In this document: piece after piece, positions 1-64,000 of the stretch
Layout of the letters: every line of letters starts with the position of its first letter
How positions within the stretch are numbered: position 1 is the first letter of the stretch
NCBI RefSeq assembly: GCF_963921235.1
Contig: NC_086097.1
Span: 4,216,001 to 4,280,000 of the forward strand
Direction: 5' to 3'
Source of the DNA: Mobula hypostoma
Taxonomy: Eukaryota
DNA: 64,000 bases
The notes under the pieces: generated by a model
Told to the model about the DNA's origin: nothing
Seen by the model: the letters and a program-made list of their open reading frames with translations, nothing else
Databases searched by the model: none
Translations under genes and position numbers: made by a program

Positions 1-1030
1 CAACATGCTCCAGAACATCAACCTCACTCATATTGTCCTCACCATCATCAAGTTCCCTCTCATTGGTGAATACCGAAGAGAAGTATTCATTGAGGACCTC
101 GCTCACTTCCACAGCCTCCAGGCACATCTTCCCACCTTTATCTATATAGAACATAGAACAGTACAGCACAGGAAGAGGCCTTTCAGCCTGCAATGTTGTG
201 CCGAACAAATTAAATTAGTAATCAAATAGCCAACTGAACTACTGTAATCTCGTCTATCTACACAATGTCCATGTCCCTCCATTTTCCTCACATTCATGTG
301 CCTATTGAAGCAATTCTTAAAAATCCCTAATGTATCTAATGTCCCTGATGTAATGTGTGGGGTGGCACGGTGGCAGTAGTCACCATATCGCTTTACAGTA
401 CCAGCAGTTCCCAATGGTGCCTATAAGAAGTTTGCACATTCTCACAGCAGCTGTATGGGTTTCCTCTAGGTACTCCAATTTCCTCCCACAGTCCAAAGAT
501 GTACTGGTTGGCAAGTTAAATTGTCATTGTAAATTGTCCTGTGATTAAGCTATGGTTAAATTGGAGGACTGCTGGGCAGTGTGGTTCAAAGAGCTGGAAG
601 GACCAGTTCCGCTGTATCTCAATAAATAAATACAATAAGTACCTCTGTTACCACCCTAGGTAGTGCATTCCAGGCATCGACCGCTTTTTGAGTAAAAAAA
701 CGTCCTAACATTTCTTTTAAAATCACTCCCCTCTCATATTAAATGCATCCCCTCTGGTATTAGACATTTCTACCATGGGGGGAAAAGATACTGTCTGTCT
801 ACTCTGTCTATGCCTCTCATAATCTAATAAACCTCTATCAGATCTCCCCTCAGCCTCCACTGCTCCAGAGTAAACAATCCAACCTCTTGTTAAAATACAT
901 ACCCTTAAATCCAGGCAGCATCCTGGTAAACCTCGTCTGCACCCTCTCCAAAACCTTGACATCCTATAATGAGGCAACCAGAACTATATACAATACTCTT
1001 GATGCAGCCTAACTAGAGCTTTATAAAGGT
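1..1030 (-). mobile_element. CR1 LINE fragments (internal piece plus 3' end), interrupted by a SINE
   Basis: Reverse-complement tail atagaacatagaaca at about 143-160 and a reverse-strand RT C-terminus (ERVQRRFTRMLPG-like) at about 900-960. Confidence 0.75.
357..640 (+). mobile_element. tRNA-derived V-type SINE
   Basis: 5' ggtggcacggtggc, core gggtttcctctaggtactcc..ttcctcccacagtccaaagatgt, AATAAA-rich tail. Several sister copies occur in the window. Confidence 0.75.
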
Positions 1031-1644
1031 GACGATCAATATCGTCTACTTCTGACCTCTTTCTGTACCAACCTGTCAAACCTTCATTGTATGATTATAC
1101 CTGGAAAAGTGGTAAATGGAGTCTACTATAAGTACCATAGCAGCTATTACTTTTCAAGATTTTACCACAGTAGTTTGCATTTATTTCACGATACTAATAT
1201 AGTAAAAAGCTCACAGAAGATTTCTGAGAGTAGAAATCAAAATTGTATGAAAGTTCAGCAAGCTGTACAGTGATACTTGACCACAAAATCATCGAACAGA
1301 GAAGACTTTTTCCTACTTTGATAGCAAATCTCTTGGCTTACATGATGGTCTCACCAGAATTGCAATCTGTAGTCTCCTCTTCTGATTTACTTGTCTGGTA
1401 AAAATTTGGAGGCCTGTCTCACTTCCCCAGAATTGTTCTGAACTCCCACAGTATGCCCAACTAATAGCAGATCCTTTAGCTTTCTACTGAGGAAGCCCTG
1501 CTCCTAATACTCCCCAAACAGATTTGACATGTGGTAAATCCTCCATCCCTAATTTTGCCAACAGTTAAATTTGCAACATCGAACTGCCTCAGGGATTCCA
1601 GCTCTGGATTCATCCTGGACTTCCTTTTCTCCTGAAGCCTTCCC

Positions 1645-1835
1645 TATGAATGCATATAACCCCAAGGTAGCAGAGGTTTGAGATCAGAGTTTTCCTTCTC
1701 TTAGATGAGCTGCCAACCACAGCCGATGAGCCTCTTCTGCCTGAAGCAACTGGTTTTAAGGTGCCTTTGCCCCTTTCCTGTCAGTAGAAATGGTTCCGCT
1801 GGACATAGTAGCTAAACTATATGTGAAGGCAGCTA
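1645..1835 (-). mobile_element. RTE-like short element fragment (same family as 62280-62860)
   Basis: Shares gtagcagaggtttgagatcagagttttc...tagatgagctgccaacc...gatgagcc...tggttttaaggtgcc with 62580-62720. Confidence 0.6.
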
Positions 1836-1989
1836 GGACGCAATATCCATAGTCGACATTGACCAACAGAGAGCCTCCTCCTCTAAACTTAGAAAGGTTA
1901 TTTGGTAGGTTTTGAATGTATCTGAAATAATTGTAATTTAAGTCCTTACATTCTTAAGGTGAACTGTGTATTTGAAAAATAATTTAATT

Positions 1990-2070
1990 CGGCAGTTCCC
2001 AACCTTTTTAATGCTATGATACAATACCACTAAGCAAACGGCCAGTGGAGCCCAGGTTGGAAACCTCTGC
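1990..2070. mobile_element. About 80-bp hAT-like MITE
   Basis: Degenerate TIRs (cagttcccaacc ... ggttggaaacctctg). Sister copies at 44817-44900, 55267-55346 and a partial copy at 5232-5268. Confidence 0.55.
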
Positions 2071-2538
2071 TTTAAATAATAAAAAGAATTTAAACCTAGG
2101 CATATAACTGTAACTGTAATAGAAATCGAAAGGGTTCTGAATCCTGTCCCAGGTCTGACCAGCACAGGGTTATATAGGCATTTTACTAAAGTAAATGCTG
2201 AAGAATCTCAGCAATGTGGGACTCTTGGGCTTGATTACAAATGCAGTCCCATGATGGAACACATTGGCAGATACGGCAGCATCTGTGTTTGGCACTTCCG
2301 AAGTCCTGGACAACGCCACTTAATTAATGAATTGCTAGCCATTCTGTCCAGAATCAGCAATGTTTATCTGCATGATCAGGCACTCCTTGACTCGCTAATT
2401 GTGTTTTGAAAAGTGCCATGTTAACATTTAGCACTTATCTCTGATCAAATGACTTTTGCACTATTACATTTTTTGTTTAGATTATCTATTTCCCTGTGGT
2501 TATGGGAGTAAAATATTATTTTCTGATTATCTTGTCAG

Positions 2539-2661
2539 ATGACCGGACTCAAATTATATTCCCCTTGGTGATGATGTTTTGTGAGAAATCATTCAAAACA
2601 GATGAGACCATTCTTGCACCTTTGTCACATCAGCTGGGGAAGCTCTGTCATGGTCTCTCAG
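2539..2661 (+). CDS. PPP4R4: PPP4R4 internal coding exon A (123 nt, phase 1 to 1)
   Basis: ttgtcag|AT GAC CGG ... CTC TCA G|gtaaat. Encodes (D)DRTQIIFPLVMMFCEKSFKTDETILAPLSHQLGKLCHGLS, which I recognise as vertebrate PPP4R4 (human DDRSQTILPLVKSFCEKSFKADESIL...). Confidence 0.95.
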
Positions 2662-3467
2662 GTAAATATAACTGTCTCCTCCTCTAACCAGCAGAAATGG
2701 TTTCCCTCTGTACACTGTCTCACCTGTATGGTTCTATGATACTCCAATGCTCCGAAAAATTTTGAAAATTTCAAGTGACTGGATAACTTTTCAAATGTCA
2801 GTAAATGAAATTTGATTCATGGGGATTCACATATCATTGTGGTAAATCTGTGCTATTCCTTCTACATAGCCTATAAATGATTTCCAGACTCATCCACACT
2901 GGTCCATATTTGGCCTGAGCAAGATTTTGACATCCTGGTGTGTTTACAGACTCCTATTGTTCAAGAAAATTTAATTTGCTGCTTAGATTTTTCTTTGAAG
3001 AGGTATTTGGTGTATCAATATCAATACTTCTACAAATTATTGTAAAAACTCAACTAGTGTCATTAGACTTATATGAATGTCAACACAAAATGATAGGGTT
3101 TAGTCCAAATTATCCCACACTCTCCACTCTCAATATGCATTCCGTATATATACCATTCTTTGAAAACCAACTCTCATACTTAGAGAATGTTATGGACAAA
3201 TACTATCATCCCCTATTTTAGTTACAAGCCTGGTTCCTTCAACTCTTTTTGCCTCCACAATTGCTATTTTTTTAAACTATAGAAAGTCTTTTCGGCATAA
3301 TTTGTTTCCTTTTCTGAGAGAAGTTTCTAGTAAACTGCAACACAGTCTAATGAAAAGACAGTGGATCTAATCTGGGCACAGTAGAGCCTGTTTTGAGATT
3401 CCAATAGCATTGTCTATCATGAAATTGTAAGATATTGTGTTCAATCATAACCTTCTTACCCATATAG

Positions 3468-3637
3468 GGAATTTAACTGATGAACAGCATCTTTGGTTTT
3501 TGGATTTCTACAAGAAATTCAGTTCATTAGGCCTACAACATGAAAATGGCCAAAGTGAACACTTGACTCAGTTCTATGCAGCAGAAATGGATGCCAAATA
3601 TGCGTCTGTGAGACAGAATTGTGCCTACAATTTGCCA
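3468..3637 (+). CDS. PPP4R4: PPP4R4 coding exon B (170 nt, phase 1 to 0)
   Basis: catatag|GG AAT TTA ... TTG CCA|gtaagt. Encodes (G)NLTDEQHLWFLDFYKKFSSLGLQHENGQ...SVRQNCAYNLP. Confidence 0.95.
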
Positions 3638-3929
3638 GTAAGTATGGATAATACTTTTTTGCAGCATTTCTTGAATAATTACTGTACAAAATTCCTGTGC
3701 ACAATATTGCAGGTATCTAACCAGGGCTTTTTGCAATTGTAGTAGATGTTGCACACCAGGTGGCTTGCAATTTCAAATACAAAGCATAATTTTACCAAGA
3801 CATTTTGAGGTCATTTAAAGATCATCCATTATAACATTAAAATCAGATATAGAATTCATATAATTTTATTAAATAGCAACATTAGACTATTTTGATCACC
3901 ATTTCTATCAACCTTCATACTCTCTTGGA

Positions 3930-4370
3930 ACATCTGAAGCACAAAGACACCTACGTCAGGATGCTTTTCATTGATTACAGCTCAGTCCTTAATACCATAG
4001 CTCCACAATCTAGGTTTTGGAACATCAGCCTGTAATTGGATCTTGGACTTCCTCACTAATTGTACCCAGATGGTGAAACTAGGCAATGGCACAACAACCC
4101 CTTTCCCCCCCACCAAATCCTGAACATTGGTGCCCCACAAGGGTGGGTACTGAACCCACTTCTCTATTTTCTACTCTCTCCTCACCTATGACTGCATTCC
4201 TGCTCATGTTACAAACTCAGTCATCAAATTTGCAGATGACCCAACTGTAACAATTCTGCACATAGAGAGGAGTTGCTGAACTGTCCAATTGGTGCAGGAA
4301 TCACGACCTATCACTCATCATCAATCAAGAAGACAAAAGAAACGATGAAGGGGCAATAACTCTACTGCAT
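3930..4370 (+). mobile_element. Decayed Rex1/Babar/L2-like RT fragment
   Basis: Translatable motifs [17 protein letters not shown] and KFADD. Confidence 0.7.
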
Positions 4371-4374
4371 GTTT

Positions 4375-5230
4375 TTTATAGACCCCCTCCCCCATTGGTA
4401 ACAGGGAAACCGAGGAGCAGATAGGGAGGCAGATTCTGAAACGGTGCAGTAATGCACTTGTGATGGGAGATTTTAACTTTCCTAATACTGATTGGCATTT
4501 CCTTAGCACAAGGTGTTTAGATGGGGTGGAGTTTGTTAGGTTTGTTCAGGAAGGTTTCCTGATGCAATAAATAGATAGCCAACTACAGGAGAGGCTGTAC
4601 TTGATCTGGTATTGAGAATGAACCTGGTTAGGTGTCAGATCTCTCGGTAGGAGAGCATTCCCTTTCACCGTAGCGCTGGAGAGGGATAGGAGCAGATAAT
4701 TTGGGAAAACATTTAATTGGGGTGGGGGAAAATATGATGCTATTAGGCAGGAACTTGGGAGCATAAATTGGGAGCAGATTATTCTCAGGGAAATGTACGG
4801 CAGAAATGTGGCAAATGTTCAGGGAACACTTGCATGGAGTTCTGCAGAGGTATTTCCAATCAGGCAGGGAAAGGATGGTAGAATTAAAGAACCATGGTGT
4901 ACAAAGTATGTAGAAAATCTAGTTAAGAAGAAAAGAAAAGCTTACAAAAGGTTCAAGAAACTAGATACTGTTAAATCTTTAGAAGATTACAAGGTTGCTA
5001 GGAAGGAGTTTAAGAATGAAATTAGGAGAGCCAGAAGGGGCCATGAGAAGGCCTCGGTGAGCAGGATTAAGGAAAACCCCAAGCCATTCTACAAGTATGT
5101 GAAGAGCAAGAGGATGAGCCATGTGAGAATAGGACCAATCAGGTACGATAGTGGAAATGTGTGCATGGAGTCGTAGGAGGTAGCAGAGGTACTTAATGAA
5201 CACTTTCCTTCAATATTCACCAGGGAAAAG
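4375..5230 (+). mobile_element. CR1 LINE ORF2 fragment
   Basis: GDFNFPN motif; ORF 4793-5176 contains KENPKPFYKYVKSKR. Confidence 0.85.
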
Positions 5231-5231
5231 A

Positions 5232-6105
5232 CCTTGGTCCATAACATAAAAAAGTTTGGAAACCCCTGCCCTAAAGTGTAGAAGATTGAGGGGAGATTTG
5301 ATAAAGCTGTAAAAATTATGACGGGTATAGGTAAATGCAAGCAGGATATTTCCAGTAAAGTTGGGCCTGTGCTCACTGGAATTTAGAAGGATGATGGGGG
5401 CGATCTCATTGAAACCTTTTGAATGTTGAACGGTCTAGGCAGAGTAAATGTGGAAAGGATGTTTCCCACAGCCTCAGGATAGAGGGGCGTCTATTTAAAG
5501 CAGAGATGCGGAGAAATTTCTTTGGCCAGAGATGGTGAATTTGTGGAATTTGTTACCATAGGCATCTGTGGAGGCCAGGTCGTTGGGTGTACTTAAGGTG
5601 GAGATTGATAGGTTTTTGATTGACCAAAGGTTATGGGGAGAAGGCTGGAGAGTGGGGCTGAGTAGGGGATAAAAGGATCAACCATGATGGAATGGCGGAG
5701 CAGACTCGATGGGCCAAATGGCCTAATTCTGCTCCTTTGTCTTCTTGTCTTAAGTAGGTTACATGGTCAGCACAATAGTGTGGGCCGAAGGGCTTGTAAT
5801 GTGTTGTAAATTTCTATGTTCTATGTTATAGAGGTCATTGGTTAAAGGTGAAAGGTGAAATGTTTACAGGGAACATGAGGGGCATCTTCTTCACTCAGAA
5901 GGTGGTGAGATTGCAAAACAAGCTGCCAGCACAAGTGATGGATATGTGTTCAATTTCAACATTTAAGAGAAATTTGGATAGTTACATGGATGAGAGAGGT
6001 GTGGAGGGCCGTGGTCTGAGTGCAGGTCGATGGAACTAGGCAGATTAATAGTTCAACGTGGATTAGATGGGCTTGTTTCTGTATTGTAGTGCTCTATGAC
6101 TCTAT
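5232..6105 (+). mobile_element. Composite MITE-CR1 element followed by further CR1 3' ends
   Basis: MITE end aaagtttggaaacccctg, then CR1 C-terminal coding pieces with 3' tails gtcttcttgtctta, tttctatgttctatg and ctctatgactcta. Confidence 0.7.
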
Positions 6106-6537
6106 TCCATCTCATTTATTTTAGAGAAGAATGAAAGATAAATCAAACAAGTAGGATTAGAATAGGCTGTAAGGATGGTTTCCAAGGAGATGGAAGGTAA
6201 ATAGGAATTCTTATTGTCTTACAATTTGACTCAAGTGGGAGATGAACAAAAAGCCTGAGTCAAACCAATCGGGTTATTTTTTGAGATTTGAGTGTTGCTG
6301 TTAGGCTGGAAAGTGTTGCAGGGAGAGTTGATCGAGGTTATTAAGTGATATCAATGGAATTTAAAATTTTTAAATTATGGCCTCATTCTCCTCATTTATT
6401 TTTGAATTCCTGAATTGGTGAGTGTAAAACCTTCCTTCTGTCATGGACTTCAATATGGATTTATGTGTAATATCCAAAATAATACATCATTTAAGTTACA
6501 TTTGTTGATATTTAAATTTTTCTTTTCTCCCCCACAG

Positions 6538-6657
6538 GCTATGATACTTTTTGTAGATCCTAAATGTTTCTACACTGAACTTTATCCCACCTTTTCAACC
6601 CTTTGTCATGATCCTGAAACTCTCGTCCGACGAACGGTTGCCACTGGCTTCCATGAA
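6538..6657 (+). CDS. PPP4R4: PPP4R4 coding exon C (120 nt)
   Basis: Polypyrimidine tract then cccacag|GCT ATG ... CAT GAA|gtaagt. Encodes AMILFVDPKCFYTELYPTFSTLCHDPETLVRRTVATGFHE (HEAT-like). Confidence 0.96.
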
Positions 6658-6769
6658 GTAAGTATTTTTATTGACAAGATTTGAACTACAGCTAAATCTG
6701 TAATCAAAACTGTTTCAAGTAAGGGTAAAATAAACCTTCCCCTTGTAAGGGTAAGGTTGCATCAGGCAT

Positions 6770-7030
6770 CAGGGTGGCATCAGTGCAACGTTATTACAGC
6801 TCAGGCATTGTCGATTTGATGTTCAATTCTGGCGTTGCCTGTGGAATATGTAGGTTTCCCCTGGCTTCTTCGGTGTTCGTCCACATTCCAAGGATGTATT
6901 GGGTAGGTTAATTAGTCATTGTAAATTGTCCTGTGATTAGATTCGGATAATTGGGTTTGTAGTGGGCTGCTGATGTGTCGTGGCTGGACGGGTCTACGCT
7001 GCGCTATATCGGTAAATAAAAATAAAGATA
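6770..7030 (+). mobile_element. V-type SINE
   Basis: Homologous to 357-640 (ggttaattagtcattgtaaattgtcctgtgattag; A-rich tail). Confidence 0.65.
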
Positions 7031-7479
7031 AAGTATCATTGACTGTATGGGAAATATGAAAACATAAGGATTAAGTCACTGGCCCAATGTCTGAAAGTTT
7101 CTTGATCCAGTGATAGAAATTCAAATCCAACAGGGACAATTAAACTCAATTAACTAAATAAATCCAGAATAAAAAAGCTGAACCTTCCACAAAAAGATAA
7201 ATCTCAGGGTTGTATATGGTACTTAGATAATAAGTTTACTTTAAACTTTGAACTCAAATTGTTAATCTTTAGGAATGGAAACTGTCATTGGGCCTAATTG
7301 TGATTCCTGTCCAACCAATGTAGTTGACACTTCAATTCCTCTCTGAAATGGCCTAATAAACCATTGCTTCAAGACACAATTCAGGGAGACACAATTAATA
7401 TACAAATATTGACCTCACCACAATGTCTACATTGAAGGACCTGGAAAAATTATTCATGTTCTAATTTTCAAGATTAACA

Positions 7480-9190
7480 GGTTTAGGGAGCCTTGATTAT
7501 CAGGGATATTGGGGCCCTGGTGAAGAAAAAGAAGGAGGCACCTTTCAGGTATATGCAATTAGAATCAATGAGGCGCTTGGAGAGTATAAGAAGTGCAAGA
7601 GAACACTTGAGAAAGAAATTCAGGGGGGCTAAAAGAGGATATTAAATTTCTCTCACCGACAAGGTGGAAGAGAATCTTCAGGGCTTCGATAGGCATATTA
7701 AGAGCAAAAGAATAGCAGGAGACAAAATTAGTCCTCTTAAAGATCAGCGTGGTAGTCTATACATGGAGCCAAAAGAGATGGGGAGACGGGGGTAGATCTT
7801 AAATAATTTTTTCCATCTGAATTTACTCAAGAGACAGACACAGAGTCCATAGGGAAAAGAATAGTGAGGTCATGGACCATATATGAACTATGGAAGAGGT
7901 GTTACTTGATGTGTTGAGGTGAATTAGAGTGTATAAATCCCCAGGACATGACAAGGTGTTCCCTCAAATCTTGAGGAGGTCTAGTGCAGAAATTGCAAAA
8001 GCCCTGGCAGGGATATTTAAAACGATCAACCACAGGTGAGATGCTGGAGGACTGGAGAATAGCTAATGTTATTATTTTGTTTAATAAAGATTCTAAGAAT
8101 AAAACAGGGAATTATATGCCAGTGACTCTTAAATCAGTGGTGGGTAAATTATTGAAAGGTATTGAAGGGCCAGTATACATAAGTAGGGATAGTCAACATG
8201 ACAGATCATGTCGAATCAATCTTATAGAGTTTATTGAGGAAAGTTGAATGAAGTGTAATGGAAGTTGTCTACATGGACTTTAGCGAGGCCTTTGACAAAG
8301 ACCTATGTGGGAGGCTAGTCCAGAAGGTTAAGTAGCTTGGCATTCAGGGTGAAGTAGTCAATCGGATTAAATGTTGGCTTAGCAGGAGAAGCTAGATAGT
8401 GGTAGTAGGTAGTTATGTCTGGAATTAATTAATGCCAATATGGCACTAAACAATCTTGAATCTTGGAATCTTGACAAATAATTATTACTCCAAATATAAT
8501 GCAGCACAAAAAATAAAGAACACAATAATAAAACCACAATAAATATAAATACATAATATAGCTTATATACATTTGTACATAGATTGATTGCATGCCCATA
8601 AAGTTGACACTAGGCAGTGCATAGGTGACTAACAGGAAATAATAATAATGTTGGAGTTAGTGGGTGTAGGGGTTGATCAGCCTTACTACTTGGGGAATAT
8701 AACAGTCTGTGAGTCTGGTGGTCCTGGTGTGGATGCCAAGTAGCCTCCTCCCTGATTGGAATGGGACGAACTCTCTAAACCAGGCAGCATCCTGGTAAAT
8801 CTCCTCTGTGGATGACACCAAGGCAAGGGCCAATGGGCCAATGTGGATAGTGAAGAAGGCTAACAGAGCTTGCAAAGTAATCTGGGCAAGCTAGAAAAAA
8901 ATGGGCTGAAAAATAGCAGATGAAATTTGATGTTGATGAGTGTGAAGTGTAGCACTTTGGGAGGAAGACCAGGGTAGGATTGGCACAGTAAGTGATAATC
9001 ACTGAGGTATGCTGTAGAACCAAAGAACCCGAGAATACAGGTTCATAATCCATAATTAGTTTAAAGTAGCGTCACGGCTAGAATATATTATAAAAAGAGA
9101 TTTTGGCTCATGGACCTTCATAAATCAGGGCATTGAGTACAAGAATTTGGATGTTCTGGTGTAGTTATTAAAGATGTTGGTGAGGCTAAA
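7480..9190 (+). mobile_element. Old CR1 ORF2 pieces with a nested reverse-strand Rex/L2-like 3' end (about 8440-8780)
   Basis: ORF 7984-8247 (EDWRIANVIILFNK..GNYMPV); ORF 8657-8875 (-) ends in PFQSGRRLLGIHTRTTRL. Confidence 0.7.
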
Positions 9191-9340
9191 TTTCAAATCA
9201 AAGCATCAAAGTAAATTTATTATCAAGTGCAGTACATATATGTCACCACAGATTATCACGAGATTCATTTTATTGCAGGCATTTACAGGAAAATAAAGAA
9301 ATAGAATAGAATTTAGCTTCTGAATAACTTTGCGCATACT

Positions 9341-9908
9341 CATAGTCATAGTCATAGTCATAGTCATACTTTATTGATCCCGAGGGAAATTGGTTTTCAT
9401 TACAGTTGCACCATAAATAATTAAATAGTAACAAACCATAAATAATTAAATAGTAATATGTAAGTTATGCCAGGAAATAAGTCCAGGACCAGCCTACTGG
9501 CTCAGGGTGTATGACCTTCCAAGAGAGGAGTTGTGAAGTTTGATGGCCACAGGCAGGAATGACTTCCTATGACACTCAGTGTTGCATCTCGGTGGAATGA
9601 ATCTCTGGCTGAATGTACTCCTGTGCCCACCCAGTACATTATGTAGTGGATGGGAGACATTGTCCAAGATGCTATGCAACTTAGACAGCATCCTCTTTTC
9701 AGACACCACCGTGAGAGAGTCCAGTTCCATCCCCACAACATCACTGGCCTTACGAATGAGTTTGTTGATTCTGTTGGTGTCTGCTACCCTCAGCCTGCTG
9801 CCCCAGCACACAACAGCAAACATGATAGCACTGGCCACCACAGACTCGTAGAACATCCTCAGCATCATCCGGCAGATGTTAAAGCTCCTCAGTCTCCTCA
9901 GGAAATAG
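9341..9908 (-). mobile_element. Rex1/Babar-like LINE 3' end, family A, young
   Basis: ORF 9494-9946 (-) FLRRLRSFNICRMMLRMFYESVVASAIMF...; (GACTAT)n tail. Confidence 0.85.
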
Positions 9909-9974
9909 CAGTAGTATAAAATAATTTTGTCATGTTGGACAGACATGAAGAATGTTTGTTTATCGTAAATACAG

Positions 9975-10265
9975 ATGGCTTGGTAGTGTAATGGTCAGCA
10001 CAACGCTTTACAGTGCAGGAGACCAGGGTTGAATTCCCACCGCTGCCTGTAAAGAGTTTGTATGTTCTCCCTGTGACTGCGTGGGTTTCCTTTGGAGCAC
10101 TGGTTTCCTCCCACAGACCAAAGATGTACCAGTTGGTAGGTAATTGGACATTGTAAGTTGTCCTGTGATTAAACTAGGGTTAAATTAGGGATTACTGGGT
10201 TGCATGGCTAAAAGGGCCAGAAGGACTTATTCTCCACTGTATGTCAGTAAGTAAATAAATTAAAT
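9975..10265 (+). mobile_element. V-type SINE
   Basis: tRNA-like A/B boxes (tggtagtgtaatgg, gggttgaattccc) followed by the V-like core. Confidence 0.75.
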
Positions 10266-10584
10266 AATCAACATATAGTAAAAAACATCAGTTCCAACCT
10301 AAACTGATAAAGGCATTTCTCCCAATAATAGTTACCTTCGGAATATGCAAAGCCCAGTAGGAGTTCAAAACTCAAAAAAAAAACATTTTCTCAAAGTTAA
10401 AACTTTATTCTTATTTAATGAGGCACCTCTGGGAATGTCATGGTAATTATAGAATATGTTTGGCATGAAAGACATGGGAAATCTGACTGACACTGAACTA
10501 GTGGAATTCCCCTTTTGACTTCTGTAATAATTGCTAGTTTATTTAGGTATTTTTTTTATTATCATTCTCTCAAAACTAAAATGA

Positions 10585-10850
10585 ATGGAAGGATGTCCAT
10601 TTAGAACAGAGATGAGAACGACTTTTTTTTAGTCAGAGAGTGGTGAATCTGTGGAATTTGTTGCCACAGATGGCTGTTGAGGGCAAGTCATTGGGTATAT
10701 TTAAAGCAGAGGTTGGTAGATTCTTGATTAAGGTTACAGGGAGAAGGCAGGAGAATGGGGTTGAGAGGGATAATAAGTCAGCTATGTTGGAATGGTGGAG
10801 GAGACTCAATGGGCCAAATGGCCTAATTCTTCTGTAGCTTATGGCCTCAT
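10585..10850 (+). mobile_element. CR1 3' end
   Basis: FFSQRVVNLWNLLPQ motif plus 3' UTR gggccaaatggcctaattct. Confidence 0.8.
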
Positions 10851-11164
10851 GTGCTTCACACTTGCATTTATGTAGGAAGATGTGAAGTTTTCTTGAGCAC
10901 TTTAACGCAATCAATTATTGTCCATAAATTGTGCTCTAATTATCATTATCAGATGCATGGCATCGTCAACAATAGTACCAAAGTACATACACTCCCCAAC
11001 AAATACTAACTTAGTTTAGTTATTTTTTCAGTATTAGTAGGTTTACAACCTCATTGCAACTATCTATTGTCAAAATGGTTAAATGACCAAGGTGAGTTGA
11101 GGGTGCATAAAGTCAGTGTTTTAATTGATTAAAGCAATAAGGAATCCTAGTAATATCTGTATGA

Positions 11165-12125
11165 GTGATCAGCAGCACTGGGGCTCCACAGGGGACTGTC
11201 TTGTCTCCCTTTCTCTTCACCATTTACACCTCGGACTTCAACTACTGCACAGAGTCTTGTCATCTTCAGAAGTTTTCTGATGACTCTGCCATAGTTGGAT
11301 GCATCAGCAAGGGAGATGAGGCTGAGTACAGGGCCACGGTAGGAAACTTTGTCACATGGTGTGAGCAGAATTATCTGCAGCTTAATGTGGAAAAGACTAA
11401 GGAGCTGGTGGTAGACCTACCGGTGACCCCTGTTTCCATCCAGGGGGTCAGTGTGGACATGGTGGAGGATTACAAATACCTGGGGATACGAATTGACAGT
11501 AAACTGGACTGGTCAAAGAACACTGAAGCTGTCTACAAGAAGGGTCAGAGCCGTCTCTATTTCCTGAGGAGACTGAGGTCCCTTAACATTTGCCGGACGA
11601 TGCTGAGATGTTCTACGAGTCTGTGGTGGCCAGTGCTATCATGTTTGCTGTTTTGTGCTGGGGCAGCAGGCTGAGAGTAGCAGACACCAACAGAATCAAC
11701 AAACTCGTCCGTAAGGCCAGTGATGTTGTGGGGATGGAACTGGACTCTCTCACGGTGGTGTCTGAAAAGAGGATGCTGTCCAAATTGCATGCCATCTTGG
11801 ACAATGTTTCCCATCCACTACATAATGTACTGGTTGGGCACAGGAGTACATTCAGCCAGAGACTCATTCCACCGAGATGCAACACAGAGCATCATAGGAA
11901 GTCATTCCTGCCTGTGGCCATCAAACTTTACAACTCCTCCCTTGGAGTGTCAGACATCCTGAGCCAATAGGCTGGTCCTGGATTTTTTTCATAATTTACT
12001 GGCATAATTTACATATTACTATTTAACTATTTAAGGTTCTATTACTATTTATTATTTATGGTGCAACTGTAACGAAAACCAATTTCCCCTGGGATCAATA
12101 AAGTATGTCTATGACTTTGACTATG
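11165..12125 (+). mobile_element. Rex1/Babar-like LINE, 5'-truncated, family A
   Basis: GAPQGTVLSPFLFTIYTSD...KFSDDSAIVG RT motifs, with a frameshift between ORFs 11165 and 11590; gatcaataaagtatg(actatg) tail. Confidence 0.88.
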
Positions 12126-12496
12126 TGAAGTTGAAAATGTTTTCACAACCTACTTGAGGTTATTGGAAGATGATACAATTGTACGGTCCATAGAGCCACT
12201 ATGCACACTTCCAGTAATCCAGATTCAATGCTGGCTTCTAATGCTGTCTGTACTGAATTTGCATGTTCTCAACTGACCGTTGGGGTTTCCTCCCACATTT
12301 GAACACCTTTATGTGTCCATTTTATTTTATTCAGAAATACAGTGTGGAACATGCCCTTCTGCTCCGACAAGCCACATTTGCAGCAACCCACCTATTTAAC
12401 ACTAGCCGAATAACAGGCCAATATACAATGATAAATTAACTAACTAACTGGTAGACTAGGTTATTTGGCCACTGTAAATTGCTTGTAATTTACAAG

Positions 12497-13421
12497 CACC
12501 AGCCTCCGGATCCAGCACATTATCCTCTGCAACTTCCGCCACCTTCAACAGGACCCCACCACTAAGCACATCTTTCCCTCTCCACCCCTGTCTGCTTTCC
12601 GCAGGGATCGGTCCCTCCGCGACTTCCTGGTCCACACGTCCCTCGCCACGGATCTCCCACCCAGCACTTATCCCTGTAAGTGCAAGTGCTACACCTGTCC
12701 CTACACCTCCTCTCTTGCCACCATTCAGGGCGCCAAACAGTCCTTCCAGGTGAGGCAACACTTCACTTGTGAGTCTGTTGGGGTCATCTATTGCATCTGG
12801 TGCTCCTGGTGCGGCCTCCTCTACATCGGTGAAACCCGACGCAGATTGGGGGACCGCTTCGTCAAGCACCTCCGCTCCATCTGCCACAACAGACAGGATC
12901 TCCCAGTAGCCACCCACTTCAACTCTGCTTCCCTTTCCCATTCAGATATGTCCATACATGGCCTCCTCTACTGCCATGATGAGGCTAAACTCAGGTTGGA
13001 GGAGCAACACCTCATATACTGTCTAGGTAGTCTCCAGCCCCTTGGTATGAACATAGAATTCTCCAAGTTCCGGTAATTCCCTCCCCCTCCCTTCCTCTAT
13101 CCCTATGTCATTCTCCCCCCTCCCCCAGCTGCCTATCACCTCCCTCATGGTTCCGCCTCCTTCTACTACCCGTTGTGTTTTCCCCTATTCCTTCTTCACC
13201 TTTCCTGCCTATCACCTCCCTGCTTCCCTCCCCCACCCCTTTATCTTTCCCCTTACCGGTTTTTCACCTGGAACCTACCAGCCTTCTCCTTCCCACCCTC
13301 CCCCACCTTCTTTATAGGGCCTCTGCCCCTTCCCTCTACAGTCCTGACGAAGGGTTCTGGCCTGAAACATCGACCAATCTTTTCCACGGATGCTGCCCGA
13401 CCTGCTGAGTTCCTCCAGCGT
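12497..13421 (+). mobile_element. Penelope-like element 3' part (GIY-YIG endonuclease plus 3' UTR/pLTR)
   Basis: ORF 12750-13076 VIYCIWCSWCGLLYIGETRRRLGDRFVKH...PVATHFN...GMN is a PLE GIY-YIG domain with CxxC; pyrimidine-rich UTR with a hammerhead motif. Confidence 0.9.
13339..13376 (+). ncRNA. Minimal type-I hammerhead ribozyme motif, partly decayed
   Basis: cagtc CTGACGA agggttctggcct GAAA catc gacca. Confidence 0.65.
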
Positions 13422-14030
13422 GAGGTAAATTCTAGGTTGGCATTTATTTCAAGGGGAATAGAATATAAAAGCAAGAAGATAATGCTGAGCACTAGTCAGG
13501 CCGCTTTTGGAGTATTGTCAACAGTTTTGGGCCCCATATCTCAGAAAGGATGTGTTGGCATTGGAAAGAGTCCAGAGAAGGTTCAGAAGGATGATAATGG
13601 GAATGAAGGGGTTAAGATATGAGGAGCGTTTGGCAGGTTGGACCTGTACTCACTGGAATTTAGAAGAATGTGTGACGATCCCGCCAAAAGCTACCGAATG
13701 TTGAAAGAACTAGATAGAGTGGATGTGGAGAGGATGATTCCCACTGTGGTGGTATCCAGAACTAGAGGGCACAGCCTCAAAATTGATTTATTTAGCCAGA
13801 AAGTAGTCAATCTGTGGAATTCTCTGCCACAGACTGAGGTGGAGGCCAAGTCCGTTGGTATGTTTAAGATGGAAGTTGATTGTTTCCTGATCAGTCAGGA
13901 CATCAAAGGATATGGCAAGAAAGCAGGTGTACAGGGTTAAGTGGGATCTGGAATCAGCCATGATGGAATAGCGGAGCAGATTTGAAGGGCTGAATGGCCT
14001 AATTCTGCTGCTATGTGTTATGGTCTTATT
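13422..14030 (+). mobile_element. CR1 3' end
   Basis: EYCQQFWAPYLRKDVLALERVQRRF; tail gtgttatggtctta. Confidence 0.85.
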
Positions 14031-14224
14031 AGGTCATCCACTGCAATGACGGCGGATTGTGCTATCCATGAGAGCAACTTGTGAAGGCACTTTTATTAAA
14101 CTTACAACTTCTACAAGAGTGGTATATGTACACTTGACAATGGCAGTATCTGCAGATTTCCATCTAAATCTATTGCACTTCTTCATTGGTGGTGGATCAA
14201 AGTTGAGGAATTCTACTAAATAAC

Positions 14225-14760
14225 AAAGTTCAAGAAGTTCAAGTTCGAAGTAAATTTATTATCACAGTACATATATGTCACCATATACAACCCGGAGATT
14301 ATTTTTTTTTGCAGACATTCACAGAAAATACAAAGATACAGAATAGAATCAATGAAAAGCTGCTCATAGCAAGACTGACGAACAACCCAATGTTCAAAAG
14401 ACAACAAACTGTGCAAATATAAAAAGGGGAAAAAAGAACACAAATAAATAAATAACTAAGCAATAAATATCAAGAACATAAGATGAAGAGACCTTGAAAG
14501 TGAGTCGATAGGTTGTGGGAACAGTTCAGTGTTGTGGCAAGTGAAGTTATCTCATCTGGTTTAAAAGCATGATGGTTGAGAGGTAATAGCTGTTCCTGAA
14601 CCTGGTGGTGTAAGTCCTGAGTCGCATATGCCTTCTTCCTGATGGCTGCAGTGAGAAGAGAGCACAACCTGGAGGGCAGGGATTCTTGATGATGGATGCT
14701 GCTTTCCTGCAACAGCATTTCATGTAAATGTGCTCAATAGTGCAGAGTGCTTTACCCTCC
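14225..14760 (-). mobile_element. Rex/L2-like LINE 3' end, family C (tail aataaatttactttgaac)
   Basis: ORF 14547-14834 (-) LFSLQPSGRRHMRLRTYTTRFRNSYY; homologous to 50125-51025. Confidence 0.75.
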
Positions 14761-15329
14761 CCGCTATTGAGCACATAGTGGGAGGGTGTTATAATCAAAG
14801 ATTGCAGCTGCCCAAGAAAGTGATGCAATGCCATTTACTAAATATAATTAGCAATGAGCAAAGATATTGTTGGGCTTGGTGATCTCTGCATTCCATTACT
14901 GATTAATAATTTAATGTAGAGAACGTTCTTCAATATGTTTGTAAGTTAATATGTTCATGAGATGATTTATCATAAAGTAAAACTAAGTGATTTCAGAGAC
15001 GTTGGATACAGAGAATGGCCCTGTGCCATATTTTAGACTGTGAACTCTCAGAATTTTACTATTTGATAGCTTAATAATTTTTGACACCAATGATCAATTT
15101 AGTCTCAGCAGACTTGTAAGATCCAAGATATCATCTTCAAACTACCGTTAATTGTAATTAGTTAACTGAGAAACAGAAAAATAGAAAATTGGATAATAGT
15201 CTGTCCAAACATCCCTACCTTGTGCATGCAAGCATGTGTGTGATAAAGAAAAGGGAGAAGATGACAAGATGATGCAAGAAAAAAAATGATGGAGATGGGA
15301 AAATAACATGATCATGATATGTAATATCA

Positions 15330-18300
15330 CCTCCACCAACAAGGAATAGGAAGGGGTCAATAACTCTACTGGGTGTTTTTTTATAAGCCACCCAATAGTA
15401 ACAGGGACATCAAGGAGCAGATAGGGCGACAGATTCTGGAAAGGAGTAATAATAACAGGGTTGTTGTGGTGGGTGATTTTAATTTCCCAAATATTGATTG
15501 GCATCTCTCTAGAGTGATGAGTTTAGATGGGGTGGAGTTTGTTAGGTGTGTTCAGGAAGGTTTCTTGACACAATATGGAGATAAGCCTACAAGAGGAGAG
15601 GCTGTTCTTAATCTGGTATTGGGAAATGAACTTGGTCAAGTGTCGGGTCTCTCAGTGGGAGAGCATTTTGGAGATGATGATCACAATTCTATCTCCTTTA
15701 CTAGCATTGGAGAGGGATAGGAACAGACAAGTTAGGAAAATGTTGATATTAAGGGAGAGGAGGTGATGGAGTTATTAAAATACATTAGGACGGCTAAGTT
15801 CCCGGGGCCTGACGGAATATTCGCCAGGCTGCTCCACGAGGCAAGGGAAGAGATTGCTGAGCCTCTGGCTAGGATCTTTATGTCCTCGTTGTCTACGGGA
15901 ATGGTACCGGAGGATTGGAGGGAGGCGAATGTTGTCCCCTTGTTCAAAAAAGGTAGCTGGGTTAGTCTGGGTAATTATAGACCAGTGAGCCTTATGTCTG
16001 TGGTGGGAAAGCTGTTGGAAAAGATTCTTAGAGATAGGATCTCTGGGCATTTAGAGAATCATGGTCTGATCAGGGTCAGTCAGCATGGCTTTGTGAAGGG
16101 CAGATCATGTCTAACAAGCCTGATAGAGTTCCTTGAGGAGGTGACCAGGCATATAGATGGGGGTAGTGCAGTGGATGTGATCTATATGGATTTTAGTAAG
16201 GCATTTGACAAGGTTCCACACGGTAGACTTATTCAGAAAGTCAGAAGGCATGGGATCCAGGGAAGTTTGGCCAGGTGGATTCAGAATTGGCTTGCTTTCA
16301 GAAGGCAGGGGTAGTGTGGAGGGAGTACGTTCGGATTGGAGGGATTTGACCAGTGGTGTCCCACAAGGATCCGTTCTGGGACCTCTACTTTTCGTGATTT
16401 TTATTAACGACCTGGATGTGGGGGTAGAAGGGTGGGTTGGCAAGTTTGCAGACGACACAAAGGTTGGTGGTGTTGTGGATAGTGTCAACGATTGTCGAAG
16501 ATTGCAGAGAGACATTGGTAGGTTGCAGAAGTGGGCTGAGAAGTGGCAGATGGAGTTCAACCCGGAGGAGTGTGAGGTGGTACACTTTGGAAGGACAAAC
16601 TCCAAGGCAGAGTACAAAGTAAATGGTAGGATACTTGGTAGTGTGGAGGAGCAGAGGGATATGGGGCTATATGTCCACAGATCCCTGAAAGTTGCCTCAC
16701 AGGTAGATAGGGTAGTTAAGAAAGCTTATGGGGTGTTAGCTTTCATAAGTCGAGGGATAGAATTTAAGAGTCGCGAGGTAATGATGCAGCTCTATAAAAC
16801 TCTGGTTAGGCCACACTTGGAGTACTGTGTCCAGTTCTGGTCGCCTCACGATAAGAAAGATGTGGAAGCATTGGAAAGGGTACAGAGGAGATTTACCAGG
16901 ATGCTGCCTGGTTTAGAGAGTATGGATTATGATCAGAGATTAAGGGAGCTAGGGCTTTACTCTTTGGAAGGAACAAGGATGAGAGGAGACATGATAGAGG
17001 TATACAAGATGTTAAGAGGAATAGATAGAGTGGACAGCCAGCACCTCTTCCCCAGGGCACCACTGCTCAATACAAGGGGACATGGCTTTAAGGTAAGGGG
17101 TGGGAAGTTCAAAGGGGATATTAGAGGGAGATTTTTTACTCAGAGAGTGGTTGGTGCATGGAATACATTGTCTGAGTCAGTGATGGAGGCAGATACACTA
17201 GTGAAATTTAAGACACTACTAGACCGGTATATGGAGGAATTTAAGGTGGGGGGTTATATGGGAGGCAGGGTTTAAGGGTCGGCACAACATTGTCGGCTGA
17301 AGGGCCTGTACTGTGCTGTACTATTCTATGTTCTATGTTCTATGTTTATTTGGAGTAAAGGGAAATATGAAGCTATCGAGCAGGAAAATGGAAGCATAAA
17401 TTGGAAACAGATGTTCTCAGGGAAATATACGGAAGAACTGTGGCAAATGTTCAGGGGATATTTGCGTGGAGTTCTGTGTAGATACGTACAAATGAGAAAG
17501 GGAAGGATGGTAGGGTACAGGAACCGTGGCATATAAAGGCTGTTGTAAATCTAGTCAAGAATAAAAGAAGAGCTTATGAAAGGTTCAAAAAACTAGGTAA
17601 TGTTAGGAACCTAGGAGATTATAAGGCTATCAGGAAGGAGCCTAAGAATGAAATTAGGAGAGCCAGAAAGGACCATGGGAAGGCCTTGGCGGACAGGATT
17701 AAGGAAAATCCCAAGGCATTCTACAAGTATGTGAAAAGCAAAGGGATAAGATGTGAGAGAATAGGACCAATCAAGAATGACAGTGGAAAAGTGTGTATGG
17801 AACCTGAGGAGATGACAAAGGTACTTAATGAATACTTTGCTTTAGTATTCACAATGGAAAAGGATCTTGCTGATTCTAGGGATGACTTGCAGTGGACTGA
17901 ATAGCTTGAGCATGTAGATATTAAGAAAGAGTATGTGCTGGAGCTTTTGGAAAGCATCAGGTTGGATAAGTCACCAGGACCAGATGGGATGTACCCCAGG
18001 CTACTGTGGGAAGTGAGGGAGGAGATTGCTGAGCCTTTTGCAATGATCTTTGCATCATCAAATAGGATGGGAGAGGTTCCATAGGATTGGAGGGTTGCAG
18101 ATGTTGTTCCCTTATTCAAGAAAGTGAGTAGAGATAGCCCAGGGAATTACAGACTATTGAGTCTTACTTCAGTGGTTGGTAAGTTGATGGAGAAGATCCT
18201 GAGAGACAGGATTTATGAACATTTGGAGAGGCATAATATGATAAGAAATAGTCAGCATGGCTTTTTCAAAGGCAGGTTGTGCCTTCCAAGCCTGACTGAA

Positions 18301-19270
18301 TTTTTTGAGGATGTGACAAAACACATTGATGAAGGTAGAGCCGTAGATGTAGTGTATATGGATTTTAGCAAGGCATTTGATAAGGTAGCCCATGCAAGGC
18401 TTATTGAGAAAGTAAGGAGGCATGGGATCCAAGGGGACATTTCTTTGTGGATCCAGAACTGGCTTCCCACTGAAGGCAAAGAGTGATTATAGATGGGTGA
18501 TATTCTGCACGGAGGCCGGTGACCAGTGGTGTGCCTCAGTGATCTGTTCTGGGATCCCTACTCTTCATAATTTTTATAAATGACCTGGATGAGTGGAGGG
18601 ATGGGTTAGTAAATTTACTGATGTCACAAAGGTTGGGGGTGTTGTGGATAGTGTGGAGGGCTGTCAGAGGTTACAGTCGGACATTGATAGGATGCAAAAT
18701 TGGGCTGAGAAGTGGCAGACGGAGTTCAACCCAGATAAGTGTGAAGTAGCTCATTTTGGTAGGTCAAATATGATGGCAAAATATAGTATTAATGGTAAGA
18801 CTCTTGGCAGTGTGGAGGATCGGGGTATCTTGGGGCCTTAGTCCATAGGACACTCAAAGCTCCGACGCAGGTTGACTCTGTGGTTAAGAAGGCATACAGT
18901 GCATTGGCCTTCATCAATTGTGAGATTGAGTTTAAGAGCCGAGAGGTAATGTTGCAGCTATATAGGACCCTGGTCAGACCACGCTTGGAGTACTGTGCTC
19001 AATTCTGGCCACCTCATTTACAGGAAGGACGTGGAAACCATAGAAAGGGTGCAGAGGAGATTTACAAGGATGTTACCTGGATTGGGGGGCATGCCTTATG
19101 AGAATAGGTTGAGTGAACTCAGCCTTTTCTCCTTAGAGCGACCGAGGATGAGAGGTGACCTGATAGAGTTGTACAAGATAATGAGAGGCATTGGTTATGT
19201 GGATAGTCAGAGGCTTTTCCCCAGGGCTGAAATCACTAGCACGAGAGGGTATAGTTTTAAGGTGCTTGGA
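15330..19270 (+). mobile_element. CR1 ORF2 host element (15330-15744 and 17347-19270) split by a younger CR1
   Basis: EN motifs YKPPN and VVGDFNFPNIDW, then RT motifs. The host reads continuously across the insert as gttaggaaaatgtt|tatttggagtaaaggg. Confidence 0.88.
15745..17346 (+). mobile_element. Young 5'-truncated CR1 (RT plus C-terminus), nested
   Basis: ORFs 15763-16314 and 16205-17275 (GVPQGSVLGPLLF, KFADDTK); (TTCTATG)n tail; atgtt at both junctions. Confidence 0.92.
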
Positions 19271-21814
19271 AGGTGTTATACTTAAATGCACGCAGCATAA
19301 GGAATAAGGTGGATGATCTTGTCGTACAGCTACAGATTGGCAGGTATGATATTGTGGCCATCACTGAGACATGGCTAAAGGAAGCATGTCTCTGGGAGCT
19401 AAACGTCCAAGGATACACGGTGTATCGGAAGGATAGGAAGGTAGGCAGAGGGGGAGACGTGGCTTTATTGGTGAGAAATGATATTAAATCATTAGAAAGA
19501 GGTGATATAGGATCGGAAGGTGCAGAATCTTTATGGGTTGAGCTAAGAAATCGCAGGGGTAAAAGGACCCTGATGGCAGTTATTTATAGGCCTCCAAACA
19601 GCTGCAGTGATGTGGACTACAAATTACAACAGGAAATAGAAAAGGCTTGTCAGAAGGGCAGTGTTTTGATAGTTGTGGGGGATTTTAACATGTGAGTGGA
19701 TTGGGAAAATCAGGTCGGCACTGGATCTCGAGAGAGAGAATTTGTAGAATGTCTGCGAGATGGCTTTTTAGAACAGCTTGTTGTTGAGCCCACTAGGAGA
19801 TCGGCTGTACTGGATTGGGTATTGTGTAATGAACCGGAGGTGATTAGAGAGATTGAGGTGAAGGAACCCTTAGGAGACAGTGATCATAACATGACTGAGT
19901 TCACTGTGAAATTTGAAAAAGAGAAGCCGAAATCTGATGTGTCGGTATTTCAGTGGAGTAAAGGAAATTACAGTGGCATGAGAGAGGAACTGGCCAAAGT
20001 TGACTGGAAAGGGACACTGGCGGGAAAGACGGCAGAGCAGCAGTGGCTGGAGTATATGCGAGAAGGTGCAAGACAGGTATATTCCAAAAAAGAAGAAATT
20101 TTCAAATGGAAAAAGGATGCAACCGTGGTTGACAAGAGAAGTCAAAGCCAAAGTTAAAGCAAAGGAGAGGTCATACAAGGAAGCAAACATTAGTGGGAAG
20201 ACAGAGGATTAGGAAGTTTTTAAAACCTTACAAAAGGAAACTAGGAAGGTCATTAAGAGAGAAAAGATTAACTATGAAAGGAAGCCAGCAAATAATATCA
20301 AAGAGGATACTAAAAGCTCTTTCAAGTATAGAAGAGTAAAAGACAGTTGAGAGTAGATATAGGACCGATAGAAAATGATGCTGGAGAAATTGTAATGGGA
20401 GATAAAGAGATGGCAAAGGAACTTAACGAGTATTTTTGCATCAGTCTTCACTGAGGAAGACATCAGCAGCATACCAGACACTCAAGGGTGGCAGGGAAGA
20501 GAAGTGTGCACAGTCACAATTACGACAGAGAAAGTACTCAGGAAGCTGAATAGTCTAAAGGTAGATAAATCTCCCGGACCAGATGGAATGCCCCCGCGCG
20601 TTCTGAAAGAAGTAGCTGTGGAGATTGCGGAGGCATTAGCGATGATCTTTCAAAAGTCGATAGATTCTGGCATGGTTCCGGAGGACTGGAAGATTGAAAA
20701 TATCACTCCGCTATTTAAGAAGGGGGCAAGGAAGCAAAAAGGAAATTATAGATCTGTTAGCTTGACATCGGTGGTTGGGAAGTTTTTGGAGTCGATTGTC
20801 AAGGATGAGGTTACAGAGTACCTGGAGGCATATGACAAGATAGGCAGAACTCAGCATGGATTCCTTAAAGGAAAATCCTGCCTAACAAACCTATTACAAT
20901 TTTTTGAGGAAATTACCAATAGGCTAGACAAGGGAGATGCAGTGGATGTTGTATATTTGGATTTTCAGAAGGCCTTTGACAAGGTGCCACTCATGAGGCT
21001 ACTTAACAAGATAAGAGCCCATGGAATTACGGTAAAGTTGCATACGTGGATAGAGCATTGGCTGATTGGCAGGAAACAGAGAGTGGGAATAAAGGGATCC
21101 TATTCTGGTTGGCTGCCGGTTACCAGTGGTGTTCCACAGGGGTCGGCGTTGGGGCCACTTCTTTTTACATTGTACGTCAACGATTTGGATTATGGAATAG
21201 ATGGCTTTGTGGCTAAATTTGCTGACAATACGAAGATAGGTGGAGGGGCCAGTAGTGCTGAGGAAACGGAGAGTCTGCGGAGAGACTTGGATAGATTGGA
21301 AGAATGGGAAAGAAGTGGCAAATGAAATACAATGTTGTAAAGTGTATGGTTATGCACTTTGGCAGAAGAAATAAATGGGCAGACTATTATTTAAATGGGG
21401 AAAGAATTCAAAGTTCTGAGATGCAACGGGCCTTGGGAGTCCTCGTACAGGATACCCTTAAGGTTAACCTCCAGGTTGAGTCGGTAGTGAAGAAGGTGAA
21501 TGCAATGTTGGCATTCATTTCTAGAGGAATAGAGTATAGGAGCAGGGATGTGATGCTGAGGCTCTATAAGGCGCTGGTGAGACCTCACTTGGAGAACTGT
21601 GGGCAGTTTTGGTCTCCTTACTTAAGAAAGGATGTGCTGACGTTGGAGGGGGTACAGAGAAGATTCACTACAGTGATTCCGGGAATGAGAGGGTTAACAT
21701 ATGAGAAACGTTTGTCCGCTCTTGGACTGTATTCCTTGGAGTTTAGAAGACTGAGGGGAGACCTCATAGAAACATTTCGAATGTTGAAAGGCATGGACAG
21801 AGTGGATGTGGCAA
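19270..21814 (+). mobile_element. CR1 ORF2, almost complete (APE endonuclease plus RT), frameshifted, 3' end missing
   Basis: LYLNARSIRNK...AITETWL, YRPPN, GDFN, SDHN and RT motifs in ORFs 19273-21906. Confidence 0.92.
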
Positions 21815-22480
21815 ACATAAATACGAGGAATTCTGCAGATGCTGGAAATTCAAGCGACACACATCAAAGTCGCTGGTGGACGCAGCAGGCCAGGCAGCAT
21901 CTCTAGGAAGAGGTACACTTGACGTTTCGGGCCTAGACCCTTTGTCAGGACTAACTGAAGGAAGAGCTAGTAAGAGATTTGAAAGTGGGAGGGGGAGGGC
22001 GAGATCCAAAATGATTGGAGAAGACAGGAGGGGGAGGGATGGAGTCAAGAGCTGGACAGGTGATTGGCAAAAAGGATATGAGAGGATCATGGGACAGGAG
22101 GCCCAGGGAGAAGGAAAAAGGGAATGGGGGGAAAAAACCCAGAGGATGGGCAAGGGGTATAGTCAGAGGGAGAGAGCGAGAAAAAGTAGAGAGAGGGAAA
22201 GAAGGTGTGTATATAAATAAATAACGGATGGGGTACGAGGGGGAGGTGGGGCATTAGCGGAAGTTAGAGAAGTTTTGCTGAACACCTACGCTCTGTCTGC
22301 CAGAGAAAGCAGGATGTCCCAGTGGCCACACATTTTAATTCCACATTCCATTCCCATTCTGATATGTCTATCCACGGCCTCCTCTACTGTAAAGATGAAG
22401 CCACACTCAGGTTGGAGGAACAACACCTTATATTCCGTCTGGGTAGCCTCCAACCTGATGGCATGAACATTGACTTCTCT
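21815..22480 (-). mobile_element. Penelope-like element with an inverted 5' segment
   Basis: 21815-22272 is colinear with the copy at 63424-63873; 22273-22480 is GIY-YIG coding sequence on the + strand. Confidence 0.85.
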
Positions 22481-25400
22481 TAACTCTTATAGATCATCGA
22501 TTCTTATAGATAATGCACTTTCCTTTGTCCAGCATGATGTAGTATCTGATACTAATTGACGTTTTGTTATAGTCTCAGGAAAACTAGATAATAAGTTAAT
22601 AGTATTTGCCAGTGTGTATACCCCAAATGTAGATGACCCAGGATTCTTTGAATGCTTTTTTTCGTTTTTACCAGATCTGAATCTTTATTCTTTGGTGATG
22701 GGAGGAGATTTTAACTGTTGGCTAGACCCAATTTTAGACCGATGATCTTCTAAACCAACGTCTTTTAATAAATCAGCTTTGTTTATTCCATCCTTTTTAT
22801 TGAAGTGTGGTATAGTTGATGTTTGGTATTTCTTACAGCCCTTAGTTAGGGATTATTCGCTTTTTTCCAACGTTCATCACACATATTCCAGGATTGATTT
22901 TTTTTACCGATAGTCAAATGATCTCATCAGTTCATTCCTGTGAATATGAAGAGATTGCTGTTTCAGACCATGCTCCTATATTTTTATCTTTAAAACTCCC
23001 TGGTCTTCTTCTGATAAGGAATTTTTAAAATTTCTAGAGAAGCATATTATTTTTTTTGAAGAGAATAAAAAGGAAGAGACTTCTAATCTTATTGTATGGG
23101 ATACTTACAAGGCCCATATTAGAGGACAGATTATTTCTGATACTGCGAGTGTTAAGAATAAAGCTAATAAAGAAAGAATTGAATTAGCCAATCAGTTAAA
23201 ACAATTAGATCGAAAATTTGCTACAGCTCCAGATCCTGTTTTATATAAAAGACGTGTTGAAGTTAATACTAAATGTGATCTTCTGTTAACAAATCCAATT
23301 GAAACTCAACTTCTTAAAGATAAAACTCAATTTTACATTCACGGAGATAAATCAGGCAAAGTATTGGTCAACCAGTTAAAAACTTCTGTAGTTAAACGAC
23401 AAATTAAAGAAATTTGCAAAACTAATGATGATAGGACAACTGATTACTCTGAAATAAGTGATAGCTTTGGAGAATTCTATTCTAAACTTTATAGTTCTGA
23501 CTCCCCTAAAGATAATACTGTAATGAACAATTTTTTAGATCAATTAAATATCACTGCAGTTTCTGCAGATAATTGCAAACAGATAGATCAACCCATTTCT
23601 TATGAGGAAATCGCCGAGGCTATACGTTCATTACACTTGGGGAAGGCTCTGGTTCCAGACGGATTTTCTGGAGAATTTTATAAGGCTTTTTCTTCATTAA
23701 TTATACCACAGTTACACTTAGTTTTTTTGGATTCTTTCAAATTGGGTAGTTTGCCTCAATCTTTTTATGAAGCTTCTATCTCGCTTATCCTAAAAAAGAA
23801 CAAGGATCCAACTGAATGCTCTTCATATAGGCCAATTTCATTACTTCATGTAGATACTAAAATTCTTTCTAAGGTTCTGGCTCGTAGGATTGAAAATATT
23901 TTACTTTCTATTATCTCTGATGATCAGACTGGATTTATTAAAAACTGACATTCCCATTTTAATATATGCCGTGTATTAAATGTTATTTACTCTCCTTCTC
24001 AGGAGATATCGGAATGTGTGATATCCTTAGATGCTGAGAAAGCCTTCGATTGGGTTGAATGGAATTATTTATTTAAAACCTTAGAAAAATTTAATTTTGG
24101 ACCAGATTTTATTCAATTGATTAAACTACTTTATTTATCTCCTTCTGCTCGAGTACTTACTAATTTTCAAAGTTCCGAACCATTCAAACTTCAGCGCAGA
24201 ACTAGACAAGGCTGTCTGTTGAGTCCTTTGCTTTTTGATTTAGCGTTAGAACCCCTTGCTATCGCTTTTCGAGAATCTAATGATATCTGTGGTATTTTAA
24301 GGAGAGGTATCACCCACGAAATCTCGCTTTACATTGATGATATATTGCTTTTGATCTCTAATGCTGAGATTTCATTACCTTGTGTACTTTCTTTACACTC
24401 CCATTTTAGCCAGTTTTCAGGATATAAATTGAACCTACATAAGAGTGAATTATTTCCTTTAACTAATTTGGTACCAATTAATACTAATCTTCCTTTTAAA
24501 ATTGTAAGGAATCAATTTACTTATTTGGGTGTAACAATCACTAAGAATTACAAATACCTGTTTAAAGAAAACTTTCTTACTTTATTGAACCATGTAAAAA
24601 AGATATTATTAAATTGGTCACCTCTTTCAATATCATTGATTGGACGAATTAATTCTATTAAAATGAATATTCTACCTAAATTTATATATCTTTTTCGGGC
24701 TTTACCCATTTTTATTCCGAAAATGTTTTTTGACTCTCTTGAATCTATTTTATCCTCCTATATATGGAAAAATAAACATCCTCGTTTAAATAAAATTCAT
24801 CTCAAAAACCTAAAAAGTCTGGAGGTTTAGCCTTATCTAATTTTAGGTTTTATTACTGGGCAGTTAATATACAATATCTTACATTTTGGCTATATTATAT
24901 TAATCGTGTAGACTGTCCGGTATGGGTTTCTTTAGAAGCTAATTCTGTTAATAAATTTTCTATTATTTCTCTTCTTGGATCCTCACTTCCTTTATTTGTA
25001 AGTAAACTAACTGATAATTTAATAGTTAAACATACTCTGAGGATCTAGATACAATTTAGAAAATATTTTGGTTTATTGAGATTTTCCCTTTCTAGTCCCA
25101 TTTATTATAATTTTTTTAAACCCTCCTTGACTGATTTGGTTTTTAAAGAATGGGACAAGTTGGGTATTAAATGTTTTTGGAATCTGTTAGTTGGAGGAAA
25201 TCTTTTCTCGTTTGAGCAATTGTCAGCTAAATATAGCCTACCCAAAACTCACTTTTTTGGATATCTACAAATTAGAGACTTTCTAAGATCTCAATTATGC
25301 ACATTTCCTATAAACTCAGATAAGAACTTACTAGATGTAATTTTTAATTTGACACCCTTTTATAATGGTTCAATATCTAATATTTATGGTATGTTACTGG

Positions 25401-26870
25401 AGACGAGGAATGTTCCTTTAGACAAACTTAAGAATCTCTGGGAACAAGACGTACAGACATCAATATCTGAGGAATCTTGGAATGAAATTCTTAAACTGGT
25501 TAATACGTCATCGCTATGTGCTCGCCATTCCTTCATACAATTTAAGGTGGTACATAGAGTCCATATGACTAAAGATAAGCTATCTTGTTTTTATTTGGAT
25601 ATATCTCCCTACTGTGACAGATACAATAATGGAGAAGCTTCATTAATTCATATAGAAACATAGAAACATAGAAAAATAGGTGCAGGAGTAGGCCATTCGG
25701 CCCTTCGAGCCTGAACCGCCATTTATTATGATCATGGCTGATCATCCAACTCAGAACCCCGCCCCAGCCTTCCCTCCATACCCCCTGACCCCCGTAGCCA
25801 CAAGGGCCATATCTAACTCCCTCTTAAATATAGCCAATGAACTGGCCTCAACAGTTTCCTGTGGCAGAGAATTCCACAGATTCACCACTCTCTGTGTGAA
25901 GAAGTTCTTCCTAATCTCGGTCCTAAAAGGCTTCCCCTCTATCCTCAAACTGTGACCCCTCGTTCTGGACTTCCCCAACATCGGGAACAATCTTCCTGCA
26001 TCTAGCCTGTCCAATCCCTTTAGGATCTTATACGTTTCAATCAGATCCCCCCTCAATCTTCTAAATTCCAACGAGTACATGCCCCCTACTCCAATCCCTC
26101 AGCCACGCATTTATCCTCCACCTCATCGCATTCCTACTCTCACTGTCGCGTGGCACAGGCAGTAATCCCGAGATTACTACCTTTGCGGTCCTTTTTCTCA
26201 ACTCCCTTCCTATGTTTTGACCTTGTCCATGCCTTGAAAAATATTGGAAGGAAGTTTTTCAAACTTTTTCTCTACTTTTCAAGGTCAATTTTAAGTCTAA
26301 TCCTCTGATGGCCCTATTCGGTATTGTGCAGGACAAGATATCAAGCTGAAGATATCTGATTTACATATTTTGGCCTTTAGCTCTCTTATCCCTAGGAAGG
26401 TGCTTTTGTTTAAATGGAAAGATGTTTCTCCTCCTACTCATGCTCAATGGTTATGCAACGTTATGTCATGCTTAGATTTAGAGAAGATTCGTTGTTCAAT
26501 TTCTGAATCTCGTCAAGACTTTCAAACATCGCGGGGATCCTTTCTGAATTATTTTCAAAACTTTCGAAACCCTCAATTCGTTGTTTAAATTTAGATGTCG
26601 GCTATTATTAATTTTTATTATAGGAGAAGGTATTTTACCTTTTTTTCTCCTTAATAAACAGTTTCGGTCTTGGTAGGGGTTAGATTCTTTTTTTTGTAAT
26701 AAATTAGTATATTTCAATATAACTTTTACTAACCTACATGAATAGGGGGAAATGAGATTGTTATTATGGATAGATATAACGTAATTGGTAGTTGTCTTTT
26801 TTGACCTTTATATATACTTTCTTGTACTCTGTATTCTTTTATGTAGAACTAATAAAAATATTGAAAAAGA
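22480..26870 (+). mobile_element. L1-type LINE ORF2 (EN C-terminus, RT, Cys-rich domain, 3' UTR), decayed, split by a CR1 at 25654-26210
   Basis: MGGDFNCWLD, YRPISLLHVDTKILSK, SLDAEKAFDWVEW, TRQGCLLSPLLF, YIDD and SPYCDR motifs; AT-rich; aataaaaatattgaaaaa end. Confidence 0.9.
25654..26210 (-). mobile_element. Young CR1 3' end fused to an ORF1 (esterase) fragment, inserted in the L1
   Basis: ORF 25751-26080 (-) is nearly identical to the 3' part of 56807-57862; 26081-26210 reads GRELRKRTAKVVISGLLPVPR on the - strand. Confidence 0.88.
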
Positions 26871-27385
26871 GACCTCAGCCTTCACCCTGCCTTTTTCAGC
26901 TGGCTCCTGGACTTCCCTGTCAGATCACCAGCAGGTGGTAAGGGAGGGCTCCCTCACCGTCCTGACTGGCTGCATCACTGCCTGGTATGGGAACTGTACT
27001 TCCCTCAGTCGTAGGACAGCTCAGCACATCTGTAGATGTGAACTTCCCACTATTCAGGACATTTACAGAGACAGATGCATCAAAATGGGCTGAAGGATCA
27101 TTGGGTACCCAAGTCACCCCAATCACAAACTGTTCCAGCTGCTACCATACGAGAAACAGTATGGCAGCGTAAAAGCCAGGACCAACAGGCTCCGGGACAG
27201 CTTCTTTCACCAGGCCATCAGACTGATTAATTCACGCTGATACAATTGTATTTCTATGCTATATTGACTCCTGTTGTATATGATATTTATTATAAATTAC
27301 TATAAATTGCCCATTGCATATTCAGACAGAGATGTAATGTAAAGATTTTTACTCTTCATATATGTGAAGAATTTAAGAATTAAGT
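26870..27385 (+). mobile_element. Rex/L2-like LINE fragment and 3' end
   Basis: LTGCITAWYGNCT...CELPTIQDIY, and ARTNRLRDSFFHQAIRL. Confidence 0.75.
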
Positions 27386-27386
27386 T

Positions 27387-27676
27387 ACTACATAATGAAC
27401 TGGTTGGGCACAGGAGTACATTCAGCCAGAGACTTATTCCACCGAGATGCAACACTGAGCGTCATAGGAAGTCATTCCTGCCTGTGGCCATCAAACTTTA
27501 CAACTCCTCCCTTGGAGGGTCAGACACCCTGAGCCAATAGGCTAGTCCTGGACTTATTTCCTGGCATAATTTACATATTACTATTTAATTATTTATGGTT
27601 TTATTACTATTTAATTAATTATGGTGCAACGAAAACCAATTTCCCTCGGGATCAATAAAGTATGACTATGACTATG
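27387..27676 (+). mobile_element. Rex1/Babar-like family A 3' end
   Basis: Near-identical to 11818-12125; tatgactatgactatg tail. Confidence 0.85.
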
Positions 27677-27774
27677 GCTAATCCTGGTCTTGGCTGAAGA
27701 AATTTCAATTGCACAGCGGAATGAATGGAGATTTGTTCGGTTGTAAATTGCAGAGTGGAGGAGAGGTAAAGAGT

Positions 27775-28120
27775 GGTGGGGTGAAAATGCATCTTTACCA
27801 GGGGAGGTGTAAGGCACTCCTTCCCTCCGCTGGCTTGCTGGTCACCCTTGGACATGGTGTAGAATCTGCTTAGCCCGCCACTCATGGTCACGAGAAGGCA
27901 TGGGAGCAGGTGGTGGATGGTCGTATGAGCATCTAGTGCATATCACAAGTCCTGGTTATGGGACCACTGATGACAGGCAGACAATCTCTGAAGAGTATTG
28001 ATAATGGTTGGGGTCACCCATCTTGTAAAGACACTGCTCAGAAGAGGGCACTGGCAAACCATCTCTGTCGAAAAATTTGCCTAGTACGATCATGGTCATG
28101 GACAGACACGAAATGAATGA
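27775..28120 (+). mobile_element. RTE-like SINE / non-autonomous element
   Basis: Contains gaagagggcactggcaaacca (BovB/RTE-like motif); an inverted sister copy lies at 54237-54635. Confidence 0.65.
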
Positions 28121-28397
28121 AGGAGAGGTTATGCCAAAATGTACGTTTTGGCAGATTTGCCACGTTGCATTTCCTGTTGCAAAATGTTACTGTTATTTAC
28201 TAAATTTCAGTAGTTGATGTAGAATTTAATAAACCAAAAAGTTACTGGAATATTTTCAGTCAATAGATATATAATTAAACAATTTGAATCCCTTGTAAGG
28301 TCTTTCTGAAGTATTTTTGGTGAGTACTCAGTTCATTTATTGCTAGATTGTAATATTCCTCAAATGGATGAAAGTTTTGTGCATTTTTTCCACTCAG

Positions 28398-28475
28398 GTC
28401 ATTAAGCTGCTAGGCTCCGGTGTTCATGTAGTTCACAAAGAACTAATTGCACTCTTGCAAGATGAATCATTAGAG
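28398..28475 (+). CDS. PPP4R4: PPP4R4 coding exon D (78 nt)
   Basis: cactcag|GTC ATT AAG ... TTA GAG|gtaagg. Encodes VIKLLGSGVHVVHKELIALLQDESLE. Too short for the ORF track. Confidence 0.94.
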
Positions 28476-29879
28476 GTAAGGTAAATAATTTATCACCAGT
28501 CTTCTTTTAGAAATTAATTCCTATTTTTGCTGAATTTTGGCTTTTAAATAAAAGTCTTCAAAATCAGCTTTCTAAGAATATCCTGTTTTCTACCGATTCT
28601 ATGAGCACCTTTTCTGATTTATAGAGTCATTAATTTGTGGCTCTCAATGCACAAACACATTTGCCACTCATTACAATTTCCATGCAATACTTAAGGATTT
28701 TTGTTTAGTGCTATAGATTTTTCGTCTGTGCCCACTTTCCTTAATTGTATTACATAATGTGAAGTTTTGTTTCATATTTAACGCAGATCAAAGGAGAAAC
28801 TAAACGTTTGTAATTTGCAATCCAGAATTTTCAAAGCGCTTTACAAACAATGTTTTTTCAAGGTATAGTCAGTATTCTGCTACAGATGCGACAGCCATGT
28901 CTGCAGGAAGCCAAGGGTCTCTGATCTATTCAGCAGAGAGCTCATCTTGCATTCACAGAGCAGGTAGAGATTTAAGGATGAGCAGTGACTGCTTTCAATT
29001 ATTCGCCCATCTAAGTCCAGAGTTAGCTCCTGTAATTGTAAGAAAGGAGTAATGGAGCATTGCAGAAAATAAACTCCAATCTGCTCATCGTGCATATGTC
29101 ACTGGTAAAAATTAAGTATTGGCTTCACCAGCAAAGATGGAGAAAATGAGGAGAGACAAGTCAAGCGTGGGCTACAGCTTATATCATAACCACAACTGCA
29201 GCACAAAACTGACTCACAATCAGGTTTAATATCACTCCCAGATGTCATGAAATTTGCTGTTTTGCAACACCACTACAGTGAAATACATAATAAAAACTAT
29301 AAATATTTTAAAAATTAAATTAGTAAGTAGTGCATGGAGACATTGTCCATTCAGAAATCTGATGGTGGAGAGGAAGAAGCTGATCCTAGAAAATGGAGCT
29401 AGTTGAATTTACAACTTTCTGCAGCATTTTCAGTGACCCCTCCATGTCAGATGGTGATGCATCTGGTTAGAATAGTTTAATAGTTATGCTAGCAGCAGAG
29501 TTTGCAGGTTATAAGCAGAGGCGAGGAAGTGATTAGGAAAGAAAAGAATGAAGAAAAAGCTGCATTTGTTCTACAAAAGCATTACACACTAATGCTCTCC
29601 ACGATTCATCTGCCGAAATTTGCAAGAGTCTTTGTTACCTGCAAAGACTGAGGTGAGAGGCCATACTCTCCCTAAAGGAAAGTGACCTGAAAGGAGCTGG
29701 GCACAGATGACCAGCACTGTACCTCCTGCCAATTCCACATGAACATTAACAGCTGGTTATGCAGCTGGCCAATGTCTACCTGTCATGCTGAATCAATTAT
29801 TGTATCCTCTTACCCTTGGCTTCCAACAGTAAATATCAGGTGAACCAGGCTTCCACTAGAATGTACAATGAAACATGAG

Positions 29880-31960
29880 TTTGCAACCAGAACTGATTGG
29901 AAATAAGGGAAGATGCTGGATCCCAAGAGAGGGGATTTGTAGAATGCCTATGAGATGGCTTTTTAGAGCAGTTTGTGGCTGAGCCCACAAGGGAAAAGGC
30001 AATTCTTGATTGGGTGTGTAATAAACCAAATTTTATTATAGAGCTTAATATAAAGGAACCCTTGGGACACAGTGATCATAATATGATATAATTCACTCTG
30101 CAGTTTGAGAGGGAGAAGATAAAGTCAAATGTATCGGTATTAGGGTGGAGTAAAGGGAATTACGGAGGCATGAGAGAGGAGCCAAAGTTGATGGGAAATG
30201 GACACTGTCACGCACGGATAATGTCCGAACAGCAATGGCTGGAGTTTCTGGGGGTAATTTGGAAGGTGCAGGATAGATACATCAAAGAGAGGCGAGAGTC
30301 ATATTAGACCACTGGAAAATGATGCTGGGGAGGTAGTATTGGGGGTCAGAGAAATGACGGACTAACCTAATAAGTATTTTGTGTTTGTTTTTCTGTGGAA
30401 TACTTTAGCAGTTTGCTAGAAATTTGAGAATGTTGGGGGCAGAAGTGAGTGTAGTTGCTATTGCAAAGGAGAAGTTGCTTGGGAAGTAACGATCTGAAGG
30501 AAGATAAGACCAGATGGACTACACCCAAGGGGTCTGAAAGAGGTAGCAGAAGAGATTACAGAAGCATTGGTAATGATCTTTCAAGAATCACTAGATTCTG
30601 GAATGGTTCAGAAGGACTGGAAAATTGCAAATGTCACTCCACTCTTTAAAAAGGGAGGGAGGCAGAGAAAGGAAATTATTGGCCAGTTAGCCTGACTTCT
30701 GTAGTTGGGAGGACGTTAGAGGCCATTATTAAGGTTGAGGTTTTGGGGTTCTTGGGGGCGCATGATAAAACAGGCCGAAGTCAACATAATTTCCTTAGGG
30801 GAAAATCTTGCCTGACAATTTATTTGAAGAGATAACAGGCAGGAGGGACAAAGGAGAGTCAGTAGATACTGTATACTTGGATTTTCAGAACGTCTTTAAC
30901 AAGGTGCCATACATGAGGTTGCTGAACATAGTAAGAGCTCATGGGATTACAGGAAAGATACTAGCATGGATAGAAGATTGGCTGATTGTCAGGAGGCAAA
31001 GTGGGAGTATTCTGGTTTGCTGCCAGTGACAAGTGGTGTTCCACAGGGACTGCTTTTCACGTTACATGTCATTGATTTGGGTGATGAACTTGATGCCTTT
31101 GTAGACAAGTTTGCAGATAATACAAAAATAGTTGGAGGGGCAAGTAGTTTTGAGGAGGCAGTGAGTCTGCAGAAGGGCTTTGACAGATGGGAGAATGGGC
31201 CAAAAAAAATGGCAGATGGAATATAGTGTTGGAATGAGTTGGTAATGAACTTTGGTAGAAGGAATAAAGGCATAGACTATTTTCTAAACTGGGAAAAAAT
31301 TTGAAGATCAGAGACGCAAAGGGGCTTGGGTGTCCTAGTGCAGGATTCCCTAAAGGTTAATTTGAAGATTGTGCCAATGGTAAGGGAGTAAAATACAATG
31401 TTAGTATTCATTTTGAAAGAGCTTGAATATTCTAGCAAGGATTTGATACTGAGATTTATGAAGCATTGCTCAGACTGCATGGCGTATTGTGAGCAGCATT
31501 GGGCTCCTTATAAAAGAAAAAATGTGCTGGTATTGGAAAGGGTTTAGAGGAGGTTCATGAGAATGATTCTGGGAATGAAAGGGTTAACATATGAAGAGTG
31601 TTTCATGGCTCTGGGTCTGTAATCACTAGAATTTAGAAGATTGAAGGGGGATCTCAAGTCCAGGATAGAGGGCACAACCACAGAATAGAGAGATGTCCAT
31701 TTAGAACAGAGAGGAATTTCTTTAACCAGGGATCAGTGAATCTCTATGAAATTCATTGCTGCAGACAGCTTTGGAGGCCAAGTCATTGAATATATTTAAA
31801 GCAGGAGCTGGTAGGTTCCTGATCAGTTAGGGCATCATAGGTTAAAGAGAGAAGGCAGCAGAATGGGTTTGAGAAGGATAATAAATCAGCCATGATGGAA
31901 CTGCAGAGCAGATTCGATGGGATGAGTAGCCTAATTCTGCTCCGATGTCTTCTGTTCTTA
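29880..31960 (+). mobile_element. Decayed CR1 ORF2 through its 3' end
   Basis: YLDFQNVFNKVP, GVPQG and KFADNTKI motifs; 3' UTR gcctaattctgctcc. Confidence 0.85.
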
Positions 31961-32578
31961 TACCAAGTCTCCTCAAATTCCTAATGAAATATAGCCACTC
32001 TTGTGTGTTCTTTGTGGAAAAAAAAGTTGCATCACAAAATTAGGCCCAGAATACGTAGATCTTCAAAGATGTTGACACCCAGGAAATTGAAGCTATTCAC
32101 CATTTCCACTGCTGATACCTTGAAGAGGACTCATTCATGTTCCCCCAACTTCCTCTTCCTGAAGTCCACAATCAACTTCTTGGTCTCTTCAAACATTTAA
32201 GTCATTTGGAGAGCAATGAAAACAAGGAATAAAGCCTAACTGATTCAATCTTTCCACATTACTCAGGTCCTCCAGACCCAGCAACATCCTTGAAATTCTC
32301 TCTGTATTCTTTCAGCCTTATTTACATCTTTTCTGTAGGTAGGTGATGAAAACTGCAAACAATATTCCAAATTAGGCTTCCACAATGTCTTATAGAACTT
32401 CAACATAGCATCCCTTCTCCTGTACTGAATATTTTGATTTATGAAGGCCAATCTGCCTAAGGCTTTCTTTACCACACCATCTACTGTCACGCCACTTTCA
32501 CTGAATTATGGAGCTCAGATCCCTTTGTTCTACTGCACTCTCAGTGCCCTACCATCCACTGTGTAAGACCTACCCTAG

Positions 32579-33371
32579 TTTCAATAGGTACATTTAATGT
32601 CAGAGAAATATATACAATATACATCCTGAAATTCTCTTACCTCGCAAATATCCACAAAAACAGAGGAGTGCCCCAAAGAATGAATGACAGTTAAATGTTA
32701 GAACCCCAAATCCCCCCGCCAGCTCCCCCCACCATGCATAAGCAGCAGCAAAGCAACAGCCCCCCTCCCCTACCAGCAAAAAGGCATCTGCACCCCCTCC
32801 ACCAAGCACTCAAGAGTGCAGCAAAACATCAATGAAGACACAGACTTGCAGTACCCCAAAGACTACTCTTTCACTCAGTATTTCACATACCACAGGCTCT
32901 CTCTCTCTCCCTAATAAGGGAAAAGGAAGTGTCCCTGTTTCACAACGTGAAGAGAGACATAACAAAACAACTCGCAGATTTATGGTGTTAAAAGTCTTTT
33001 GCGTCGCTTTTTCCGAGCTCTGTGCCCAAAGAACTCGGGTCCTTGGGCACAGAGCCAGCAGCAAGCTCGCTGCTTACGATCTTTTGTGTACTCCCATAAC
33101 ACATCAGGAGGTGGCACTGGCCTTGAATCTGCCTGCTTCCAAAGCCACAAAAATCTGGCACCCTGAAGGCGTGCTAATCTTCCAGGCCGCATCCTTGACA
33201 TATTGAAAAACAGTCAGTTGTGAGGCCCCAAGAGGTCCCATTTCTACGAAGAGTTGAAGTCAGCATCTTCAAAAGAGCCTTGAAAAGGGAAAAAAAGAGA
33301 TATCAAAAATCAAAATAGAGCTGTTAGAAATAACAAGCAAAGGAGTCACCGTTAGGCGCCATCGTCCTCCT
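32579..33371 (-). mobile_element. Non-autonomous LINE-related element with no coding core
   Basis: The - strand starts aggaggacgatggcgcc and ends caggatgtatattgtatatatttctctgacattaaatgtacctattga, similar to Rex/L2-type tails. It interrupts a CR1. Confidence 0.55.
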
Positions 33372-33892
33372 GCGTACTATGAAGTGCAATACCTCACATT
33401 TGTCTGCATTAAATTCCATCAGACATCTTTTAGTCCATTTTTTAGGCTGATCCGGATCCCACGGCAAGCCTTGATAGCCTTCCTCACTGTCCACTAAACC
33501 CCCAATCTAGGTGTAATCCATAAATTTGCTGATCCATTTATCAATATGATCATCCAAATTGTAGATATAAATGACAAACAACAACAGACCCAGCACCAGT
33601 CCCTGCAGCACTCCACTAGTCACAGGCCTCCAGTCAGAAGCGACTATCTACTGTCACCCTCTGGCTTCTCCCACAAAGCCCAAGTGTAATCCAGTTTGCT
33701 ACCTCATCTTGAATGCCAAGTAACTGAACCTTCCCATGTGGGATCTCGACACATGCCTTGCTAAAGTCCATATAGACAACATCTACTGCCTTGCCTTCAT
33801 TAACTTTCCTCGAAAAACGCCATGGTAGACATGACCTACCATGCATGAAGCCATGCTGACTATATTTAATCAGTCCATGTCTATTCAAATAG

Positions 33893-34778
33893 TCATATTT
33901 GATGAGTTTGAGTACAGAGAGGAAATTAAGAACCTGGTGGCATGGTGCGAAGACAATAACCTATCCCTCAATGTCAGCAAGAGGAAGGAATTGGTTGTTG
34001 ACTTCAGAAGGAGTAGCAGACTGCACAACCCCATTTACATCGGTGGTGCGCAAGTGGAACAGATCAAAAGCTTTAAGTTCCTCGGGGTCAATATCACAAA
34101 TGACCTGACTTGGTCCAACCAAGCAGAGTCCACTGCCAAGAAGGCCCAACAGTGCCTTTACTTCCTGAGGAAACTAAAGAAATTTGGCCTGTCCCCTAAA
34201 ACCCTCACTAATTTTTATAGATGCACCATAGAAAGCATTCTTCTAGGGTGCATCACAACCTGGTATGGAAGTTGTCCTGTCCAAGACCGAAAGAAGCTGC
34301 AGAAGATCGTGAACACAGCCCAGCGCATCACACAAATCAATCTTCCGTCCTTGGACTCACTTTACACCGCATGCTATCGCAGCAGTGCTGCCAGGATAAT
34401 CAAGGACACGACCCACCCCGCCAACACATTTTTCGTCCCTCTTCCCTCTGGGAGAAGGCTCAGGAGCTTGAAGACTCGTATGGCCAGATTTGGGAACAGT
34501 TTCTTTCCAACTGTGATAAGACTGCTGAACGGATCCTGTCCTGTTTCTGGGCCGTACCCTCCAAATATCCGGACCTGCCTCTTGGTTTTTTGCACTACCT
34601 TACTTTCCCTTTTCTATTTTCTATTTATGATTTATAATTTAAATTTTTAATATTTACTACAGATTTGTACTCCAGGGAGCACAAAGCACAGAATCAAATA
34701 TCGCTGTGATGATTGTACGTCCTAGTATCAATTGTTTGGCGACAATAAAGTATAAAGTATAAATTATATAAATTATAA
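33893..34778 (+). mobile_element. Rex1/Babar/L2-like LINE 3' part, family B, young
   Basis: ORF 33841-34650 WCEDNNLSLNVSKRKELVVDFRR...FKFLGVNI...LPSGRRLRSL; aataaagtataaagtata tail. Confidence 0.85.
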
Positions 34779-35145
34779 ATTGAAAAGAGTGTGCTGTCTA
34801 AGTTACACGCCATCTTGGTCAATGTCTCCCATCCACTACATAATGTACTGGGTGGGCACAGGAGTACATTCAGCCAGAGACTCATTCCACCGAGATGCAG
34901 CACAGAGCGTCATAGGAAGTCATTCCTGCCTGTGGCCATCAAACTTTACAACTCCTCCCTTGGAGGGTCAGACACCCTGAGCCGATAGGCTGGTTCTGGA
35001 CTTATTTCATAATTTACTGGCATAATTTACATATTACTATTTAACTATTTATGGTTTTATTACTATTTATTATTTATGGTGCAACTGTAACGAAAACCAA
35101 TTTCCCCCGGGATCAATAAAGTATGACTATGACTATGACTATGAC
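34779..35145 (+). mobile_element. Rex1/Babar-like family A 3' end
   Basis: LSKLHAILVNVSHPLH...; (GACTAT)n tail. Confidence 0.85.
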
Positions 35146-35959
35146 TTATATATCCAGTCCCTTAGAATCCCTTCCAATAACTTTCCCACTACTGATGTCC
35201 AGTTCACTGGCTTATAATTTCTTGGTTTATTTTTTGAGCCTTTCTTAAACAGCGGAACAACATCGGCTATTCTCCGATCTTCTGGTACCTCACCTGTCAC
35301 TCAGGATGATTTAAGTATCTATGCTAGGGTCCCGGCATTTTCTGCTCTTGCCTTTTGCAGGGTCTGAAGGATCATCTTGTCAGGATCTGGGGGTATATTG
35401 ACTCTAATTTGGGTGTGAAGGACAGCAAATACCTCCTCCTCTGTAATCTTTATGGGGTTCATGAAGTTGACACCGTTTTGCCTCACTTCTGCATATTCTG
35501 TGTCCTTCTCCTGAGTAAATACAGATGCAAAAAATTTCTTTAACATCTCTCCCACCACTTTTGGCTCCACACATGATTATCATTTTGATCTTCCACAGGA
35601 CTAGTTTTGTCTCTTGCAATCATTTTGCTCCTAGCAAAATTCTTTTGCTGTAGATTCCTTAGGATTCTCCTTCACCTAGTCTGCTAGGGCAACTTCATGC
35701 CTTCTTTTAGCCCTCCTGATTACTTTTTTTGCCTCAATATCGCTTGATAACCAATGTTCACTGTAATTGTTATCTTTACCTAGAAGTGTTTTATTTACAG
35801 ATTTACAAAATAGCTTACACTCGACCGTATCTTACTCGGGACCTTCAGCCTGCCATGAGCATGTGTCTGTCCCGTTCACCAACATCACTTCCAGTTCTGG
35901 GTGAACCGCTTGCATTGCGCACTGGGAACAGAAGTTCTTTATTACGTACACACATAATA

Positions 35960-36200
35960 ACATACCCAATGATCCAAAATCTTATGCCCTCCCTCCTACA
36001 TGAACTTCTTAGCCACGTGCTAAATTGTATCATTTCCCTAGTTCTGGCCTCACTAGCATGTGGCATGGGTAGCAATCCTGAGGTCACAACCCTGGAGGTT
36101 CTGCCCTTTATCTTAGCATTTAATTGCCTAAACTCACTTTGCAGAACCTTGTCACTTGTCCAGCCCATGTCATTGGTACCTAGAAAGACGACGTCTTCTG
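35960..36200 (-). mobile_element. CR1 ORF1 SGNH-esterase fragment
   Basis: ORF 35845-36168 (-) RTSRVVTSGLLPMPHASEAR...WLRSSCRREGIRF. Confidence 0.75.
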
Positions 36201-36214
36201 CGTATTGATCACTA

Positions 36215-36540
36215 TGGGGCAGCTTGGTAGCCTAGTGGCTAGTGCAACACTCTATAGCGATAGCTGTATGATCAGTTCAATTCCCATTATTGACTATAAG
36301 GAGTCTGTACATTCTCCCCATAACCATATGGGTTTCCTCCAGGTTCTCTGGTTTCCTCCCACAGTCCAATGAAGTAAAATCAGGATTAATGAGTTATGGA
36401 CAAGCTATATTGGCATTGGAAGCATGGTGACATTTGTGGGCTGCCCCTGACACAATCCTTGTGATTTGATTTGATGCAAACAGCACATTTTGCTCAATGT
36501 TGTACATGTGAAACATAAAGCTTTAATCTTTCAAATCTTT
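36215..36540 (+). mobile_element. V-type SINE
   Basis: gggtttcctccaggttctctggtttcctcccacagtcca core. Confidence 0.6.
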
Positions 36541-36696
36541 ATCTTGAAAAGTGGGCAGATTTTTTGAAAATATTTTATGTAAAGATTATTCACAAAATGC
36601 AAAACAATTCCTTATATTTTTTTAATAATTACTTTTGTTTACTTTCTGATATGGCAATGTGCTTAAGCGCATGTTTCATTCTTTTGCACAATCTAG

Positions 36697-36780
36697 GTTT
36701 TGGATGCCCTGCTAGATCACCTTCCTGAAATTCTAAGATTTATTGTTACAGGAGGAGACCATGTCGGAACAGAGAATAAG
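36697..36780 (+). CDS. PPP4R4: PPP4R4 coding exon E (84 nt)
   Basis: atctag|GTT TTG GAT ... AAT AAG|gtaaat. Encodes VLDALLDHLPEILRFIVTGGDHVGTENK. Confidence 0.94.
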
Positions 36781-36995
36781 GTAAATAAACATATATTTTC
36801 ACACTTTAGAAATATAGTTATTTGATTTCTTTGTCACTAGAATACTTTTCTGCAACCATAAGACCATAAGACATGTATTTATACAACCCATTGCATTTAT
36901 ACTATGAAGGTACATTCAGATCAACGACCAAAGTGATATTGAAGCAGGTGTCTTGAGTACATGGTCAAATGAATAGGTTTTAAGTGTATATTAGG

Positions 36996-37022
36996 TAGAT
37001 AGATAGATAGATAGCTAGATAT
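36996..37022 (+). repeat. (TAGA)n microsatellite, probably a LINE tail
   Basis: tagatagatagatagatagctagata adjacent to actttattgatcccgagggaaa. Confidence 0.7.
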
Positions 37023-37244
37023 ACTTTATTGATCCCGAGGGAAACTGGGTAAAAGGAAGAGAGACTGAGAGGTTTAACATGGGAATTATGGATTAGAGAG
37101 CCTTGAATGCTGAAAGTAGTCAGTTGTGGTAGAACAATTCAAGAGGTCAGAAATGGAGAAACCTGGATTTCTCACAGTTATAGGTAGGAGGTGTTTACTG
37201 ATAACGAGAATCATCGTAGTAATTTGGAGTTGTGAATTTGAATT

Positions 37245-37805
37245 TGACCATAAGACCATAAAACATAGAAGCAGAATTAGGCCATTAGACCCAATGAATC
37301 TGCTCCAGCATTTCATCGTGACTGATATACTATCCCTCTTACCTCCATTCTCCTGCCTTCTTCCCATAACCTCCGATGCCCTAACTAATCAAGAATCTAT
37401 CCAATTTTGCTTTAAATATACTCAAGGATTTGGCCTCCAAAGCCATCTGTGCAAATGAATTCCACAGATTTACAATGAGTACAGGCTCAAATCCATCAAA
37501 TGCTCCTCGTATGTTAAACCCTTCATTCCTGCGATCATTCTTGTGAATCTCCTTTGCACCGTCCCCAATGCCAGCACATCTTTTCTTTGTTAAGGGGCCC
37601 AAAACTGCTCACAATACCCCAAGTGTGATCTAACCAATGCCTTATAAAGCTTCAGCATTACCTCATTGTTTTTATATTCTAATCCTCTCAAGATGAATGC
37701 TAACATTGCATTTGTCTTCCTTACCCCTGGCTCTGCCTGCAAGTTAACCTTTAGGGAATCCTGTATGAGGACTTCCAAATCCCTTTGCTCTTCTGATTTC
37801 TGAAT
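37245..37805 (-). mobile_element. CR1 3' end
   Basis: ORF 37590-37778 (-) LKLYKALVRSHLGYCEQFWAP; accataagaccataa tail. Confidence 0.8.
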
Positions 37806-38299
37806 TTAGAGCCTGATTGTAGCACACATTCCAACCTTAGCAATGCAAGACATCAGTGTCTTTGCCCTCTCCTTCCCCACTCTGAACACTAGTGAACACA
37901 GCAGCAGTGAGCTTGGATACTTCTCTTTCCATTCTCCTTCCCACTCCCTGTAATACAAGATTAAAAGACTGTTAGGGCCTATGGACTTCCACAATGGCTT
38001 GCCACAAACTAAACCATTGAGTGGCATATTTCAGATTTCGAGAAAGTAATTCGCTGCACCTACCAGCCTCCCATCATGTCTGTCCTGAGATCCATTCAGC
38101 ACATCATTTTGGGTGTACTAGAATTTCCATCTGATGTGCTAAAATGAGATGAGGGTTTCAATAGCACTAGAGCTAAGGTGGGATCAGAGATGAAAGTTGT
38201 TTTGGAGGTGGGAATAGACTTTCTTAGTCATGACAGATATGTAGTTGGAGATGTGTGTCAGGATTAAGCATCATATTGGCATTGTGGATATTCTTGAAC

Positions 38300-38860
38300 A
38301 AGACATACAGTATTCTGGAGGAAATCAGCAGGCCAGGCAGCAATTAACAGTCGACATTTTGGGCCAAAACTCTTCATCAGGACTGGAAATAAACGGGTAA
38401 GAAGGTGGGTGAGGGGAAGGAGTACAAGCTAGACGCTGACACGTGAAGCCACGTGGGGGGATGAAGTAAGGAGCTGGGAGGTGATAGGTGAAAAGGCGAA
38501 GGGCTGAAGGAGAGGGAATCTAATAAGAGGGGAGAGTAGACCATGGGAGAAAGGAAAGAAGGAGGGGCACCAGGGAAATGATAGGCTGGAGAGGAGACGT
38601 ATTAAGAGGGGAGACAGAGGGGAAACATTACTGGCAGTTGGAGAAATTGAAGTTCATGCCATCAGGCTGGTTGCTACACGGACAGAATATAGGTGTTACT
38701 CCTCTCACCTGAGAGTGGCCTTATCATGGCAGTGGGAGGAGGCCATAGACCAACATAACAGAATCGAAATGGGGATTGGAATTAAATTGTTTGGCTACCG
38801 GGAAATCCTGCTTTTTGTGGATGGAGCAAAGCTGCTTGATGAAAAGGTCCCCCAATCTTC
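38300..38860 (-). mobile_element. Penelope-like 3' fragment with a decayed hammerhead (38348-38385)
   Basis: The - strand reads cagtc CTGATGA agagttttggccc AAAA tgtc gactg; GIY-YIG C-terminal remnants follow. Confidence 0.75.
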
Positions 38861-39468
38861 AGACTAATGTCATGGAGGTTGATGTGTAGAACAGAAATTG
38901 TGGAGAGGAAGAGAAAACATCATCTGTAGATTTCCCAGTACTGAGTTGGAGAAAGTTTGTGGTGCAATACTGGGTGTCAAGACAAGTAGTATGATATTTA
39001 AAAATAGTGGTGACTTGATGCTGCCAGTACATGTGGAAACTGATGTTGCTACATTCCTTGTGCATGATTTGAATTTATCTGTGCATCTCAGTTAAGAAAG
39101 TGCTATTTCTGCAGTAGAAGAGCTGAGACCTAAAGGAAAACTAATTGTTGAATGATTAATTTCTGATGTTCCTTTGCTGTTGTTTACTTAGACTAGTAAA
39201 GATGATGATTAACCCGAAATTGAGTTTTTAAAAAATTTCAATTCATCATCTAATTCAAATAACTAGACATGATTCTCGAAGCTTAATCCAATTTCCGTTA
39301 GGATGGAGGATGATTGCATCAGAAGCTAAGCACTTTATATCCATGAGAAACAATCTCCAACCAAGAAACAAACAGCAAACAATATGATAATGATAATTGA
39401 GTAAGGAAATCTACAAATAGTGCAATGGATAGGAGTTATTTTATCAAGGTAGATCTATTGTATTGTAA

Positions 39469-40005
39469 ATGCAAGAGATTCTGCTGATGCTGGAAATCTA
39501 GAGCATCACATACAAAATGCTGGAGAAACTCAGCAGGTTGGGCAGTATCTCTGGAAATGAATAAACAGTTGATATTGTGGGTCAACGTCCTTCATCAGGA
39601 CTGGAAAGGAAGGGGCTGGGTGGGAAGAAGCCAGAGTAAGGTGGTGGGGGGGGGGATGGGAAGGAGTACGATGGTAGGTGAGGCCAGGTATGTGGTTGAA
39701 GTAAGATGCTGGGAAGTGATAATCACAAAAGGCAAATAGCTGGAGAGGAAGGAATCTGATAGGAGAGGAGAGTGGGCCACAGGAGAAAGGGAAAGAGGAG
39801 AGGCACCAGGGGGAGATGATGGGCAGGTGGGGAGAAGAGGTAAGGGGCCAGAGTGGGGAGCAGAAAAAGAGGGAAGGGGAAAGGATAAAAAATATTACCA
39901 GAATGAGAATCAGTGTTCATGCCATCAGATTGGAGGCTGCCTAGAGATCATTTCCATAAATGGTGCCTGACCTTCTGAGTTCCTCCAGCATTTTGTGTGT
40001 CTTGC
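39469..40005 (-). mobile_element. Penelope-like inverted two-arm insertion with an 8-bp TSD
   Basis: tattgtaa at 39461-39468 and 40006-40013; long - arm plus a short + arm. Confidence 0.8.
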
Positions 40006-40219
40006 TATTGTAATCATATAAGTTATAGTGATAATTTTGGTTGTGTTTTAAAACTAATTGTTTAGACAAAGTATAGGCAGTAAATCAGTGACATTTTTAG
40101 TGCCATTTTAATATGTTTGGCCTTGTAAAGTATTTGTATGCCTAATTCTATGCATAAGAATTTGGAGCAATGATCACAGTGTCCAAGATGTTACCTTTAA
40201 TTGGAAATTTTGTTGTCAG

Positions 40220-40399
40220 GTGCATATTCCTGATCTGATTCCAGCTCTCTCAATGGCTGAACAAAGAGCCGCCACCTCTTTACAATGGAGAATACATGAA
40301 AAGCTGTTGTTGGCGTTTTCCTGTCTGCCACACGTCATTTCCAGTGATCAGATATACTACACGTTTTTGCCCATAATGTTTAGAATAATGATGACAAAC
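40220..40399 (+). CDS. PPP4R4: PPP4R4 coding exon F (180 nt)
   Basis: ttgtcag|GTG CAT ... ACA AAC|gtaaga. Encodes VHIPDLIPALSMAEQRAATSLQWRIHEKLL...SSDQIYYTFLPIMFRIMMTN. Confidence 0.96.
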
Positions 40400-41209
40400 G
40401 TAAGATATATCTTTAGTGAAATTTTTACTCATCTTTCTTACTTAAAAACAGCAAATGCATCCACATTTATAGTGTTCATTTGAAGATTTATTAGTTACCT
40501 CTATACGTTGTTATCTTGCAGATTTCAACTTAATTATATAGCAAACTAGTAGATGATTCTACTGATCTATTGTGACATTATATTTCTCTTAATACCATCT
40601 CTAAGAATTTCCTTAATTCTGCAATATAGATATTAAAAGTATCTAACACATGTACACATAGTACAGCATGTTCATATTTTTTTAAGAATTGGTCTGATAT
40701 TTATTGCAACCAATTATTTCAGTTGATTTCCTAATATATTTAAAATATGTAATCTCAAATTCACAGTATCTTACTCCAAGCCTGTGCTCCAGTAATTAGC
40801 GGTTAATTCTCTAATTTGAGTTAGAAATAACGTGTCCATTTCTCCCATTTATGTCTAAGGCATTTATTGATAACTATTTTTAACCTAATGAAGATGCCAG
40901 GCTTGCCCAATAAAAGTGTTATTGTAATTTCTAATGTTGTAAGTTAACTTTTAAGTTCAGGCATAGGAATTGATTATAACACACACGCCTGTAGCATTTA
41001 ACTTGAAACTTGTGAAAGTGTTCTGTTACTGTGCTGCTAGGCATTTTGTTTATATTTATTAACTCATGGCGAGCTCATTTTATTTTTAGCAAATAGAATT
41101 TAAAATATAATTCATTATATATATGTGCAGTATTGTTAATGTCAACCATTTTGAAGGAAATGCTAATTTTGATAACATTAAAGTTCAGATTGGGATTATT
41201 ATCATCTAG

Positions 41210-41315
41210 AATGTCCTCCCAGTCCAAAGAGCCTCAGCCAGAACCCTCTGTGTATTTGTTCGGTACAACCGTAAACAGGAGCAAAGACAGGAAATATGCA
41301 GTAAAATCATTGAGC
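41210..41315 (+). CDS. PPP4R4: PPP4R4 coding exon G (106 nt, phase 0 to 1)
   Basis: catctag|AAT GTC CTC ... ATT GAG C|gtaagt. Encodes NVLPVQRASARTLCVFVRYNRKQEQRQEICSKIIE. Confidence 0.95.
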
Positions 41316-41559
41316 GTAAGTATACAATTACAATTAAATATCATAAGATTACTTAACAGCTTCATCAATTGTTGCTCTAAATTGGGATGAGAGATAGAAA
41401 CCAATCTTACTTTCCCCAATGTATCTCCGAGCAGTAAATGACAAAACCTGTGTTTATACATTAATTGTCTTTCATAGCATTGACATATTCCATAGTGTTT
41501 TGCAGCCAATGCAGGACCTTTAAAATGTAGGAACTTTTGCTGGAAACACATCAGCCAAC

Positions 41560-41790
41560 TGGGCGTAGCAGTTAGCAGAACGCTTTACAGTGCCAATGAC
41601 CCAGGTTCAATGCCTGCCGCTGTCTGTAAGCAGTTTATATGTTCTCCCCGTGACAGCTTGGGTTTCCTCTCACATTACAAAATCGTATGTGTTTGAAGGT
41701 TAATTGGTCACATGGGTGTAATTGGGCAGTGTGGGATTGTTGGGCTGAAGGGCCTGTTACCCTGCTATACCTCTAAATAATAATAATAAC
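41560..41790 (+). mobile_element. V-type SINE
   Basis: tRNA-like head (ggcgtagcagttagc, caggttcaatgcc) plus core and (TAA)n tail. Confidence 0.7.
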
Positions 41791-43319
41791 TTTGTGCACA
41801 GCAAGTTACCATAAACTGAAGTATGATAATGACCAAGAGCCTTTTGGTGATGTTAAAGGCAAGATATCTATTAGTTCTGACATGATGATCTTTGGAAAGC
41901 ACTCTCTTTGCTGTCCACCTGAAAATTGTTATCAAATAAGTGATAGAATGGTGTTCCTAACTCTAAAACTAGAGTTAAAACCGCAGTGTGTATGTCTGGA
42001 AATGTCGTTTACAAATCCTTGTATTGAATTTTCAACCGTTTTCCACTATAAGCTGCAGCTTGGGTGTCAAAGCAGAAATAGTAGATCTTGAAATACTCTA
42101 AAGGTTAACTAAAGGAAAAACTTGCAGTATTAATCCTGACACCTGGAATGACACAACTATTAATAGGCTATGTGGTATTATGGATCATTTTGAATACATT
42201 TCATTTTGAGATGCTAAATCTGCCATGCAGACAACTTTTCCTCCTTTAACTCTGAACCACTGTGATAGTTCAACCTAATTTCCAGGAACAAATGTTTCTT
42301 TCCCCCATCAAATGATATGCTTTTGCCTTGGTGCTTGTATGTATTGGGAGAATTATTATTGTGCTTTTGCTGTTCAGTTTTCAGTGTTTGGTGCATTGAA
42401 AATTATCTCCCCTCCTACTCCCCACCCCAATTCCAGCCCCATCCCTCCTCCCCCTTTTGGTAAGTTTATTTGTGGGCTGCCTTAGAATAACAATACTTTC
42501 TGGAAAAGATAATTTCCCATTTCAGCAACCCTATTTTTGTCCCGTTATTATCGGAAATATTAAGTTTTCTGCCAATTCCAACTGTGAACTATTTTACTGC
42601 TATCTCACACTTCAATCGTTAATGTTATTACACTTTGAATGCTCCATGAATTCACACAACTGGCACTTAACTGAAAGTTGCTTTGTTTGATTACCTATCT
42701 AATTCTTCCAATCTCTAATCTCCTAGGTTTCCTGATGTTCTCCCATGTATTCCAATACTCCTTTTGATTAACTTCCAGTTTCCGCATTTGCTATTCTTCT
42801 GTTCCCTCTTATCAAGTCTTAATGAGTTCATGGTTGATGTGTGACCTAACTCTGTCTATCCACAATGAATTGCATTAGATTTACTATTGTCTCAATTATT
42901 GAGAAAGGCTTGTCTTGCACATCTGTTCATGCAGATCAATTCTTTACACAGTGCATTAAGGTAGAACACTTTCTGGCAGTTTTTCTTCAGAACCTGAGGG
43001 TACATGGAGCTTAGAAAAATAGAGTGCTATGCGCTGGGGAAATTCTAGGCAATCTCTAGAGTAGGTTACATGGTCAGCACAACATGCCGAAGGGCATGTA
43101 ATGTGCTGTAAATTTCTATGTTCTTTGTCCTAGCCTTAATATCTTGGCTCACAAAAGCACATTAATCTCAGATTTAAATAAAAAAAATGATTTCTCGTTC
43201 CTTGCTGTTTGTAAAAGATTGATCCAAATGTTAATCACCCGTTTCCATGCAGAAATGTGTTTAAACTTCATCCTGACCAGGCCCCTTACAACAATCAACA
43301 AAAATAATTACTCTCTTTC

Positions 43320-44180
43320 TAAATGTAAGAGGTTTTGCAGAAGCTGGAAATCCAGAGAAACAGATACAAAATGCTAGATTCTGGTTAGGCAGCACTGTAG
43401 AGAGGAATAAACAGTCAAAGTTCAAAGTAAATTTATTATCAAAGTGCATATATGGCACCATATACAACCCTGAGATTTATTTTCTTGCGGGCATCATAGT
43501 AAATACAAGAACCACAATAGAATCAATGAGGCCACACCCAACAACCAATGTTAAACAAAACTGTGTAACTACAAAAGGAAAGAAAAAAAGAAATAGTAAT
43601 AACTAAATTAGCAATAAATACTGAGAACATGAGATGAAGAGTCCTTTAAAGTAAGTCCATCGGTTGTTCGGTTGGAGATCCTTCATCTGACCAGAAGGGG
43701 GAAGAAGATGGTGGAGGGAGGAAAAGATTACAAACTGGCAGGTGTGGGGGAAGGTGGGTGGGTGGGTAGGAGGAGAATGAAGTGAGAAGCTGGGAGGTGT
43801 AGGTGGAAGAAGCAATCTATTAAGAGAGGAGAGTACACCATGAGAGAAATGGAAAAAGGGAGGTGATAGACAGATATGGAGAAGACAAGAGGTAAGAGGG
43901 GTGCCAGAATGGGGAAGAGGAAAGAGAGAAAGTTGAGGGGAGAGAATTTACCAGAATCTTGAGAAATCATTGTTCCTGCCATCAGGTTGAAGGCTGTCCA
44001 GATGGAATATGGTTGCTCTCCCAAATTGAGAATGGCCTCATCATGGAAGTAGAGTTAGCCATGAAGTTAGAGATGTCAGAATGGAAACAATAAGCAGATT
44101 TAAAATGGGTGGTTACAAAGATATAATGCTTGTTTTGGCTGACTGAGCAAAGGTGCTTGATGAAGTGTTCGCCCCAATCT
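43320..44180 (-). mobile_element. Penelope-like fragment interrupted by a Rex/L2-like tail (about 43420-43660)
   Basis: gcagaagctggaaatccagag end and GIY-YIG C-terminal remnants. Confidence 0.65.
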
Positions 44181-44520
44181 ACAAGGAGTGATTGATAAGT
44201 TCGTAACCTAAGGTAGGAGGAATCAATTTTTGAAAACTTAGCACATTTATTTTTCAACATAGTCCCCCCCCCCCTACATTTACACACTTAGTCCAGCGGT
44301 AGTGGAGCATACGGATCTTGGACCTCCAGAAAGTGCCCACAGCAGCGGTGATTGATAAGTTTGTGGCCTAAGGTAGAAGGAGATGAGTTATACAGCTCTT
44401 GTTACATGCACGTGCAGTTCAACTCTTTGAGTGATTATGCAGAAAGCTTGAGGTTAATAACTCAACAGGGGTGATTGATAAGTTTGTGGCCTAAGGTAGA
44501 AGGAGATGAGTTATCAACTC
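44180..44520. mobile_element. Mariner/Tc1-like non-autonomous element remnant
   Basis: Begins ta-caaggagtgattgataagtt (mariner-like end); the same motif recurs directly at 44347 and 44470. Confidence 0.55.
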
Positions 44521-44816
44521 CCTCTTAATTTGGTTTAGAATATTATCCCTCAACTTTCCAAGTTAAAGGGAATGATTGTTTTGTTGAGAAAATTATACAT
44601 TATTCAAATAACAGAGGAGCCAGTTTATGGTGTTTTTATTGGTCTTTGAAGATAATTAATAATTATGTTATTGTTGACAACTTACCACATGGACATTGGC
44701 TTTGAAGATGCACAAGTAATTTAGTCCATTAACTATATACTTGGGACTTCATTAAAATACGTACCTCTACTATATCTACCTGTGCTTTAATATAATATAT
44801 AATACTTTATCTAGGA

Positions 44817-44900
44817 CAGGCATTTCCAACCTTTTTTATGCCATGGATCTCTACTATTAACTGATGGGTCCAGGAAACCCAGGCTAGGAACTCTCACTCT
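44817..44900. mobile_element. hAT-like MITE, decayed
   Basis: caggcatttccaacctttttatgccatgga...ccaggctaggaactct; a ctag-containing 8-mer on each side. Confidence 0.5.
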
Positions 44901-46102
44901 AGGAAACATCTATTTGAGGGAAATGCATAGTCACTCATCCATCAAATCTGATGAGTGTGAGAGAAGATGACAGAAATGTCACTACATTAAATATTTGATT
45001 TGTCCTTTAAACATGGACAATAAGACTTTTACAAAAAAATCGTTTTGATATATAAAACAAATTGTAAATGGGGCATAGTATTTCACCATACTAGAGATAT
45101 CCTAAGATGATGAAATATCAGCATTAATTTGTATTTAAATACAGAATAAATGGAAACATTCTCTCACTTTTATTCAGACAAAACTGAAGGTAGTTTTTCA
45201 AAATTTGTTCTTCACTTGTAGCTTTTATGCTTCTTAATGAGCTAACAATCTCTTGCTGATAGAGGCTTGATTGTTCTACTGAGTTGTTTCCCACCTGCTA
45301 ATAATCATTAGGTGGAATAATAATTAATTCTATCATCTATGAATTTTTGCCATGAGGATTGCTTTTGTAAGAGTCGCCAAAAATGTGTGTAACAAATTAT
45401 GATAGTTACATTTATTCTAAGTGCCTCAGTTTAGAAAACATTTTATTTGTTTTAATTGATATTAAAATAAACACTGTAAAGTTTTAAGAAAATTTATTGC
45501 TGACAAAATTGGGGAAAATGTTTTGGTGGACCTACACGCAATAGGATGAATACATTTTAAAACACATGGGTGTCCCTAAGATTTTCCTGGAAGGTGGTAG
45601 ATTTATTTCATGTAGAAGGCAGAGTAATTATTAATTTTATTTTCTGCCATAATCCAACTATGCCTAACTACAACAGATAAAAAGAATACACAGGTTATTG
45701 GAATTGTACACCTCTAAGTGTAAATCAGCCATGTCTTTTAAAGCTGTTAATGACTTAATCTGCTGTGCATTTGTAGAATTTTCCATTTTTATTTCAGATT
45801 ACTAGCCTTTGAGATTTTTTAAAAATGTATCTATCCGGTTGTAGCTTTTGATGGTGGGAATAGGTATGCAGTAGATAGAAACCAGGAGGAGCTAAACCTT
45901 CAAACCTGTTGTCCAATGGGCAGGTGGTCCTGGCTGGACCACAAGCAGAAACATGCCCAGTGATCTGTGTGTGTTTTACTAAGTGAATTTCAATCTGACT
46001 TTGTGCAAATAGGGAATATGATGAAACCCTAGAATATACTACAATGTGCATAATAAAGCATTGTGCTATTCATTCACAATTTGTTTTATTTTTCTTGTCC
46101 AG

Positions 46103-46250
46103 AGCTTGGTCAAGGAAAAAGTTGCTGGAACAGGCTAAGATTTCTTGACACCTGTGAATGTATCATGGAATTATTTTCAAAAGCCTTCTTCTGCAAATAT
46201 TTTTTCCTGCCTGTACTTGAACTTTCAAATGATCCTGTCCCTAATGTAAG
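46103..46250 (+). CDS. PPP4R4: PPP4R4 coding exon H (148 nt, phase 1 to 2)
   Basis: ttgtccag|AG CTT GGT ... GTA AG|gtgagt. Encodes (Q)LGQGKSCWNRLRFLDTCECIMELFSKAFFCKYFFLPVLELSNDPVPNV(R). Confidence 0.96.
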
Positions 46251-46384
46251 GTGAGTAGATCATTGATCTATAAATGTATTGCTTGGTTCCTCTTTTATTA
46301 AAACCATTTTAATTTTTGGAGAGCAGGAAAATTTAGGATAGTAAAAACTGCCATGAGATTACCAGGGTCTCTCTCCCCCCTATT

Positions 46385-46800
46385 TGAGACATTTACCGGG
46401 AGTGTTGTACACAAAGGATTTGAAGCATTGTTGAGGATGCCTACTACCCAACCCACACTCTCTTTGATCCACTACTATCAGGAAGGAAGTATGGGAGCAT
46501 CAGGGTGAGGATTGCCAGATTGCGTAACAGTTTCTTCTCTCAGGCTGTGAGACTAATGAATACCTGCCACCACTGAGGTCTTGTCGTGAGGACAGCACAC
46601 TGTTTACTGTTTACAGTTTATCTGTGCTGTGCACTGTATAGACTTTGAATTATATTTTATATTTTATTAACATTTTTGTTGTATGTGCTGTATATGATGT
46701 AATGCATGTTGTGTGGATGCATCATGAGCTGCAGGAAAGTTATTTCATTTGATTGTATATGTGTACAGTCAGAAGACAATGAATTTGAACTTAAACTTGA
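46385..46800 (+). mobile_element. Rex/L2-like LINE 3' end
   Basis: LFDPLLSGRKYGSIRVRIARLRNSFFSQAVRL; tgaatttgaacttaaacttga tail. Confidence 0.7.
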
Positions 46801-47034
46801 AGCTTATTGTCCATCTGCTCTGCTACAATGTTAGCATTTCCCTAGATGACTTAAATAATTAAAGTTCACTCCATCTGTTGAATATTTCCTTGATACATCT
46901 ATGTGAAACTTTTGTTATTCACAGCTAATTTGTGACTGGTAACTTTGAGCATCAAAATTATTAATATTAATGTGCAGCACAAATATTCACTCTAAGCTGA
47001 GATGATAAAAACAGAGTTTATGATATTAATGTGT

Positions 47035-47935
47035 CAAGAAACTTTTTTGTTTGTTTTATTTTTATTTTCAATTTTTTTCTTTTGTTTATTTTTTCTTTTT
47101 AAAATTCTTTTTCTTTTTCCAATATTTTCATTAATTTCTTTATAGAAGAATACAGAGTCCAAGAGAATACATATTATTAGACAACAGAAAAAAATAATAA
47201 TACCAGATACAGTATATTGAATCACATTAACAAACTCCTTACTCTATATTCATGTAGATTAGATTATATTAGAATATAAACAATTTTATTAAAAAAAAGA
47301 TCTACACCCACTATCAAAGTCGAAGCTGTTTGGAAAAAAAAGTAAAAAAGAACTTATCAGATAATAAAATATGCTATTAACCAACTTCTGTACTTTAACG
47401 AGAAGTCAAAGATTATGAAAATAATTTAAAAACGGTCCCCATAAATTTTGAAAAGCTTGATTAGATTCAGAAATTGAACAACGAATCTTTTCTAAATTTA
47501 GGCATGCCATAACATCCTGTAACCACTGAGCATAACTAGGCAGAACAGCATCCTTCCATTTAAACAAAAGTGCCCTCTTAGCCATAAGAGAGATAAAAGC
47601 CAGAATGTGCAAATCAGATGTCTTCCAACAATACCAAATAGGGCAGTCAAAGGATTAGGCTTAAAATTTACTTTAAAGAGTACAGAAGAAGTTTGAAATA
47701 CTTCCTTCCAATATTTTCCAAGACTTGGGCACGTCCAAAACATATGAATAAATGAAGCTTCTCCATTGCTACACCTATCACAGCAGGAAGATATATCCAT
47801 ATAAAAATGAGATGACTTATCCTTGGTCATATAAGCCTTATGAAGCACTTTAAATTGTAGAAGGGAATGACGAGCACATAACGATGAAGTATTAACCAGT
47901 TTAAAAATCTCATTCCAAGTTTCTTCAGAAATTGA
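47035..47935 (-). mobile_element. L1-type LINE 3' end (same family as 22480-26870)
   Basis: ORFs 47406-47848 (-) CDRCSNGEASFIHMFWTCPSLGKYWKEVF; A-rich tail. Confidence 0.85.
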
Positions 47936-49157
47936 AGAAGAAACTTTTTAAATAGATGCTTGCTTCTCTGGCTAGAATGGGTTTAATTTTTTAAAAAAAA
48001 CATTGTTTCTGTTCTTGCATTTATTCAAAATCAATAATTTAATTGATCATTGAATATTAATGCAACTGAATATGATTTCAACATCATCATGGACATAGTG
48101 TGCTGACTGTGAAAGCATTCTGATAACACAGAAATGCTTTGTTGGTTCAGTGTGATAGACTAAAATATATCCACAGATTCTACATCGGAATTTTACCAGT
48201 TGTGTTAAATGACATCTAGAAAACATTACTTTTTAATGAAACTACAGGAAGAAGCCTTTTTAAAAAAAAAGACAAAGCATGTAGTTTTACAGAAAATACT
48301 TTGAAATCAGAAATAACCAAAAAGTATGTGCTTGTAATGTGCTTTAACACAGCAGAAGGAAGTATGGATTTACAACCAATAAGGAATTTATTGTTTTAGA
48401 AAATATATTATTAAAACCAAAGTAGATATGCTGTTGGTTTTCTATTTTAGTTTATTGAAGAAAGATTTTCACTTTATTTTCATGATTTTCAAAACAGTAA
48501 AACTCCAATTATCTGTCAGCCCTGGAACTTCAGTGCTGAACTGGCAGATTTATATGGCAGACTAATACTCTTTGTCTTTTAGATGTTACACAAACAAATT
48601 TTCCACTGAACCAGTAGAGTCAGGTGCTAAGCCATCAATATTCCTGGACTACAGGATAATTTATTATTGGAGCTCTACTATGATGACACATCTTATTAGT
48701 AGTTTACAATAAAATAATTGTAAAAGCTATTGATTTGATATAGACTATAGAATGTGGGAATTGTTGGGCATTAGCACCAAAGTTCATCTTTAATTATTCA
48801 TCTGCATATTCTCTAAAGTCAGCTTGCTTACAAGATGAAAAAAAATTACTGCAGATATTAAGTACTTGGAAGAAGGTTTTAAGACACAGAATGCTGCAAA
48901 TATTCAGTGAAGAAACATCTCTCCATTCAGAGTCTATGCTTGCATCTGCAAGATGACAGACATAGTATTTGAAAACTGGAATGCTTCATAATCCAAGACC
49001 CAGAAAATAGTTTAGAGTGTTCGTAATAACTACCAAGTTTTTGCATTGGGAATGGGTATGTAGTAGGTGGAAAATCCAAGGAGCATGTCTTAAATTTTCA
49101 ATCCTGTGGTCCAATGGGCAGGTGTCCTAGCTGGACAAAAAGCAGAAACAATTCCAG

Positions 49158-50086
49158 CAATAAACACGAGAGGTTCTGCAGATGCTGGAAATCCAGAGCA
49201 ACATGCAAAAATGCTAGAGGAACTCAGCAGGTCAGGTGGCCTCTATGGAATTGAATGAATAGTCGACATATGGGTCTGAGACCCTTCATCAGGACCGGAA
49301 AGGAAGGGGGAAGAAGACAGAATGAGAAGGAGAAGGGAGGGGAAGGAGAACAAGTTAAAAAGTGATAGGTGAAGCCGGGTAGGTGGGGGAGGAAGTATGA
49401 AGTGAGAAGCTAGGAGGTGATAGCTCGAAAAGGTAAAGGGTTGGAGAGGAAGGAATCTGATATGACAGGGCAGTGGACCATGGAAGACAGGGAAGGGGAG
49501 GTGAAAGCCAGCTGAGGAGAAGAGGTAAGAAGCCAGAGTGGGGAAGGGGGAGGGGAAAAATTACCCAAAGGAAAAATTGATGTTCATGTCATTAGGTAGG
49601 AGGCCACCTAGATGGAATATGAGGTGTTGCTCCTCTAAACTGAGAGTGCCCTCATCATTGCTGTAGAAGAGGTCATGGACCGACATGTCAAAATGGAAAT
49701 GGAGATTGGAATTAAAATGGATGGCTACTCCAAAATCCTGCTTCTTGCTTCCTTTACCCAACCTTCTTATTATGGCATCTCCCCCTTCCTTTCAAGCCCT
49801 GATCAAGAGTCTTGGCCTGAAAAATCAACTGCATATCATTTCCATAGATGCTGCCTGACCTGCCAAGTTCCTCTAGCATTTTGTGGGTGTTGCACTTAAT
49901 TTCCAGCAGCTGCAGAACCTCTTGTGTTTATGCAGGAATTGATTCTGCTTTTTGCCCAGCCAGGACCACCTGCCCATTGGACCACAGGATTGAAGATTTA
50001 AGACATGATGAATGGTCTTGGCTTGAAACGTCAACTGTTTTTTCATCTCCATAGATGCTGCCTAACCTTGAGCATTTTGTGTGTGT
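49158..50086. mobile_element. Complex Penelope-like insertion: - arm, + arm, inverted flank copy, third short arm
   Basis: Bounded by aacaattccag (49147-49157) and aacacttccag (50087-50097); carries three decayed hammerhead motifs. Confidence 0.8.
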
Positions 50087-50124
50087 AACACTTCCAGTGA
50101 TCTGTGTATGTTTTTAAAAGGAGG

Positions 50125-51025
50125 GAGGTTGAAAATCTGGCAAGTGCTGCCATAACAACACCTCTTATCAAACGTCAGAAAGACCAAGGAGCTGATTATT
50201 GACTTCAGGAGGAGAATACTAGAGGTCCATGAACCAGTTCTCATTGGAGGATCAGAACTTTAAATTCTTCAGTGTTATTATTTTGGAATACCTGTCCTGT
50301 GCACAGCACTTAAATGCAATTGTGAAGAAAACACAGCAGCACCTCTACCTCCTTAGGAGTTTGCAAAGATTCAGTGTGACATCTAAAGCTTTAACCAACT
50401 CCTATGACGTGTGGTGAAGAGTATATTGACTGGCTGCATCGCAGCCTGGTATAGAAACACCGATATCCTTGAACAGAAAATCCTACAAAAAGAAGTGGAT
50501 ATGGCCCAGTCCATCATGGGTAAAGCAGATCTATACAGAGTGTTGTTGCAGGAAACTAGCATGCATCATTTGGGACACCCACCACCCAGGACATTCTTTC
50601 TTCTCAATGCTGCCATCAGGAAGAAGGTACAGGAGCCTTAGGACCTGCACCACCAGGTTCAGAAACAGTTATTTCCCCTCAACAATCAGGCTCCTGAACC
50701 AAGGGGGATAACTTCATTCAACTTCACTTGCCCTGTCACCGAGATATTTTCACAACCAATGGACTCACTTTCAAAGACTCTTCATCTCATGTTCTTGATA
50801 TTCATTGTTTATTTATTTGTTATTATTGTTTCTTTCTTTTTGCATCCGCACAGTTTGTTGTCTTTTGCACCCCAGTCGAATGCCCAGGTTGGTGCAGTAT
50901 TTCATTGATTCTAATACGATTCTACTTTGGATTTATTGAGTATGCCCACAAGAAAATGGATCTCAGGGTTGTATATGGTGACATATTGGAACTTTGATAA
51001 TAAATTTACTTTGAACTTTGAACTA
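50125..51025 (+). mobile_element. Rex/L2-like LINE 3' part, family C
   Basis: KTKELIIDFRR, SILTGCIAAWY and LPSGRRYRSLRTCTTRFRNSYFP; aataaatttactttgaactttgaac tail. Confidence 0.8.
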
Positions 51026-51807
51026 TGTGAATTTCAGTATAGCTTTGAGCTGTTATGGCTTCTTCCTTTGACAATAGCATGGGCAATTATTCATGGGGAT
51101 TAATACTCAATAATTTGTTTTGATGACTTTTGGGTTAAGTATGATTTTGAATTTTTATGTACATCAAGTAGCTAAATGACCACAAAAAATATACTATGCT
51201 ATTTATAAATTTATGGGACCAGCAACTGTGTATCACACTTGTTTGAAAGCACCCTATGTAAATACAGACTTATGTACGGGGTCTTTCTTTTTTGTTAAAT
51301 TTAAAATGGCTTCTTTTGTTCTGTTATACTGGGGAATGCTGAGAAAGTCTCTAACTAGATAACTGCTTGGGTTATTATAGATAGCAGGGTGCTATTAACC
51401 AATGGGTGGGATTTCCCCTAGAATTATACGAGGCAATATAATGGAACGTTACACTTAAAACTTTGCACGAATGTTCTCAAGTTCTTTCTTTGCTTTGACA
51501 TATAATGGTAACTGAGACCTCAGTAATTACATATCACATGACTGAACAGTTAACGTGAAACACAAATTATCTGTTGCAGCCGTTTAATGAAAGTGTCCGC
51601 CCACCATTCATTTTTAAACCCTTAAGACCTTGCAGTAGCAGCATGGGCTGAAGAACCATCTGATTATCCCCTCTGTTTAACTTTCCATTCTTTGCACAGA
51701 AAAGCAGTTAATTGTAGATCTCAACACAACAGAATACATACCCTGAGAAAATATTCATTTCTGTGACTGTTAGTTATGTTCATTATAAGACCTGTCAATT
51801 GGTGCCA

Positions 51808-52065
51808 TGGCGGCGTAGTGGTTAGTGTGACACTATTACAGCTCAGGATATTTCAGAGTGTGGAGTTCAATTCCGGTGCTGTCAGTGAGGAGTTAGTATG
51901 TCCTCTCTTTGGAATGCATGGGTTTCCTCCCAGTCCAAAGGCATACCAGTTAGTAGGTTAATTGATCATTGTAAATTGTCCTATGATAAGGTTAGAGTTA
52001 AATGGGTGGGTTGCTGGGCAGCTTGGCTTGTTTCGCACTGTATCTCTAAATAAAATAAAAATAAT
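51808..52065 (+). mobile_element. V-type SINE
   Basis: tggcggcgtagtggttag A box, gagttcaattcc B box and A-rich tail. Confidence 0.7.
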
Positions 52066-52192
52066 AACATTTAAAGAAAATAGATTTTCTTTTTTTAGGT
52101 TTCAAAGTCTTTGAAAGTTCATTTAGCATCATGGATTGATATTGTTGGTGTGTGTAAACTCAAAATTTATGGCTTCATGATTATTCTTACAG

Positions 52193-52337
52193 GATTAAGT
52201 TCTGTTACATGCTGCCAAAATTGAAGTCTGTGTTGAAACTGCCAGCTGACAAACACCTTCTTCAACAACTTGACCTTTGTGTTAGAAAATTACTGTGTCA
52301 AGAAAAGGACAAAGACGTCACTGCTGTAGTGAGGGTT
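52193..52337 (+). CDS. PPP4R4: PPP4R4 coding exon I (145 nt, phase 2 to 0)
   Basis: cttacag|G ATT AAG ... AGG GTT|gtacgt. Encodes IKFCYMLPKLKSVLKLPADKHLLQQLDLCVRKLLCQEKDKDVTAVVRV. Confidence 0.93.
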
Positions 52338-52494
52338 GTACGTTTGTTTCTTTATTTTGCTATTCATTTTCTTTATTCATTCTTGTATCATGGCAGTTGT
52401 AGTCAGAAACTTGATCTCTGTAACTGAATTATGAAATTATTCATTTGAAATTAAAGTGTAACTTATTTTGAATGGTGGAACACTTCTTTGCTGT

Positions 52495-53735
52495 AGGGAT
52501 AAGTGCCAGCAAATAGATTAGTGGGGAGGGACGAATGGGCAAGGGAATCATGGAGGGAGCGATCCCTGCCATTCCCTTTTCTCAGTTCCTCGTCTCCACC
52601 GTATCTGTTTCCAGCATAAGGTTTTTTCCCGCCATATCAAAGATTTTCTCCTTCAATGAACAAAGTTTCTCTTCTTCAACCATTGATGCTGCCCTTACCT
52701 ACCATTTTCTGGACATCCATAATCATCCCATCTTCCTGTTTCCTCAACAGGCATAGAATTCCTCTTGTACTTACCCACTACCCCATGAGCTTCCACATCC
52801 AGCTCCTTATTTTCCACAGTGCGCCTCCCCCCACTCTCCACTTACTGCAGGAATCACTCCCTCCTTGATTCCTTTGTCTCTTTATCCCTCCCACTAATCT
52901 CCCTCTTCGCACTTAACCCTGCAAGCAGCGGAAGTGCTACAACTTCTCAAAAATTCCTCTCTCACTTCCATTCAGGGACCTAAATAGTCCTTCCGGATGA
53001 GACAACACTTTACCTAGAAGCTGTAGGGATCGCCTACTGTATCTGGTGGTCCTGATGTGGCCTCCACTGTACTGGTGAGATTCAACGTCCACTGGGGGTC
53101 CGCTTTGTCGAGCACATTTGCTCCATCCACAAAAAGCAGGATTTCCTAGTGGGCAATCACTTTAATTCCAATCACGTTCCAACACATCAGCCCATTGTCA
53201 TCTCTTACTGCCACATCGAGACCACTCTCAGGTTAGAGGAGCAGCTCTCATATTTCATCTGAGTAGCCACCAACCTGATGTTATGAACATTGATGTCTCC
53301 AATTTCTCGTAATTTTTCTCCTTCCCTTTTCATCAATTTCCCACTCCGGCTCCCCTATCACCTCTTCTCTTCTCCTTCCCTGCCTATAACCTCCCCCTGT
53401 GCTCTCCCTCTTTCCCTTTCTCCCATGGTCCATTCACTTCTCCTATTAGATCTCTTCTTCTGCAGCCCTTGACCTTTTCTATCTATCCTCCTAGCTTCTT
53501 AATTCACCCCCCCCCCACCCACCTGGCTTCACCTATCACCCTCTAGCTTGTCCACCTTCCTCTCCCCCCTCATTGTTATTCTGGCATCTTCCCCCTTCCT
53601 TTCCAGTCCTGATGAAGTGCCTCAGCCCAAAACACCGACTGTTCATCCATTTCCATAGAAGCTCCCTGACTTGCGGAGTTCCTCCAGCATTTTGTGTGTT
53701 TTGCTCTGGATTTCCAGCATCACAAGAATCTATAG
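52495..53735 (+). mobile_element. Older Penelope-like element (RT end, GIY-YIG, 3' UTR) with a short inverted 5' piece
   Basis: Homologous to 12500-13420; decayed hammerhead at 53604-53641; 52500-52570 is an inverted copy of about 52847-52920. Confidence 0.8.
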
Positions 53736-53942
53736 CTTACCTGCTTAGGTGCTGTTGTCAAATACTAATTTATCACAAAGCAATTTCTGAAGAAAATTTT
53801 AAATAGGATGCTCTGCTGATTAATAATAAGGAAATTATAGTAACAGGAAATGACTGTGGGTGGGTTAGCTTTAGTCACTAATTTTAAATTTTCTTTTGTA
53901 CTTACTTCCATCTAAGTGATGCCAACTCTCTTTATTTTTTAG

Positions 53943-53984
53943 ATCACATTGGAATTAGATCGAATAGAAACAAACATTGAATGT
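53943..53984 (+). CDS. PPP4R4: PPP4R4 coding exon J (42 nt)
   Basis: ttttttag|ATC ACA ... GAA TGT|gtaagt. Encodes ITLELDRIETNIEC (human TVLELDRMEMSMDA). Confidence 0.92.
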
Positions 53985-54088
53985 GTAAGTTAAAAATTTT
54001 ACAATAGCTTTGTTATGAAATAGTTTATTCTTTAAAAATTGCACAATGCACTTGCAAGGCAAACAAAATATGATATTTTCTCTCCAAG

Positions 54089-54163
54089 TTTCCAAAAAGG
54101 TTACAAGAGGAAGACTTACTTGATCACAAAAAGGAGAAGGAAGAACATTTACTGTTGGAAATG
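54089..54163 (+). CDS. PPP4R4: PPP4R4 coding exon K (75 nt)
   Basis: tctccaag|TTT CCA ... GAA ATG|gtaata. Encodes FPKRLQEEDLLDHKKEKEEHLLLEM. Confidence 0.92.
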
Positions 54164-54236
54164 GTAATATTGGTGTTTATCCTGAAACATTTACGGTATA
54201 CATTTTGAAAGAGAGATTACATTGAGTTTTATGCTC

Positions 54237-54635
54237 ATCATCATGATTACGATGTCTCGTGTCATGTTGTATGACGTGGGTGATCATGGTCTTTCCATGA
54301 CCATGATTGTTCTTGGCAAATTTTTCTACAGAATTAGTTTGCTATTGCCTCTCTGGGCAGTGTCTTTACAAGATGGGTAACCCCAGCCATTATCAATACT
54401 CTTTAGAGATTGTCAGCCTGGTATCAGTGGTCACATAACCAGGACTTGTGATATGCACCAGCTGCTCATACAACCATCTACCACCTGCTCCCATGGCTTC
54501 ACGTTACCCTGATCGGTGGGGATGTGGGGGCTCTAAGCGGGTGCTACACCTTGCCTCAGGGTGACCTGCAGGCTAGTGGAGGGAAAGAATGCCTTACATC
54601 TCCTATGGTAGAGACTACCTCCAAACTGCACCGCA
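54237..54635 (-). mobile_element. RTE-like SINE (inverted sister of 27775-28120)
   Basis: Long reverse-complement match, e.g. catatcacaagtcctggttatg...gagtattgataatgg...catcttgtaaagacactg; (TGA)n tail. Confidence 0.65.
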
Positions 54636-56710
54636 TTTTTTAATGCTAACTACAGATGTCTCTGCTTATTCTCATTATATAAAAGTTAATGTGACCTGCT
54701 ATTAATATGTAACTGGCTTACAATTACATTAAAGTGATTCTATTTCTATTATAAGACCGTAAGGCAAAAGACCTAGGAGAAGAATTAGGCCATTTGGCCC
54801 ATCAAGTTTGCTCCGCCATTCAATCATGACTGATCCTTTATCTTCTCCTCAGACGCACTCTCTGGCCTTCTCCCCATAATCTTTGATGCTGTGGCCAATC
54901 AAGAACCCATCAATCTCCACCTTAACTACACTTAATGACCTGGCCTCCATGGCTGCCACAAATTAATCATCCTCTGGCTAAAGAAATTTCTCTATATCTC
55001 TATTTTAAATGGATGCCCCCCTATTCTGAGGCTGCGCCCTCTTGTCTTAGACACTGCCATCATAGAAAAAATTCTTTCCACATCTACTCTGTCTAGGCCT
55101 TTCAACATTCGAAAAGTCTCAAGAGATTTCCCCCTCATCCTTCTAAATTCCAGCAAGTACAGGCCCAACTTCTCTGGAAATATCCTGCTTGCGTATACCC
55201 TATCTATACCCATCATCTTTTTGTATAGCTTTATCAAATCTTCCCTTAATCTTCTACACTTTAGGGCAGGTGTTTCTAAATGTTTTTATGTTACAGACCA
55301 CTACCATTAGTCGAGGGGCCTGTGGACCCAAGGTTGGGAACCCCTGCTCTGAGAAACAAAGTCCTAACCTATTCAACCTTCCTCTGTAACTCAGGTCCCC
55401 GAGTCCTGGCAGCATCCTGACTTCCCACTCGTCCTTCTCAGTTCCCGTGAGTACAGGACCTGAGCCATCAAATGTTCTTCATATGATAACCCTTTCTTTC
55501 CTGGAATCATTCTTGTGAACCTCCTCTGGCCCCTCTCCAATGCCAGCGTATCTTTTCTTAGATTTGGAGCCCAAACCTGTTCACAATACTCAAGGTGAGG
55601 CTCACCAGTGTCTTATAAAGCCTCAGCATCACATTCTTGCTCTTATATTCTAGAGCTGTTGAAATGAATGCTAACATTGCATTCACCTAACTCACCACTG
55701 AATGAACCTGCAAGTTAACCTTTAGGGTGTTCTGCATAAGGTCTGCCAAGTCACTTTGCATCTTAGATTTTTGGATTTTCTTCCCATTTAGAAAATAGTC
55801 TGCACATTTATTTCTTCTACTAAAGTGCAGAACCATGCAGTTTCTAATATTGTATTTCATTTGCCACTCTCTTGCCCATTCTCCTAATCTGACTAAATCC
55901 TTCTTCAGCCTTTCTGTTTCCTCAAAACTACCTGCCCCTCCACCAATCTTCGTCTCATCTGCAAACCTGGCAACAAAGCCATCTATTTCATCATCTAAGT
56001 CATAGATCTGTAGCATAAAAAGAAATTGTCCCAAGCATGCAGAACACCACTAGTCAGTAGCAGTCACCAGAAAAGGATCCTTTTATTCCCACCCACTACC
56101 AATCAGCCAATGCTCTTACACGTTCCTGTAATACCATGGGCTCTTAACTTGATAATGAGCCTCGTGTGTGGCACCTTGACAAAGACCTTCTGAAAATCTA
56201 AATATGTAATATGCACTACATCCCCTCTATCTATCCACCTTGTAATCAACTCAAAGAATTCCAACAGGTTCATCAGGCGAGATTTTCCCTGAAGGAAACC
56301 ATTCTGACTTTGTCCTATCTTGTCCTGTGTCACTAAGTACTCCATAACCTCATCCTTTACAATTGACGCCAACATCTTCCCAACCACTGAGGTCAGGATA
56401 ACTGGTCTATAATTTCCTTTCTGCTTCCACCCTTCTTTCTTAAAGAGTGGTGTGACATTTGCAATTTTCCAGTCCTCCAGAACCATGCCAGAGTCTAATG
56501 ATTCTTGAAAGATCATTGCTAATGCCTCCATAATCTCTACCGATACCTCTTTCAGAACCCTAATGAGCAGTTCATCTGGTCTGGTTGACTTATGCACCTT
56601 TAGGTCTTTCAGATTTTTTGAGAACGTTCTCCCTTGTAATAGTCTCCCTGGTTCACATCTTTATTGTTATGCTGTAGGCATCTCATTTAGCACCTCTGTA
56701 AGAACTATTT

Positions 56711-57902
56711 AGAAACATAGAAACATAGAAAATAGGTGCAGGAGTAGGCCATTCGGCCCTTCGAGCCTGCACCGCCATTTATTATGGTCATGGCTGATCA
56801 TCCAACTCAGAACCCCGCCCCAGCCTTCCCTCCATACCCCCTGACCCCTGTAGCCACAAGGGCCATACCTAACTCCCTCTTAAACATAGCCAATGAACTG
56901 GCCTCAACAGTTTCCTGTGGCAGAGAATTCCACAGATTCACCACTCTCTGTGTGAAGAAGTTTTTCCTAATCTCGGTCCTAAATGGCTTCCCCTCTATCC
57001 TCAAACTGTGACCCCTCGTTCTGGACTTCCCCAACATTGGGAACAATCTTCCTGCATCTAGCCTGTCCAATCCCTTTAGGATCTTATACGTTTCAATCAG
57101 ATCTCCCCTCAATCTTCTAAATTCCAACGAGTACAAGCCCAGTTCATCCAGTCTTTCTTCATATGAAAGTCCTGCCATCCCAGGAATCAATCTGGTGAAC
57201 GTTCTTTGTACTCCCTCTATGGCAAAGATGTCTTTCCTCAGATTAGGGGACCAAAACTGCACACAATACTCCAGGTGTGGTCTCACCAAGGCCTTGTACA
57301 ACTGCAGTAGTACCTTCCTGCTCCTGTACTCGAATCCTCTCACTATAAATGCCAGCATACCATTCACCTTTTTCACCGCCTGCTGTACCTGCATGCCCAC
57401 TTTCAATGACTGGTGCATAATGACACCCAGGTCTCGTTGCACCTCCCCTTTTCCTAATCGGCCACCATTCAGATAATAATCTGTTTTCCTATTTTTGCCA
57501 CCAAAGTGGATAACTTCACATTTATCCACATTAAATTGCATCTGCCATGAGTTTGCCCACTCACCCAACCTATCCAAGTCACTCTGCATCCTCTTAGCAT
57601 CCTCCTCACTGCTAACACTGCCACCCAGCTTCGTGTCATCCGCAAACTTGGAGATGCTGCATTTAATTCCCTCATCCAAGTCATTAATATATATTGTAAA
57701 CAACTGGGGTCCCAGCACTGAGCCTTGCGGTACCCCACTAGTCACCGCCTGCCATTCTGAAAAGGTCCCGTTTATTCCCGCTCTTTGCTTCCTGTCTGCT
57801 AACCAATTCTCCACCCACACCAATACCTTACCCCCAATACCGTGTGCTTTAAGTTTGCACACTAATCTCCTGTGTGGGACCTTGTCAAAAGCCTTTTGAA
57901 AG
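56711..57902 (-). mobile_element. Young 5'-truncated CR1 with an uninterrupted RT-to-stop frame
   Basis: ORF 56807-57862 (351 aa) has no stops; (TTTCTATG)n tail; ctattt at 56705-56710 and 57903-57908. Confidence 0.93.
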
Positions 57903-59300
57903 CTATTTGTTCTGCTTTCAGCCTCTTTGGGTTATTGTTGAAGATAAAGGATGATGTGGAATGTGTGCCACCCAATTAGCGGGAGGTTTTTCTTGGTGAG
58001 GGACAATAAGGTTGGTCTTGGGCTCCTGTTCGAAACGAGATGAAGAGAGAAGACACTAGGGAGAACTGGTCGTAGCATACAATCTGGTGGGAGACCAGTT
58101 TGTTCGAGGTGGATTGCGAGCGACGTTTGGAAGGTGGTGTGTGTTTTCACGTTGACCGAGGGCCCAGTGCATGAGTAACAGAAAAGTTCAAGATGAGATC
58201 CAACTTGAGCTGGCATTTATATCTCACACGTTTGACAGGGCTGGAGATTGTGTTCCCTAGACTTATGCAGCTGAGGAAACCAGAATGTTTCATAGTAAAT
58301 ACACTCACTTATCTTTCCTCACACCTTTCAATACCTAGCACACTGCTAGTGCTTTCCAAAGTGAAGACTGATGCTAAATACTCATTTAATTCAGGAGCCA
58401 TCTCCTTGTACCCCGTTATTATTTCTTTGGCCTCATTTGCTAGCGGTCCTGTATCTACTTTCATCTCTCTTTTATTTTTTATATATTTGAAAAAGCTTTT
58501 TATATCCACCTTGACATTGTTTGCTAGCTTGCTTTCATATTTCATCTTTTCCCTCCTAATGATACTTTTAGTTGCTTTCTGTAGGTTTTTAAAAGCTTCT
58601 CAACCCTCTATCTTCCTGCTAATTTTTGCTTTGTTGTATGCCCTCTCTTTTGCTTTAGCATTAGCTTTGACTTCCCTTGTTAGCCACAGTTGTATAATTT
58701 TGCCATTTGAGTATTTCGTGGTTTTAGGAATGCACCTATCCTGCACCTTACTCATTTTTCCCAGAAACACATGCTAATGCCACTCTGCTGCCGCCCTTGC
58801 TAGCAGCTACTTCCAATTTACTTTGGCCAAACCCTCTATCATTACACTATAATTTCCTTTACTCCACTGAAATACTGCTGAGTCAGACTTTACTTTCTCC
58901 CTATCAAATTTCAAGTTGAACTCAATCCTATTGTTATCACTGCCTCCCAAGGATGAAACTCCCTTATCGTCTCTGGTTCATTACATAACACCCAATCCAA
59001 TATAGCTGATCCTCTAGTAGGCTCAACAGCAAGCTGCTCTACAAACCATCTTTCTTGTAGGCATTCAACACATTCACTGTCTTGAGATCCATTAGCAACC
59101 TGATTTTCCCAATCTACCCGCATGTTAAAATTTCTCATGACTATCATAACATTGCCTCTTTGACACACCTTTTCTATTTCCTGTTATATCCTGTAGTCCA
59201 CAACCCTGCTGCTCCTTGTATATAACTGCCACCATGGTCCTTTTACCCTTACAACACGCTGGAGGAACTCAGCAGGTCGGGCAGCATCCGTGGAAATGAT

Positions 59301-59338
59301 GAGTTGATGTTTCAAGCCGGAACCCTTCGTCAGGACTG
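59301..59338 (-). ncRNA. Minimal hammerhead motif, decayed (left arm)
   Basis: The - strand reads cagtc CTGACGA agggttccggctt GAAA catc aactc. Confidence 0.55.
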
Positions 59339-59803
59339 TAGAGGGAAGGGGCAGAGGCCCTATAAAGAAGGTGGGGGGAGGGTGGGAAGGAGAAGGCTGG
59401 TAGGTTCCAGGTGAAAAACCAGTAAGGGGAAAGATAAAAGGGTGGGGGAGGGAAGCAGGGAGATGATAGGCAGGAAAGGTGAAGAAGGAATAGGGAAAAA
59501 CACAATGGGTAGTAGAAGGAGGCGGAACCATGAGGGAGGTGATAGGCAGCTGGGGGAGGGGCAGAGTGAAATAGGGATAGAGGAAGGGAGGGGGAGGGAA
59601 TTACCGGAAGTTGGAGAATTCGATGTTCATACCAAGGGGCTGTTGACTACCTGGACGGTATATGAGGTGTTGCTCTTCCAACCTGAGTTTAGCCTATCAC
59701 CTCCCTGCTTCCCCTGCCCCACCCCTTTATCTTTCCCCTTACCGGTTTTTCACCTGGAACCCACCAACCTTCTCCTTCCCACCCTCCCCCCACCTTCCCT
59801 CTA

Positions 59804-59841
59804 CAGTCCTGATGAAGGGTTCCGGCCCGAAACGTCGACTG
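59804..59841 (+). ncRNA. Minimal type-I hammerhead ribozyme with an intact core
   Basis: cagtc CTGATGA a GGG ttccgg CCC GAAA c GTC gactg: perfect 5-bp helix I, helix II present, palindromic ACGT in place of helix III. Confidence 0.85.
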
Positions 59842-61234
59842 ATCGTTTCCACGGATGCTGCCCGACCTGCTGAGTTCCTCCAGCGTGTTGTGAGTGTTGC
59901 TTTGATCCCAGCATCTGCAGAGTATTTTGTGTTCCTTTTACCCTTGCAGTTTGTTAACATGGCACAGGTAGCTATCCAGAAATTATTATCCTGAGGTCCT
60001 GCTTCTTAGCTTTCTGCTTAGCTGTCTAAATTTTCTTTTCAGGACCTCTCTGCTTTTCCCTCTTATGTCATTGGTACCATTATGTGCTAAGACATCTGGT
60101 TGCTCCCCCTTCCCACCAAAATGCTGTGGATATGACCAGCGATGTCCTTTACTGTGCACCTAGGAGGCAAAATACCATCTGGGTGTCCCATTCATATCCA
60201 TAGAATCTCCTGTCTGTTCCTCTGACTATTGAGTCGCCTATCACTACCGTTTTCCTCTTCCCCCTCTTCCTTTCCGGACCACAAACCTGTGCTCAGTGCC
60301 AGTAACCTGGTCTCCATGACATTCCCCTGGGCAGTCATCCACCACACAGTATCCATAACGGTATATTTATTATTGAGGGAATGGCCACAGGGTGCTCAGT
60401 GCTAATTGCCTATTCACCATCCTACTTCTTCTTCTGACACACACCCAGCTACCCGCCTCCTGCAACTTAGGGGTGACTACTTCCCTGTAACTCTGATCAA
60501 TGATCTCTTTACTCTTCCGTGCATGCCAAAGGTCATCCAGTTGCTGCTCCAGGTCCCTAATACGGTCTTCAAGGAGCTGCAACTGGATGCATTTCATACA
60601 GATGTAGTTCCTTGGGACACACAGGGTCTCCCAGGACTCCAATATCCGATGTGAAGAACACACAATGGCCATTTAAACTATAAGTACCCCTAACCCAGTA
60701 AGAAATAAGGGAAACTTATCAGAAACTTATCCGGACAATTTACCCAGAGCTAATGCTTCTTTCGAGCTGATGACTCCTTTGAGCCAAAGCCTGCCACTCT
60801 CACCATTGGCCCACTCCAACAATGGCCGCTCTGCTTGTCTCCTCTGTACTTTTATTTATTCCTCTCTATGCTGCCCCCACCACTGACTGGGATGCTGGAA
60901 TGACACCGAACAGCTGCGAGCTCTCCTTTTAAACGAGTACCACTTCCTTCTAGAGGGTTGGGAAGCTTTTAAGAGTACTACCTCTTCTCTGTGCTGCTCT
61001 CGCTACTGATTGGGACATTGAAATGATACCGAATACTCGCAAAGCTCTCCTTTTAAACAAGCACTGATATATATGGAATATTATTTTTTTTATTTATGAG
61101 ACTTTTGAGTTGTGTTTTTGAATATTCCAAGGCTTTACAGCCCAATATTTGGGTTAAGTAGAGATTGGTGAACTGGATTGTTTGATTACTTTTGAGGTGA
61201 GGGAATAGTTGGGTGAAACATTTTTGCAAAGTTA

Positions 61235-62145
61235 TAAAATTATACAGCACAGAAACAGGTTATTTGGCCTAACTCATTCTTTCTGATCAAGCTGGTCCCA
61301 TTTGCCTGCATTTGGCCCTTATCTCTCTCAACCTTTTACATCCATGTGCCTGTTAAAATGTCTTTTAAACATCATATTCAAATCCACCTCTACAGCTTCT
61401 TCTTGGCAGCTGGTTCTATATATCCACAACCCTTTGCACTTGTCCAAGTTAAATTTCCATCTGCTAATCCTAGGTCCACTTCCCATTTCATCTAGATCCT
61501 GTTGTAATCATAAATAACCACCTCTACTGTCCAATACATGACTAATTTTGGTGTCCTCGCAATGTTCCTAACCAAGTTAATAACTTTGTCATCCAAACAA
61601 CAATGGGCCTGAGGCATTCCCCTGGTCACAGGCCTCCAATTTGAATGACAACTCTCCACAATCAACCTTCTTCTGTTCCACCAATCCAGTGGATCCACCA
61701 ATCCCTGGATCCCAGGCAACCTAACCTTCCAGGCCAACCTAACATAGAAGCTCTTGTTAAAGGCTTGCTGAAGTTTGAATCTTTTGTCAGACTTCTTAAT
61801 GGTTTTTTTCATAAATTCTGGTTCAATTTTGTTTCAGAATGTTGTTGTTGTTTGCTTCAATTAGTTGCTTGCTTTTATTTTTTCTTGTGCAACAAATGTT
61901 GCTGTTTTATTTTTATTTTTTGCTTTAATTTGGTTCTTTCGGGTTTCTTGCTTTGTGGCTACCTATGAGCAAGCAAATCTCAAGGTTGTATAATTTATAC
62001 ATTCGTTGATAATAAATGAATCTTGAATCTTCTATGCAACACACACAAAATTTAATTTCCTGTAAATGCCTACAAGTAAATAAATCGCAAGGTAGTATTT
62101 GGTGATATATATGTACTTTGATAATAAATTTACTTTGAACTTTGA
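61235..62145. mobile_element. CR1 fragment (-) followed by Rex/L2-like tails (+)
   Basis: ORF 61492-61812 (-) WRPVTRGMPQ; tails ataataaatgaatcttgaatct and aataaatttactttgaactttga. Confidence 0.6.
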
Positions 62146-62279
62146 ATAGACAACCTATGCTGCCATGCTCTCATCAGTCATTTTAGTTAGCTTTTTATTG
62201 ATCCCATGACAAAATTATTTTTCCCCTGTGCTTCATATTCTTATTTGCAAAGGTTTTCTGCATCCTGTCCTTGCATTAA

Positions 62280-62862
62280 CAAGGCTCTCTGTTGTTCGGA
62301 GTTAACCATGGGTCTTGTGTCGTAGCTGTCTTTGTGATAGGTAAGTCAGGGCAGTGGGAGATATGAAGAGCAAATTGTTGCCTTGCTGCAGGCTCCCCCC
62401 TCTCCTCACAGCTGATGGATCCAAAAGAAGAGCTGAAACCAGTACAGTTTGGCACCAGCTGTGTTGCAGGAGTTGCCAGTGTCAGTGTTGACCTCAATGT
62501 TGGACTGCCTTTGGGACACCAGCTCCAGTTTTTTCCGACGTGGTTTACTCCCGAAGCCTTTCCATGAGTGGGCATAGCGGTAAGGTAGCAGAGGTTTGAG
62601 ATTAGAGTTTTTCTTCGCCTAGATGAGCTACCAACCATGTCTGATGAGCCCCATCTGCTCAAAGCTGCTGGTTTTAAGGTGCCAGTAACCTGCTTTTGCC
62701 CCTCCTCCTGTCTGTAGAAACAGTTCAGCCGGGCCGAGTAGCTAAGCCACACAGGACTCGGTTGTCAGAGGCTATTTGAGGCGCATGCCATTGGGAGCAT
62801 TTAATAGCCAGTGGGAGCTTATCCCCAGCAACTGCCCTGGCTATGACAATCTTAAGGGACCT
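62280..62862 (-). mobile_element. RTE-like non-autonomous element, about 50 nt upstream of exon L
   Basis: The - strand has ggttggtagctcatctaggcgaagaaaaactct (RTE 5'-like motif); a sister fragment lies at 1645-1835. Confidence 0.6.
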
Positions 62863-62911
62863 TTGCATTATCATTACTTAATAAAAAGCAGTCCAATATT
62901 TTGCTCAACAG

Positions 62912-62963
62912 GAAGACATGGAAAAGCGAATAGAAAACAAGGCAGTGAATGAAAAGAAATTAG
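62912..62963 (+). CDS. PPP4R4: PPP4R4 coding exon L (52 nt, phase 0 to 1)
   Basis: caacag|GAA GAC ATG ... TTA G|gtgagt. Encodes EDMEKRIENKAVNEKKL. Its position matches human EQLEKEKQ...SDKMF, but the sequence is more diverged. Confidence 0.82.
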
Positions 62964-63423
62964 GTGAGTTTGCTTTTGTTCTCATTTGATAACTGTTAAG
63001 CACATAATATTTTCCTGCAATTTAGTTATTTTTGAAAGCAAATTTTATCACTATTTGAATACAAATAAATGACAATTTTCCAAAAGATGTTGTTGATAGT
63101 TGTATACGAACTTCACCTCTTCGTGACACCCACCCTATAAAATTAATTGGGGTGACTGCGGAAGTAAACTAAAGCAGGCATCAATCTTTTTTGAGAGTAA
63201 ATGGAATTCAAAAATTTGCAAATACAGGAAATCTGAAATAAAAGCAGAAAATACTAGAAACGTTCAACATATCAGACAGCATCCCAGCCCCTCCCACTCT
63301 GCTCTATCTCTCCTTGTCCATACTGCTTTCCACGAACACCTCCCCCCATGATATTGCAAAAAAAAAACAACTCTGCTATATCCAAACTGGTAGCATGTGT
63401 TAAACACAAGAGATTCTGCAGAT

Positions 63424-63981
63424 ACGAGGAATTCTGCAGATGCTGGAAATTCAAGCAACACACATCAAAGTTGCTGGTGAATGCAGCAGACCAGGCAGCA
63501 TCTCTAGGAAGAGGTACAGTCGACGTTTCAGGCCGAGACCCTTCGTTGGGATTAACTGAAGGAAGAGCTAGTAAGAGATTTGAAAGTGGGAGAGGGAGGG
63601 GGAGATCCAAAATGATAGGAGAAGACAGGAGGGGGAGGGATGGAGCCAAGAGCTGGACAGGTGATTGGCAAAAGGGATATGAGAGGATCATGGAAGAGGA
63701 GGTCTGGGGAGAAAGGTGGGGGAGGGGGGGAACCCAGAGGATGGGCAAGGAGTATAGTCAGAGGGACAGAGGGAGAAAAAGGAGAGAGAGAGAGAGAGAA
63801 AGAATGTGTGTATATAAATAAATAACGGATGGGGTACGAGGGGGAGGTGGGGCATTAGAGGAAGTTTGAGAAGTCAATGTTCATGCCATCAGGTTGGAGG
63901 CTACCCAGACGGAATACAAGGTGTTGTTCCTCCAACCTGAGTGTGGCTTCATCTTTACAGTAAAGGAGGCCATGGATAGAC
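63424..63981 (-). mobile_element. Penelope-like 3' fragment inserted into the end of another PLE
   Basis: Near-identical to 21820-22272; ctgcagat flanks it at 63416-63423 and 63982-63989. Confidence 0.85.
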
Positions 63982-64000
63982 CTGCAGATGTTGGAAATTC

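What the first reader, a model, noticed from the sequence alone, without database searches (positions are those of the whole stretch)
49084..50097. Penelope insertion carrying an inverted copy of its own flanking DNA
Seen: between a near-perfect 11-bp TSD (aacaattccag 49147-49157 / aacacttccag 50087-50097) lie four parts. These are a - strand PLE arm, a + strand PLE arm with a full 3' end, an inverted copy of about 75 nt of the left flank (49933-50007 vs 49084-49157), and a third PLE piece starting right at the hammerhead core (tgatga, 50006). The paralogous empty site at 45895-45978 shows the pre-insertion sequence. Inference: during integration, synthesis folded back or switched template onto the target DNA and then returned to element RNA. 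The result is a palindrome of about 900 bp and a record of the poorly understood PLE integration mechanism. The PLE arms look more diverged than the flank copies, so two events or gene conversion are also possible.
Basis: partly seen in the sequence, partly recalled or inferred. Interest (0 to 1): 0.7.

Follow-up and report, generated by a model that had tools for sequence, protein, structure and literature searches.

The report
Penelope insertion copying its own flank
An old jumping-gene insertion in an intron carries a backwards copy of its own end plus 75 bases of the neighbouring DNA, most likely because the newly made DNA folded back and copied itself while inserting; this kind of slip is known from other jumping genes.

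Summary
The anatomy is real. Between an 11-bp target-site duplication lie a minus-strand Penelope-like (PLE) 3' end (A), a plus-strand 3' end (B), an inverted 75-nt flank copy and a short third piece (C). Contigs of two organisms bridge the B/flank-copy/C joins, and the flank is single-copy in three, so it is not PLE consensus.

Reinterpretation: A (with the ~42-nt tail) plus C (tail-less) is the ordinary head-to-head PLE insertion, seen at 3 of 9 PLE loci here. Only B plus the flank copy is extra: a DNA-templated copy of this locus's own left junction. Best reading (0.6): A's cDNA snapped back during integration and read through the primer junction into target DNA. Main rival (0.27): a later replication template switch. 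Divergence does not settle the timing (arms 23/129 vs flank 5/74, p=0.034; p=0.14 with a wider CpG mask).

It is an inverted repeat with ~250-bp arms and a ~430-bp spacer, not a 900-bp palindrome. Similar foldbacks are published for L1 and R2; my searches found none for a PLE. This scan noted fold-back palindromes before on other DNA. New variant of a known kind; one fossil example.

The parts
49036..49146 (.). Left flank, single-copy intronic DNA; 49084-49146 is the part copied into the insertion
   Evidence: Matches paralog 45843-45949; single-copy depth in organisms A, B, C
49147..49157 (.). Left copy of the 11-bp target-site duplication
   Evidence: 10/11 identical to 50087-50097
49158..49747 (-). 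Arm A: 5'-truncated PLE 3' end with the long (tailed) terminus at 49158-49160; distal part encodes the decayed C-terminus of the endonuclease region
   Evidence: tblastn of the window's PLE ORF 12489-13073 hits 49782-49576, E 2e-15; that ORF has a sub-threshold Pfam GIY-YIG hit, E 0.0024; >1,000 contigs have loose ends at 49160; distal end from alignment
49738..49747 (.). A/B junction; can be read as antisense or sense element, giving a possible 4-nt microhomology to about 49351-49355 (register uncertain in C/T-rich sequence)
   Evidence: inferred
49748..49932 (+). Arm B: PLE 3' end with the tail, ending at the same base as arm A; inverted copy of about 49158-49350
   Evidence: 32 mismatches in 147 columns vs arm A
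49933..50007 (-). Inverted copy of the left flank plus TSD (49084-49157)
   Evidence: 5 mismatches and 1 gap; three changes on each copy when polarised with the paralog
50006..50086 (+). Arm C: short PLE piece with an 11-nt internal loss, ending at the tail-less terminus; 2-nt overlap with the flank copy and 7/11 imperfect likeness before it
   Evidence: 7/11 match, p 0.01, chosen after looking
50087..50097 (.). Right copy of the target-site duplication
   Evidence: right flank 50087-50114 matches paralog 45950-45977 at 24/28
45843..46006 (+). Older local paralog of the target region, without the insertion
59239..59945 (.). Control: ordinary head-to-head PLE insertion, short end left, long end right, TSD of about 12 bp, no flank copy
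39455..40014 (.). Control: ordinary head-to-head PLE insertion, long end left, short end right, 10-bp TSD (9/10), no flank copy

Best explanation
One integration event with a fold-back. (1, inferred) The PLE endonuclease cut both strands 11 nt apart. (2, inferred) Both 3' ends primed reverse transcription on element RNA: the left end at the tailed start site (arm A, about 590 nt) and the right end at the tail-less site (arm C). (3, template shown; timing inferred) The end of A's cDNA paired back on its own strand about 385 nt upstream and DNA-templated synthesis copied about 190 nt of A, crossed the primer junction and the 11-nt overhang, and displaced 63 nt of upstream target DNA. That gave B plus the inverted flank. 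The pairing was seeded either by a ~4-nt microhomology or by first copying into a longer right-hand cDNA; the two cannot be told apart. (4, inferred) The strand came off and joined C's cDNA at a 2-nt microhomology inside a 7/11 imperfect match; fill-in made the TSD. Shown: the anatomy, the local origin of the flank copy, the two kinds of element end. The product is a neutral fossil with no sign of function.
For: B plus the flank copy is one continuous inverted copy of the left junction, with the element ending at the same base. The flank is single-copy, so no RNA of the family could supply it. A single TSD encloses everything. One long and one short end at all 3 head-to-head, TSD-flanked loci found among 9 PLE loci in the window; only this one has a flank copy. 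A lizard PLE protein cuts and extends both strands and starts at two sites that define the tail (PMC11167929). A and B share no decayed state at 5 family CpG sites (columns 98, 103, 108, 111, 210), so little decay preceded any copying at those sites. Only 5 of 16 derived states of B are shared in the way a late switch predicts (95% interval 0.11-0.59). Flank divergence to organism C, which has the left junction, is 67/666 and does not differ from 5/74 (p 0.53). cDNA snap-back is documented for R2 (PMC11371274) and 52-220-bp foldbacks for L1 (PMC10191854).
Against: Flank copies are closer (5/74) than the arms (23/129 with a CpG mask taken only from other copies, p 0.034; 32/147 unmasked, p 0.004). 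One event predicts equal divergence; the gap closes only with a wider mask that partly uses A and B themselves (14/98, p 0.14). A-B mismatches cluster in the inner part (permutation p 0.010 unmasked, 0 of 8 control pairs below 0.25; p 0.073 masked), as a later switch or partial conversion predicts. Four of the 5 CpG sites lie in that inner part, so they say little about the outer copy. B is hardly closer to A (32/147) than to other old copies (35-39/147; A to one of them 31/146). No relative with A+C alone or an empty site was seen, so timing is untested. The junction microhomologies are short and were picked after looking.
Confidence: 0.6

Rival explanations
1. Two steps. An ordinary head-to-head insertion (A plus one ~140-nt tail-less right arm) came first. 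Later, during replication, the nascent strand in the right arm paired with arm A on its own strand, copied A's tail and 75 nt of flank, and returned to the right arm further back, duplicating part of it as C.
For: A long inverted repeat is a ready seed, and intrastrand template switches are described as giving inverted plus direct repeats in one step (PMC10710096). It predicts inner B unlike A and outer B like A, which is seen (21/66 vs 11/81; change-point p 0.010). B and C share the same decayed state at 3 of 4 inner CpG sites. Flank copies are the least diverged pair.
Against: It also predicts inner B close to C, but they differ at 6/30 masked sites, no better than outer 4/33 (p 0.50) and above the flank's 5/74 (p 0.074). 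None of B's inner non-CpG changes is shared with C. Outer A-B (11/83) is not significantly below A-C (8/32, p 0.16). If it happened soon after insertion it cannot be told from the best explanation.
Confidence: 0.27
2. RNA route. Arm A was already in place; a read-through transcript (element 3' end plus 75 nt of flank) was reverse transcribed by a template jump from C's cDNA and reinserted at the same spot, a local 3' transduction.
For: B, flank copy and C read as a partial tandem with a host-DNA spacer, and rotifer Pen1 elements have captured host spacers (PMC3846280). An L1 case of co-inserted nearby pre-mRNA is reported.
Against: It needs a second insertion at the first one's end with no second TSD (one search finds one TSD at the ends; I did not search inside for others beyond the repeat lists). 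No A-tract at the end of the flank copy.
Confidence: 0.07
3. B came from an unrelated element copy or subfamily, and the likeness of the outer arms and flank copies was made or kept by gene conversion between the inverted arms.
For: Inner A-B divergence equals that to unrelated copies. The two flank copies share one base inside the TSD that the right TSD copy lacks, and 6 bases that the paralog lacks.
Against: Conversion can polish a flank copy but cannot create it. A, B and C share non-majority bases at columns 96 and 172, and A and B at 160, 205 and 212. Each flank copy has three private changes, so no recent conversion.
Confidence: 0.06

Closest known systems
Head-to-head (inverted pLTR) insertions of endonuclease-bearing PLEs, with the 30-40-nt tail at one end (PMC8557442, PMC3846280, PMC11167929)
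   Same: 5'-truncated arms facing outward, short TSD, tail at one end only, two 3' termini about 42 nt apart, C-terminal GIY-YIG-like remnant.
   Different: A third arm and 75 nt of inverted target DNA sit between the arms. The passages I read describe inverted pLTRs, self-priming and captured host spacers, but not an inverted copy of the insertion's own flank.
L1 foldback inversion / inverted duplication at the target site (PMC10191854: 3 plus 1 cases, 0.3% and 0.1%, 52-220 bp; PMC11702581 Fig. S9C caption)
   Same: Short inverted copy of target-adjacent DNA made by DNA-templated synthesis during integration; one L1 case also had twin priming.
   Different: [quoted passage not shown] Here the copy runs back through an element 3' end, its TSD and the flank, between two primed ends. 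Different element class. I saw captions, not the figures.
R2/PRINT snap-back junctions (PMC11371274)
   Same: The cDNA 3' end primes synthesis on its own cDNA or, less often, on nearby target DNA before joining.
   Different: Engineered insertions in human cells with one primed end and no PLE tail; here a natural germline fossil.
Replication template-switch mutations (PMC10710096)
   Same: An intrastrand switch and return gives inverted plus direct repeats.
   Different: Described there as short, hairpin-sized events; here about 265 nt copied across a ~385-nt loop and tied to a retroelement junction.

Membership tests
Endonuclease-bearing PLE | C-terminal GIY-YIG endonuclease | tested here: inconclusive
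   Window copy 12489-13073 hits Pfam GIY-YIG at 18.6 bits, cut-off 22.6, E 0.0024; arm A matches that ORF's C-terminus at E 2e-15.
Endonuclease-bearing PLE | Telomerase-related reverse transcriptase | not tested
   The arms are 3' fragments; I did not look for or classify a PLE RT, so the clade (Penelope/Poseidon or Neptune) is not assigned.
Endonuclease-bearing PLE | Inverted or tandem pLTR arrangement with short TSD | tested here: met
   3 of 9 loci are head-to-head with TSDs of 10-12 bp.
Endonuclease-bearing PLE | Optional 30-40-nt 3' tail at one end | tested here: met
   Two end classes, alignment columns about 172-180 and 213-220; one of each at all 3 head-to-head loci. Loose ends at 49160 support the long end; those at 49885-49893 may partly reflect B's own mismatches.
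Endonuclease-bearing PLE | Minimal hammerhead ribozyme in the pLTR | tested here: inconclusive
   The best-kept copy folds into two stems around the core motif, z -1.72, 12 of 200 shuffles as good; Rfam gave no hammerhead hit; minimal forms lacking helix III are reported for PLEs (PMC6155905). Copies in A, B, C are decayed.
Retrotransposition-linked foldback / snap-back | Inverted copy of DNA adjoining the same insertion, inside one TSD | tested here: met
Retrotransposition-linked foldback / snap-back | Made during the integration event | tested here: inconclusive
   Divergence tests point both ways; no intermediate allele seen.
Retrotransposition-linked foldback / snap-back | Microhomology at the fold-back and rejoining points | tested here: inconclusive
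   Possible 4 nt at A/B; 2 nt exact within 7/11 at flank copy/C; short and old.

The most novel reading that the evidence does not exclude
PLE inverted arms arise by two routes that can act in one insertion: RNA-templated priming from the second nick (tail-less arm) and DNA-templated self-copying of the first cDNA by the element's own reverse transcriptase, with strand displacement through the primer junction. Then many ordinary tailed inverted arms are snap-back products that stopped at the junction, and flank read-through copies like this one would be a countable minority genome-wide.
Probability: 0.25. Interest if true: 0.6.

Novelty: new variant of a known kind. Interest (0 to 1): 0.36.

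Why it matters
The steps after first-strand synthesis in PLE integration are stated to be unvalidated (PMC11167929), and inverted arms have been put down to self-priming (PMC3846280). An arm that reads through into unique flank must have had a template from this very locus, so such loci separate DNA-templated from RNA-templated arms. The family is very abundant here (about 99,000 contigs of one run were laid on the stretch, which also holds other repeats), so a genome-wide count is feasible. Alone, this locus is one decayed intronic example of a slip already published for L1 and R2.

Tried and rejected
Flank segment as part of the element or of another repeat: rejected (single-copy depth; only this locus and one paralog in the window). 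Assembly artefact: rejected (arms 82% alike; joins bridged in public contigs). Arm C as a ribozyme cleavage product: not supported, since it starts about 26 nt before the expected cut (recalled chemistry). Structured RNA gene: Rfam gave 4 sub-threshold chance-level hits in 44000-52000 and 1 in 59650-59960. Genome-wide screen: not possible, no genome is held. More family copies: a 21-nt window motif found 0 matches in metagenome and viral contigs. Orthologous empty site: not seen; organisms A, B and C all carry the left junction, organism D has no cover on the flank, and the tables were cut (3,238 joints and 286 variants not shown). Organism C has extra depth in bin 49052-49120 that would fit one more single-copy contig over 49084-49120 (implied depth 11.7); this may be its flank copy or the paralog, so I do not count it. 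The inner columns of copy c39947 are not element sequence, so only its outer comparison was used. Columns 23-68 of the alignment (C/T-rich) were left out of all divergence counts. Literature: 10 searches showed no PLE case with an inverted copy of its own flank; the library lacks most subscription papers, including older Penelope work, so absence is weak.

Full report
Setting. No genome is held for this window. The window is rich in decayed retroelements; from recall, not from a call, the repeats look like those of a cartilaginous fish. An exon at 46103-46250 encodes a HEAT-repeat peptide resembling phosphatase 2A scaffold-type proteins (the name PPP4R4 is recalled), so the locus is probably intronic.

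Observation. The TSD is 10/11 identical. The inverted repeat 49084-49330 / 50007-49762 has 206 matches, 37 mismatches and 7 gap columns, with 431 bp between the alignable arms. The flank copy differs from the flank at 5 sites plus 1 gap; polarised with the paralog, each copy has three private changes. The paralog 45843-45977 joins both flanks without a break, which fixes the insertion point. It is an older duplicate and lacks 6 bases where the inverted copy ends.

Public contigs (4 of 18 listed runs laid). In X1, 1,212 contigs have loose ends at 49160 with agreement 0.38, marking the family's long 3' end. X1 holds 48500-49189 (0 differences), 49619-49862 (0) and 49902-50058 (4). X5 (organism B) holds 48500-49187 and 49903-50203 (6 differences). 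X9 (organism C) holds 48500-49198 with 67 differences. X1 may be the source sample. No empty orthologue appeared, and the tables were cut.

What the parts are. Arm A's distal part matches the C-terminus of a window ORF with a sub-threshold GIY-YIG hit. Aligned copies end in two classes about 42 nt apart: A and B long, C short. Of 9 PLE loci examined, 3 are head-to-head inside a TSD (39455-40014, this one, 59239-59945); each has one long and one short end, and only this one has an inverted flank copy. This fits the published tail, which lies between two reverse-transcription start sites of a protein that cuts and extends both strands (PMC11167929; I read parts 1-2 of 4: abstract, main text, start of methods), and the typical PLE layout (PMC8557442, PMC3846280; passages). 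So A plus C is an ordinary insertion, and the anomaly is B plus the flank copy, a single inverted copy of the left junction.

Mechanism. The template for B plus flank must have been this locus. The simplest path is snap-back of A's cDNA, read-through across the primer junction with 63 nt of strand displacement, then joining to C's cDNA (0.6). The A/B join allows a ~4-nt microhomology, with uncertain register. The flank copy/C join has 2 exact bases within a 7/11 match (p 0.01, post hoc).

Timing, results for and against. Unmasked, arms differ at 32/147 and flank copies at 5/74 (p 0.004). Masking CpGs seen in other copies gives 23/129 (p 0.034). A wider, partly circular mask gives 14/98 (p 0.14). 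A-B mismatches cluster inward (p 0.010 unmasked, with none of 8 control pairs below 0.25; p 0.073 masked). That favours a later replication switch (0.27). Against it, inner B is not close to C (6/30 vs outer 4/33, p 0.50), and only 5 of 16 of B's derived states are shared as that model predicts (interval 0.11-0.59). A and B share no decayed state at 5 family CpGs, though 4 of these are inner sites. Arms of an ordinary single insertion in the window differ at 13/58 (39.4-40.0 kb) and 7/93 (59.2-59.9 kb), so arm divergence of this size does not itself imply two events. The flank's divergence to organism C, 67/666, is compatible with 5/74 (p 0.53). The reference set is only 10 other window copies, so all of these tests are weak. 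The data fit copying at insertion or in roughly the first half of the element's age.

The hammerhead. C starts at the core motif, but the expected cut lies about 26 nt on (recalled chemistry; fold). Rfam does not detect it. I see no role for it in this junction.

Known systems. L1 foldback inversions of 52-220 bp occur in 3 plus 1 somatic insertions (PMC10191854, passages and section 11; its preprint, one passage). PMC11702581 describes inverted duplications and templated inserts beside L1 (passages and one supplement part). R2 transgene insertions show snap-back on cDNA or nearby target DNA (PMC11371274, 4 passages). Template switching in replication makes inverted plus direct repeats (PMC10710096, passages). 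PMC6155905 was read in passages. Ten searches showed no PLE case; supplements of the PLE papers were not read and could hold one. Two earlier notes of this scan describe fold-back palindromes on other DNA, one of them in a PLE; I did not check them.

Verdict. Real, well-formed and not an artefact. It works like a retrotransposition snap-back; membership of that class rests on timing, which is inconclusive. New variant of a known kind, interest 0.36: a clean single fossil that suggests a cheap genome-wide test of how PLE inverted arms form.

Noticed in passing
window:46103-46250: Intact-looking + strand exon (acceptor, donor, 48 open codons) encoding a HEAT-repeat peptide like phosphatase 2A scaffold-type proteins; recalled as PPP4R4. 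No neighbouring exon of the gene was recognised in 40-56 kb by my simple scan.
   Followed up: partly
window:49084-50007: If transcribed in a pre-mRNA, the inverted repeat folds into a long double-stranded stem, a possible RNA-editing substrate; no expression data were examined.
   Followed up: no
window:49085-49090: Six bases present in both flank copies but absent from the paralog lie exactly where the inverted copy ends and partly resemble the element sequence at that join; could be a paralog deletion or a conversion mark.
   Followed up: partly
window:59239-59945 and 12977-13428: Well-kept head-to-head PLE insertion; its left arm is 94% identical to the copy at 12977-13428, a younger subfamily.
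   Followed up: partly
window:63401-63446: PLE 3' tail present twice in tandem (23-nt repeat) at the end of a copy.
   Followed up: no
window:25650-26084 and 56707-57140: 435 bp at 97% identity between two distant LINE 3' ends: a young family or a recent duplication.
   Followed up: no
window:44180-44514: Three tandem copies of a 52-nt unit, two 96% alike, at the distal end of a PLE fragment.
   Followed up: no
window:52466-52952: Internal inverted pair (107 bp, 75%) within the PLE coding remnant at 52.4-53.7 kb.
   Followed up: no
window:50115-51021: About 900 bp of other high-copy repeats interrupt the paralogous segment just right of the insertion.
   Followed up: partly

What the first reader, a model, noticed from the sequence alone, without database searches (positions are those of the whole stretch)
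59804..59841. Intact minimal hammerhead ribozyme on the sense strand of a PPP4R4 intron, one of about ten copies
Seen: helix I cagtc/gactg, core CUGAUGA, an extra A, helix II GGG/CCC, GAAA, and a GUC cleavage triplet (predicted cut after 59836). Helix III is reduced to the palindrome ACGU. Decayed sisters lie at 13339 (+), 21917 (-), 38348 (-), 39566 (-), 49260 (-), 49794 (+), 50005 (+), 53604 (+), 59301 (-) and 63517 (-), many damaged at CpG sites. Established: PLE terminal repeats carry minimal type-I hammerheads thought to cleave as dimers, and an extra nucleotide after A9 is tolerated in some natural hammerheads. Inference: sense-strand copies could pair in cis or trans and cleave the host pre-mRNA. 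Activity here is untested.
Basis: partly seen in the sequence, partly recalled or inferred. Interest (0 to 1): 0.75.

Follow-up and report, generated by a model that had tools for sequence, protein, structure and literature searches.

The report
Penelope-element hammerhead relic in intron
A complete-looking small self-cutting RNA motif really is there, but it is the tail end of a dead Penelope-like jumping gene, one of about nineteen thousand such motifs in this ray genome, and it is most likely inert in the host gene.

Summary
59804-59841 (+) carries every conserved hammerhead position, a 5-bp helix I, a GGG/CCC helix II, an extra A after A9 and the palindrome ACGU in place of helix III. All 10 listed sister copies exist. 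It lies on the sense strand of a PPP4R4 intron (54164-62905).

It is a textbook minimal hammerhead (min-HHR) of a Penelope-like element (PLE), the class described by Cervera and de la Pena in 2014. The motif lies about 270 nt after the stop of an RT plus GIY-YIG ORF. This locus is one insertion (59254-59929) of two 5'-truncated copies lying head to head. One end carries a 41-nt tail, and a 19-bp target-site duplication flanks the whole. The genome holds 18,918 exact copies of this core. The C7 form (14,990) outnumbers the U7 form seen here (3,928).

Cleavage of the host pre-mRNA is unlikely. The intron has no same-strand partner. The inverted sister copy locks the motif into a hairpin with arms of about 200 nt. 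Published PLE hammerheads cleave poorly, or only with the element's protein. No Rfam hammerhead model matches. Usable RNA data were not available.

This scan found the same kind before on other DNA (shark genomes). It is a known kind and of low interest.

The parts
59804..59841 (+). Minimal type-I hammerhead motif. Helix I is 59804-08 paired with 59837-41. The core CUGAUGA is 59809-15, the extra A is 59816, and helix II with its loop is 59817-28. GAAA is 59829-32. The vestigial helix III, ACGU, is 59832-35. C17 is 59836.
   Evidence: features compared with PMC4209133
59692..59929 (+). Right copy: a 5'-truncated PLE consisting of 3' UTR only. It includes a 41-nt terminal extension ('tail', about 59889-59929) that the left copy lacks.
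   Evidence: the tail concept is from PMC8557442
59254..59699 (-). Left copy: a 5'-truncated PLE in inverted orientation. It keeps the last ~32 codons of the GIY-YIG endonuclease ORF (59604-59699), the stop codon at 59601-59603 and the 3' UTR. Its hammerhead at 59302-59338 has decayed.
59235..59253 (.). Left copy of the putative 19-bp target-site duplication.
   Evidence: family D3, 89% identical to 59930-59948
59930..59948 (.). Right copy of the putative target-site duplication.
54089..54163 (+). PPP4R4 coding exon upstream of the intron that holds the motif.
   Evidence: tblastn, 100% over 25 aa to P0002/P0003
62906..62962 (+). Next PPP4R4 coding exon downstream. The match is weak: 84-89% over 19 aa, E 2e-4 to 8e-4.
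12489..13422 (+). A longer 5'-truncated copy of the same subfamily. It has a 195-aa open frame with a GIY-YIG remnant and a 3' UTR. Its hammerhead at 13339-13374 keeps the core boxes, but helix III is ACAU and helix I is broken.

Best explanation
The motif is the minimal hammerhead (min-HHR) that canonical, endonuclease-bearing Penelope-like retroelements carry in their terminal (pLTR / 3' UTR) region.

Shown here: this locus is one old insertion (59254-59929). It consists of two 5'-truncated copies lying head to head with their 3' ends outward. A 19-bp target-site duplication flanks it, and one end carries a 41-nt tail. Both hammerheads were identical at insertion. The left one then lost several CpG sites. 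The right one kept all conserved positions, which looks like chance.

Inferred from the literature: in a living element the motif acts on the element's own transcript. It needs either a second copy to build helix III (the dimer model) or the element's RT-EN protein. Its role in transposition is still uncertain.

Inferred for this locus: in the PPP4R4 intron the motif is an inert relic. As a monomer it has no helix III. It has no sense-strand partner nearby. In the pre-mRNA it should be base-paired with the inverted sister copy transcribed just before it.
For: Motif anatomy.

Match to the published class (PMC4209133):
- a G10.1-C11.1 pair;
- palindromic 15.2/16.2;
- a helix I of 4-5 bp;
- pairs of motifs 100-700 bp apart on opposite strands.
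All of these are seen here.

The element is a PLE:
- A 727-aa open frame in L047 has RVT_1 at 35.1 bits (cut-off 29.6) and GIY-YIG at 17 bits, below its 22.6 cut-off.
- GIY-YIG scores 26.9 bits (cut-off 22.6) in an L007 copy.
- In L047 the hammerhead lies 272 nt after the stop, and an inverted hammerhead lies upstream.
- The left window copy ends the same ORF (...NIEFSNFR, then stop), as seen.

Insertion architecture:
- Inverted arms are 91-94% complementary.
- The arms share 183 of 196 aligned positions. Of the 13 mismatches, 11 are transitions and 6 lie in CpG context. The right arm has a 41-nt overhang.
- A 19-nt direct repeat sits at both borders.
- Among the first 100 genomic places of a 3'-flank pattern, 10 of 10 pairs closer than 2 kb are (-,+), that is, tails outward.
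- PMC8557442 describes the inverted 5'-truncated copy and a 30-40-bp tail at one end as PLE hallmarks.

Abundance:
- 18,918 exact cores in the genome, 0 for the reversed controls.
- 215,777 first-look candidates for the endonuclease protein, of which 150 were scored, all at E <= 1.9e-111.

Conservation between subfamilies: B-type copies (n = 20) are 50-56% identical to this copy in the flanks directly beside the motif. The 10 helix-I positions, which my search pattern did not force, differ at one position only.

Inertness here:
- The 751-nt fold gives an MFE of -461.5 kcal/mol, z = -33, with the motif paired to the inverted arm.
- The ACGU duplex is worth -1.7 kcal/mol. The monomer MFE (-12.7) is a misfold that beats the helix I + II fold (-10.5).
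- PMC4209133: a single min-HHR showed no detectable cleavage, and dimers cleaved weakly.
- PMC11167929: the lizard Poseidon hammerhead showed no cleavage without the element's protein, core mutants did not affect insertion in vitro, and no RNA-seq ends were found at the cut site.
Against: - No Rfam 15 hammerhead family matches. This holds at gathering score, at E <= 10 over the whole window, and at E <= 10 on 59770-59870 alone. Assignment therefore rests on the motif descriptor and its context, not on a curated model.
- I found no compensatory (two-sided) base-pair changes in this genome's families. There is only a one-sided C-to-U change in helix I, so the structure has no covariation support from these data.
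- The copies were selected by an exact core pattern. That forces 22 of the 38 motif positions.
- The ~43 nt downstream of the motif are also conserved between subfamilies (75%), so conservation is not unique to the ribozyme.
- Cleavage, or its absence, was not measured. The thermodynamic models ignore proteins and co-transcriptional kinetics.
- GIY-YIG scores fall below Pfam's cut-off in 3 of the 4 ORFs where it was detected.
Confidence: 0.86

Rival explanations
1. The sense-strand motif pairs with another copy, in cis or in trans, to build helix III and cleaves the PPP4R4 pre-mRNA after 59836.
For: All catalytic positions are intact and the motif is on the sense strand. Five of the 11 window copies are on the sense strand. 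The dimer mechanism is the accepted model for hammerheads with a vestigial helix III (PMC4209133, PMC6765202).
Against: - There is no second sense copy in this intron.
- The only other sense copy with its core boxes (13344) is 46 kb upstream in another intron. It has ACAU instead of ACGU and a broken helix I.
- The other three sense copies have changes at C3, G8 or G12.
- A 4-bp helix III is worth -1.7 kcal/mol.
- The inverted sister, transcribed first, pairs with the whole arm.
- Published in vitro activity is low even for tandem dimers.
Confidence: 0.03
2. Protein-assisted cleavage. When intact PLE copies are expressed, their RT-EN protein binds the 3' region of this relic within the pre-mRNA and helps the motif cleave. 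This is what was reported for a lizard Poseidon element in vitro.
For: PMC11167929 (passages) reports cleavage only when the element's protein was added, and independently of the endonuclease active site. The genome holds family copies with long open frames: up to 727 aa without a stop among the 150 scored. The conserved region downstream of the motif is present in this copy.
Against: The same paper found no RNA-seq reads beginning or ending at the cut site in vivo. The hairpin with the inverted arm competes with any such fold. Expression of the family could not be assessed: no RNA holder was listed.
Confidence: 0.03
3. The relevant feature for the host is not the ribozyme but the inverted pair. 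It forms a near-perfect double-stranded hairpin (arms of about 200 nt) in the intron. Such a hairpin could attract RNA editing or small-RNA processing, or could influence splicing.
For:: MFE -461.5 kcal/mol against -276 +/- 5.6 for shuffles; arms 91-94% complementary. Such tail-out pairs are common in the genome: 10 of 10 close pairs, involving 20 of the 100 sampled places.
Against: No RNA data are available. This is generic to thousands of such pairs, and nothing here shows any effect on PPP4R4.
Confidence: 0.08
4. The motif is a chance resemblance with no ribozyme ancestry.
For: No Rfam model matches. A loose descriptor does give chance hits in the window, such as 44948 and several.
Against: There are 18,918 exact genomic copies against 0 for the reversed controls. 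The position in the element is fixed relative to the RT/GIY-YIG ORF. All four unforced hallmarks of the published class are present.
Confidence: 0.005

Closest known systems
Minimal hammerheads (min-HHR) in the terminal repeats of metazoan Penelope-like elements (Cervera and de la Pena 2014, PMC4209133; parts 1-2 of 4 read)
   Same: Both are type I, with the same core boxes. Both have an unpaired nucleotide between A9 and G10.1, a G10.1-C11.1 pair, a helix I of 4-5 bp and a palindromic 15.2/16.2 with no real helix III. Both number thousands of copies per genome, mostly as single motifs in truncated elements, with frequent opposite-strand pairs 100-700 bp apart.
   Different: Helix II here is short: 3 G-C pairs plus a possible U-G, with a 4-nt loop. 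The paper describes 7-8 bp for Schistosoma. The family majority has C at position 7. The host is a batoid ray; the parts of the paper I read name bony fishes, coelacanth, Xenopus and reptiles. The exact-core count (18,918) is higher than the ~4,000 and ~9,000 quoted for coelacanth and Xenopus, but the descriptors differ.
Hammerhead of the Poseidon element of Anolis carolinensis (PMC11167929; passages read)
   Same: [quoted passage not shown] Variable 3' ends and a 'tail' fit internal initiation of reverse transcription.
   Different: In the lizard element the ORF starts inside helix II. Here the motif lies about 260-270 nt after the stop codon and about 50-90 nt before the 3' end. Protein dependence was not tested here.
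Non-LTR retrozymes of animals (PMC7229834, listing only; preprint 10.64898/2026.07.22.740005, abstract and passages)
   Same: Both carry type-I hammerheads related to PLE terminal repeats. The preprint reports one cartilaginous fish with retrozymes.
   Different: Retrozymes are short head-to-tail tandem repeats that give circular RNAs. This locus is a dispersed, inverted pair of truncated autonomous-element ends. No same-strand pair closer than 2 kb was seen among the 100 sampled family places.
Canonical type-I hammerheads of newt satellite 2 and Schistosoma SINE-like repeats (as summarised in PMC4209133 and PMC6765202)
   Same: Both have an unstable helix III with a palindromic loop, and both are thought to be active as dimers.
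   Different: The canonical ones have a 6-bp helix I and a 4-bp helix II with loop-loop tertiary contacts, plus a 1-2-bp helix III. Here helix I is open with no loop 1, and helix III is reduced to ACGU.
[quoted passage not shown]
   Same: Both are hammerheads on the sense strand of an intron of a protein-coding gene.
   Different: The amniote examples are single-copy, have a stable helix III and are conserved at orthologous sites. This one is a repeat copy with no helix III, and its orthology was not tested.

Membership tests
min-HHR of metazoan Penelope-like elements | Conserved core: C3 U4 G5 A6 N7 G8 A9, G12 A13 A14, A15.1/U16.1, H17 | tested here: met
   CUGAUGA at 59809-15, GAAA at 59829-32, U at 59835, C17 at 59836. 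Searches match the descriptor.
min-HHR of metazoan Penelope-like elements | One unpaired nucleotide between position 9 and 10.1 | tested here: met
   A at 59816. The A after the first core box is kept in all 10 sisters aligned.
min-HHR of metazoan Penelope-like elements | G10.1-C11.1 base pair closing helix II | tested here: met
   G 59817 pairs with C 59828.
min-HHR of metazoan Penelope-like elements | Palindromic 15.2/16.2, so that two copies can build helix III | tested here: met
   ACGU at 59832-35. The duplex energy is only -1.7 kcal/mol.
min-HHR of metazoan Penelope-like elements | Located in the terminal repeat or 3' region of an element encoding RT plus GIY-YIG endonuclease | tested here: met
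   RVT_1 scores 35.1 bits (cut-off 29.6) in the same 727-aa frame as GIY-YIG, with the motif 272 nt after the stop. GIY-YIG scores 26.9 bits (cut-off 22.6) in another copy.
min-HHR of metazoan Penelope-like elements | Covariation or compensatory changes in helices among families of one genome | tested here: not met
   (33 copies): only a one-sided C-to-U change in helix I between subfamilies, and no two-sided change. The sample was small and selected by core pattern.
min-HHR of metazoan Penelope-like elements | Self-cleavage as a dimer, abolished by core mutation | not testable with these tools
   No usable RNA runs. This needs a bench assay.
Rfam hammerhead families (release 15) | Score at or above a family's gathering threshold | tested here: not met
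   No hammerhead hit at gathering, at E <= 10 on the whole window, or at E <= 10 on 59770-59870.
Canonical EN+ Penelope-like element insertion | An inverted 5'-truncated copy adjacent at the 5' end, and a 30-40-bp tail at one end (PMC8557442) | tested here: met
   head-to-head copies at 59254-59699 (-) and 59692-59929 (+), a 41-nt extension on the right copy only, and a 19-bp flanking direct repeat.
Non-LTR retrozyme | Head-to-tail tandem repeats of a short hammerhead-bearing unit | tested here: not met
   The two copies here are inverted. None of the 10 close pairs among 100 sampled family places are same-strand. No dedicated tandem-repeat scan was run.
Domesticated intronic hammerhead (amniote type) | Stable helix III and conservation at the orthologous intron | tested here: not met
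   Helix III is absent. Orthologous introns of other species are not available with these tools, so that half was not tested.

The most novel reading that the evidence does not exclude
In cells where intact Penelope-like elements are expressed, their RT-EN protein may bind the conserved 3' module of the many thousands of relic copies lying in sense orientation in introns. It might then assist their minimal hammerheads to cleave. Bursts of element expression would cut host pre-mRNAs such as PPP4R4 at C17 (59836). That would couple transposon activity to host transcript loss.
Probability: 0.02. Interest if true: 0.7.

Novelty: new member of a known kind. Interest (0 to 1): 0.12.

Why it matters
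This finding matters little by itself. It is a clean, well-delimited example of a ribozyme class described in 2014, and it shows the class is very abundant in a batoid ray (18,918 exact cores).

It is useful as a caution. An 'intact' ribozyme in an intron can be a neutral survivor among decaying transposon copies. Only 3 of the 11 copies in this window keep the core boxes. Its canonical-looking CUGAUGA probably arose from the family's CUGACGA by CpG decay.

The large set of copies could serve a family-wide test of whether PLE hammerheads cleave in vivo. That question is still open in the literature.

Tried and rejected
- Rfam: three cmscan runs gave no hammerhead hit. This was expected for a motif without helix III, so it does not decide identity.
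- my first descriptor demanded at least 2 nt between GAAA and GUC and therefore missed the motif. One search corrected this.
- Public runs: no RNA holder listed. All 24 rows are contigs with small shares of the sampled words.
- Laying four runs on 58001-63500: only short, repeat-derived contigs. Contigs cannot show RNA ends, so this says nothing on cleavage or expression.
- Covariation: none found.
- Post-insertion conservation as a sign of selection: rejected as uninformative for transposon copies. The core (22 specified nt with 2-3 CpGs) survives in 18,918 places. A 22-nt flank pattern with at most one CpG survives in 37,537. That is the same order of magnitude, and the flank pattern does not cover all subfamilies.
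- RNAcofold of two copies: it gives an extended duplex (-30.5 kcal/mol). Nested-structure folding cannot represent the true hammerhead dimer, so I used only the helix III duplex energy.
- Lunse, Weinberg and Breaker (RNA Biol) is not held. I saw it only as a reference in PMC6765202.
- Clade assignment within PLEs (Poseidon, Neptune or Nematis) was not attempted.
- Notes by place in this genome: none.
- A paper search for penelope + ribozyme + cartilaginous found 0 papers.

Full report
**Observation**

The sequence at 59804-59841 (+) reads CAGTC CTGATGA A GGGTTCCGGCCC GAAA CGTC GACTG. Every invariant hammerhead position is present:
- C3-A9 at 59809-59815;
- G12-A14 and A15.1 at 59829-59832;
- U16.1 at 59835;
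- C17 at 59836.

Helix I has 5 base pairs. Helix II has three G-C pairs and a possible U-G pair around a 4-nt loop. One A is unpaired between A9 and G10.1. Helix III is reduced to the palindrome ACGU.

The 38-mer is unique in the window at up to 3 mismatches. A loose descriptor gives two hits against 0.38 expected. The second hit, at 44948, has no complementary flanks and is chance.

All 10 of 10 listed sisters exist within 4 nt of the stated coordinates and on the stated strands. Of the 11 copies, three keep all core boxes (59809 +, 13344 +, 59306 -). The other eight have a change at C3, U4/G5, G8, G12 or U16.1.

**What the repeat is**

BLAST of the region against the window and an alignment of 12 stretches show a repeat family. 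The window's own genome has 3.48 Gb in 200 contigs. It gives 1,275 first-look candidates for the 207-nt arm; 40 were scored, at 82-100% identity.

In other loci, 59245-59699 recurs as one contiguous piece. That piece ends an open frame (...LGMNIEFSNFR, then stop) with GIY-YIG endonuclease motifs. Pfam scores GIY-YIG at 26.9 bits (cut-off 22.6) in an L007 copy and at 18.6 bits in window 12489-13073. Four further short ORFs gave nothing.

A genomic copy, L047, has a 727-aa frame without stops:
- RVT_1 scores 35.1 bits (cut-off 29.6).
- GIY-YIG scores 17 bits, below its cut-off.
- The hammerhead core lies 272 nt after the stop.
- An inverted hammerhead lies upstream of the ORF.

A second copy, L048 (669 aa), has both domains below cut-off. 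RT followed by a C-terminal GIY-YIG domain, with a hammerhead in the terminal region, defines a canonical Penelope-like element (PMC4209133, PMC8557442).

**Architecture at this locus**

The left copy (59254-59699, minus strand) keeps the last ~32 codons, the stop (59601-59603) and the 3' UTR. Its hammerhead at 59302-59338 has decayed.

The right copy (59692-59929, plus strand) is 3' UTR only and carries the motif of the finding.

The two lie head to head with their 3' ends outward:
- The arms are 91-94% complementary.
- They are identical at 183 of 196 aligned positions. Of the 13 mismatches, 11 are transitions and 6 are in CpG context.
- There is one 22-nt indel.
- The right copy runs 41 nt further at its 3' end.
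- A 19-nt direct repeat (89% identical) sits exactly at both borders, at 59235-59253 and 59930-59948. I read it as a target-site duplication, and hence the pair as a single insertion event.

PMC8557442 (passages) describes just this for PLEs: an inverted 5'-truncated copy adjacent at the 5' end, and a 30-40-bp tail often present at only one end.

In a genomic sample, the first 100 places of a 3'-flank pattern hold 10 pairs closer than 2 kb. All 10 are (-,+), that is, tails outward.

**Abundance and ancestry of the motif**

The core pattern with U7 has 3,928 exact genomic hits and with C7 has 14,990. The reversed control patterns have none. The family's usual core is therefore CUGACGA.

The sister arm and the 13339 copy carry C7. 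The CUGAUGA of the finding is therefore best explained by C-to-T decay at a CpG. That change is harmless because position 7 is variable.

The fifth helix-I pair is also particular to this copy. Its closest subfamily mostly has GACTC or GACCG as the 3' arm.

The 'perfect' look of this copy is thus partly accidental. Seven of the 13 differences between the two arms fall within the ~45-nt CpG-rich motif region.

**Conservation between subfamilies**

Twenty B-type copies (helix II loop TCTCGG) are only 50-56% identical to this copy in the flanks directly beside the motif. They are 75% identical in the next 43 nt downstream and 89% in the motif.

The copies were chosen by an exact core pattern, so 22 of the 38 motif positions are forced. 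The 10 unforced helix-I positions differ at one position only, C to U, which keeps a G-U pair.

It gives no two-sided covariation.

**Comparison with what is known**

Cervera and de la Pena 2014 (PMC4209133; parts 1-2 of 4 read) define min-HHRs in PLE terminal repeats. They list as unforced hallmarks:
- the G10.1-C11.1 pair;
- palindromic 15.2/16.2;
- consensus families within each genome.

They also note helix I of 4-5 bp, thousands of mostly solitary motifs per genome, and pairs 100-700 bp apart on opposite strands. All of these apply here except covariation.

No Rfam 15 hammerhead model matches at any threshold tried. This fits the absence of helix III, but it means no curated model supports the call.

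**Host context and likely function**

The exon at 3467-3637 (+) is 100% identical to PPP4R4 of two rays. Of the 27 hits, 26 are named PPP4R4. Exons map on the plus strand from 2535 to 62962. The motif lies in the intron between 54163 and 62906. The last exon match is weak, but the C-terminal ~110 residues of the protein are not yet encoded by 54163.

The sense-strand claim therefore holds. Cleavage of the pre-mRNA is unlikely, for these reasons:
- The intron has no second sense copy.
- The only other sense copy with its core boxes is 46 kb upstream in another intron. It has ACAU and a broken helix I.
- The ACGU duplex is worth -1.7 kcal/mol. The isolated 38-mer prefers a misfold (-12.7) over helices I + II (-10.5).
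- A transcript of 59200-59950 folds into a hairpin in which the whole right arm pairs with the inverted left arm, which is transcribed first. The MFE is -461.5 kcal/mol against -276 for shuffles, z = -33.

The literature points the same way. A single min-HHR showed no detectable cleavage, and dimers cleaved weakly (PMC4209133). The lizard Poseidon hammerhead cleaved only with the element's protein, its core mutants did not affect insertion in vitro, and no RNA-seq ends were found at the cut site (PMC11167929; passages).

**What could not be done**

No RNA run was usable. The laid contigs were short repeat pieces that cannot show ends. Orthologous introns and a gene annotation were not available. 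The Lunse et al. paper on dimer cleavage is not held and was seen only as a citation in PMC6765202.

**Verdict**

The host-cleavage inference is improbable. The scan has reported the same kind on other (shark) genomes before. This is a new member of a known kind and of low interest.

Noticed in passing
window 59254-59471 and 59692-59888: The inverted PLE pair should form a near-perfect double-stranded hairpin (arms of about 200 nt) in the PPP4R4 pre-mRNA. The MFE is -461.5 kcal/mol for 751 nt, z = -33. Any host effect of this locus is more likely to come from that than from the ribozyme.
   Followed up: partly
genome G000 (pattern counts): The family's hammerhead core is mostly CUGACGA (14,990 exact hits) rather than CUGAUGA (3,928). 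The canonical-looking U7 of the finding is probably a CpG-decay product.
   Followed up: yes
G000:C1, first 100 places of the 3'-flank pattern: All 10 of the 10 pairs closer than 2 kb are in (-,+) orientation, that is, head to head with tails outward. This is the PLE insertion signature at genome scale.
   Followed up: partly
window 59854-59896 and homologous stretches: The ~43 nt downstream of the hammerhead (GATGCTGCC...CCAGC) are about 75% identical between subfamilies whose other flanks are about 50% identical. This may be the module that the RT recognises or where it initiates.
   Followed up: no
window 44948-44980 (+): This is a second match to the loose hammerhead descriptor. Its flanks cannot form helix I, and 10.1/11.1 would be G-A. 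It is a chance match.
   Followed up: yes
window 3467-3637 (+): This PPP4R4 exon is 100% identical at protein level to two myliobatiform rays, so the genome is a batoid. Exons of the gene span the window from 2535 to 62962.
   Followed up: yes
window 16181-17272 (+), 56810-57931 (-) and many others: The introns are dense with long open frames that look like fragments of LINE-type reverse transcriptases. They were not run against Pfam.
   Followed up: no
window 39855-40035 (+): This is a copy of the family's 3' tail only, without the hammerhead part. It was aligned.
   Followed up: no
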